64,000 nucleotides of DNA, taken from the NCBI GenBank assembly GCA_028826165.1, contig JAPDFW010000078.1, forward strand, positions 248,001 through 312,000, written 5' to 3'. A program made the translations under genes and the position numbers. The notes below the pieces were generated by a model. The model did no database searches and was not told the origin of the DNA. It was given only the letters and a program-made list of their open reading frames with translations. This stretch comes from Anaeramoeba ignava BMAN (lineage: Eukaryota > Protista > Anaeramoebae). Shown here in pieces: positions 1 through 64,000 of the stretch; the first letter of the stretch is position 1, and every line of letters begins with the position of its first letter.

Positions 1-1070
1 AAATCAATTTTAAATCAATTTTTAAATTAATTTTTATATCAATTTTTTATATCAATTTTATATCAATTTTATATTAATTTTAAATCAATTTTTAAATCAA
101 TTTTATATCAATTTTATATCAATTTTAAATCAATTTTAAATCAATTTTAAATTAATTTTATATTAATTTTAAATCAATTTTAAATCAATTTTATATCAAT
201 TTTATATCAATTTTAAATCAATTTTAAATCAATTTTAAATCAATTTTAAATTAATTTTAAATCAATTTTATATCAATTTTATATCAATTTTAAATCAATT
301 TTAAATCAATTTTATATCAATTTTATATCAATTTTAAATAAATTTTAAATCAATTTTAAATCAATTTTATATCAATTTTATATCAATTTTAAATCAATTT
401 TAAATAAATTTTAAATCAATTTTAAATCAATTTTATATTAATTTTAAATCAATTTTAAATCAATTTTATATCAATTTTAAATCAATTTTAAATCAATTTT
501 TAAATCAATTTTAAATCAATTTTAAATCAATTTTTATATCAATTTTAAATTAAATTTTAAATCAATTTTAAATCAATTTTAAATCAATTTTAAATCAATT
601 TTATATCAATTTTAAATCAATTTTAAATCAATTTTATATAAATTTTATATCAATTTTAAATCAATTTTAAATCATTTTTAAATTAATTTTATATCAATTT
701 TAAATCAATTTTAAATCAATTTTAAATCAATTTTAAATCAATTTTAAATCAATTTTAAATCAATTTTAAATCAATTTTAAATCAATTTTATATCAATTTT
801 ATATTAATTTTATATCAATTTTAAATCAATTTTATATCAATTTTAAATCAATTTTAAATCAATTTTAAATCAATTTTAAATCAAATTTATATCAATTTTA
901 AATCAATTTTATATCAATTTTATATCAATTTTAAATCAATTTTAAATCAATTTTAAATCAAATTTAAACCAAATTTAAATCAATTTTATATCAATTTTAA
1001 ATCAATTTTATATTAATTTTATATAAAATTTTAAATAAATTGTAATTAAATTTTATATAAAATTTTAATT
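1..1070. repeat. Intronic satellite, ~11-bp unit TTTTAAATCAA/TTTTATATCAA
   Basis: Directly visible tandem repeat downstream of the LMBR1 donor at 1083. Confidence 0.9.
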
Positions 1071-1083
1071 TAAATAAATTTAC

Positions 1084-2254
1084 TTTCCAAATTAAAAATC
1101 TTGTTTGTAAACGTTTGATTGCATAAAAAGAACATATAAAAAAATAAGCACCAACTAAAATCAACACAATAAAATCTAAAGGGAAATGTTTACCCAAAAC
1201 AACCATCAATTTATCAAAAGGATTATTAGTAGGCTTTTCCAAAAGAAAACCACATTTTATCCCACATTTTGATTTCCAAATTTGTTCAATAATTGTGATC
1301 AAAAAGCAAATAATCAAAAATAAAGAAATAATTGCGAATAAAACACCAAAAACTCTTGAGAAAACTTTCAATTTATCACAACAAGTTATACAACAATTTT
1401 TTGATTTGGTTTCAATTTCCTTTGAATACAATTCAAGCCTTTCTTGCTCAGAAAGCAATTGCTGTTTTTGTTGTCTGTCTTTTTTCGAGACTTTCTTTCC
1501 CGAAATTGCATATTTTGTTTCCAAAGCTTGAATCCTTTCTGAAATTATTTTCTGTTGACCTGCAACATCCTCTTGTTGATATTTAATTTTCTTGTGGATA
1601 ATCATTGAAACCGGAAGAATAGAAATTCCATAACTAGTATATTTGATGAAATCAAAGTACGAAATAAAAAGAACACAAGCAATACTAAAAACAATTGCTG
1701 AATCTCCTTTATTTTCACTATCAAAAATTGATTTTGACCAACTTTCGTTTTTTTGTGGTGTTGATCCAATTTTGACAAACAATCCTATTAGAAATAAAAC
1801 CATAATCACTACAAACGTGATTGCTGTGTATAGTAAAGATGTAAGTATTCTTGATTTGTGCGATGTTTGTCCATCTCCTTTATCTTCAGAATAAAAATAT
1901 GCAAATGGTATTAATATAAACATGAATAATAATATTATCCCAAATAAAATATAATATCCATATTTCAACGAAGTGTGATCAAATGATTTGGATGTAAGTG
2001 AGTAAACATCAACTGGTAAAATCCAATAACACTTTTTTATTTTAATTTTTCAATTAGATTTTTTCAATTAAAATTTTTTGCTTTTTATTTTTAATTTACA
2101 AGAAGTGGGAGAACAAGTGAAAATGTTGCTATAAATGTTGAAAAACCATTTGATAATTTTTTTGAATTTGATAATATTTAATAAGAAAATAACAAATAAT
2201 AATTGAAAGTAAAGCAAAAATGCTAAAAAAAGTCCAAGCTAATCCTTTTATCAT
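1084..2254 (-). CDS. LMBR1-family membrane protein (LMBD1/lysosomal cobalamin transport escort-like), 3' partial
   Basis: ATG at 2254; exon 1 2254-2100, 68-nt GT-AG intron 2099-2032, exon 2 2031-1084. Motifs LPVDVY, LIPFAYFYSE, YTSYGISILP, CGIKCGFLL..NPFD, FPLDF are typical of LMBD1. GT donor at 1083 opens a repeat-filled intron running off the window start. Confidence 0.85.
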
Positions 2255-2334
2255 TTTCCTTTTTTTTTGTAAATTGTGTTTTTTTTTAAAAAAATGAAAA
2301 AAAAAATGAAAAAAAATGATTTTTGAAATTTTTT

Positions 2335-4572
2335 TTATTTTTCAAGTAATTGTTCATTTGTTAATCTTAATAATTTTTCTTGAAGTTTTGTTCTTTCCAT
2401 TGTTTCTTTTTCTAATTGCTTTTCCAAAGTTTTAACTTCATTTGTTAAAAAAGATAAAATTTGGATTAAATTTTCCCTAAAAATAAAAAAATTATTTTTT
2501 ATTATTAAAATAAAATTAAAAATTAAAATATTTTGTGAATAAAATTTACTTTGAAATATCTTGTTTGTGTTTGTGATAATAATCAGCAATTTCTTCAAGT
2601 TTTTCATTTGATTCTTGTGCTTGTTCTATACATAATTCCAATTCTGTTGATTCATTTTGTTCTGTTAATTTATTCAATTCATAATCACTTTTTTGATTAA
2701 AATTTTGATTTTCTTCTTTTTTTTCATCTTCAGTTAAAAATTGAGTATAATTAAAGGGAAATAAACCAACATTTCCTTTTAATTTACCAACCCACCAACC
2801 TGAAGAATGAGTTCTAATTAATTGAATAATCTTTCAAATTTTTGATTAAATTTTTGAATTAAATTTTTTGGAATTAAAATTTTTGAATTAAAATTTTTTA
2901 ATTAAAATACTTCTCCTTCCTCAAGTGATAATTGTTTCCATCCTTGTGGAACATAATTATGAATAGCTCTAACAAATTTTAATTCAGAATTATTATGACA
3001 AACCTTTATATAACAAAAAATAAAAATTTTTTCATTTAATTGAATTTAAATTTTCTTCTGAATTTTTTTTTTTACAAATATTTCTCCAAATTCTTGAATA
3101 AAAAATTCAATTAAACGATCTTGAAATTCTTGTTCTTTTTCCGTTTTGTTTTCTTGAGAAAATAAAATTTTACTAAAAATCTTCAAAAATTGAAATTAAA
3201 ATTTGAAATTAAAAAATTAAATAAAAAAATAATTTACTTTGCTAATAAATTCAACAGTAAAACGATTTGTTTTTAAAGTAATATATTCAAGAAATTCAAT
3301 TAAATATTTTAAAGTTTCATAAACTGGAAAAGATAATTTATCAAAGAAATCAATAAACCTTTGAATAAGTTCTTTTTTGTCATTTGCTAATTTAATAAAT
3401 TAATAAATTTATTTATTTTTTTTACAAAATTTTTTTTTAAAAAATACAAAGTTCTTCTTTAAATTCATCATAAAATTCATTAGTTAAAAGTGGAACAGGA
3501 AGTTCTTTAAAATAAGTTATTAATAATTCAATAATTAAATGAGGATTTTTAATTGATTCTAATTGGATTGATTTTACTAAAAAAATAATAAAAATAAATT
3601 TTAACATGAAATGAAATGATTGATTTTTTCTTTATATTTTACATCTATTAAGATCTGTGATTAATTCTTTAATTTCTTCTGGAAATGATTTTGTAAATAA
3701 TCCTTCAGTTTCAAGAACTTTTTTTTTGTTTTTAATTTAATTTTTAAAATTCTTTTTTTAAAATTCTTTTAAAATTTTTACTTTTGTTTTCATTTTCATT
3801 TGTTTTTAAAAATTCAATAATTTTTTCAATAATTTCTGGTATTAATTTCCCATCATTTCTTAATTTAATAACATCATTAATTAATGAACCAATAACTTTT
3901 CTAGAAGCTAAAAAAAAATTATAAATTAAAAAATTATAAATTAAAAAAATTAAACATTTTACCTTTTCTAATTTCTTTTTCAATAGAATTTATCCAATTT
4001 TCTTTTTCTTCTTGAGTTTTTGCTGATAAAGATAAACTTTGGTTTTTTTTTAATAAATTAATTAATAATTAAAAATTTTTGGAAAAATAAAATAGAATAA
4101 AAAAATCTACAAAGATTTTTCTTTTGTTTCTTGTTCTTTAGATTCTGGAAAAATCATAAATATTGTTGTATTTTTTGGATTTGGATCATTTTTAATTTCT
4201 GCATTTTTTAAAGAAATTTCAAAACAAGGAATTTCATCCTTTTTATTTTTTATTTTTTAATTTTAAATTCATTTTCTTTTTTGGTTTTTTTTTCTCTTAC
4301 AACTCTTGATTTAAAATAATATAAATATTCATCTTTTAAAATGAAAAATCTTTTTTTCCATCTTTTATGATTTCCTGACTTTTTTAGAAATTAAAAATTT
4401 AAATTTAAAAAAAAATATAAATATAATTTTTTCTTTTTTACTTGTTTTGCAAGAAAACCATATTTTAATGGAAGACCAATTGGATTATAAGTCTATTTTA
4501 ATTTAATTTAATTTAATTTAATTTTGAATTTAAATTCTTTTTTTTTTTTATAAATACAGAAATTGAATTCAT
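2335..4572 (-). CDS. Multi-exon PH + RhoGAP-like + SH3 + coiled-coil protein
   Basis: Manual splicing of ~12 short exons: PH (KYGFLAKQSGNHKRWKKRFFILKDEYLYYF...SAKTQEEKENWINSI), RhoGAP-like (IPEIIEKIIEFL, ETEGLF, YFKELPVPLL), SH3 (VRAIHNY...SGWWVGKLKGNVGLFPFNY), coiled-coil tail. Confidence 0.8.
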
Positions 4573-4772
4573 TTTAATTTTTGAAATAAAAAGAAATGAA
4601 AAAAAAATGAAAAAAATAATTTTGGATTTTATTTCTTTTTTTTTTTTGAGTTAAAAAAAAAGAGATGAAATATTCTTTTTGAAAAGGAAAAAGATTTGAT
4701 TTATTTTTTTGGATTGATTTGTGTTTTTTTTTTGTTTTTCTTTTAATGTTTTTTATTTTGAATTATTTTCTC

Positions 4773-7453
<2,681 letters not shown>

Positions 7454-7588
7454 TTTAATTAAATTAATTTTTAAAAGATTTTAATAAAATTTTTTAAGAA
7501 TTTATTATTTATTTTTTTAAAAAAAAGAAATGAAAAAAAATGAAAATTTATTTTTTATTTTTTATTTTTTTTTTTTTATTTTTCTCAA

Positions 7589-10500
7589 ATGTCAATTGAT
7601 AAAGCTTTTGTTACTGGACTTAAAAAAGCAGATGAAGAAATTGTTAAAGCATTTTGTGAAAGTGGAGCTGTTAATTTTGTTGATGTAAAATTTAAAATTA
7701 AAATTAAAAAACAAACAAAAATTAATTTATAAAATTATTTAGGAAGTAAAATTGTTTAAAATCAAATTGTTTTTAATTCAAACTTTTATTCATTTTTTTT
7801 ATAAAAAAAAGGATGTAAAAAATAAATAATTATTTCTTTTTAAAATTTGTTCTTTTTTATAAATAAATTCTTTATAAATTTAGAATAATACACCATTACA
7901 TTATGCTGTTATAAATAAAGCTGGTCCAGATATTGTTGGTTTATTAATTTCTTATGGAGCAAATGTTAATGCACAAAATGTAATTAATTTATTAAGAAAT
8001 TTATTTAGAAATTTATTTAAAAAATTCCATTTATTTTCTAGAAAGTAAATTTTAATTTTAATTTTAATTTTAATTTTAATTTTAATTTTAATTTTAATTT
8101 GAATTTTTATTTTTAATTTTAAATTGAATTTTAAATTTTAATTTTAATTTTAAATTTAAATTTTTATTTTAATTTTAATTTTAATTTTAATTTTAATTTT
8201 AATTTTAATTTTAATTTTAAATTTTAATTTTAATTTAAATTTTAATTTTAATTTTAATTTGAATTTTAAATTTTAATTTTAATTTTAATTTTAATTTTAA
8301 ATTTTAATTTTAATTTTAATTTTAATTTTAATTTTAATTTTAATTTAAATTTTTATTTTTAATTTTTTATTTTAATTTAAATTTTAATTTTGAATTTTAA
8401 TTTGAATTTTTATTTTAATTTAGATGGTAAATTTTTTTGTTATTAGTTTTAAAATAATTCTTTCATTATTGTGTGCTTTTTTATTATAAATTTAGTTGGA
8501 TACTCCTCTTCATTATGCATGTTGGATTCGTGCAGGATCTGTTGTTATTAAATCTTTATTATTTTCAGGTGCAGATATTACATTAAAAAATGTAAATAAT
8601 TTTTGCTTTTTTTAATTTCAAAAAAAAGTGGAATAAAAAATTATTTTTTGTTTTTGGTTTGTTTTTTTAGAAAGTAAAAAAAAATAATTATTTGAATAGA
8701 AATTGGAAAAAAAAAAAATAATAATAATAATAAAATAATCAAATTTTTTTAAATGATTTAGCATGTAAAATCAAATCAAAAATTAAATATAAAATTAAAT
8801 ATTAAATTTAATATAAAATTTAATATAAAATTAAATATAAAATTTAATATAAAATTTAATATAAAATTAAATATAAAATTAAATATAAAATTTAATCAAA
8901 AATTTAATCAAAAATTAAATATAAAATCAAATATAAAATTAAATATAAAATTAAATATAATATTTAATATAAAATTAAATATAATATTTAATATAAAATT
9001 AAATATAAAATTTAATATAATATTAAATATAAAATTTAATATAATATTAAATATAAAATTAAATATAATATTAAATATAATATTAAATATAAAATTATTT
9101 ATAAAATTAAATATAATATTAAATATAATATTAAATATAAAATTATTTATAAAATTAAATATTAAATCAAATATTAAATCAAATATAAAATTAAATATAT
9201 AAAATTAAATATAAAATTAAATATAATATTAAATATAGTATTTAATATAAAATCAAATATAAAATTTAATATAAAATTAAATATAAAATTTAATCAAAAA
9301 TTAAATATAAAATTAAATATAAAATTAAATATAAAATTTAATCAAAAATTAAATATAAAATTAAATATAATATCAAATATAAAATTAAATATAAAATCAA
9401 ATATAATATTTAATATAAAATTTAATATAATATTAAATATAATATTTAATATAAAATTAAATATAAAAATTAAATATAATATTAAATATAAAATTTAATA
9501 TAAAATTAAATATAAAATTATTTATAAAATTAAATATTAAATATAAAATTAAATATAAAATTAAATATAAAATTAAATATAATATTAAATATAAAATTAA
9601 ATATAAAATTAAATATAATATTAAATATAAAATTTAATATAAAATTTAATATAAAATTAAATCAAAAATTTAATCAAAAATTTAATCAAAAATTAAATAT
9701 AAAAATTAAATATAAAATTAAATATTAAATCAAATATAAAATCAAATATAAAATTTAATATAAAATTAAATATAAAATTAAATATAAAATTAAATATAAA
9801 ATCAAATATAAAATTAAATATAAAATTAAATATAAAATTAAATATAATATTAAATATAGTATTTAATATAAAATTTAATATAAAATTAAATATAAAATTA
9901 AATATAAAATTAAATATTAAATCAAATATAAAATTTAATATAAAAATATAAAATTTAATATAAAATTTAATATAAAAATATAAAATTTAATATAAAATTT
10001 AATATAAAATTTAATATAAAAATATAAAATTAAATGGAAAAAAAGAATGAAACACCAGTTGAAGCTGCAATTGATGGAGAAACAAAAGATATGATGAAAC
10101 TCTTTTCATTATTAATTCAAGATATGATAATTTTATACGAAAGTGGAGAAATGATAGATTTGACAATTCAATGTAAAGGAGGAACAGTAGAAGCACATAA
10201 ATTAGTAATAGAAATGAGAGGAAAAAACTGTTTTACTTTGAATGAATTCTTAGAATTTTGTATGGAATATTCACAAGAAGAAGTGAAACAATTACTAAGA
10301 TTTTTATACACAGGAATTCATTCATTTTCAACAAAAATTTTAACAGAATTCCAACAGAAATTAAAATTCACAAAAATTGGAAAGAAAAGTCTTCATCAAG
10401 ATTTTTTGAGATTATATAATGATGAAGAAACAAAAGATTTCTCGATAATTGTTGGTGATTATCAAATCAAAACACATAAACTTATTTTATTTGCTCGAAG

Positions 10501-10750
10501 TGAAATTTACCGAGCAATGTTTTCTTTTGTTAATGATCCTTCTCCTTTTGTTCATGATTATAGTGGAAAATCAAAGGAAGCTGTTTCGGCTTTTATTCGT
10601 TTTTTATACACTGATTCTTTGGAAAAAGATCTTTCTCTTCAAGTTGTTGATGAGCTTGAAGATGCTGCTGATTATTACCAACTTAGATCTAATGTTTTGT
10701 TTCAACATCAACTCAGAAAACTAAGAGAAAAATTTGATCAAGAAAAATAA
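7589..10750 (+). CDS. Ankyrin-repeat + tandem BTB/POZ protein with six 3-nt microexons
   Basis: Exons 7589-7684, 7743-7745, 7812-7814, 7884-7979, 8042-8044, 8424-8426, 8496-8591, 8671-8673, 8762-8764, 10046-10750; all introns GT-AG and phase 0. TPLHYA and GANVNA/GADIT ankyrin motifs; two BTBs (VEAHKLVI...LRFLYTG; KTHKLILFARS...FIRFLYTD). Confidence 0.85.
8770..10030. repeat. Intronic 12-bp satellite AAATATAAAATT
   Basis: Fills intron 8765-10045 of the ankyrin-BTB gene. Confidence 0.9.
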
Positions 10751-10759
10751 TTCAAATTT

Positions 10760-13700
10760 TTAATTAATTTTTAAATTTTGATTTTGATTTCGTTTTTGGA
10801 AATTATCTAAAAATTTAATCCCATTTTTTTGAATCAAAAAAGAATTTTTAAATTTCATTATTATTTCAACTATCATTTCTAAATCATTTCTATCCAAAAA
10901 ACTATCTAAATCAAAATCATCTTTAATTATCATTCCAAAAATTTCCATTAGTTTTTCTGAAAGAACTTCTTCTTGGAAATGATGCATTTGAAGAACCAAA
11001 GATTTAAAAAGGTTTTTGTTAATAAAGCGAGTTTTAAAAGTATTTGAATTTTGGAACAAACAAAGAATTAAATCTGAACATTTGATTGCAAAATTAGAAT
11101 CTGATTGATTTTGAAGAAAGGGAAGAACAAAAGAAGGAAGATCCAATTTCTGATAAGCAACATATCCGATAATCTTTTGTACATCTTCACTCGGATAGTT
11201 TCCATTTGTTTCTTTAATAAACCAATTGATAAAAAATGAGATGATTTGAAAAAAATTTCCAACAATATCAAAATCATCTTGAAAAACCACAACCTTTTCA
11301 GACAATAAAAATAGCAAATTGAGCCATTGAGATTTGGAGGAAGTTTCTTGTTCGTTGAGAATCAAGTTTGGTTCAAAATAATCTTGGACTTCCCCAAAGA
11401 CATCTAAAGGCTTCAATCCAGAAAATAAAACAACAAATCGAAAAACTAGCAAAATTATATCCTTTGATTTCGAGGAAATGAACAAGGAAATGAATTTCGG
11501 AAAGTCCTTCATCTGGATGGAGTTCGGAATGTAAAGAATCAATTTCAGGATTTCCTTCTGGATGTCTTCATTACGAATGTAGTCTTTGGCTCCAAAAAAA
11601 AGAGCTTCCAAATGTTGTTTATTGCAAAATGTCTTGATATCGCTCACCACAGAACTTTTGTTGTGTCCTGTTTGGTTGTTTAATTCAAGCAAAGTGTTGA
11701 GAATAGAAAGAGATAGGAAGATTAATTCGATGCTATTTTGTTCGAGAATTACTTCCTTGTTTTGCACAATGTCAAATATAAAGGGGAACGCAAATGATGA
11801 TATTTTGTGAAAAAATTCGAAATTGGGATTTTGTTCGAGAAATCTTGATTGAGAAAGAATAAACCCAAGAATAAAAATCCGCATTTGTTCGTATTTCGGA
11901 TCTGTATAACTTATCTGCTGAATTGTTGATACTATTACATCCCATTGATCAGTTTGGTCTGATAAGCACTGTATTTTCCTCAACAAGGAAAAGAATTTTA
12001 TTTGGAGATCAAAATTTTCGTGTATTCTTTCCTTTATTTCTGGGAAAATCATAAGAATACTGTCGGGATTGGTTTTCTCTATAATTTGGATGATCTTATT
12101 GAGGATGGAATCAACTAATTCATTTTCTACTGATTTTTTTGTTTCAGTGATTATTTTTTGGATAAATTCCTTTTGACTAAAAAATAAAGCGATTCTTCCA
12201 AAATCTTCATTTCCAATCAAAAAAAGAATCGCACCCAAAATATGATTTAAAGCAGAAACATAGCTCATTTTAGAAGAAAAGAAATGGGAAATGAAGGGGA
12301 TTATTTTGGAAGTAAATTTGGAATCTTCTGAGTTATTTTGTGCGAGAATTGACAGCAGATCAGCATAAATTTCCACAATTTGATTTGGAATAATTTCCGT
12401 ATTGATTATTATTTGAGATGAGTTGATCCAAAACTGATAATTATTTGGGCTGATTTTCAGTGTTGATTTATACAATAGAAAAGGAAGGTAAAAATCGTTT
12501 ATATTTTCTGTTGATTTGAGATGATTTTCTAAATAACGATCCAATACTCTTATAATTTCTCCTGTTTTTTGAGAGAAACCTGTTGGTATTTCTTGTTGGG
12601 AAAATTGTTTCTCATAAATCAAAAATAGACAAGTCAAAGATTTCTTGAAAATTGAGTTGATTTCTAAATCAGAAGAGATCATCCTGAAAATCAAGGGTTC
12701 AAGAACCGATGATGATATGCTTGAGAAATTAGGACTTGTTAATAATCTGGAAAAAATATCAAGCATTTTCTCTATTGTTGGAATAAAATTAGGGTTTTTA
12801 TGGGAATCATTCCCCAATTTTTGCTCGAATATTTCAACTAATAATTCAACCAAATTGGGATTTTTATGATTTACTAGTTTTGAATTGAATTGCGTTTGGG
12901 TTGATAGGAAAATGATATCCAAAGATTGCGAAAGAACAGAATCAACATCTTTGTTTTGAGACAAAACAACTTTAACAATATTGAGAATTAGAGATATAGT
13001 TGAGAATTGGAAATCAAATTTGGAAAATAGTGAGTATGCAATTTGGAGAAGATGGTGGTGAATGTAGGTTTGAATGGAGTTTGAATTGTTGTTTTGTGTT
13101 GTGCGTGCCTCTTTATATTGAGCAGACAATAGGAAAAAGTTGAGCATCTCAAGGGTTTTTGGCAAAAAAAAAGAATTTGGATTTGTAATCAGTTGATATC
13201 TGATTTCAGGCAAAATATTCAATAAAATTATAGTGTTATTGGGATGCTCTTTGAGTAATTCAAAAAGAAAATATTCAAATTTGTCAATGAATGAGTCGAG
13301 ACTAATTGATTTTGATACAAAAGAAAGGAACTGAGCAAAAAGTTGAGAAATGTTGCGGAATTTGAAGTATGATTTAAAATGTTCGAGAAACGGAAACAGC
13401 TCTTGAACATCGTGATCTTTCCAGTGATCAGTGAGAAAAGACTTGTTTTGCAAAAAAATCAAGAGTATTTTCTTGTAAATGGATTGGATTTTAAACAACG
13501 AAGGATGTTTGACAATGTGATTATAAAGAGTTGCATTTTCGTTGTTGTCAAAACAGTTGCATAAAGACAAACAACTGAATCCAACTTTTTGGATCAGTTT
13601 GATTTTTTGGAAATGAGTAATTAGGTTCAGAATGATGATTTGCCGAGTCAAGGAAAGCAAATCAGTCTTTTCAACAGAAATTTCATCAGGAGAGTTCCTG

Positions 13701-14502
13701 AGATACTTTTCTAGTTTGTAGACCAAATTCAAAAATGAGCATGTGATCGATAGATATTTCTTATCCAAAATATGAGACTCAAATTCGTCGAACAATTTCT
13801 CAACGAAATAGAAGCCGTTTTGTGATTCAAAACTAGATATATGCTGTTTTGTTGTGAGAATAAAGGAAAGTAGATCCAAAACGGAAGAAAGAAAAACCAC
13901 AGGGAAAAATCTCATGCTGGAAATTAAAATGAAAATGACTTTTCGACCAAGATTGATGTTGATAATGGATTTATTCTCAGTGAAAACTTTATATAAAACG
14001 CGGTAAAGACGCGCGTAATCTTCAGCAAAATGGCAATTTTCAAGATATTCAATGATGGAAATTTCAATGTTTATTGAGTTCATTGGAAAGTTTTCGATTT
14101 CTTTTCTAGTTCGTGCGCGTATTTGTTGAGATTTTAAAAACTCTTCCAAAAAATTAATTTGATTTGTTGATATTTGTTGGATTGATTCAATTTGTTCGTT
14201 TGTTAGTTTGAGTCGTGAAAGCAAAATGAGTATCATTTTCAATATTCTTTTAGGAATTGTTGATTTTTTTTCAAATTCCATAAAAATACTATTAAAATCG
14301 TTGAATTGAATGTTTGAATCCAAAGGAAGTGTTGATATGATTATGTTAATCATGTCTAAGAGAGATTTTGGGATTTGGTTTTCATTTTGGAGATGAGAGA
14401 ATATTTGAGAGTTAAGTTTGTGAGGTGATTTTGTTGGGAGAAAGTTAAGATGAGTTTTTGAGAAAGGGTTTGAATAAATTCATTTTGATTTTGATTTTCC
14501 AT
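10760..14502 (-). CDS. Large alpha-helical (ARM/HEAT-like) protein of unknown function
   Basis: 1197-aa intronless ORF rich in L/I/F helices. Likely true ATG at 14502 (MENQNQNEF), joined by a probable 1-nt frameshift near 14480. Confidence 0.6.
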
Positions 14503-14800
14503 TTGAAAAAAAAAGAAAAAAATGAAAAAAAGAAAAAAATGAAAAATGAAAAAAAAATTTGAAAAGAAAAAAGTGGAATAAAAAAAATTATTTTTTTCCA
14601 TTTTTATTTTTATTTACAAGAAAGAAAGAAAAAGAAATTTGTTTTGATTTTGTTTTGATTTTTAGAAATAAAATTGTTTTGTTTTTTTTTTTTGTATTTT
14701 CTGTATTTTTAATTTTGTATTAATCAATTCACAAACTTTTTTGAAAAAAAAAGAAAGGAAAAGAAAAGAAAAAGAAAAAGAAAAAGAAAGAGAAGAAAAA

Positions 14801-16447
14801 TCACCAAATAGGATGCATTGTAACAAAATCAAAATCAAATTTCTCAGGTTGACCCAAATGGGGAACATTTTGCCATTCTTCATCCCAAACAAAAACAGAT
14901 TGATATTGATGAGTTGGACCAGAAATCGTGTCAGAAACAAGACTCTTCACTCTTTTAAAGGAGGAGACTTTTGCATCAACACAACCATAAGCATAAGGAA
15001 GAAAATTGTAACTATTCGGAACAGGAATCAAGTCATAACGAGCACAAAGTTGATTAAAAGGAAATCCATCAGAAAGGGGATCGACTTGGAAATAATTATT
15101 AAGCATTAGATCCTTCATTGTTGAAAAATCAACCACTTCTGAATGATCTCTATGCAAAATTCGTGCACGTGGACAATCTTCCCATGAAAACCAATCTCCA
15201 AATTTTTCTACCATTTGAATATAACCTGTCATTTCGAAAATCTCCGGAAAATATGGAATGTTGTAAGAAGCAAACCACAAATTGTCCCGAACAAATGACG
15301 TTACATCTTTTGATAATGTTATTCCCGGCACTGCTTCAACTATCCAAACAAGATCCTTGTAATCCGGCGCTTCGTTTTGCCTGTAAACATTCAGATCCAA
15401 AATAACCCATTCTGCATTGTGTGTTCCTGAGTTGTGTGGTGTGAAAATATCCACCCATTCCTTGCCCGATCGTGCCAGTCGTGTTGCTGCAATTGTTCTC
15501 ATCCATGCCGGGACAGTTTCCGGCGAAAAATACTTCCATGTCGCATTTGATAACAACGGAATTGACGTTTCAAGAATGACAAGATTGCTTGTTGTCACGT
15601 AAAAGTCATCTTTTGATTGAAGATCACCTGGTTTGCCAGAAAACGAGAAGGCAGTTGCACTGACATCAGCATCCACAAGATCAAATGCGTAGAACTTGAA
15701 CACACGGAGCATGTTTGCGTAGCTTGTCCAGAGATTATGAGCGGCGTAAATGTCAGAGTAATCCGGCAACATCTTGACAAGAGCAGTGCAAGATCCGTGA
15801 AGAAGCCAGTAAGTGAGACATTGATCCTCAGTTAACCAACAATATTCCCCAGTCATATATGCCGGGATCAGATCCTCAAGATCCCCGGCATTAATCAACA
15901 AGTAGATCTGAAAGTAGCTCAATGTCTCGTTTTCCGGCGCAGCATCTGAATATCCGGCATAAACTCCTTGCATTTGTTGATATAAATACTCAATGTGATC
16001 CCACCATAAAGAGATTTCTTTATCAAATTTCCCTTTTTTATTTTCTTCGAATTGTGACAAAAGGTAGTTTTCTTGTTCTTGTAAAAAATCCACTAGTTTT
16101 TGTGAAGGTTGACTTGTTCCAAAAGTGTCTTTATAAAAGTTGTTGAAATATTGATAAATTCTGTGTTGAGAAAGAAATCCTTCTAAATATCCACCGGAAA
16201 ACATTTGGACGTTGTTGTCGTAATTTCTGGATGAATTGACATATAATCTTGACCATCCTGTTTGTTCAATTTCATCGCAAAATGTTCCAAAAGCTGCTCC
16301 GTTTGTTTTGTCAATTTTCCCTAATTTAATTGAATAAGATTCTTCGTTTTGATCATAATAAACAGTTCCGTTTAAACAATCTGAATTAGTATTTAAAGTT
16401 CCAAGAACAATTAAAAAAATGATTCCAATCAAAAATAATTTGTTCAT
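14801..16447 (-). CDS. Phospholipase B-like protein (PLBD family, Ntn hydrolase), secreted/lysosomal
   Basis: Signal peptide; QTGWSRL, GYLEG, GSCTALVK (nucleophile Cys), AHNLW, SKDDFY, NSGTHNAEW, SYNIPYF, PRARILHRD, DAKV, ISGPT motifs; single exon. Confidence 0.9.
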   Translation of the reverse strand: MNKLFLIGIIFLIVLGTLNTNSDCLNGTVYYDQNEESYSIKLGKIDKTNGAAFGTFCDEIEQTGWSRLYVNSSRNYDNNVQMFSGGYLEGFLSQHRIYQYFNNFYKDTFGTSQPSQKLVDFLQEQENYLLSQFEENKKGKFDKEISLWWDHIEYLYQQMQGVYAGYSDAAPENETLSYFQIYLLINAGDLEDLIPAYMTGEYCWLTEDQCLTYWLLHGSCTALVKMLPDYSDIYAAHNLWTSYANMLRVFKFYAFDLVDADVSATAFSFSGKPGDLQSKDDFYVTTSNLVILETSIPLLSNATWKYFSPETVPAWMRTIAATRLARSGKEWVDIFTPHNSGTHNAEWVILDLNVYRQNEAPDYKDLVWIVEAVPGITLSKDVTSFVRDNLWFASYNIPYFPEIFEMTGYIQMVEKFGDWFSWEDCPRARILHRDHSEVVDFSTMKDLMLNNYFQVDPLSDGFPFNQLCARYDLIPVPNSYNFLPYAYGCVDAKVSSFKRVKSLVSDTISGPTHQYQSVFVWDEEWQNVPHLGQPEKFDFDFVTMHPIW

Positions 16448-16479
16448 TTTTATTTAAATCTATTTTCAATTTTTAATTT

Positions 16480-17800
16480 TTTATTTTTAAATTTTAATTT
16501 TATAAATGAATTTTGATTTTATAAATGAATTTTGATTTTGATTTTGATTTTGATTTTAATTTTGAATTTTAATTTTAATTTTGATTTTAATTTTGATTTT
16601 AATTTTGATTTTAATTTTGATTTTAATTTTAATTTAAATTTTGATTTTAATTTTGATTTTTGATTTTAATTTTAATTTTGATTTTAATTTTAATTTTGAT
16701 TTTAATTTTGATTTTAATTTTAATTTTGATTTTGATTTTAATTTTAATTTTAATTTTAATTTTAATTTTGATTTTGATTTAAATTTTAATTTTAATTTTG
16801 ATTTTAATTTTAATTTTGATTTAGATTTTAATTTAAATTTTGATTTTAATTTTAATTTTAATTTTGATTTTAATTTTGATTTTAATTTTGATTTTAATTT
16901 TGATTTTGATTTTGATTTTGATTTTGATTTTGATTTTTAATTTTAATTTTGATTTTGATTTTGATTTTGATTTTGATTTTAATTTTAATTTTGATTTTAA
17001 TTTTAATTTTAATTTTGATTTTAATTTTGATTTTGATTTTAATTTTGATTTTAATTTTAATTTTAATTTTAATTTTGATTTTGATTTTGATTTTGATTTT
17101 GATTTTAATTTTGATTTTGATTTTGATTTTGATTTTTGATTTTAATTTTGATTTTGATTTTGATTTTAATTTTAATTTTGATTTTAATTTTGATTTTAAT
17201 TTTGATTTTAATTTTGATTTTGATTTTAATTTTGATTTAGATTTTAATTTTGATTTTAATTTTGATTTTGATTTTGATTTTGATTTTGATTTTGATTTTG
17301 ATTTTGATTTTGATTTTAATTTTGATTTTGATTTTGATTTTGATTTTGATTTTAATTTTAGATTTTAATTTAGATTTAGATTTTGATTTTAATTTTAATT
17401 TTGATTTTAATTTTAATTTTAATTTTAATTTTGATTTTAATTTTAATTTTAATTTTAATTTTAATTTTAATTTTAATTTTAATTTTGATTTTAATTTTAA
17501 TTTTAATTTTGATTTTGATTTTAATTTTGATTTTAATTTTGATTTAAATTTTAATTTTGATTTTGATTTTAATTTTGATTTTAATTTTGATTTGATTTTA
17601 ATTTTAATTTTGATTTTGATTTTGATTTTGATTTTGATTTTGATTTAAATTTTAATTTTAATTTTAATTTTAATTTTAATTTTGATTTTAATTTTAATTT
17701 TAATTTTAATTTAAATTTTGATTTTAATTTTGATTTTAATTTTGATTTTAATTTTAATTTTAATTTTAATTTTAATTTTAATTTTTATTTTAATTTTAAT
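16480..17800. repeat. Intergenic hexamer microsatellite (TTTTAA/TTTTGA)n
   Basis: Directly visible; source of spurious IL/DF/NF ORFs. Confidence 0.9.
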
Positions 17801-18680
17801 TTAGGGAAAATTATATTTTTATTTTTAAAAAAATTTACTTGTTAAAAAGAATAATAAATTTTAATTGTAAAACAACGCAAATAATCAGAAAGAGATAATA
17901 ATAAAAAAAGTAAAAAAAAAAAGAATAAAGCGATCAAAATAAAAAATAAAAAATAACAAAAAAAAAGTTTAATTGAAAAATAAAAAAATGAAAATTTTTT
18001 TTTTAGTTATTTAAATCTCTTTTTTTTTTTGAAGATACTTCTCATGACTTTTATTTGTTATTTAAAAGTTAAAAGAAAATTTTTTTTTTCTTTTCTTTTC
18101 TTATTCATCTTCTTTAATTATTGAGTAAATTTATTGGATCTTTTATTATTTAATTAATAAACAAAAACAAAAACAAAAACAAAAACAAATTAAAAATTTT
18201 AATTAATCTTTATTTTTTTTAATTACAAAACAAAAATTTCATTTCCTTTTCATTTCCTTTTTGATTTCTTTTTGATCACTTTTTTAAAAAACAAAAAACA
18301 AAAAGTCCATTTCTTTTTCTTTTCCTTTTTTTATTTTTAATTTTAATTTTAATTTTAATTTTGCTTTTTTTTTTACTTTTAAAAAAATTGGAATTTGAAA
18401 AGGCAAACTTTTATTAATTAAATATAAATATAAATTATTTTAAATTTTAAGTTTGATCTTAATTTGATTTTTATTTAAATTATTATTTAATACTTATTAA
18501 ATTTTTGTTACATTTTTTGAAAAAAACAAAAAAAATTAAAGTGGATTGTAAATTAAGTTATAAATTTAAAGTTTTGGTTAAAGTTTTATTTAAATTTAAA
18601 TTAAAAATTTTTTATTAAATTTTATATAGATTCATATTTATTTGCTTAAATTGATCATTTTTAATTTCAAAAACAAAATA

Positions 18681-19290
18681 TTTAGGGGGAGTTTGAAAAA
18701 AATTGTTTGTTTTTTTAAGTTTTCTTTCTCAATTATTTTAATTTATTTTTTGAAATCCAAAAATTAATCCAATTCTATTTTTATTCTTTAATTTATATTT
18801 TATTATTAAATCTTATTAAAATATTATTTAAATATGAATAAAATTTTTTTTATTGATCACTTTTTTTATTTTTAATAAGATCTTTAATAAATATTTTTTC
18901 CCAAATATTTTAATTTATTTTTTGAAATTAAAATTAATCCAATTCTGTTTTTAATTCTTTAATTTATATTTTATTATTAAATCTTATTAAAATATTATTT
19001 AAATATGAATAAAATTTTTTTTATTGATCACTTTTTTTGTTTTTAATAAGATCTTTAATAAATATTTTTTCCTAATTATTTTAATTTATTTTTTGAAATT
19101 AAAATTAATCCAATTCTATTTTTAATTCTTTAATTTATATTTTATTATTAAATCTTATTAAAATATTATTTAAATATGAATAAAATTTTTTTTATTGATC
19201 ACTTTTTTTATTTTTAATAAGATCTTTAATAAATATTTTTTCCCAATTATTTTAATTTATTTTTTGAAATTAAAATTGAATCCCCCTAAA
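18681..19290. mobile_element. Putative MITE-like element: 10-bp inverted repeats TTTAGGGGGA/TCCCCCTAAA around a ~170-bp x3 tandem repeat
   Basis: TTTAGGGGGA at 18681-18690 and its reverse complement at 19281-19290; internal ~170-bp units (AATTAATCC ends at 18770, 18940, 19111). Confidence 0.35.
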
Positions 19291-19532
19291 GAAAAAACAA
19301 CAAATAAAATTTATTTTTTCTTCTTTTTTTGGAAAAATTTTTTCTTCTTTTTCAACTATTTTTATTTCTATTTTTATTTCTAATTCTAATTCTATTTTTA
19401 TTTCTATTTCTAATTCTATTTCTATTTTTAATTCTATTTCTAATTCTATTTCTAATTCTAAAATTATTTTCATTTTTTCATTTTTTCATTTTTTCATTTT
19501 TCATTTTTCATTTTTCATTTTTTCAAAAATAA

Positions 19533-22500
19533 ATGTCAAATAAACAAAATGAAATTGATCTTCTTATAAATTCTTTTTTAAACGTAAAATCAATTCCTTT
19601 ACAAATTTATATACAAATTCCTTTGCAATTCACTTATAAAATTAAATATTAAATTATTTATAAACTTATATATAAAATTATATATAAAATTATTTATTAA
19701 ATTAAATATAAAATTATTTATAAAATTATTTATAAAATTATTTATAAAATTATTTATTAAATTATTTATTAAATTATTTATTAAATTATTTATTAAATTA
19801 TTTATAAAATTATTTATAAAATTATTTATAAAATTATTTATAAAATTATTTATATAAAATTAAATATAAAATTAAATATAAAATTATTTATAAAATTATT
19901 TATAAAATTATTTATAAAATTATTTATTAAATTATTTATTAAATTATTTATTAAATTATTTATTAAATTATTTATAAAATTATTTATTAAATTATTTATT
20001 AAATTAATTATTAAAATTATTTATTTATTAAATTATATATTAAATTATTTATAAAATTATTTATAAAATTATTTATAAATTTATTTATATAATTATTTAT
20101 TAAATTATATATAAAATTATTTATAAAATTATTTATTAAATTATTTATAAAATTATTTATTAAATTATTTATTAAATTATTTATAAATTTATTTATAAAA
20201 TTATTTATTAAATTATTTATTAAATTGTTTATTAAATTATTTATTAAATTATTTATTAAAATTATTTATTAAATTATTTATTAAATTATTTATAAAATTA
20301 TTTATTAAATTATTTATAAAATTATTTATTAAAATTATTTATTAAATTAATTATTAAATTATTTATAAAATTATATATTAAATTAATTATTAAATTATTT
20401 ATGAAATTATTTATAAAATTATTTATTAAAATTATTTATATAATTATTTATAAAATTAAATATAAAATTAAATATAAAATTAAATATAAAATTATTTATA
20501 AAATTATTTATAAAATTATTTATAAAATTATTTATAAAATTATTTATAAAATTATTTATAAAATTATATATTAAATTATTTATTAAATTATATATAAAAT
20601 TAAATATAAAATTATTTATTAAATTATTTATTAAATTGTTTATTAAATTAAATATAAAATTATTATTTATAAAATTTATTAAATTAAATATATAAAATTA
20701 AATATATAAAATTTATTAAATTTGTTTATAAAATTAAATATAAAAATTAATTATAAAATTTATTTATAAAATTATTTATTAAATTATTTATATAATTATT
20801 TATTAAATTATTTATTAAATTATTTATAAAATTAATTATAAAATTATTTATTAAATTAAATATAAAATTATTTATTAAATTATTTATAAAATTATTTATA
20901 AAATTATTTATTAAATTAAATATAAAATTATTTATTATAATTATTTATTAAATTATTTATTAAATTAAATATAAAATTATTTATAAAATTATTTATAAAA
21001 TTATTTATTAAATTGTTTATTAAATTGTTTATTAAATTAATTATAAAATTATTTATTAAATTAAATATATAAAATTTATTAAATTAAATATATAAAATTT
21101 ATAAAATTAAATATAAAATTAAATATAAAATTATTTATATAAAATTTATAAAATTAAATATAAAATTATTTATATAAAATTTATTAAATTATTTATTAAA
21201 TTATATAATTATTTTTCAAAAAAAAAAAAAAGACACTCAAATCTACAGAACAAATTGAAGAATTATTAATAGAATACATGAAAAATTACCCAAAAACACA
21301 AAAACAATTAAAATTCAGTTTATTACAAGCTCTTTCATCTATTGTTGATAAATATATTCAACAAATTAAAAACCCACAAAAAAATCTATCACAAATATAT
21401 TTAGAAAATTTATTTTTCCCATCATTTCGTGACAAAATCAATATCAAATCAAGTTATTTCAAAGAAGAAGACAGAATTCTTATTGAAATTGGAATCAAAA
21501 TTGCAACTCAAAACACAGAATGGATGGATTTGATTCTAAACTCAGCAATAAAAATGCTCAGTGAAAATAGTCAAGAACAGCAATTCGAAAATCCTGATAA
21601 AATCAACTATCAAATCACAGCTTCAAGCAACATTATCAACAAAATACTCAATTTCTTCTTAAATTCCAAAAAAAACCCACTTTCTTTAATTCCAAACCTA
21701 ACTCTTCAAAAAATTGAAGGTTTCGAATCAATAATTTTTGAAGAAGCAATGAAATTTGTCAATTTATCAAATTCTAAAGCCCAAATTATTGTTTTCCAAT
21801 TAATTATTGCCCATTTCATAACTCAAAATTTATTCAAAGATAAAATCACGCAAATTCTTGATTCGGTTATCACTTCAGAAAACAAACACACACAAGAATG
21901 CGCTGTAAATTTAATTTCTGTAGCGTTTGATATCTATTTCACTTGCGATTCTTCAGAAAGAGATGAAAAATTCTTGAAATTAAACGAATCCGTTATTCTC
22001 AGCCATCCAAACGCTTTTGCTCGTAAAAAATGCCTAAAAATCCACCAAAAATTTGTTCAACTCAGAATGGAGCATTTGGATTCAAAGGAATATCTTTCCT
22101 GGAATGAGGAGCAATGGAAAATTTACTTTTTTCTACTCCAAAACATCGAAAGCTCTTCCATTTATATTTTGAACGAATATTGGAATAGAATCACTTTGTT
22201 GTTCAACCCAAATTATTATTCCTTAAGAAAAGAAAAGCCCGAACAAAAAATACCCGAAAATTCGCCTGAAACAATCAAGCTGATTCTTTTGCTATTTGGC
22301 CGAGGATTCAAGACAGACAAAACAAAGTCTTTTACAGTCTATTTATTCCTGACATCTTTTAACACTGGGATCAATTCTCCCGATATAGACAACTTTATAT
22401 TGCAAGAAGTCATCCCAAATTTGATTGACAAACTCATCCTCAAAAAAAAGAAAGCGGAGATCAAGCAAGTTATATTGAATTTTCTGCTTTCCTTTTATCA

Positions 22501-25500
22501 GAACAACATCCGCAAAAGAAATACTCAAGAACAGCAGGCATTTCTTCTTAAGTTTCTCAACGAAATTATCCAAAAACTTGATTCGCCAAAAATTCTTGAT
22601 GTCTATTTCGATTTCTTTGTTTCCATTGACAAAATCGATTTGCTAGACACAGAATTCGCGATTAAATTCTGTCGCTTTGCGGATGCTATTGAGTGGCTAC
22701 CAAATCATTTGCAAAGCCAAATGAGCATCAAGTATCTCAAAAGCTTCCTTCATCTTGTCAAATTGGAAACTCTTGATTTCAACTGTTTTTCGTTGTTTCT
22801 TGAATCGCTAAGCAAAGTTTCAACGCAGTTCTCAAAAAACAAACAAGCAGGGCAAATTATCTACAAATGGATTCAAGAAAACGATAGTAAAATTCAACAA
22901 CATTCTTGGATCTATTCCGCAATTTCTCATCAAATACACCATTTTATCCAAAACCAAATTCCTTTCCATGAACAAAATTATTTAGTTCAACGAATTTCAA
23001 GAGCAATCCAATTTGTTTCTGAACAAAATCTTTTACTTATTCTCGACAATTTCGGGAAATATCTTGGAAAAGAAAACAAATCTTCAGAAAAAATTCTTGC
23101 AAATTACGATCAAAGTTTGAGGATTGTGCAAATATTCAATGTTTTAATGCCGTTTTTTCTTGTCAATAATCAACAAAAAACCCAACTTGCAAATTATTTA
23201 TCATTTTTTTCCGACAATTATAATTTATTTATTGAAGATATATTCACCAACAAAGATCAAAACCAAGCAGCTCAACATTGCGAAATTATCACAAATTTCA
23301 TCACAAATTTGTCTTCTTTCTATCAAAACGAAGAACAATTAAAGCAAGATATTTTCCAATTTTCCCAAAAAACACTTGAACTTGTAATTTTAAAGGCAAA
23401 AGAATTTAGCAGTAAATCTTCTTTTGAAATTATCAATTTACTCCATTCTTTGATACATAGCTCCAACAATATTCCTGCGCTTCTAAATTACAACTCAAAG
23501 GATTTATCCGAAGAAATCTTTTCCATTCTGATTGATCTAATGCCGATAAATTTACCCAAATTAAAGTTCACAAATGCTTACAATCAATTTTCCAAAATGA
23601 AAAGCGAGCTTTTAGTGATTTTTTTGAATATTTCCCAAACTTCAAAATTCAGAAATCAAGAACTTACCAAAATTTCCAAAGATATCCATGAATTACTTGA
23701 TGAAGTAAGTGATCGAGAAAGTTTAAATTCTTTAATTCAATGTTTATCTGAGATTTGGGCATATAATGCTGAAGAATTTATGAAAAATGAAAATGAAAAT
23801 GAAAATTTAATCGAAAATATCAAAAGAATTTTCGATCATGGTTTAGAAAAATCACAAGAACTCAAAAACTTGCGCCCATTTTCATTCTTTATATTCCAAC
23901 CCAAATATTTTAAATACTCAATAATGCAACCCGTTCTTAAATCTTATTTCGAATTAATCCACAAAAAAACTCTACAAATGAAAGGATTTGCAAATTCATT
24001 AGCAACAACTTTCCTCAACGCACTTTTGCAAATAGAAGATGATTCAATTACAACACAATTCATTCCAGAAATTATCCAAATCATCTTCTTTGCAGATGTC
24101 ACTCGTAAAAAGCAAAGAAACCCGTTTAGATTCATGGAAAAACAGTATTCGCGAAAAGAGCCAATGGATGAAAACTGCACAGACAAACTTCGTTTTATAA
24201 TGGAAACAACAAACAAAGAATATGTTATGGGATTGCTTGCAATTTTCACAATGAAAAAATGTTCAAAAGCAAAGCAAAACGAAAAATCGCAAAGAATTTA
24301 TTGACTCATTTTTACAAGAATTATTTATTGCCTTCCACAAAGTGGGATCCATCGATAAAAACCGCAGAACCAAAAAGGACGGGATGATCAACCGCAACAA
24401 AATTCGCATTCTTCAGATTGCAAATCTTCTTTTCCCGCAAACAAGCGACAAAATTCGCAATGAATGTTTGAAAGAATTCTGGCTCGTTTCACAAGAACGG
24501 AACATTGTCCCAATCCGCAAAATGGTGGATATTTTTGGAATGCAATTATTTATGCGGTATTCAAACGAATTTATAACAGAAGAGCATTTTTGGGATCCTT
24601 TATTTGATCAACTTTTAACACTAAAATCAGAATTCGGACTTTCAAGTCTCTTTATAATGTATCAATTATACCAGAAAATAGAAGGAGATCCAAAAAGAAT
24701 TTTCATCGAAAAATTCTACAGATTTCTTCTTGCTTGTTTAACAACAACAAACACTGGTGTCAAGAAAGTGGCTCAATTTATAATGAAAGAATTGCTTGAT
24801 AAGGCTGAGATCCAAGTCTCTGGAATGGAAACCCTTAATAAATATTTTGAAAAAAGTCGAGATGCTTGTTTGAATATCGAACAAGTCAAAAGTCACTTAT
24901 CTCAATTTAATCTTGATAGTTCTCTCTCAGAATTATTTGAAGAGGCTTTAAAAGACACAGATCTTTCTTTCGATCCTTCATATGCAATTGTTCCTTTAGA
25001 TATTTTGCAGCAGATTTCTCAGATTCTTCTTGGAAAAGAAGATGAAATTACATCAAGAATTCAAGATGAACTAGAATTAAAACTAAATCAAAAATCAAAA
25101 ATAAATTTGAAGGAAAATTCCAAAGAAAAAATCAAAAAAGATGCAAAAGAAGAATTAAATGAAAATTCCAAAGAAAAAACCAAAAAAGACGCAAAAGTGG
25201 AAATTAAATGAAAATTCCAAAGAGAATCTTACAACAAATTATCTTCAGCAAAAAATATCGCCTTGGGAACAAATCTCAAGTGAATTTATCAATCTCGAAA
25301 TTGAAGAAAGAAGAAAAAACTATGAAACTCGCAAAAAACAAAACATTATTGTTTGTGGATCACTTTTAGCTCGAACACCAAATCTTGGGGGATTAACAAG
25401 AACATGCGAAATATTCAACGCTGAAATGCTAACAATAAATGATATGCAAGTTACTAAAGATCCCGAATTCCAAAAAATTAGTGTTGGAGCTGAAAGATGG

Positions 25501-25821
25501 ATATCCATCAAAGAAGTCAAAATGGAATCATTACCTCAATTTTTTCAACAGAAAAGACAAGAAGGTTTTGTTATTATCGGTCTTGAACAAACTAATGATA
25601 GTAAGCTACTTTCAGATTTTGAATTCCCTCAAAAAGTTGTTATTGTTGTTGGTCATGAAAAAGAAGGTATTCCTTCAAGTTTGATGGATTTAATGGATCT
25701 TTGTTTGGAAATCCCTCAATTCGGTGTTATTCGTTCTTTAAATGCTCATGTGAGTACATCAATTGCTATTTGGGAATTTACAAATCAATCACTTAAAAGA
25801 ACTCAAAACAATTTAAATTAA
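19533..25821 (+). CDS. TARBP1: tRNA (guanosine-18 2'-O)-methyltransferase TARBP1/Trm3
   Basis: Exon 1 19533-19583, intron 19584-21232, long helical N-terminus, C-terminal SpoU domain (PNLGGLTRTCEIF, IIGLEQT, VGHEKEGIP, EIPQFGVIRSLNAHVS). Two 1-nt frameshifts in A-runs (~24285, ~25201). Confidence 0.85.
19640..21210. repeat. Intronic 12-bp satellite ATTTATAAAATT/ATTTATTAAATT
   Basis: Fills TARBP1 intron 1. Confidence 0.9.
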
Positions 25822-25933
25822 AATTAAAATTAAAATTCATTTATAAAATTAGAATTCCACTTTTTTTAGAAAAGAAAAAATATTTTTTTTCCCACTTTTT
25901 TTTATTTAGAATAAAATCCAAAAATATCAAATT

Positions 25934-28900
25934 TTATGTTTTGGAAAGAACCAAAAAAGTAACTGCAATTATAAATAAACCAAGAGTAGTCAAAAAAATA
26001 AGAAAGTTTTTCTTTCCTTTAATTTCTCTAAAATAGAAAATACTCCAAAGCGAAGTAACAAGAATAGGACCAATACAAACAATAGGATATCCAACAGCAA
26101 ATCCTAATATTCTTGTTGATACAAACCAAGATATACAGGCAATTGCCCAAAGAACTCCTGATAAAAAACTAGGAATAAAAGCATCCATTGAAAAATGTGG
26201 TTTTTCGAATGCTGTATAAATAAATAATCCAACAATTGATGTAAGAAACATTCCTGTAAAATGAGAAAGAACAAAATCAAAATGGCCTGAATTTGTGTTA
26301 TTTCTTGACCAAACCATCATTGGAATTAAATTCACTCCTGCAAATATTCCAACTATTATTGCTAATATTACTCCAATTAAATGTTTTGTTTTCTTTTTCA
26401 TTAATCTTATTTTTTTGATTAATTTTGTATCATTTCTTGCTTGTAAATATTCATCAAATTCTTTTTCAAATTCTTTTTCAAATTCTTTTTCTTTTTCTTT
26501 TTCATTTTGTTTTTGGATTGATTCTTTTTCAAATTCTTCAAAATCAACTTCTTTCCAATTCATTTCATTTTCAATTCCATTTTCAATTCCATTTTTAATT
26601 CCATTTATTTCAATTTTGATTTCATTTTCAGTTTCAATTTCAGTTTCAGTTTGGAATTGATTTTCAGTTTCAGTTTCAGTTTTTGATAAACCAATTTCTT
26701 TCCATTCACTTGAATTTATATCGTTCGTTTCTTGGATTATTTTCAATTCTTTTTCTTGTTGTTCTTGTTTTTCTTTTTCTTGTTTTTCTTGTTTTTCTTG
26801 TTTTGATTTTAATTTTAAATCTTCTTGAGTTATTGGTTTAATAAAATAAAAAAGTATCAAAGCAAAAAAAGCTAAAACAACACCTGAAATACTATAAAAT
26901 TCAGATTTTACTTCTTCTTTTTCTGTTCCAAATAATCCAAATCTTCCAACCATATATCTAAATATTTATTTTGGAATATTTTAAATAATAAATATTTATT
27001 TTGGATAATATTTTTTTTGAATAATATTTTGATTAATATTTATTTTGAATTAATATTTATTTTGAATAATATTTATTTTGAATATTTATTTTGAATATTT
27101 ATTTGGAATATTTATTTTGAATATTATTTATTTTGAATATTTATTTTGAATATTTATTTTGAATAATATTTATTTGGATAATATTTATTTTAAATATTTA
27201 TTTTAAATATTATTTATTTTGAATGTAATATTTATTTTGAATAATATTTATTTTGAATAATATTTATTTTGAATATTTATTTTGAATAATATTTATTTGG
27301 AATATTTATTTGGAATAATATTTATTTTGAATAATATTTATTTTTGAATATTTATTTTGGAATATTTTAAATAATAAATATTTATTTTGAATAATATTTA
27401 TTTTAAATATTTATTTTTGAATAATATTTATTTTAAATATTTATTTTGAATAATATTTATTTTGAATATATAATATTTATTTTTGAATAATATTTATTTT
27501 GAAATAATATTTATTTTGGAATATTTATTTTTGAATAATATTTATTTTGGAATAATTATTTTTGAATATTTATTTTGGATAATATTTATTTTTGGAATAT
27601 TTATTTTGGAATATTTATTTTGATTATTATTTATTTTGAATAATATTTATTTGGAATAATATTTATTTTGAAATAATATTTATTTTGGATATTTATTTTG
27701 AATATTTATTTTGAATATTTATTTTTGAATATTATTTATTTTAAATATAATATTTATTTTGAAATATTTATTTTGAAATATTTATTTGGAATATTTATTT
27801 TTGGATAATATTTATTTTGGATATTTATTTTGAATATAATATTTATTTTGAATATTATTTATTTTAAATATAATATTTATTTTTGGAATATTTATTTTTG
27901 AATAATATTTATTTTAAATATAATATTTATTTTTGAATATAATATTTATTTTGGTTATAATACTTATTTTGAATATAATATTTATTTTGGTTATAATACT
28001 TATTTTGAAATAATATTTATTTTGGAATATTTATTTTGAATATTTATTTTGAATAATATTTATTTTGAATATTATTTTTGAATAATATTTATTTTGAATA
28101 TAATATTTATTTTGAATATTTATTTTGAATATTTATTTGAATATTTATTTTGAATATAATATTTATTTTGGATATAATATTTATTTTGAATAATATTTAT
28201 TTTGAATATTATTTATTTTAAATAATATTTATTTGGAATATTTATTTTTAAATAATATTTATTTGGAATATTTATTTTTAAATAATATTTATTTGGAATA
28301 TTTATTTTGAATATTTATTTTGAATATAATATTTATTTTGAAATAATATTTATTTTGGAATATTTATTTTAAATAATATTTATTTTGAAATATTTATTTG
28401 AATATAATATTTATTTTGGAATATTTATTTTGGAATATTTATTTTGAATAATATTTATTTTGAATATTTATTTGGAATAATATTTATTTTGGATAATATT
28501 TATTTTGAATATAATATTTATTTTGAATATTTATTTTAAATATTTATTTTGGAATATTTATTTTGAATATTATTAATTTGGAATATTTATTTGGAATATT
28601 TATTTTGAAATATTTATTTTGAATAATATTTATTTTGAAATATTTTAAATAGTTTACCCAATAACTAAGTTTGTTCCACTCCAAAACAAAAAGCCAACAC
28701 CTAAACCAAGAAATTCTAAAACCAAAGAAATTAACATATTTGCACAACCAACAAAAAAACCACCAAGAAGTCCTGATTTAACAAATATTGGTTTTTCAGT
28801 AATAAATAAGGATAAAATTCCAGTAAAATATACTCCAGAAGACATAATTGCTTGGAAAACCATTCCATCTCCAATTTTAGGTTGTATTTTATTAATAGGG

Positions 28901-28968
28901 ACAAAATTAGAGCCAAAAAATAAAGCTGCAATAAAAGATGCTAAATAACCTAAAGCTAAATCATTCAT
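25934..28968 (-). CDS. TMEM144: TMEM144-like DMT-superfamily transporter, copy A
   Basis: Exon 1 28968-28658, exon 2 26957-25934 (phase 2: GG|A). FFGSNFVP, GDGMVFQ, LGLGVG, GRFGLFG, FVLSHFTG, VGYPI..GP..V..LWSIFYFREIKG motifs. Confidence 0.85.
26960..28650. repeat. Intronic satellite (AAT)AATATTTATTTTG
   Basis: Fills the copy A intron. Confidence 0.9.
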
Positions 28969-29197
28969 TTTTATTTCTAATTTTTATTTCTAATTTTTAT
29001 TTCTAATTTTTATTTTGTTTTAGGAAAGAAGAAAATAAAAGAAAGAGAAAAAATGATTGATTTGTTGGATTTCCCTAATTGAAAAAAAATTGAAAAAAAA
29101 AAATTTTTTAAAAAAGAAAAAGAAAAAAATTAAATAAAAAATTAATTCGATTTTCCACTTTTATTTTATTTAGAATAAAATCCAAAAATATCAAATT

Positions 29198-32061
29198 CTA
29201 TGTTTTGGAAAGAACCAAAAAAGTAACTGCAATTATAAATAAACCAAAACTACTAAAAAAAATAAGAAAGTTTTTCTTTCCTTTAATTTCTCTAAAATAG
29301 AAAATACTCCAAAGCGAAGTAATAAGAATAGGACCAATACAAACAATAGGATATCCAACAGCAAATCCTAATATTCTTGTTGATACAAACCAAGATATAC
29401 AGGCAATTGCCCAAAGAACTCCTGATAAAAAACTAGGGAAAAAGTATCCATTGAAAAATGTGGTTTTTTAAATGCTGAATAAATAGATAATCCAATAAAT
29501 GATGTAAGAAACATTCCTGTAAAATGAGAAAAAACAAAATCAAAATGGCCTGCATTTGGATGATCTCCTGACCAAATCATCATTGGAATTAAATTCACTC
29601 CTGTAAATATTCCAACTATTATTGCTAATATTACTCCAATTAAATGTTTTGTTTTCTTTTTCATTAATCTTATTTTTTTGATTAATTTTGTATTGTTTTG
29701 CTCTTGTAGATATTCATCAAATTGTTTTTCTTTTTTTTCTTCAATTATTTTTGGATCTTGTAATAATCTTATTCTTTCTTCTGATTTTTGATCTTCTTGA
29801 GTTATTGGTTTAATAAAATAAAAAAGTATCAAAGCAAAAAAAGCTAAAACAAAACCTGAAATACTATAAAATTCAGATTTTACTTCTTCTTTTTCTGTTC
29901 CAAATAATCCAAATCTTCCAACCATATATCTAAATATTTATTTTGGAATATTTTAAATAATAAATATTTATTTTGAATAATATTTATTTTGGATAATATT
30001 TTGATTAATATTTATTTTGAATAATATTTATTTTGGAATATTTATTTTGGATAATATTTATTTTGGAATAATATTTATTTTGAATAATATTTATTTTGAA
30101 TATTTATTTTGGATATAATATTTATTTTGGAATAATATTTATTTTGAAATTAATATTTATTTTTGAATATTTATTTTGAATAATATTTATTTTGAATATT
30201 TATTTGGAATATTATTTATTTTGAATAATATTTATTTTGAAATAATATTTATTTTGAATATTATTTATTTTGAATATTATTTATTTTGAATATTATATTT
30301 ATTTTGGATATAATATTTATTTTTGAATATAATATTTATTTTGAATATTTATTTTGAAGAATATTTATTTTGAATAATATTTATTTTGAATATTTATTTT
30401 GGATAATATTTATTTTGAATATTTATTTTTGAATAATATTTATTTTGAAATAATATTTATTTTAAATAATATTTATTTTGAATATTATTTATTTTTGAAC
30501 ATAATATTTATTTTAAATAATATTTATTTTGAATATTATTTATTTTGAACATAATATTTATTTTGAATATTTATTTTGAATATTTATTTTGGAATATTTA
30601 TTTTGAATATTTATTTTGGAATATTTTGGATATAATATTTATTTTTGAATATTATTTATTTTGAATATTATTTATTTTGAATATTATTTATTTTGAATAT
30701 TATTTATTTTGAATATTTATTTTGAATATTTATTTTGAATAATATTTATTTTTGAAATAATATTTATTTTAAATAATATTTATTTTGAATAATATTTATT
30801 TTGAACATAATATTTATTTTGAATAATATTTATTTTTGAATAATATTTATTTTGGATATGATATTTATTTTGAATAATATTTATTTTGAATAATATTTAT
30901 TTTGAATAATATTTATTTTGAATATTATTTTATTTTGAAATAATATTTATTTTAAATAATATTTATTTTGAATAATATTTATTTTGAATAATATTTATTT
31001 TGAATATTATTTATTTTGAATATAATATTTATTTTTGAATATTATTTATTTTGAATAATATTTATTTTGAATAATATTTATTTTTGAATAATATTTATTT
31101 TGAATATTTATTTGGAATATTTATTTTGAATAATATTTATTTTGAATATAATATTTATTTTGAATAATATTTATTTTGAATATTTATTTTGAATATTTAT
31201 TTTGAATATTTATTTTGAAATAATATTTTGAATATTTATTTTTGAATAATATTTATTTTGAATAATATTTATTTTTGAATATAATATTTATTTTGAATAA
31301 TATTTATTTTGGAATATTTATTTTGGAATATAATATTTATTTTGAATATTTATTTTAAATATTTATTTTAAATATTTATTTTGGATATTATTTATTTTTG
31401 ATTATTTTGAATAATATTTATTTTGAATATTTATTTTGAATATTTATTTTTAAATAATATTTATTTGGAATATTTATTTTGGATAATATTTATTTTGAAT
31501 ATTATTTATTTGGAATAATATTTATTTTGAATAATATTTATTTTGAATATAATATCTATTTTGAATATTATTTATTTTGAATATTATTTATTTTGAATAT
31601 TATTTATTTTGAATATTTATTTTGAATATTATTTATTTTGGATAATATTTATTTGGAATATTTATTTTGAATATTTATTTTGGAATATTTATTTTGAATA
31701 TTTATTTTGGAATATTTATTTTGAATATTATTTAGAATTATTCAACAAACCCTGTTATTAAATCACTTCCATTCCAAAATAAAGCACCAAGACCTAAACC
31801 AAGAAATTCTAAAGTAATAGGAACTAATAACAAAGCAATTGCAACTAAAGCACCACCAATAAGACCTGATTGAACAAACATTGGTTTTTCAGGAAGAAAT
31901 AATGATAAAATGCCAATAAAATAAATTCCAGAAGACATAAATGATTGAAAAAACATTCCATCACCAAGTTTAGGTTGTATTTTATTAATAGGAACAAAAT
32001 TAGAACCAAAAAACAAAGCAGCAATACAAGATGCTAAATAACCTATGATTAAATTATTCAT
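29198..32061 (-). CDS. TMEM144: TMEM144-like transporter, copy B (tandem paralog)
   Basis: Exon 1 32061-31751, exon 2 29929-29198; same motifs as copy A; 1-nt frameshift in a T-run near 29440. Confidence 0.8.
29932..31735. repeat. Intronic satellite (AAT)AATATTTATTTTG
   Basis: Fills the copy B intron; same unit as copy A. Confidence 0.9.
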
Positions 32062-32242
32062 TTTTCAATTTATATTTTTTCAATTTATATTTTTCCAATT
32101 TATATTTTTTCAATTTATAAAAAAAAAATAAAATAAAAAATTGTATTCCAAAAAATTTTTTTATAAAAAAGAAGAATTAAAAAAATTTAGAAGAAAATAA
32201 TAAATCAAGAATGTTAATTATATAAACAAAATTGATTATTTT

Positions 32243-35200
32243 TCAAATCCAAACATTCACAACTCCATCTCTACTTGAAGAAATCATTAAAGGAGAAGAA
32301 AGTCTAAGCATATTAATATCTGTAATTGTATCTTTATGTGAAGTTTGAATTTTCTTTTTTTGTATATTTTCTAAATTTTGGTTTTTTCTTTGAGATATTA
32401 ATGGAGAAACTGAATATTCCCAATAAATATCAATTTTATCATTTTGTTGATATCGATATTCTATTTCTTCTCTTTTTTCGTCATCATTTCCTGAAATTAT
32501 AAATGAATTTTCAATATTTTCAGTATTCCAATATCTGAGACAAAGATCACTTCCTCCAGTTATTAAATAAGGTTCATCAGGTGAACACCAAATTGAATGA
32601 ATTGAATGAATTGAATCTTCTAAATTAAATTTAATAAATTAAATTAAATTAAATTGAATATTGAATATTAAATTGAATTAAATTGAATTAAATTGAATGA
32701 ATTAAATATTAAATTGAATTGAATTGAATATTAAATTGAATTAAATTAAATATTGAATTGAATTAATTGAATTGAATTGAATTGAATTGAATTGAATTGA
32801 ATTGAATTGAATTGAATTGAATTGAATTGAATTGAATTGAATTAAATTAAATTAAATTAAATTAAATTGAATTAAATTGAATGAATAAAAAAATATTAAA
32901 ATTGAATTAAATTGTTGAATGAATTAAATGAATTAAATTGGAATTGAATATTGAATTAAATTGAATTGAATTGAATTGAATTAAATATTAAATTGAATTA
33001 AAATTAAATTGAATTAAATATTAAATTGAATTAAATTAAATTGAATTAAATTAAATATGGAATTAAATTGAATTGAATTGAATTGAATTGAATTTAATTA
33101 AAAATTAAAAATTAAATATTCAATATTAAATTGAATTGAATATTAAATTGAATTGAATTAAATTAAATTAAATATTAAATATTGAATTAAATTGAATTGA
33201 ATATTAAATTGAATTGAATTGAATTAAAATTAAAATGAAATAAATTAACGAATTAAATATTAAATTGAATTAAATTGAATTGAATAATATTAAATTAAAG
33301 AATTAAATTGAATTGAATTAAATTGATTGAATTGAATTGAAAATTAAATTAAATTGAATTTGAATTGAATTAAATTAAATTGAATAAATTGGAATTAAAA
33401 TGAAATTAAATTGAATTGAAATTGAATTAAATTGAAATTGATTAAATTGAATTGATATTAAATTAAATTGAATATTGATTAAATTGAATATTAAATTAAA
33501 TTGAATTAAATATTAAATTGAATATTAAATTAAATTGAATTGAATTAAATATTAAATTGAATATTAAATTAAATTGAATTGAATTAAATATTGAATATTG
33601 AATTGAATTGATTAAATTAAATTAAATTGAATTGAATTAAATTGAATATTAAATTGAATTAAATTGAATTAAATTGAATTGAATTAAATTGAATTAAATA
33701 TTGAATTGAATTGAATATTAAATTAAATTAAATTGAATATAAACCTTGATTTGATAAAAAATATCCCTTAATTTCTTCTGAAATAAATGATGTATCTGAA
33801 TCATCTTTAAAAAATATATTCTCTAATCCATCATTGATTGAATAACTCAAATAATCAAATTTTGATTGAACAAAAGTATCACTTCTTGAACGAGAAGGCA
33901 AAACACGGAAAATCTTGCGACACTTTGAAGTTTCAATATCCCAAACACAAATTTCATTATTATATAAAGAAGAAGAAACAATCCAAAAATCATGATCATT
34001 TGAAGAATAATATTTCAGAGTTTCAATTGGATTATAAGAAGGTTCTCTCCATGTTTGGAAGGGAATCAAGAAACGCAAATCAAAGCATTGTATAAAGCCT
34101 GTTGAAGTTCCAATAGAACACCAATTACTATTGGGTTCACTTGCAATACTTGTAATAAATCCTAATTTTTTCTCAATTTCGAAATTGAAGAGCTCTTGAT
34201 CACATCGCATATCATGAACATGACATACATTGTTTTGTGTAGCATAAATAAATGACCCACTATTGGTTCCCCAGTTGTCGATCCCGACAATTTTCCCTTC
34301 GTTTGGTGAAAGAATTTTTAATACAAAATTTGGAAATTCTTCCATTTGTGATTTTTGAACATTTGAAAATTCTTGACGAATTGGAGAAAATTCAGTTTGA
34401 GATCTGGTCAATTTACTAAAATTTGGTTTTGCATTCAAGTTATTATTCTTTCCAAGTTTTTTATTTTCTAAAACGGGAGAATTTTTCTCTTTTTGAAAAT
34501 CATCATTTAAAATATCAAAACGGAATAAATGGATGGAACCGTTGTTGGATCCGGATGCAATTGTGTATGTGTTTTGGAGCATGAACAAAGATGATATACG
34601 ACCTTTCTGCAAAGTATATGTGGAAGAAGATTGGGAAAGTTTTTTGTCTCGAAGATCTTCTGTACGCCAAATTTTGACACTTCCATCATCAGATCCTGTT
34701 GCAAAAAATAAAAAATCATTTGAAACTATAATTTTATTAACAGCTCCATTATGTTCTGTTAATTGAGCTATGAGAGATCCCTTTGGTTTCCATTGTTTCT
34801 TGTTGTTTGTGAATTTTGAGATCGGATTAGATAGACCTCGTTTTTTGTGTGATTCTCCAAATTTTTTCTTTGAAAATTTTTTTTTTGAATTTCGAAATTT
34901 TCGAATTTTTGTTTTGATGACTTGCTGAGTTTCAGGTGAGAATTTTGTCTGGATTGGCGCATATTTTTGGCTGTTAATAAAGTTATGATTTTTACGAGTA
35001 TTCTCAAAATCGTCTAAAGAACTGTAAATAAGATCTACGAGTTTGCGGTCATTTATATTGAATGAGAATTTATTTTCAAAAAAATTTTCAGTTTGTGGAA
35101 AAGATGGTGAATTTGGAGCGGAAAAACCTCCTGAGTTGAAGTTGGCCAGATCTTCTTGGATATGTTTTTGTGGGGAATGTGGCCCTAAACTACGTGAAGT

Positions 35201-38200
35201 TGGTGTAGTTGGATTTGATGGGGATTTTTGTAGTTGATTGTTTTGATTTTGCACATATTTTTGTTGATAATTTGACTCGTTTTTTTGTTGTAATTGAAAA
35301 ATCTCATCATCAATTGAGATCCCAAACATCTGTTGCCAAACAACACTTGCGTTGGTAATTTCCATACGTAATTTATTAATGTTATTTGAAGATGAGTTAT
35401 ATGGTAAGAATTGGGAATTATATAGTAAATAATTATCGCTTTGAAAACGAGGTTTCATATCTTGTGAAGTATAGCTTGGAATATTTGGAGGAAGTTCTAT
35501 ATCAAAGATATCGTTTTTGGACTTTTCATTTATACTGAATTTGTTTTTGTTTTTTTTAGATTTTGTCTTTTGTTGTTCTTCTATTAGATTTATATTTTGA
35601 TTTAGATTTTGATTTTGATTTTGATTTATATTTATATTTTGATTTATATTTTGATTTTGATTTATATTTTGATTTATTTTGATTTATATTTTGATTTTGA
35701 ATTTGAATTTGATTTTGATTTTGATTTATATTTATATTTTGAATTTGATTTTGATTTTGATTTTGATTTCGATTTCGATTTCTGATTTTCATTTGATTTG
35801 ACTTTTTTTGCTTTTTTTGCTTTTTTTGTTGGATTTTTTTAATAATTTTTTGGATTATTGGTGAATATTTGAGAGAGTGAAAAGAATCATCAAGATTTTT
35901 AACATTTCCTTCATCCAAATCATCTGCTATCATATTTGCGAATTCTAATCCATAAGATTCTCTTCTTCTTTCCAAATTTAGAGAAGCTTTTTTAATAAAA
36001 TCCTTGAGTTTCAAAAGCTTTTGTTGTTCTTCGAAAATTCGGCTTAAAATCAAATCATGTTCACTAATTTCTTGTGAATTGAATGAAAATTTCTCAGTAG
36101 ATTTTTGAGTTTCCTCAAGTTGAAGCTGAAGAAATTCATCATGAACAGCCTCAACCATTTGTTTCTTATTAACTTTATCGGCATCCAATTCAATTTTCAT
36201 AAAATTTGATTCAAATTCCATTTCAAGTAAATTAACCGCATTTGTGCGGTGAGTTTGGTCAACAACACTTTCATATAAATACCTCGGAATTCGAGGTTTT
36301 AGAACAGCGAGAATACCCTTTTCATCAAATTGGAAAAGAGGTGAATTGAGATAAAAATTAAGTATTGGCTTAATAAAGATATGTGTCTTAGTTGGCCCAA
36401 AATTGTTTGCAATTGAAACACAAAGAGATACTGTTGATTTCATTATCCAAACACTTGGATGAATAAGAAGAGGGAATGCCTTTTCGGCAACTCTGAGTAT
36501 ATTATCTTCGGAGAGAAGACTTAATTCAACCAGAATTGCCATCAAATGAATCAATTTTTGAACTACAAACTCTTCTGGATCGTCAAAACAATTGATCAAA
36601 CATGGAAATAGTATTTTTTGTATTGTTTCCTTATTGACAAAGGGAAGTAAATCCAAGATGTGCGTGAAGAATTCGCTTCTCAATAACCAATCGTCTTCGT
36701 TCAATATTGAGATCATGATTGGCAGTATTTTTTCTTTGATGATTTTAGTTCCAAAAAATATCCCGAAATCCCCAATATTTTTGATTAATTCTCGTTTTAC
36801 ATTTGGATTTTCATCGTTGAAAAGATGGATAATTTGAGCCAAGAATTCCTGGCGCAAAATGTTATATTCTTTGTCATAATGGAATATGTCTTCAAAATCT
36901 ATATCATTTAATAGATCTTCCCAATTAGATGGGTTTATTTGATCCAAAAGTTGAGATAAGTTTTTGGAATTTTTTAAACTTGATAAATTATTTTTATATT
37001 TTTCTTCAATAACAGTTTTGATTTGATGTTTTTTCATCTCTTCTAATAATTTAAACGAACTTTCCAAAAAACGATTGGCAATCAAACAAAGTTTTGAAAT
37101 GAGCTTTGCATAAACAACCCTTACAATTGGATCTGAATCTAAAATCAATTGATCCAGTGAATGAAGAATATATTCAGGAAATAATTGGTAATCAGATACA
37201 GAAACACTTTCCACTTGAACAAGGACATCTGTCAGTACTTTAAGAGCTTCTGCCCGAACCATCGTGTAAGGATCATTAATCATATTAATTATATACGGGA
37301 CAACCCTTTCAATTTTAATAAAGTCAGAAATATTTTCACTAAGTGTTCTAAATAGATGCAATCCTGTTATTTTCGTTAATGGCTTATAACAATTCCTTAT
37401 TGTTGCACAAACCATATTCAAAACAAGAATGAATCCATCTTCTTGTTTCCTGTTTTTTGGTTTTGTCTTTTTTTCATGCCGATTATGGCGAAGTGTTGAA
37501 TAAAAACTTAAAATTAAATTTTGTTCATCTTTTGAATTTTGAAAAGATTTGGATAGTTTTTTGTAACATCTGCAATTTGTTAATATACTTTGATTTATTG
37601 TATTTTCAGGATTAGTTTTTTGGGAAAGAAATTCTTTTTCTTGCTCAATTTGCTCGGTTTTTTCCTTTTGATTCAAGTTGAATTTCAATTTTTTGGAAAA
37701 ATTGGAAACATTTTGAAACATTTTTTCTGTTTCGATTGAACTTTTGATCTTTGTTGTATTTTGGTTTGATTTATTTATGTATTGATTAATAGGTTCTTCA
37801 ATGATTTTGTCTTTATTTTTGCGATTTCTGCTTATAATTTCAAAATTTTCTTGGAAATTATTAATATGATTAAAAATCAAATTATAATTTTGTTGAATTT
37901 TCTCAATTTTTTGGTCAGGAAGAAGAAACAGCATTTCCCAAAATAATGGATAAATAAACTTGAAATAATGAGGAAATAAATTTTTCTCGTATTCTCTTAA
38001 ATATTCACTTGGAGTTTTTCTTTTATTTGGATCTAATGAGATTGCACTCAAAATAAAATTGCGAATATTTGGATCAGGAATAGTTTCAATTTTTTGATTA
38101 GGATCAAATTCTCCTTTTTTATATCTCAGGATATCAGATAAATGGAATAAAGGATTTCCGTCTAGAAAGAGTTCTGCAGCAACGCATCCAAGAGAAAAGA

Positions 38201-39511
38201 TATCATCTTTAATATCAATTTTATCATATTTTTCTTGTAATTTTTCAGTTTCTTGTTGAGTGTAAAATCTTTCTGGTGCAATATAACAAGTTCTTCTTCC
38301 TGATATATCAAAGAAGTATGAAAAATCTGATGGGTTATCCTAGATATTTTATATAAATTTAAATATTTTTAAAAATATTTTTAAAAATATTTTTATTTGA
38401 ATTTTATTTGAATTTAAATATAAATATTTATTTAAATATTTGATTTTTTATTTTTGATTTTGATTTTGTTCGAATTTAAATATTTATGAATATTTTGGAT
38501 TTTTATTTTGATTTTTATTTGGATTTGAATTTAAATATTTGATTTGGATTTGAATATTTGATTTGGATTTGAATATTTGATTTTTATTTTGATTTTTATT
38601 TGAATTTAAATATAAATATTTTTATATAAATATTTTATTTTGATTTATATTTAAATATTTGATTTGGATTTAAATATTTATATAAATATTTGATTTGGAT
38701 TTGAATTTAAATATTTGATTTGGATTTGAATATTTTGATTTTTATTTTGATTTTGATTTACTTGAGGAAGAAATCTGGGCTTATAAAATGCCCAGTCTGT
38801 TAAATAAACCCACATAAATGATGTAATTAAAATATTTTCAGGTTTAATATCTCCATGAGAAATCCCAACAGACTCAGCATCTCGAAGACCAAGAATTAAT
38901 TGATACAAAATCCATTTCTTCTCTAAAATAGTAAGAAAAGGACGAGTACTTAAGAAATTAATGATAAATAATAAAAGAAAAAAAAAGTAAAATGGATTAA
39001 TTTTAAAAATCCAAAAAAAAAAATAATAAAATAAATTTTTTCTTCTTCTTTTTTGGATCCAAAAAAACGTATTTGGATCTCAATAAATTTCAAATTCTTC
39101 ACTTCATGAAATTTCGAAAGAAGAATCGATATAGAAGAGAATAAATGCGGGAGAGTTTGTGTATTAGTGGTTGAGAAAGTACCTAAGCCTGTCGCGCATG
39201 TTAGAAAATAAATATGGTCTAAAAAGATAACCTGCTCTTTGAGTTTCTATGAACTTTGTAAAAGGAAGAAGATTAGAAACATGAAGAGAATAGATGTTGG
39301 ACTTGATTTTTTTCAGTCTATTTTCATAATCTTCATATTCAGGCAACTTTGTATTTTTGGGAAATATTTTCACATAGAGTAATCCTGTATTTTCATCAAC
39401 CATTTTCATCGCTTTAAATAATCGAGATCCCTCCATTTTTTCCATAATTGTGTATTCTGGAAGTTCGTGGAGATAATTCCATTGACTAATAGTTTTTAAT
39501 TGATTTCCCAT
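32243..39511 (-). CDS. VPS15: VPS15/PIK3R4 (kinase-HEAT-WD40 regulatory subunit of class III PI3K)
   Basis: MGNQL N-terminus (myristoylation-type), RLSTRPFL..EKKWILYQL, HGDIKPENIL, LTDWAFYKP, DNPSDFSYFFD.SGRRTCYIAPERF, HEAT repeats, WKPKGSLIAQLTEH WD40, ending SSRDGVVNVWI*. Four exons; frameshifts in the low-complexity N/Q tract ~35550-35680. Confidence 0.92.
32622..33740. repeat. Intronic pentamer satellite (AATTG/AATTA)n
   Basis: Fills the last VPS15 intron. Confidence 0.9.
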
Positions 39512-39610
39512 TTTTCTAATTATTGTAAATATTATGAATTTTGATTTGGAAAAAAATGAAAAAAAAAAGTGAAAAAAAAAATTTTCAATTCAAAAAAAAA
39601 AAAAAGGTTT

Positions 39611-42600
39611 TTATTTATAAATTGAATATTCAATTTCAAATTCAGGAAAAAATTGGTTTGAATCAAACACATAGTATTGATAATAATGATTATTTTTCTC
39701 TTATTTTCCAAAATTTCAATGCAAAGTGAATGATAATTTTCTTTTTGAAAATTTTTTTGATTAATTTGTTCCACATTTTTTATCAAACATTTACTGAGAC
39801 AAACCCGATAAAGAAAAAGCGAGTAAAGATTAGTTTTTGGGTTGAAAGTTGCGTATTTATGGGCAATAGAGAAATTTTCGAAAAAATGTTTAATAGTATC
39901 GAAGTTGAGATGATGAAATTGATCGAAATGAAATGGAAATAAATTTGGAATTTTTTGGAAATTTTCAAAACGATTCCCTGAAAACAAATAGCATTCGTTT
40001 ATTCGGTCATCAATTTGGTTTCCCAACGGAAGTTGATAAAGTTTTTTGTGTTGGAAATAGTATATTTTGGCATTTTTTTTCTTCCAAGAAATGTAATTGA
40101 GCCATCCAGTTGAATCTGTATTTTGTGATATTTTTTTGATCTCGAAACTGGGAAGTAATGATGGAGTCGAAGGAAAAAAACTGGAATAAATATAGCTGCT
40201 AATTTGCTTATAAAGATGGTGCGATTTTTCGATTGCTCTTGTTTGTTTCTTCCTGGAAAGAGATTGATTTGAATGGAGTTTGATTTGTATTTTCATTTAA
40301 TTTTAAATTAGGATCAAAAAGAGATGAATTGAGTAATTTTAAAGCTGTTAAATTTTCTTCTTTTTTGAGTATCTCGATATCTTGTAGTAAAATATGGAAA
40401 GAATCTTTTTCTTCTGTTTTTATTTCGTTCAAATATGTCAAGAGATCCAAAAAAACCTTGATATCTTCTGTATTTCTTTTTTCTTTTTCTTTTGTGTTTG
40501 AAAACGAGAAAGTATTGTAATTTACAAAATCAAGTTGATGAAGATTTGACAAAACAGCCTGTTTCTTTTTTGGGTTGACAAGAACAAAATTCAGCAAGTT
40601 TTCCTTCGACAACTTTTGAAAATTGACCGATTTCGAGTGCAGATATTGGATTCCAAGAAGAATTTGCTTGAGGAAAATAGTGCAAATTGTGGAAGAAAAA
40701 TCGGTGCTAGAAATATAATCACTGAAGTTACTGTAATATTTATTCTTGAACGCGATGAAAAAATGTGTTTCTGAATTGATAATATGCTTGACTTGAATCA
40801 ATGAAGGATGAGAAAATACGAAAAACGACCGAAGCTCATTCTCATCTGGTATTGTGTAATAAAAAGGACTTTTTACGGGATTTAAATATAGTTTTTGAGG
40901 CGATTCAACTTTGTTTTGTGTTTTTTTTGGATCATAGTAATCATTTTTTATATATACATGATCTGGGATCACTGGAGGTTCTGCATTTTTATTTTTCAAA
41001 TTGGAAATTCTATGTCCAATTTCATTTAAATTTTTTTGCGTTTTTGTCTTGTCAAAATTTTCAATTTCTTTCTTCAAAAACGATTGAACCAATTTTGGAT
41101 CATTTAATTTGGAAAGATGGTGAAACTCGTCGATATGTTTTTGTGAGCATTTCAGTAGTTTTTTTAAGGATCTGGGATCGTTTGAAAAACTGTCCAAGAT
41201 TTGTGGAAATTTTTCTAAAATCAAAAATTTGGAAAAATAAAAGCGACAAACAAGATGCAAAGGAATTTCAGGTAAATCATCTTTTGAGTCATGTTTGTGG
41301 CTTTTTTTCTTTCTTTTTTTCTTCTTCTCAGCAAATTTCATTAGTGAATTTACTATCACCAAATCTTTGTGAAGAAATTCCACGATGAATTTATGTGATG
41401 AGGGAGTTTGCGATTGATCCACATTTTCGAGTAAATTAATAAATTGATTCATTAATTCTATTCGCTGGTTGATATGGTCATGTCTCGAAACAACCGAAAT
41501 CAATTCTATTTGGGTCGCTTCGTGCGGCTTATAGATATTCTCCATGTTTCGTAGTTGAGACATCATATTCATAATTGCCTTTTGGTTTTGTTCGGAAATT
41601 TTTTTATCATCTTCATCAATATCATCATTTCTTGGAGCAAATAAATACATGCCATCTTGAGTTAATGAAAGAAATAGGTTTTTTTCCACATCTCGTCCTT
41701 GAATTGATTTCTTCACCATTTCGAGCATTTTTTGGAATCCTTGCTGCTGGTTTAGCGCAAAAGATTCTTCTTCTTTTTTTTCGTCTGAATCATCCAATTT
41801 TAAATGTGATTTCCAACTCTGCAAGTTTTTGGGTTTGAATTGAGCATCTTCGTTAAAAGGAACTCTTTTTTGCTTGTCTTCTTCTTCCAAACTTGTGTAA
41901 AAAGAATCGCTCGCAAATTTTTTGATTTTGTCCAGCCAAAATCCGCTTTGGAAATATGATCCAATTTGCGATTCGCAATGATATAGTATTAAAAAAGTAT
42001 CCAAAATATTTTTTTCGATATTCTCGCTAATTTTATCGCGAAAAAAATTGTGAGTTTGATATAAAACTCTTCTCGCAACAGCAAAATCTTGTCTTAAGAG
42101 CAATCTTGATAATTGATTTGCAAATTTAATAAGCAAATTGATGTCGGAATCATTTGGATTTTTTCTGTAACTGTGATAATAAATTTCAACCGAAATTGCC
42201 AAAAATATCTCCATGAATTCGGATATTTGCAAATATGCGCATTTGTTTTTGAATAAAAATAATTTCCCGCTATCAAATTCTCCTTTTTCGCGAAATTCAA
42301 TTAATTGATCAACAATTTTCTTCTCGATGAAAAACTTGTAAATTGGTCTTCGGTTTGCGTTGTATTTTTTTTCCAATTCCTTAATGCAATCCTCAAAAGA
42401 AAGTTCTTTATTCTCTTTGTTTTGAAGGTGATCTTGAACGATTGATGAAAAGGAAAAATTTTGCTTTTTTTTTTGATCTTGAAAATTTAAATCATTTGGT
42501 TCGTTTTTCAATTTTGGCTCAGTTTTTAGAAGTTCCCTTAATTTTGGAGGGAAACTGAGCAAGAAATGGTCATTTTTCTGGTTTGGATCGGACGTTCTGA

Positions 42601-44030
42601 TTAAATTTGGGATAAAATGACCATTTTGATAGAAATCCAATTTGCTGTCAAATTCCGACATGTAATAATAAATAAGATCATTGGGATTTTGTGGTTCAAT
42701 TTGCAAATTCTCTACATTTTCAACTGTTGATGAGTATATTCCATTTATTGCCATTAAATTGAGTGCTCCTATATAATGAATAACATAGATTCCAACGTTT
42801 TCAGAAAAATTCACGAAATTGTCATAAGAAAACTTTTCTTTGTCTTTGATTTCTGGTGATTCAAAAATGAGTTTTTTCCATCTCGGAAAATTAACTCTCA
42901 TTTGTTTAAATAATTCTCTTCTTTCGGAAAAATTTGTTTCTCTTGTTGTTTTGCTACCGTATTTCTGCTTAATTTTCATGAATGATTCCAAGTAAAAAAA
43001 ATATTGCGAAATGTTGACTAGAGTGTCTTTTTTGAGGTTTTTTGGAGCGTTTTCTTTGGATTTTGATTTCTGATCTCTAAATATAAAAATAATAAAAATT
43101 TAAATAAAGATTTAAAAATTAAAATAAAAATTTAAATAAATATTTAAATAAAGATAAAAATTTATCACATTTTTGTCCAGTTTTCAAAAAAAAACATCAG
43201 TTGTCCAGAAAGATCCTTTTGAAGAAAGTCAATAAATGTTCTAAGAAATCTGACCATTTGATAATGAGGATTTGTTTGGTTCGGGGTTCTAAAGAAATAT
43301 CAAATAAAAACAATTGATAAAATATTAATAATGCTTGTTTTTAAAAAAAATTCGAACATGTTCAAAGTTTCGCAAATTGCAATTGCAAGTTCTTGATTAA
43401 TTGAGAATTTTTCAGCAATCAAGCCTAGAAATGTGAGTGATTTCGGTTTCATATCTTTTTTCTCAAATTTCTGAAGAATTTTCAGGAAATTTTCATCATC
43501 ACTTTCATCATCATTATTTTCATTTTCTAAATTTGTGTTTTGATCCAAATCAAACGCAGGGAATCGAGTTTTGATTCTCGTTCCGTTTGGATTTTGTTCG
43601 GAAATGAATGATATGAGGAAATTATAAAAGGCTTCACAGAAATTATTCAATTGATTTTTTAAAGAATTTATTATTTTTGATTTGATTCGATTTTTTTTTA
43701 AAGTTGGAATCAATTCTCGAGATTTTGTCAAAATTGTTTTCATTTTTAAACATATTCTCTTCAAGAATTTCGCATTATTTTCCTTTTCAAGTTGATTTGG
43801 CTTGAAATCTTTTAATTCAAAGTGGATTTTTTTATTTTTAATTAAAAATATTAACGTTTCTTTGTTAGTTTTTATTTTAATTTTGTTTACTGTTTAAAAT
43901 TTTATTAAAATTTCTTAATTCTTTTTTAAAAGATATCCACTATTTCCATTTTTTTTTTGAGTGAAACAATTTTGATAATTTTGGATTGTTGTGAAGAAAG
44001 TTCTTTTAAAAAAACAATTTGAAAATCCAT
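39611..44030 (-). CDS. Large protein with degenerate kinase domain and C-terminal PARP/ART-like domain (gene B); several frameshifts
   Basis: HPSLIQVKH...FLKQILLGIQYLHSKSVNFQKLSKENLL (kinase-like); NECYLFSG...FFENFSIAHKYA...YSLFLYRVCL and, after a shift, QYYVFDSNQFFPEFEIEY* (PARP-like). The 5' part (43000-44030) is broken by multiple shifts. Confidence 0.55.
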
Positions 44031-44118
44031 TTTTATAAAACAAGAAAAAAGGAAAGGAAAAAAATGAAAAAGAAAAAAAAAGGAAAAATAAATAAAAAAG
44101 ATCCAAAAATCCAAAAAA

Positions 44119-47100
44119 TCAATAAACTTCATAATTAATTCTATATTCACAATAAAATTGCGCACGACTAGCAACAGTGAATTGAAATCTTTGAACTGGA
44201 TCTTTTTTTTCCGTTTCAATGGGAAAATAACAAGAATCAACAACTGAAAGAAAATTGCGATTTGAATAATAATCACCCAAAGAGACTTTACAAAGAAACA
44301 TTGTGTGAACATGATTTGGTTGAGTTTCAGTGAAATGATGAGCATCGCAAGAATGAGAAAACAGATGATAACCGGGATCCAATCCAAGAAAATTCATAAA
44401 GCCACTTTTTTGATCAATTGGTTCGGCAAAAATTTCATATCTTTTCCCATAAAAAAGATAAACTTCATTTTTTCCAAAATCAGTTTTATTTTCAATAAAA
44501 CTAAAAAATGGTAATTTTGCAGTTTCCTCGAATTTGCTATTTTTCGAATTTATTGACTCAATCTTCTTTTTTTGATACCAATAGTCATTGTATTTTTTTT
44601 TATTAATATCGAGAGTAACTGAAACGATTTTCAGTTTTGATTTGTTCCCATTTTGGAAGTATGTTTTTGTAAATAGCTCCTTAACTGAATCGGTGTTTGG
44701 GAAAGTGAACTTCTTTGGAAGAGGAATATTCAGTTTTTCGTCAATTATATCAATTAGATGATCAAAATTCAATATTGATTTCTGCTTGAATATTTCTTTG
44801 ATTTTTTCATCAGTGCCTTTCTTTATGAAATTCTTGAAGTTCTTAATATCTTCTTGAATTTCTTTGGACTTTGTATCTGGATTCATCATTGTTCCTTCAG
44901 AAAAACGTTTGTCCAGATTTAAATTTTCGAATATTGTAAAAAGCGGAAGAGTTGATTTTTTCAGATCCGTGAAATTCGCACTTAAAAAACTGATTATATT
45001 TTAATTGCGAATCGAAAAATATATTTTTTGAGTGGAGATAGGCAATAAAAGAAGCCAATCCTCGGAATGATGCAGTACTTAAATTAGTTAATTTTTTATC
45101 CAAATTATGAAGACGAGGAAAACCTGCTAAAATTTTACCTTTTTCTTGAAAAATTTTTGTTTGCCGATAAAAGGCGAAATGATTTAAATCAAAAAGAAGC
45201 CAAACTTTGCTTTCTTCTCCCCATTTTTGCGCGAAAAATTTTTCATTTCTATTATTTATAGCGAGCTCACTTTTTTCCTCATTGTAAGTGTGATTTGTCC
45301 AGAAATTTTTTTCACATCCTTGGATAGAGGCTGAAAACCCACAAAAATACTCGTTTTCGTAATTCAGTTTGATGCCTTTCGCAATTCCAACAAGATTTGC
45401 TTGCATATATTCCAGCTCTGTCTTGTATTTTTCGAAATGGCTTTCATTGCTTTCCAGATGCTTAATTTTTTCCAAAGTTTCGGTTATTTCCTTTTGAAGA
45501 AATGGAATAACCTCATCTCGAATCGCAGCTTTTCCAAAAAGTATTTTATAGCCTTCGAAGTTGGGGTTTGCATTTTTGGCTTTCTCCCATTCTTCTTGGA
45601 ATTTGCTATAAAGATGCCTTACAAAATTGAGTTGCAATCCCAATTTTTTTTGCTGATCCAAAAATAGATTTTCGGATTCAAAAATTTGGTTTTGTGAACT
45701 TAATAGCATTTGCGTTTTCATGGAAACTCTTTTATATTTACAATAAGAAAGGTAGTAATCTTGATTTTCCTCCATGCACTGACGCGCAATTTGTGGGAAT
45801 AAATTATGCATTTCATTAATTTCGTTTTCTGAAAGAGAAAATCTTTGCTGATTTCCCAAACCAAAGAACTGGTTGAATAATTTTATGACTGTTTCAAGTG
45901 CAAAGTTTGGAGAACTTTCGGCTGTATTTTGATTTTTATTTTGATTTTCATTTTTTAAAAGATTTTTGATATCTTTTAAAATTTTCTGAAAGGATTTTGA
46001 TTCTCTTTCAACATCCACATTGTTTATTTTTTGCATCAATTCATGAAATTGTTCATTTTTATTTTGATTCCAAGATTTAACTTGTTTTATATTTCGTAAA
46101 GTGATGAATGTTTTTGAGAAGAGTTTAATTGTTTCTGCGTAATTAAAATTTGGAGTGCAAAACATAATTTTTTTGGTTGCAATAAGTTTGTTTTGAGAAA
46201 AGCAAGAAAAACAAAGGTAGTAATTAAAAGATGGGAAAAGTCCATTGCAAGTAACTTGAGTGATAATTTCCGATTTTCCAATTTTTTTAATTTTTTCAAT
46301 TTTTGTTTCAAGAGATAGATAAAATGGTTTGAGTTTAATTTTGTAATCGAATAATTTATTTGAATTGTAAGAAAATTTGATTTGAGCTTGATTTGTAGAG
46401 AGTGAGATTATCTAAATATAAAAATATTTTAATTTTAATATTGATTTTTATATTAATTTTAATTTTAATTTTTAATTTTAATTTTTAATTTTAATTTTAA
46501 TTTTAATTTTAATTTTAATTTTTAATTTTAATTTTAATTTTAATTTTTAATTTTAATTTTAATTTTAATTTTTAATTTTATATTAATTTTAATTTTGATT
46601 TTAAATTTGATTTTAATTTTGATTTTAATTTTGATTTTGATTTTAATTTTAATTTTAATTTTAATTTTAATTTTAATTTTAATTTTAAATTTAATTTTAA
46701 TTTTAATTTTAATTTTAATTTTAATTTTAATTTTAATTTGAATTTGAATTTTGATTTTGATTTTAATATTGATTTTTGATTTTAATTTTAATTTTAATTT
46801 TAATTTGAATTTGAATTTGATTTGATTTTTAATTTGAATTTTAATTTGAATTTGAATTTGAATTTGAATTTGATTTGAATTTAATTTTAATTTTAATTTT
46901 GAATTTGAATTTGAATTTGAATTTTTGATTTTAATTTGAATTTGATTTTGAATTTGATTTTGATTTTAATTTTAATTTTAATTTTAATTTGAATTTTGAA
47001 TTTGAATTTGAATTTGATTTTGAATTTTAATTTTGATTTGGATTTGATTTAAATATTGAATTTGAATTTTAATTTGGATTTTAATTTTAATTTAAACTTT

Positions 47101-48123
47101 GTATTTTGAAGTATTTTTTTGATTTTGATTTAGTTTTTAATTTTGATTTATTTTGGATTTTTTGTATTATTTTGTATTATTTTTGATTGATTTTTATGTT
47201 AATTTTATTTTTATTATTTTTATTGATTTTGTATTTTATTTTGATTTTGATTTTTGAATTTGATTTGAATTTTAATTTTAATTTTGAATTTGATTTTATT
47301 TTTAATTTTGATCTTAGATTTGGAATCAAAACCAAGATTTTAAATATTGAATTTGAATTTTAATTGAAAGTTTAACTTTAATTTAAACTTTGTGTTTGGA
47401 ATGATTTTGTATTATTTTGTATTATTTTGAATTATTTTGTATTATTTTGTATTATTTTGTATTATTTTGTATTATTTTGTATTATTTTGTATTATTTTGA
47501 ATTATTTTGTATTATTTTGTATTATTTTGTATTATTTTGATTGATTTTGTATTATTTTGTATTATTTTGAAGTATTTTGAATTATTTTGTATGATTTTGA
47601 ATTATTTTGTATTATTTTGTATTATTTTGTATTATTTTGATTGATTTTGAATTATTTTGAATTTTATCCATTTTTGTTGTATTTAAAAAGAGAGGAAAAA
47701 AATTTTGTGAAACTTTTTTCTTTTTTTTTTTCCTTTTTCCTTTTTTTTTGAAAGGATTATATTTTATAAATGTTTAAAAAAATCTAAATAAAAAAGAATC
47801 AACGATTCTTAAAGGATAAAGTAGATATTATTTAAAGATAAAAAGATTCAAAAAAAGTTTACTGTTGCGTTAATTTCTAAATTTTGAACTTTTTTTGATT
47901 TTGATTTTTGTTTTGATTTAGATTTGGATTTAGATTTTGATTTGGATTTTGATGTTTCCTTTTCATCTTCATCAAATTCTTGTTCTTCTTCAGAAGAAGA
48001 AGAAGAAGTTATTGTTGTCTTATTTTCATTATCATTTGAAATTGAATCAGAATCAGAAATTGAATCAGAATTTGAATCAGAATCAGAAATTGAATTTGAA
48101 TTTGAATTTGAATTTGAATTCAT
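44119..48123 (-). CDS. Protein with degenerate kinase domain and C-terminal PARP/ART-like domain (gene A)
   Basis: Exon 1 48123-47863, intron 47862-46412, exon 2 in frame with ORF 46165. FRGLASFIAYLHSKNIFF; after a 1-nt shift at ~44900: NEVYLFYG...GF...PGYHLF...TMFLCKVSLG...QFTVASRAQFYCEYRINY. Confidence 0.6.
46430..47665. repeat. Intronic microsatellites TTTTAA/TTTGAA and 10-bp GTATTATTTT
   Basis: Within intron 46412-47862. Confidence 0.85.
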
Positions 48124-48404
48124 TTTCGAAATTAAATATTTTTTTTAATAAAAGAAAAGTGATCTAACAAAATTAATAAAATTTTCCTTTTAAATCGTTA
48201 TTCACCTTTTTATTTTATTTTATTTTATTTTATTTTATTTTATTTTATTTTATTTTAAATAAAGGAGAAAAAATAAAAAATAAAAAAGGAGAAAAAAAAA
48301 TTCAAAATTTATTTTTTCATTTTTTCATTTTTAATTTTTCATTTTTCATTTTTTAATTAAATAAATAGAAAAATAATAAAAATAAAATAAAAAAATAAAA
48401 TAAA

Positions 48405-49333
48405 ATGGAAGCAATTTCAGAATTATTATCAAAGTTATTAAAAGTAGAAAGAGAAGATTTACCAAAAAAACTTCGAACATACATTCGAATTGGTATTGCA
48501 ATTTCTGTAACGGTTTTTATATGGAATACACTTCGAGTAATTATGGATTGTGATGGACCTGTTGTTGTTGTTTTGAGTGAAAGTATGGAACCTGGTTTTT
48601 ATAGAGGTGATATTCTTTTTGTTCGTAATAATAAAGACCCTCTTAAAGCTGGTGAAATTATTGTTTTTAAAGTTAAACATCAAGAAATTCCTATTGTTCA
48701 TCGTGTAATATCAACAAATATAGAGTAATTTTTAATTTTAATTTTAAATTTTAATTTTATTTTTAATTTTAATTAATTTTAATTATAATTATAATTTTAA
48801 TTTTAATTTTAATTTTAATTTTAATTATAATTTTAATTTTAATTTTAATTTTAATTTTAAATTTAATTTTAATTTTAATTTTAATTTTAATTTTTTAATT
48901 TTAATTTTAATTTTATTTTTAATTTTAATTTTAATATTAATTTTAATTTTAATTTTAATTTTAATTTTAATTTTAAATTTTAAATTTAATTTTAATTTTA
49001 ATTTTAATTTTAATTTTAATTTTAATTTTAATTTTAATTTTAATTTTAATTATAATTTTAATTTTAATTTTAATTTTAATTTTAATTTTAATTTATAGTT
49101 CTTCTGGTCAGGAATATATTTTAACAAAAGGTGATAATAACCTTGTTGATGATCGAAGTCTTTATAGTGTTATCAAACCACAATTATGGCTAAGAAGAGA
49201 AGAAATTGAAGGAACAGTTTATGGTTATATTCCATTTGTTGGAATGTTTACAATTTTGTTTTCTTATTTCATTTTTATTTTCTTGATTTATTTTGATTAT
49301 TATTTTGGTTATTTTTTAAGAAGAATCAGTTGA
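48405..49333 (+). CDS. SEC11: Signal peptidase complex catalytic subunit SEC11
   Basis: Exons 48405-48724 and 49099-49333; PVVVVLSESMEPGFYRGDILF, IPIVHRV, LTKGDNN.VDDRSLY, IPFVGMFTI. Intron is TTTTAA-filled. Confidence 0.93.
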
Positions 49334-49476
49334 ATGGGTGGATTTGGATTTTACGCAAAAGAAATAATCGAGAATTTTTTTTAGAAAAGAAAAAAAAAAT
49401 TATTTTGTTCCACTTTTTTTTCTTTTCTAAAAAAACAAAAAACAAAAAAAAAGCAAAAAAAGTTTTTCATTTTTAT

Positions 49477-50307
49477 TTATTTTAGAGCAAAAGTTGTAAC
49501 TGGATATAAAGAAGCACCAGTAAAAAGAATAGTTTCTTCCTTTAAAATTTCGAGGTTGGCTTCTTTGAAGATGGATTTATAATGAGGAATGGAACGAATA
49601 ATTGAGTTATCCGATTCATCCAAAACAAAGCCGTTATTTTTCGAAGAGTTATCTTTAATGATGATAATTCCATTCTCTTTTAAAGCTTGTTTGCAGTTCT
49701 TCAAGAAAATGACGAAGTCATCATCAGCGAAATATATCGCAACCCATTGGACCCAGATCAAGTCGTATTTATTAGGATCGGGAGTGAATTTTTCCAAAGG
49801 CGAACAATAAAAATTGAGAACTTTTTTTGGATCGAGATTTTGTTTTGCGACTTCAAGAAAAGAATTTTCAGAATCAACGAGATCCACAGCATCAAATGAG
49901 GGCAAAAAGACGTTTTTTGTGACTCTTCCTATTCCTGATCCGCAATCCAAGGCGTATTTTGTTTTGGATTGTGAAAAACGATCCAAAAATTGGGATAAAA
50001 ATTGAATTGAGTGTTGAGTATCTTCTTCTGAAATTTCTTCGTATCCGCCAAGCATTCCATTTACTGTTGGTTCTGATTCTTTCCAGAATTGTTTTGATTT
50101 GGCGTACCAGTCGTCTTTTGAGGTGAATAGTTTTTCGTAATTTTCTATTTTATTTCCTGACATGTTTTTTCCTTTGATTATTTTTTGAATTTTTTGAAGT
50201 TTTTGTTGTTGAATTTTTTGTTTTTGTTTTTGAATTTTTTGTTTTTTTCTCTTAAGTTTAATTTTTTTCTTTTTTCTGAGTTTATTTTTGTGAGTTCTTG
50301 GAGGCAT
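49477..50307 (-). CDS. NTMT1: Alpha N-terminal protein methyltransferase NTMT1/Tae1
   Basis: WY...FW...PTVNGMLGG, ALDCGSGIGRVTK, VDLVD, YDLIWVQW, IKDN, D..D.SIIRS, LYPV motifs; basic N-terminal extension. Confidence 0.92.
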   Translation of the reverse strand: MPPRTHKNKLRKKKKIKLKRKKQKIQKQKQKIQQQKLQKIQKIIKGKNMSGNKIENYEKLFTSKDDWYAKSKQFWKESEPTVNGMLGGYEEISEEDTQHSIQFLSQFLDRFSQSKTKYALDCGSGIGRVTKNVFLPSFDAVDLVDSENSFLEVAKQNLDPKKVLNFYCSPLEKFTPDPNKYDLIWVQWVAIYFADDDFVIFLKNCKQALKENGIIIIKDNSSKNNGFVLDESDNSIIRSIPHYKSIFKEANLEILKEETILFTGASLYPVTTFALK

Positions 50308-50429
50308 TTAAAGAGAAATAAAAAATGAAAAATGAAAAATGAAAAATGAAAAAAAAAAATTATGAATTTTTTCAGAATAAATAAAATCATTTCAAAAGGA
50401 ATTTTTTTTAAATTTTTTTAAATATTTTT

Positions 50430-53400
50430 ATAAATTTATTTTTATAAATATTTTCCTTAATTCCACTTTTTTATTTTATTTTATTTTTTTAAATAATTTT
50501 TTTAATTATTTTTTTATAAATTTGTTAATAAATTTGTTAATAAATTTATTTTCAAAAATGTTTATAAATTTGTTAATAAATTTGTTTATAAATTTGCTTA
50601 TAAATTTGTTTATAAATTTGTTTATAAATTTGTTTATAAATTTGTTTATAAAATTGTTTATAAAATTGTTTATAGAATTGTTTATAAATTTGTTAATAAA
50701 TTTGTTAATAAATTTGATTTCAAAAATGTTTATAAAATTGTTTATAAATTTATTTTCAAAAATGTTTTTAAATATTTTCCTTAATTCCACTTTTTTATTT
50801 TATTTTATTTTTTTAATTAAAATTGTTTATAAAATTGTTTATAAATTTGTTAATAAATTTGTTAATAAATTTGTTAATAAATTTGTTAATAAATTTGTTT
50901 ATAAATTTGTTTATAAATTTTTTAATTAAATTTGTTTATAAAATTGTTAATAAATTTGTTAATAAATTTGTTTCAAAAATGTTTATAAATATTTTCCTTA
51001 ATTCCACTTTTTTATTTTGTTTTATTTTGTTTATAAATTTGTTTATAAATTTGTTTATAAAATTGTTTATAAAATTGTTTATAAATTTGTTAATAAATTT
51101 GTTTATAAATTTGTTTATAAATTTGTTAATAAATTTGTTTCAAAAATGTTTTAAATATTTTCCTTAATTCCACTTTTTTATTTTGTTTTATTTTTTTAAT
51201 TAAAATTGTTTATAAATTTGTTAATAAATTTGTTAATAAATTTGTTTATAAATTTGTTAATAGATTTGTTTATAAAATTGTTAATAGATTTGTTTATAAA
51301 TTTGTTAATAAATATGTTAATAAATTTGTTAATAAATTTGTTTATAAATTTGTTTATAAAATTGTTAATAAAATTGTTTATAAATTTGTTAATAAATTTG
51401 TTAATAAATTTGTTTATAAATTTGTTTATAAATTTGTTAATAAAATTGTTAATAAATTTGCTTATAAATTTGTTTCAAATTTGTTTATAAATATTTTCCT
51501 TAATTCCACTTTTTTATTTTGTTTTATTTTTTTTAATTAAAATTGTTAATAAATTTGTTTATAAATTTGTTTATAAAATTGTTTATAAATTTGTTTATAA
51601 ATTTGTTTATAAATTTGTTAATAAATTTGTTAATAAATTTGTTTATAAATTTGTTTATAGATTTGTTTATAAATTTGTTAATAAAATTGTTTATAAATTT
51701 GTTAATAAAATTGTTTATAAATTTTTTTAAATAAATTTGTTAATAAATTTGTTAATAAATTTGTTTATAAATTTGTTAATAAATTTGTTTATAAAATTGT
51801 TTATAAATTTGTTTATAGATTTGTTAATAAATTTGTTTATAAATTTGTTTATAAATTTGTTTATAGATTTGTTAATAAATTTATTTTCAAAAATGTTAAT
51901 AAATATTTTCCTTAATTCCACTTTTTTATTTTGTTTTATTTTGTTAATAAATTTGTTAATAAAATTGTTAATAAATTTGCTTATAAAATTGTTTATAAAA
52001 TTGTTTATAAATTTGTTTCAAAAATGTTTATAAATATTTTCCTTAATTCCACTTTTTTATTTTGTTTATAAATTTGTTAATAAATTTGTTTATAAATTTG
52101 TTAATAAATTTGTTAATAAATTTGTTAATAAATTTGTTAATAAATTTGTTTATAAATTTGTTTATAAATTTGTTTATAAATTTGTTAATAAATTTGTTTA
52201 TAAATTTGTTAATAAATTTGTTAATAAATTTGTTTATAAATTTGTTTATAAATTTGTTTATAAATTTGTTAATAAATTTGTTTATAAAATTGTTTATAAA
52301 ATTGTTTATAAATTTGTTTATAAATTTGTTTATAAATTTGTTTATAAATTTGTTTATAAATTTGTTAATAAATTTGTTAATAAATTTGTTAATAAATTTG
52401 TTAATAAATTTGTTTATAAAATTGTTTATAAATTTGTTTATAAATTTGTTTATAAATTTGTTAATAAATTTGTTTATAAATTTGTTTATAAATTTGTTTA
52501 TAAATTTGTTTATAAATTTGTTTATAAAATTGTTTATAAAATTGTTTATAAAATTGTTTATAAAATTGTTTATAAAATTGTTAATAGATTTGTTTATAAA
52601 TTTGTTTATAAATTTGTTAATAAATTTATTTTCAAAAATGTTAATAAATATTTTCCTTAATTCCACTTTTTTATTTTGTTTATAAATTTGTTAATAAATT
52701 TGTTAATAAAATTGTTAATAAATTTGCTTATAAAATTGTTTATAGATTTGTTAATAAAATTGTTTCAAAAATGTTTATAAATATTTTCCTTAATTCCACT
52801 TTTTTATTTTGTTTTATTTTGTTTATAAATTTGTTAATAAAATTGTTTATAAATTTGTTTATAAATTTGTTTATAAATTTGTTTATAAATTTGTTTATAA
52901 ATTTGTTTATAAATTTGTTTATAAATTTGTTTATAAATTTGTTTATAAATTTGTTAATAAATTTGTTTATAAATTTGTTTATAAATTTGTTTATAGATTT
53001 GTTAATAAATTTATTTTCAAAAATGTTAATAAATATTTTCCTTAATTCCACTTTTTTATTTTGTTTTATTTTGTTAATAAATTTGTTAATAAAATTGTTA
53101 ATAAATTTGCTTATAAAATTGTTTATAAAATTGTTTATAAATTTGTTTCAAAAATGTTTATAAATATTTTCCTTAATTCCACTTTTTTATTTTGTTTATA
53201 AATTTGTTAATAAATTTGTTTATAAATTTGTTAATAAATTTGTTTATAAATTTGTTAATAAAATTGTTTCAAAAATGTTTATAAATTTGTTAATAAATTT
53301 GATTTCAAAAATGTTTATAAATATTTTCCTTAATTCCACTTTTTTATTTTGTTTTATTTTTTTAATTAAAATTATTTATAAATTTGTTTATAAATTTGAT

Positions 53401-53730
53401 TATAAAATTGTTAATAAATTTGTTAATAGATTTGTTTATAAATTTGTTTATAAATTTGTTTATAAAATTGTTTATAAATTTGTTTATAAAATTGTTTATA
53501 AAATTGTTAATAAATTTGTTTATAAATTTGTTAATAAATTTGTTAATAAATTTGTTTATAAATTTGTTTATAAAATTGTTTATAAATTTGTTTATAAAAT
53601 TGTTTATAAAATTGTTTATAAAATTGTTAATAGATTTGTTTATAAATTTGTTTATAAATTTGTTTATAAATTTATTTTCAAAAATGTTTATAAATATTTT
53701 CCTTAATTCCACTTTTTTATTTTTTTAATT
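50430..53730. repeat. Higher-order satellite: 12-bp AAATTTGTT(T/A)AT arrays punctuated by 13 copies of a ~50-bp TTTTCCTTAATTCCACTTTTTT block
   Basis: CCTTAATTCCAC at ~50455, 50779, 50996, 51162, 51498, 51910, 52041, 52655, 52788, 53040, 53171, 53328, 53701. Confidence 0.9.
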
Positions 53731-53858
53731 AATTTTGTTTAAAAAAAGAAAAATTACGTAATTATTTTCCAAAATTATTAATTTAAATAAAAAAAATTTT
53801 TTTAAATTAATTTTTCCAAAATCATTTTTCTTCCACTTTCTAAAATTTTTTTGAATAA

Positions 53859-55253
53859 ATGAACGGTTTAGAAAATTATTTAGCCGAAGATATAGGGGCA
53901 TCATTTCTGCAGAATTTCTTTACAAAACTATCAGAAAAACCCGAAGAAATTCAATTATTTTACGAAGAGAATAGCAAGATAACAGTTGGAGAATCAGGAA
54001 AACCAAGCAAGACAATAAGCGAGAAAGTAAGAGATTTTTTAACTTTAAGAAAAACACAAACTAACAGAAGCAAAAAAAATAGGATCTAGGAACAATTTTC
54101 CCAGAAAATGAATACAAAAAGTTGTCAAACAAATATAATTGATGCTTCTTATCAAAAAATTGCTAATTCTTCTATCCTTATTCAGGTCATCGGAAAAACT
54201 AAAACTCTTAATATTCCTTCTTCTAATTTTTTGCGCACTTTTATTCTCGTATTCTCTAGTGACTCCCTCCTTATCTCAAATGATATTATTCGCTTCTTTT
54301 TTGATAATGAAAATATTTTTAATTCATTTCAAAATGTTTCTTTTGTTTCAAATCATAATTTAAATCAAAATCAAATTCAAATTCAAATTCAAAATGAAAA
54401 TGAAAATGAAAATGAAAATGAAAATGAAAATGAAAATGAAAATGATAATGAAAATGATAATGAAAATGAAAATGAAAATGAAAATGAAAATGAAAATGAA
54501 AATGAAAATGAATCAAAAAATGTAAATCATTTTCAATTTAATTTTAATTTGAATTTTATATTTAATTTTATATTTAATTTAATTATTTAATTTTATATTT
54601 AATTTTAATTCAAATTTAATTATTTAATTTAATTATTTAATTTAATATTGAATTTTATATATAATTTTATATTTAATTTTATATTTAATTTAATTGAAAT
54701 TTTATATTGAATTTTATATTTAATTTAATTATTTAATTTTATATTGAATTTTAATTCAAAAAAAAAAAAAAAGGAAAACCAAAGTTCAGATATTGATGAT
54801 TGGGGTGATTCTTCTGATACTGATACAGACGATCCTTCTTTTGAAGAACCAAATCCAAAAAAAAATCCAAAAAACGAAGAAAAAAATTTCCCAATAAAAA
54901 ATATAGAAAAAACAAAAAACCAATATTTTCAACAACAAAACCAAAAATCTTCGCACAAATGGAATTATAAAAAAAAAAACTTTTCCAACTTCTCAATGAA
55001 AAAAATTATAAAATTATTCACAATTTCACAATTTCCTCATACTTTCGAACAACACAATTTAATTGAAACTCTCCAAACAAAAAAAATATTTGATAACTTG
55101 AAAATTGAAGTTAAAAAAATGAATTTTGATAAAAATTTTGCTTTAGTTAGTTTTGAATCAAATTCTCCTTTTTCAATTCCTCCAAAAATTGATTGCGCAA
55201 ATTTTACTTTGATTTTAAAAGAAAACAGAAGAAGATCTCCAAGAATTAATTAA
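53859..55253 (+). CDS. NTF2-domain protein, G3BP/Bre5-like architecture (NTF2, acidic tract, possible degenerate RRM)
   Basis: IGASFLQNFF.KL...PE.IQLFY..S, ILIQVIG, FLRTFIL, ISNDIIRF; exons ~53859-54026, 54090-54521, 54774-55253. Confidence 0.7.
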
Positions 55254-55489
55254 GTTTTTAATTAAGTTTTGTTTTTTTTTTTTCAAAAATAATTTAGAAG
55301 AAAAAATTCCAAAAAAAAAAAGAAGAAAAAAAAAAAGGAGAACAAAATTATTTTTTTTCTTTCGTTTCTTTTTCAAAAAAAACAAAACAATCCAATTTCT
55401 AATAACAAAAATAAATGAAACTTTTTTTTTGCTTTTTTTTTGTTTTATTTGTTTTTTATTTCTTTTGGATTAGATTAAATTAAATTAAA

Positions 55490-58400
55490 TTATTTGATTT
55501 TAATATCATTATCAAATAAAACAGGTTCATCATCAGAAGTATTATCATTAGGAACTCTTCTTCTTGTTAAATCTTGTTTTTGGTCATTTTCTTGAGGTTT
55601 AATAACTTCAATTGTTTGTTCATCTTTTTGTGTTTCATTAATTTGAGATTGATAAAAATCTTTTTTATTTCGGTAATATTTTTTAATAAAGAAATATCCA
55701 ATAATTGCCAAAGGAATAGAGATTAAGTAATTAACCAAGAGAGAAACTTTACAATTTTTGATTAAAGTCTGTCAAGTATTTGGAAAAATTTTTTTTTCAA
55801 AAATGAGAAATTCAAGTTTAAGGAAATTTTTTTTTAAAAAAAAATGAAATAGTACAAGATAGGAAAGAAGGAAATGTGAAGCAAGTGATAAAGTTATTGC
55901 AAAAATGTATATAATTTTTTTGTTCTCTTTTTTGTTTTTGAGTGATTTAAAACTAATAAAAATTATAATTGTCCAAAGAATATTCAGAATTCCGAAATTG
56001 TGTGCAAGTAATGCATTTACTATGAATAAACTTATTTTTGGACATTCGCTTGTAAAAAGTGATCCAGGTCCTGTGCTATGTGTCATTACGCTTCCATACA
56101 TAACCAAAACATATGCGAATGAATATCCAACTCCGCATGCTTTATTTATAATTTTAATTATTTTATTTATTTTATTTTATTTATAATTTTAATTATTTTA
56201 TTTATGATTTTAATTATAATTTTATTTATAATTTAATTTATAATTTAATTTATAATTTAATTTATAATTTAATTTATAATTTAATTTATATTTATTTATT
56301 TATAATTTAATTTATAATTTAATTTATAATTTTATTTATAAATTTATTTATAATTTAATTTATAATTTAATTTATAATTTTATTTATAAATTTATTTATA
56401 ATTTTATTTATAAATTTATTTATAATTTTATTTATAAATTTATTTATAATTTTAATTATATTTTAATTTATAATTTTATTTATAATTTTATTTATAATTT
56501 TATTTATAATTTAATTTATAATTTTATTTATAATTTTATTTATAATTTAATTTATAATTTAATTTATAATTTAATTTATAATTTTATTTATAATTTAATT
56601 TATAATTTAATTTATAATTTAATTTATAATTTTATTTATAATTTAATTTATAATTTTATTTATAATTTAATTTATATTTTATTTATAATTTTATTTATAA
56701 TTTTATTTATAATTTTATTTATATTTTAATTTATAATTTTTATTTATAATTTTATTTATAATTTTAATTATTTTTATTTATGATTTTAATTTATAATTTT
56801 ATTTATTATTTTATTTATAATTTTATTTATAATTTTATTTATAATTTAATTTATAATTTTATTTATAATTTAATTTATAATTTAATTTATAATTTAATTT
56901 ATAATTTAATTTATAATCTTATTTATAATTTTATTTTATATTTTTATTTATAATTTTATTTATAATTTTATTTATAATTATATTTATAATTTTATTTATA
57001 ATTATATTTATAATTTTATTTATAATTATATTTATAATTTTTATTTATAATTATATTTATAATTTTATTTATAATTATATTTATAATTTTATTTATAATT
57101 TTATTTATAATTTTATTTATAATTTTATTTATAATTATTTTATAATTTTTATTTATATTTTATTTATAATTTTTATTTATAATTTTATTTATAATTTTAT
57201 TTATAATTTTATTTATAATTTTATTTATAATTTAATTTATAATTTTATTTATAATTTTATTTATAATTTTATTTATAATTTTATTTATAATTTTATTTAT
57301 AATTTTATTTATAATTTTATTTATAATTTTATTTATAATTTTATTTATAATTTTATTTATAATTTTATTTATAATTTTATTTATAATTTTATTTATAATT
57401 TTATTTATAATTTAATTTATAATTTTAATTTATAATTTTAATTTATAATTTAATTTATAATTTAATTTATAATTTTATTTATAATTTAATTTATAATTTT
57501 ATTTATAATTTTATTTATAATTTTATTTATAATTTTATTTATAATTTTATTTATAATTTTAATTATAATTTTATTTATAATTTTATTTATAATTTTATTT
57601 ATAATTTTATTTATAATTTTATTTATAATTTTATTTATAATTTTATTTATAATTTTATTTATATAATTTAATTTATAATTTTAATTTATAATTTTTATTT
57701 ATAATTTTATTTATAATTTTATTTATAATTTTATTTTATAATTTAATTTATAATTTATTTTATAATTTAATTTTATAATTTAATTTTATAATTTAATTTA
57801 TAATTTAATTTATAATTTTATTTATAATTTAATTTATAATTTTATTTATAATTTTATTTATAATTTTTATTTATAATTTTATTTATATTTTAATTTATAA
57901 TTTTTATTTATATTTTAATTTATAATTTAATTTATAATTTTATTTATAATTTTATTTATAATTTTTATTTATAATTTTATTTATAATTTTATTTATAATT
58001 TTATTTTATAATTTTATTTATAATTTTAATTTATAATTTAATTTATAATTTAATTTATAATTTTATTTATAATTTAATTTATAATTTTATTTATAATTTT
58101 ATTTATAATTTTATTTATATTTTATTTATAATTTTTATTTATAATTTAATTTATAATTTTATTTATAATTTAATTAATGATTTTTAATTTATAATTTTAT
58201 TTATAATTTTATTTATAATTTTATTTATAATTTTATTTATAATTTAATTTATAATTTTATTTATTATTTTATTTATAATTTTATTTAATTTATAATTTTA
58301 TTTATAAATTTATTTATTTTATTATAATTTTATTTTATAATTTAATTTATAATTTTAATTTATAATTTTAATTTATAATTTTATTTATAATTTTATTTAT

Positions 58401-59878
58401 AATTTTATTTATAATTTTATTTATAATTTTATTTATAATTTTATTTATAATTTTATTTATAATTTTATTTATAATTTTATTTATAATTTTATTTATAATT
58501 TTAATTTATAATTTTATTTATAATTTTAAATTTTATATTTAATTTATAATTTTATTTATAATTTTATTTATAATTTTATTTATAATTTAATTTATAATTT
58601 AATTTATAATTTAATTTATAATTTAATTTATAATTTTATTTATAATTTTATTTATAATTTTAATTTATAATTTAATTTATAATTTATTTATAATTTTATT
58701 TATAATTTTATTTTAATTTTATTTATAATTTTATTTATAATTTTATTTATAATTTTTATTTATAATTTTATTTTAATTTTAATTTTAATTTATTTTATAA
58801 TTTTATTTTTATTTATAATTTTATTTATAATTTTATTTATAATTTTATTTATAATTTTAATTTATAATTTTATTTATAATTTTATTTATAATTTTATTTA
58901 TAATTTTATTTATAATTTTAATTTATAATTTTAATTTATAATTTAATTTATAATTTTATTTATAATTTTTATTTATAATTTTATTTATAATTTTAATTTT
59001 TATAATTTTATAATTTAATTTATAATTTAATTTATAATTTTATTTATAATTTAATTTATAATTTTAATTTATAATTTAATTTATAATTTTATTTATAATT
59101 TTATTTATAATTTAATTTATAATTTAATTTATAATTTAATTTATATTTTATTTATAATTTTATTTATAATTTTATTTATAATTTTAATTTTATTTATAAT
59201 TTTATTTATATTTTATTTATAATTTAATTTATAATTTAATTTATAATTTTATTTATAATTTTATTTATAATTTTATTTATAATTTAATTTATAATTTTAT
59301 TTATAATTTAATTTATAATTTTATTTATAATTTAATTTATAATTTAATTTATAATTTTATTTATAATTTTATTTATAATTTAATTTATAATTTAATTTAT
59401 AATTTTATTTATAAATGCTTTAAAATTGAATAGAGCAATTAGCCTCCATAAATAAATTACCCAAACTTCCTTTCAAATAACTTTTTTCAGTTTCCAAAGT
59501 TTGTTTTGTTGCAAAACGATAAATATTAGCTTCTAATTTACTATTTTAGAAGAAAAAAAAACAAAACAAAACAAAATTAAATTAAAAATTTAAATTAAAA
59601 TTAAAAAAAAAAAGAAATTACATAAAAATTTTATATAAAAGTAAACGAACACCTTCTTGAGCAACAATACTTATTGCAATTGACCAAGCATTTTCATCTT
59701 GAAGCGGTTTTACTATTTTCCAAAGTATAGAAGCTATAAAAATTGAAAGAAGCCAAAAAAAAGCACCTGCTAACATTATAATTAATAATTTGGCTTCTTT
59801 GTAAATAACAAAAATAAACAATGCAATTATTGGTGAAAAAGCAACAAATAAACATCCAAAAAAAAGAACCAAAGTCAT
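55490..59878 (-). CDS. APH1: Gamma-secretase subunit APH-1
   Basis: MTLVLFFGCLFVAFSP, IIMLAGAFFWLLS, QEGVR, ACGVGYSF...GPGSL, LASHFLLSYL; four exons with a 3.3-kb intron 56140-59460. Confidence 0.88.
56145..59410. repeat. Intronic 12-bp satellite TTTATAATTT(T/A)A
   Basis: Fills the APH1 intron. Confidence 0.9.
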
Positions 59879-60226
59879 TGATTATTTAAAAAAAAAGAGG
59901 AATGAAGAAAAAAAAGAAGAAAAAAAATGAAAAAAAAAATGGAGAAAAAAATAAAATAAAAAGGAGAAAATAATTTTTTATAATTATTAATAATTTTTTT
60001 AAAATATTTACTAATTTAACGAAAAAAAAAGAAAAAAAAATAAAATAAAAATAAATAAACAAAAAATTTTTTTCTTTTTTTTTAATTTTTAAGAAATCAT
60101 TTTTTTTTCCAATTTCTTTTCCTCTTTTAAAAATTTCAATCAAAATATTTAAACAAACAAAAAAAGCAAAAAGAAATTAAATTACAAAAAAAAAAGAAAA
60201 AAAATTACAAACAAAAATAAATTAAA

Positions 60227-63094
60227 ATGGTTGAATTAAAGCATATTTTTTCACCTTTTGTCATTTTAACAATTGTTTTTGAAATTGTGATGATGATAAT
60301 ATATGGAACATGGATTGAATATGACACAGAATACACACCAGGAGAAACAGAAGATCCACAAGTAGCAAACACTTATAAATTTTATTCAGACGTTGCTGTC
60401 ATGATTTTAATTGGTTTTGGTTATTTGATGACTTTCTTGAAGAAATACGGTTATTCTGCTGCTGGTTTTACTTTCTTTATTTCTTGTCTTACTTTTCAAT
60501 GGGCTATCGTTACTAACGCTTTCTTCCACCAGGTTTATACTTCTTTCGGTAAATTCGCTATTGAAATTCCAAGTATTGTAGAAGGAATGTATGCTACTGC
60601 TGCTGTTCTTATTACTTTCGGGTATTTTTTCCTTTTCTTTTTTTTTTTGTTCTTTTTTTTCCTTTTTTATTTAATTTCAATTTTAATTTTAATTTAATTA
60701 TAATTTTAATTTTATTTATAATTTTAATTTTAATTTTAATTTTAATTTTATTTATATTTTAATTTTAATTTTAATTTCCAAAATGAATTTTAATTTTAAT
60801 TTTAATTTTAATTTTAATTTTAATTATAATTTTAATTTTAATTTTAATTTTAATTTAATTATAATTTTAATTTTAATTTTAATTATAATTTTAATTTTAA
60901 TTTCAATTTTAATTTTATTTATATTTTTAATATTAATTTTAATTTTCAAAATGAATTTTATTTATAATTATAATTTTAATTTTATTTATAATTTTAATTT
61001 TAAAATTTTTAATTTTAATTATAATTTTATTTTTTAATTTTAATTTTAATTTTAATTTTAATTTTTAATTTTTAATTTTAATTTTAATTTTAATTTTAAA
61101 AATTTGAATTTTGAGAATTTTAATTTTATTTATAATTATAATTTTAATTTTAATTTTAATTTTATTTATAATTTTAATTTTAATTTTAATTTTAATTTTA
61201 ATTTCAATTTTAATTTTCAAAATGAATTTTAATTTTAATTTTAATTTTAATTTTAATTATAATTTTAATTTCCAAAATGAATTTTAATTTAAATTTTCAA
61301 AATGAATTTTAATTTAAATTTTCAAAATGAATTTTAATTTCCAAAATGAATTTAAATTTTCAAAATGAATTTTAATTTCCAAAATGAATTTTAATTTCCA
61401 AAATGAATTTTAATTTCTATAGAGCTATATTAGGGAAAACAACACCACTTCAACTTATAATAGTAGCATTTTTCGAAATGATATTTTATTCACTCAATAT
61501 TTACGTGAACATTTACCAACTTAAAGCAATCGACGTTGGAGGATCTATGATTATTCATGCATTCGGAGCATTTTTTGGAATTTCACTAACTCGAGTTTTA
61601 ACATCAAAACTTCAGACAAAATCACATAATGATTCAGGCTCAGTTTACACTTCAGATATTTTCTCTTTGATAGGAACAATTTGGTTGTGGCTTTATTGGC
61701 CTAGTTTTAATGGTGCTTTGGCCATGCCTGGAGCTCAATTCAGAGCCTTCATGAATACTTTCTTATCTTTAACTGCCTCTGTTTTGACTACTTTCTTCGT
61801 GTCTCATATTTTGCGTGGTGGCAAATTTGATATGGTTGATATTCAAAATGCTACTTTGGCTGGTGGTGTTGCTGTTGGAACAACGTATGATTATTTTTAA
61901 AATATTTATAATAATATTTAAAATAATATTTAAAAACATGAAAAGATAATATTTATAATTATTTTTTATTAAAAAAAAAATTCTAACTTTTTTTATTCTT
62001 TTAGTGCTGATCTTTTTATTTATCCTGTTGGTGCTTTATCTTGTGGTGTTGCTGGTGGTTTAGTTTCTACTTTAGGTTTTGCTTATTTCGCACCAAAAAT
62101 TGAAAAATTCTTTGGAGTTCAAGATACTTGTGGAGTTCAATTGTAAAAAATATTCAAAAACATGAAAAGAAAATATTCAAAAACATTTAAAATAATATTT
62201 AAAATAATATTTAAAATAATATTTAAAATAATATTTAAAAATATTCAAAATAATATTTAAAATAATATTTAAAATAATATTTAAAATAATATTTAAAATA
62301 ATATTTAAAATAATATTTAAAATAATATTTAAAAAAATATTTATAAAAATATTTAAAATATTATTTATAATAATATTTAAAATAATATTTAAAATAATAT
62401 TTAAAATAATATTTAAAATAATATTCAAAAAATATTTAAAATAATATTTATAATAATATTTAAAAAAATATTTAAAATATTATTTATAATAATATTTAAA
62501 ATAATATTAAAATAATATCCAAAAAATATTTATAAAAATATTTATAAAAACATGAAAAGAAAATAATTAAAATAATATCCAAAATAATATCCAAAATAAT
62601 ATTTAAAATATTTATAAAAAAAATATTTATAAAAATTATATTTAAAATATTTATAAAAATAATATTTATAAAAATATTTATAAAAATATTTAAAATATTT
62701 ATAAAAATATTCAAAAAAAAAAAAAAGCCTTCACGGATGGCCTGGAATCGTTGGAGGTCTCGCAGGAGTAATCGCAACAAAAATTGCTAATGAACACCCA
62801 TCAAGATATTTAGCAGAAAGAAGTTTCCACGCATTCTTCCACAGAGGAGGAGATCAACCCGAAATTCAATTAGCAGCACTTGGAATAACACTCGGTATCG
62901 CAATCTTTGGTGGATTGTTTACTGGTTTCATTTTGAAATTAGGAACACAAAATGCTTTGAATCCATTTAATGACTCCGAATTTTGGGAAGTTCCTCAAGA
63001 ATTCGGTAAAGAACCTCAACAAGACTCTTTCCCTGATCCCTCTGATTCTAAATGGGTTGATTATAATCCTTCTGATGGTGAGCAAATGATTTAA
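60227..63094 (+). CDS. Rhesus (Rh)-type ammonium/CO2 channel
   Basis: Exons ~60227-60621, 61423-61884, 62005-62142, 62728-63094. DVAVMILIGFGYLMTFLKKYGYS, GAILGK, DVGGSMIIHAFGAFFG, LWLYWPSFN, DIQNATLAGGVAVG, DTCGV..LHGWPG; twin-His retained. Confidence 0.92.
62180..62715. repeat. Intronic 12-bp satellite AAAATAATATTT (the first Rh intron 60680-61420 is TTTTAA-rich)
   Basis: Directly visible. Confidence 0.85.
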
Positions 63095-63269
63095 TTTCTA
63101 TCTTTTACATTTATTTTCCAAGTTTAATCTTAATCCACTTTTTTTTTTTTTTTTACTTTCTTTTTTTTACTTTTGAACTTCTTTTTTTCTCTTTTTTTTT
63201 GTCTTTCTTTTTGAATTCTCAAAAAAAAAAATTAATTCAATTTTTTTAATTCAATTTTTTTTAATTTTT

Positions 63270-64000
63270 TTAATTTAAAATTAAATCAATTATTGAATTT
63301 TGATTTAATTGATAATAATCTTTTAAATCTTCAAATTCTTCAAGTATTTGTTGTGAAATTGGATCTTTTCTAAATGTATCATGATAAAGAAAATAAACGA
63401 ATTGTTTTATTGTATCATTTGATTTTTTTGAATAATCATGAACTTGATTTGATGAATCTTCAACACTTAGAAACATTCCTTTATATAAATCACTTCTTAT
63501 TATTAATATTAATTTATGAACTTTGATTTCTTCTTTAACAATTATTGTGAAATCTTTTGTTTCGTTTTGTTCATATAATTTTTCAAAATCTTTTAATATT
63601 CCTCTTCTTCCACTTTTTGTTTGAATCCATTCTCTTTCAATTCCAATTTCTTCAAATAATGTTGAAATCATTTCATTTTCTTTTTTTAATTTATCTTTTA
63701 CTGAGTTTTGGAAATTTTTCCATGTTTTTTCATATTTTTTAATTACATCCCAATCAAATGATTGTTTTTGTCTTTCATCCATTAAATCATTCTCTTTTTT
63801 CAATTCTTTCAGTTTTTCAAATTGAAGAATTAAATCATCATAATCAGTAAATCCACTATAAAGAAAATTTAAAGCAAATTGAACAACTTCTTTTGGTTTG
63901 TTTTTGCAAATGTTGATAAATTTTTGAAGAATTAATTGATCATTGTTTAATCTTGATAATAAAATGAGTTTGTGAACTTGGAATTTAAAAGAATCGTTTG
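63270..64000 (-). CDS. Tandem BTB/POZ protein, 5' partial (paralog of the 10046-10750 module)
   Basis: FQVHKLILLSRL...FALNFLYSG, then ETKDFTIIV..IKVHKLILIIRSDLYKGMFLSV.D.S.QVHDYS...FLYHD...DYYQLN. Confidence 0.85.
   Translation of the reverse strand, partial: NDSFKFQVHKLILLSRLNNDQLILQKFINICKNKPKEVVQFALNFLYSGFTDYDDLILQFEKLKELKKENDLMDERQKQSFDWDVIKKYEKTWKNFQNSVKDKLKKENEMISTLFEEIGIEREWIQTKSGRRGILKDFEKLYEQNETKDFTIIVKEEIKVHKLILIIRSDLYKGMFLSVEDSSNQVHDYSKKSNDTIKQFVYFLYHDTFRKDPISQQILEEFEDLKDYYQLNQNSIIDLILN

Follow-up and report, generated by a model that had tools for sequence, protein, structure and literature searches.

Putative single-codon exons between the ankyrin repeats of an ankyrin-BTB gene of Anaeramoeba ignava

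The gene at positions 7589-10750 of the window (the whole stretch of Anaeramoeba ignava DNA analysed here, contig C79:248001-312000, 64,000 nt in length) raises the question of whether a coding exon can be as short as one codon and, if so, whether such exons are a regular part of an ankyrin repeat. Its ankyrin array is encoded by exons of 96 nt, and the stretches between these exons contain isolated triplets that directly follow an AG acceptor and directly precede a GT donor. The six units of this kind, two after each 96-nt exon, are very probably genuine spliceosomal exons of three bases and seemingly constitutive, and we infer their inclusion in the mRNA of this gene from its paralogues. An ankyrin repeat would then be composed of a 96-nt exon (32 residues) and two single-codon exons, giving a repeat of 34 residues, and the three pairs of units would supply the hairpin-tip pairs E-D, K-M and K-H.

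Layout and domains of the ankyrin-BTB gene

The exons, units and introns of the gene are listed in Table 1. The sequence-only reading had described three exons of exactly 96 nt, each followed by two AG-NNN-GTAAA units that are parted mostly by ordinary phase-0 introns of 58-88 nt; every coordinate was found to be exact, and the intron lengths and phase were confirmed. All six units have the form (T/A)AG-NNN-GTAAA, with a canonical AG acceptor and GT donor directly adjoining the triplet, and all junctions are in phase 0. The triplets encode E, D, K, M, K and H, and reading them in keeps the frame and introduces no stop codon. Two of the nine sub-introns are long because tandem repeats fill them: the (AATTTT)n array of the 379-nt intron occupies 8048-8421 (period 6, 61 copies) and the repeat of the 1281-nt intron occupies 8766-10021 (period 12, 105 copies).

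Table 1. Exons, putative 3-nt microexons and introns of the ankyrin-BTB gene, in positions of the window
Feature	Position	Strand	Length (nt)	Remarks
Exon 1	7589..7684	+	96	Start codon and N-terminal capping half-repeat ending VNFVD; equals the first 32 residues of P0001
Intron	7685..7742	+	58	GTAAAA...TTTAG; length within the family range of sub-introns
Microexon GAA (Glu)	7743..7745	+	3	Predicted hairpin-tip residue 1; tag-GAA-gtaaaa; assigned through transcript-verified paralogue units
Intron	7746..7811	+	66	
Microexon GAT (Asp)	7812..7814	+	3	Predicted hairpin-tip residue 2; aag-GAT-gtaaaa
Intron	7815..7883	+	69	
Exon 2	7884..7979	+	96	One ankyrin repeat, two residues short (Pfam Ank)
Intron	7980..8041	+	62	
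Microexon AAA (Lys)	8042..8044	+	3	tag-AAA-gtaaat
Intron	8045..8423	+	379	Expanded by (AATTTT)n array (Tandem Repeats Finder)
Microexon ATG (Met)	8424..8426	+	3	tag-ATG-gtaaat
Intron	8427..8495	+	69	
Exon 3	8496..8591	+	96	Second ankyrin repeat (Pfam Ank)
Intron	8592..8670	+	79	
Microexon AAA (Lys)	8671..8673	+	3	tag-AAA-gtaaaa
Intron	8674..8761	+	88	
Microexon CAT (His)	8762..8764	+	3	tag-CAT-gtaaaa
Intron	8765..10045	+	1281	Nearly all 12-nt tandem repeat (Tandem Repeats Finder)
Last exon	10046..10750	+		C-terminal ankyrin cap (NETPV...), BTB region (Pfam BTB), stop TAA 10748-10750

The introns of the gene comprise 2169 bases, of which 2.4% are G, and no further AG-NNN-GT was found in them; the sole extra match, at 7921, lies inside exon 2. 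A first-order Markov simulation of these 2169 intron bases gave a mean chance expectation of 0.026 units (AGNNNGTAAA) and never more than 2 in 5000 runs, whereas six were observed, in agreement with the earlier view that six such sites would be improbable by chance. Across the entire window, eight matches of the AG-NNN-GTAAA type were found on the + strand, and six of the eight belong to the ankyrin-BTB gene.

The last exon is 100% identical to the A. ignava NCBI protein P0001 (KAJ5072989.1). The length of this protein, 330 aa, equals 3 x 32 + 234, and the NCBI model therefore skips all six units and joins the 96-nt exons directly, as had been foreseen for gene predictors. The exons were searched one at a time, and Pfam scores were read against the gathering cut-offs of 21.1 bits for Ank (PF00023) and 20.5 bits for BTB (PF00651). 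Exon 2 matched Ank with E = 3e-9 and 37 bits (residues 2-32 on model positions 3-32), exon 3 matched it with E = 1.6e-5 and 25.4 bits (model positions 3-32), and the last exon alone matched BTB with E = 2e-16 and 60.5 bits in two stretches, all above the gathering threshold. When P0001 was scanned as a whole, Ank scored 56.7 bits and BTB was returned as one stretch (219-311). The nearest solved BTB domains were those of myoneurin, ZBTB17 and SPOP, with weak E-values (about 2e-3 for SPOP), and a putative role of the gene as a Cullin-3 adaptor is suggested by this BTB similarity. Mammalian ABTB1/BPOZ, which we take to be an Ank-BTB-BTB protein with the same domain order as the window gene (N-terminal ankyrin, then BTB), was regarded as a lead only. 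A word-indexed protein search with the BTB exon matched P0001 and one BTB protein of A. flamelloides only; at the locus of the latter (L041) neither an ankyrin array nor an excess of three-base spacings between AG and GT was found, so that it is uninformative on the units.

Repeat register and transcripts of sister genes

In the Pfam alignments each 32-aa exon covers positions 3-32 of the Ank model, which has 33 positions, and contains one insertion; this leaves exactly two model positions unfilled at each junction. Two residues are present in this very place in genes that encode the repeat without interruption: the repeats are 34 aa long in an A. ignava paralogue that lacks these introns (locus L009), in P0115, which is encoded by one long exon on contig C94, and in P0080, an Ank-BTB homologue of A. 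flamelloides in which the two residues are contiguous with the rest. Among 150 relatives recovered by an exhaustive profile search, a period of 32 aa was seen almost only in short, AT-rich, multi-exon genome models of A. ignava. The expectation that splicing in the units restores the ankyrin consensus spacing was thus borne out by the Pfam register as well as by the contiguous relatives, and the register supports the view that the units would encode the hairpin-tip residues, i.e. positions 2 and 3 of the DxxGxTPLH frame. Both are among the hairpin-tip positions randomised in DARPin libraries. The contiguous coding in P0080, the one homologue on which the A. flamelloides comparison is based, points to a lineage-specific gain or loss of introns around single codons.

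Transcript ORFs of A. ignava were taken from EukProt EP01156 (TransDecoder on assembled transcripts), using those that share 90% clusters with annotated proteins. The transcript-derived P0152 (792 aa) was found to be 100% identical to the genome model P0124 (771 aa, ankyrin + kinase) except for 21 extra residues, which are distributed over 11 insertions, ten of them two residues long and the eleventh a single residue, all at ankyrin junctions. The comparison of P0152 with DNA was carried out at locus L043, which spans the final four junctions and part of a fifth, with 12 of the 21 extras lying outside it. Here the extras K-I correspond to the units AG-AAA-GT and AG-ATT-GT, I-Y to ATT and TAT, and L-N to TTG and AAT, while the D of Q-D corresponds to GAT and the I of E-I to ATT; all these units occur in transcript order between 96-nt exons. 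For the Gln of Q-D, no canonical AG-NNN-GT unit was found in the L043 assembly. It falls in a sub-intron that, at 171 nt, is roughly double the normal size and contains a duplicated 21-mer. The cause may be an error in the assembly or a splice site of non-canonical type, so that either the two-unit rule is imperfect or the assembly is wrong at this junction.

A second comparison was provided by the transcript P0154 and the genome model P0098 (locus L029), which represent an Ank-BTB-BTB paralogue of the window gene. In P0154 the extra residues K-T stand where the last ankyrin exon meets the BTB exon, and L029 contains AG-AAA-GT at 6813 and AG-ACA-GT at 6873. The transcript assembly of P0154 is partly chimeric, its residues 1-102 failing to map to L029, and only its 3' part was used; the K-T junction lies within a stretch that matches at 100%. 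Overall, 10 of the 11 testable transcript-only residues in the two paralogues match genomic AG-NNN-GT triplets in order, which shows that single-codon exons are included in the mRNA of the P0124 and P0098 genes.

For the window gene itself, no transcript ORF was found in the 90% cluster of P0001, and the deposited annotation splices each 96-nt exon straight onto the following exon. Both facts would fit a reading in which the intervening stretches of 199, 516 and 1454 nt are each one intron and the motifs are relics or decoys that are not used. We consider this very unlikely: the same annotation pipeline also left the units out of P0124 and P0098, the two models for which inclusion is proved by transcripts; all six units have kept AG and GTAAA in introns so poor in G, with no stop codon among the triplets; and disuse would leave repeats of 32 aa, a period that is almost confined to annotated multi-exon models of A. 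ignava.

The effect of the extra residues on the fold was examined by single-sequence AlphaFold2 on the transcript-verified pair, P0152 (with the residues) and P0124 (without them), and not on the window gene. The mean pLDDT was 82.7 with the extras (100 residues at 90 or above) and 79.0 without them (11 residues at 90 or above), and both proteins were predicted as ankyrin solenoids, with one confident model out of five in each case. This comparison of structures with and without the residues, which had been proposed together with the units, lends weak support and is not decisive; the array folds either way, and structure prediction does not demand the extra residues.

Recurrence in the genome and coding character of the triplets

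The 42.8-Mb A. ignava assembly contains over 150 paralogues of the tandem-BTB exon. In the flanks of 39 of these paralogues, single 96-nt ankyrin exons were again found to be parted by two AG-NNN-GTA units. An HMM was built from the paralogue ankyrin exons, and the repeat register was used to derive the number of residues missing at each junction. Exactly two units were present at 55 of the 71 ankyrin junctions that were predicted to need two residues, and a missed exon or loose motif matches account for most of the remaining 16.

The spacing of three bases stands out both locally and in the whole genome. In 134 kb of local sequence, AG-Nx-GTAA gave 107 matches for N3, 31 for N6 and 8-22 for N0-N2, N4, N5 and N7-N12, so that N3 is enriched 5- to 13-fold against the latter spacings and about 3.5-fold against N6. 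Genome-wide, TAG-Nx-GTAAA was matched 2597 times for N3, 645 times for N2 and 361 times for N4. The N2 and N4 spacings, together with codon permutations, served as the genome-wide controls, a reversed-pattern control being uninformative since coding sequence is rich in the reversed words. As the strict motif captures 44% of the accepted units in the local set, a rough extrapolation leads to about 4800 units genome-wide.

The triplets carry several signs of translation. At concordant junctions, none of the 112 triplets is a stop codon, against about 10 expected from intron composition (P = 2e-5); among the same 112 triplets GAT is over-represented 15-fold, ATA is absent and TTA is nearly absent. 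In the genome as a whole, TAG-TAA-GTAAA and TAG-TGA-GTAAA together gave 40 matches, always isolated, and TAG-AAT-GTAAA gave 209. Within a pair, most first units code for K, N or D, with Lys the commonest, and most second units for D or Y, with Asp the commonest, as it also is at this place in contiguous repeats. The residue profiles of the two units were compared with 119 contiguous 34-aa repeats of AT-rich relatives, at positions 4 and 3 before the Thr of TPLH, and correlated with r = 0.75 and 0.72, respectively; r fell to 0.16 and 0.06 against the swapped or exon-start position.

The juxtaposition of 3' and 5' splice-site motifs within introns resembles recursive splice sites, and the motifs might on this ground be ratchet points of recursive splicing, or else a chance pattern in AT-rich DNA. 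Recursive sites, however, have zero bases between AG and GT, and N0 is not enriched (8 matches vs 107 for N3), while chance is contradicted by the simulation described above; under either account the avoidance of stops and the position-specific residues would go unexplained unless the triplets are translated. We therefore regard these accounts as scarcely conceivable and continue to treat the units as coding exons. Untranslated decoys, a further candidate, were rejected on account of the stop-codon avoidance, the residue correlation and the transcript match in L043.

Splicing of the units and comparison with known microexons

Sub-introns of the family are at least 50 nt long, with a median of about 70 nt, and each looks like a complete short intron, long enough for its own splicing. 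The introns of A. ignava are 92% A+T (PMC11550330), and in short introns of about this composition GT and AG are therefore rare and informative. Position +4 of the donor is A in 83% of the units against 57% of the 96-nt exon donors (p = 0.0009), and position -3 of the acceptor is T in 75% of the units against 54% of the 96-nt exons (p = 0.008). The splice sites of the units are thus closer to consensus than those of the neighbouring 96-nt exons, as is expected because 3-nt exons cannot carry enhancers. Each intron of about 70 nt would be recognised as a unit (intron definition). As a 3-nt exon offers no room for its acceptor and donor to be bound simultaneously, one flanking intron would have to be removed before the other, which would first join the codon to the exon on one side.

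Stronger sites at the units than at ordinary exons are what constitutive inclusion would predict, and they weigh against a reading in which the units are real but alternatively included, so that combinations of codons diversify the ankyrin binding surface. Such a reading draws on the fact that skipping of any unit keeps the frame, on the hypervariability of the unit positions among paralogues and their randomisation in designed ankyrin binders, on the predicted folding of the array without the extra residues, and on the single P0152 junction with one extra residue, which may represent a skip or a single-unit junction. P0152, however, the sole transcript ORF over an ankyrin array, has extras at every one of its 11 junctions, a pair at ten of them and a single residue at the other, and the contiguous relatives fix the repeat at 34 aa. 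Alternative inclusion is accordingly held to be unlikely, and the suggestion of the sequence-only reading that skipping could tune the binding surface found no support. The likeness to DARPins is one of position only, library-like diversification within one A. ignava gene having no support, and it is similarly doubtful that the single-codon exons act as independent cassettes through which one Ank-BTB gene would yield a repertoire of hairpin tips feeding ubiquitin ligases.

Regarded as seemingly constitutive exons, the units can be compared with three known systems. Animal microexons measure 3-27 nt and depend on SRRM3/4, and single 3-nt exons are included among them, for instance in cytohesin-1 and RPS24 (PMC7821500, PMC6314551, PMC11162997). 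The A. ignava units resemble them in being tiny and frame-preserving, in altering surface or interaction residues and in often being missed by aligners and annotators. Animal microexons, however, are regulated cassettes, usually one per gene, with long introns and a tissue-specific factor, whereas an ankyrin repeat of A. ignava has about two units and the genome probably thousands; their flanking introns measure about 70 nt, and they look constitutive. In plants, small microexons comprise 1-15 nt, and a survey recorded 2398 of them over ten species (PMC8831610). They are like the A. ignava units in that they are constitutive, conserved, pervasively misannotated and located within domains; the A. 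ignava units differ from them in contributing about 2100 excess strict-motif matches in one 43-Mb genome, at one structural position of a repeat family. The MEGs of Schistosoma consist of coding arrays of symmetric, frame-preserving microexons of 6-36 nt, which are alternatively spliced and encode secreted proteins, whereas in A. ignava each unit is a single codon, and the units lie between normal one-repeat exons in genes for intracellular Ank-BTB proteins.

Among the papers searched, none naming both Anaeramoeba and microexon was found, and the genome paper mentions neither microexons nor ankyrin (PMC11550330). Single 3-nt exons were already known in animals and plants, and the new element is their transcript confirmation in two paralogues. 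If thousands of 3-nt exons are constitutive in A. ignava, this would be among the densest uses of minimal exons known to us, and the species would offer a natural system for studying how the spliceosome handles an exon that is too short for both splice-site complexes at once. At every such junction the public A. ignava proteome would be wrong, its ankyrin proteins being annotated with repeats of 32 aa that lack the hairpin-tip residues, and this misannotation would touch the structural and comparative use of hundreds of A. ignava genes.

Four units were observed at some junctions of locus L024, and on contig C1 units follow one another in long runs at intervals of about 75 nt. From these a growth of loops is hinted at: loops may grow codon by codon via tandem duplication of an 'intron + codon' unit.

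Number and spacing of the single-codon units

The putative 3-nt microexons, each a single codon at an ankyrin hairpin tip, usually occur in pairs between 96-nt ankyrin exons. Unit count was found to differ from one ankyrin repeat to another, as one junction of the A. ignava locus L024 carried four units rather than two, encoding S-G-F-G, and a ~34-nt repeat occupied the intron preceding them. Since the number of units varies between repeats, loop length therefore varies too. Denser runs were present in the genome-wide motif match list for contig C1, where 7-20 TAG-NNN-GTAAA units per run were spaced by ~70-80 nt, so that no 96-nt exon fits between them. According to the same list, a single codon recurs within some of these runs (e.g. 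ATT, ATT, ATT, TGG, ATT, ATT). The runs could be codon-by-codon encoded stretches, or an 'intron + codon' unit could have been duplicated in tandem.

Locations of the loci, units and repeat arrays considered
Feature	Location	Strand	Details
Four-unit ankyrin junction	L024 5673-6310	-	TCC, GGT, TTT, GGA
TAG-NNN-GTAAA run	G000:C1:409309-413053	-	genome-wide motif match list
TAG-NNN-GTAAA run	C1:942330-942793		genome-wide motif match list
TAG-NNN-GTAAA run	C1:1057923-1058584		genome-wide motif match list
(AATTTT) x61 tandem array	window 8048-8421		intron of window Ank-BTB gene
12-nt unit x105 tandem array	window 8766-10021		intron of window Ank-BTB gene
Three-exon start of actin-related-protein-like gene	window 6900-7460	-	read by eye
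L042	A. flamelloides, GCA_027625915.1 JANTQA010000032.1		encodes Ank-BTB homologue P0080
L043	G000:C72:367016-371185	-	sub-intron in question, locus bases 2786-2956

Intron expansion and the A. flamelloides homologue

Pure tandem repeats account for the expansion of two introns in the window Ank-BTB gene; both expansions are confined to one sub-intron apiece, and the adjoining units are intact. Introns at the start of the neighbouring actin-related-protein-like gene were read by eye as about 90 nt (GTAAAA...AG) and serve as a nearby reference for the usual length of introns.

At L042, the 34-aa repeats of P0080 are encoded in 279- and 210-nt exons. Because neither 3-nt units nor an excess of 3-nt AG-GT spacing was detected in this gene, the one A. 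flamelloides gene compared, the single-codon layout may be confined to the A. ignava lineage.

Transcript ORFs and protein names

The last ankyrin junction of the ankyrin + kinase gene at L043 reads Gln-Asp in its EukProt transcript ORF (P0152) and has the GAT unit alone in the assembly. Upstream of this unit lies a 171-nt sub-intron with a duplicated 21-mer containing CAACAA, and AG-CAA-GT is absent from that sub-intron; either a mistake in the assembly or splicing at a non-canonical site could explain the unmatched Gln. For P0154, a transcript ORF whose 3' part matches the Ank-BTB-BTB paralogue locus L029 at 100%, the N-terminal third (residues 1-102) had no match in L029 and was similar to a different paralogue. 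P0154 probably derives from a chimeric transcript assembly, with the join falling at the conserved TPLHYAC stretch.

The names under which the protein of the window Ank-BTB gene (P0001) and its Ank-BTB paralogues are listed in NCBI, including 'pep-cterm sorting domain-containing protein', 'cyclin-dependent kinase inhibitor 2c' and 'ada2a-containing complex component 3', look like transferred misnomers.
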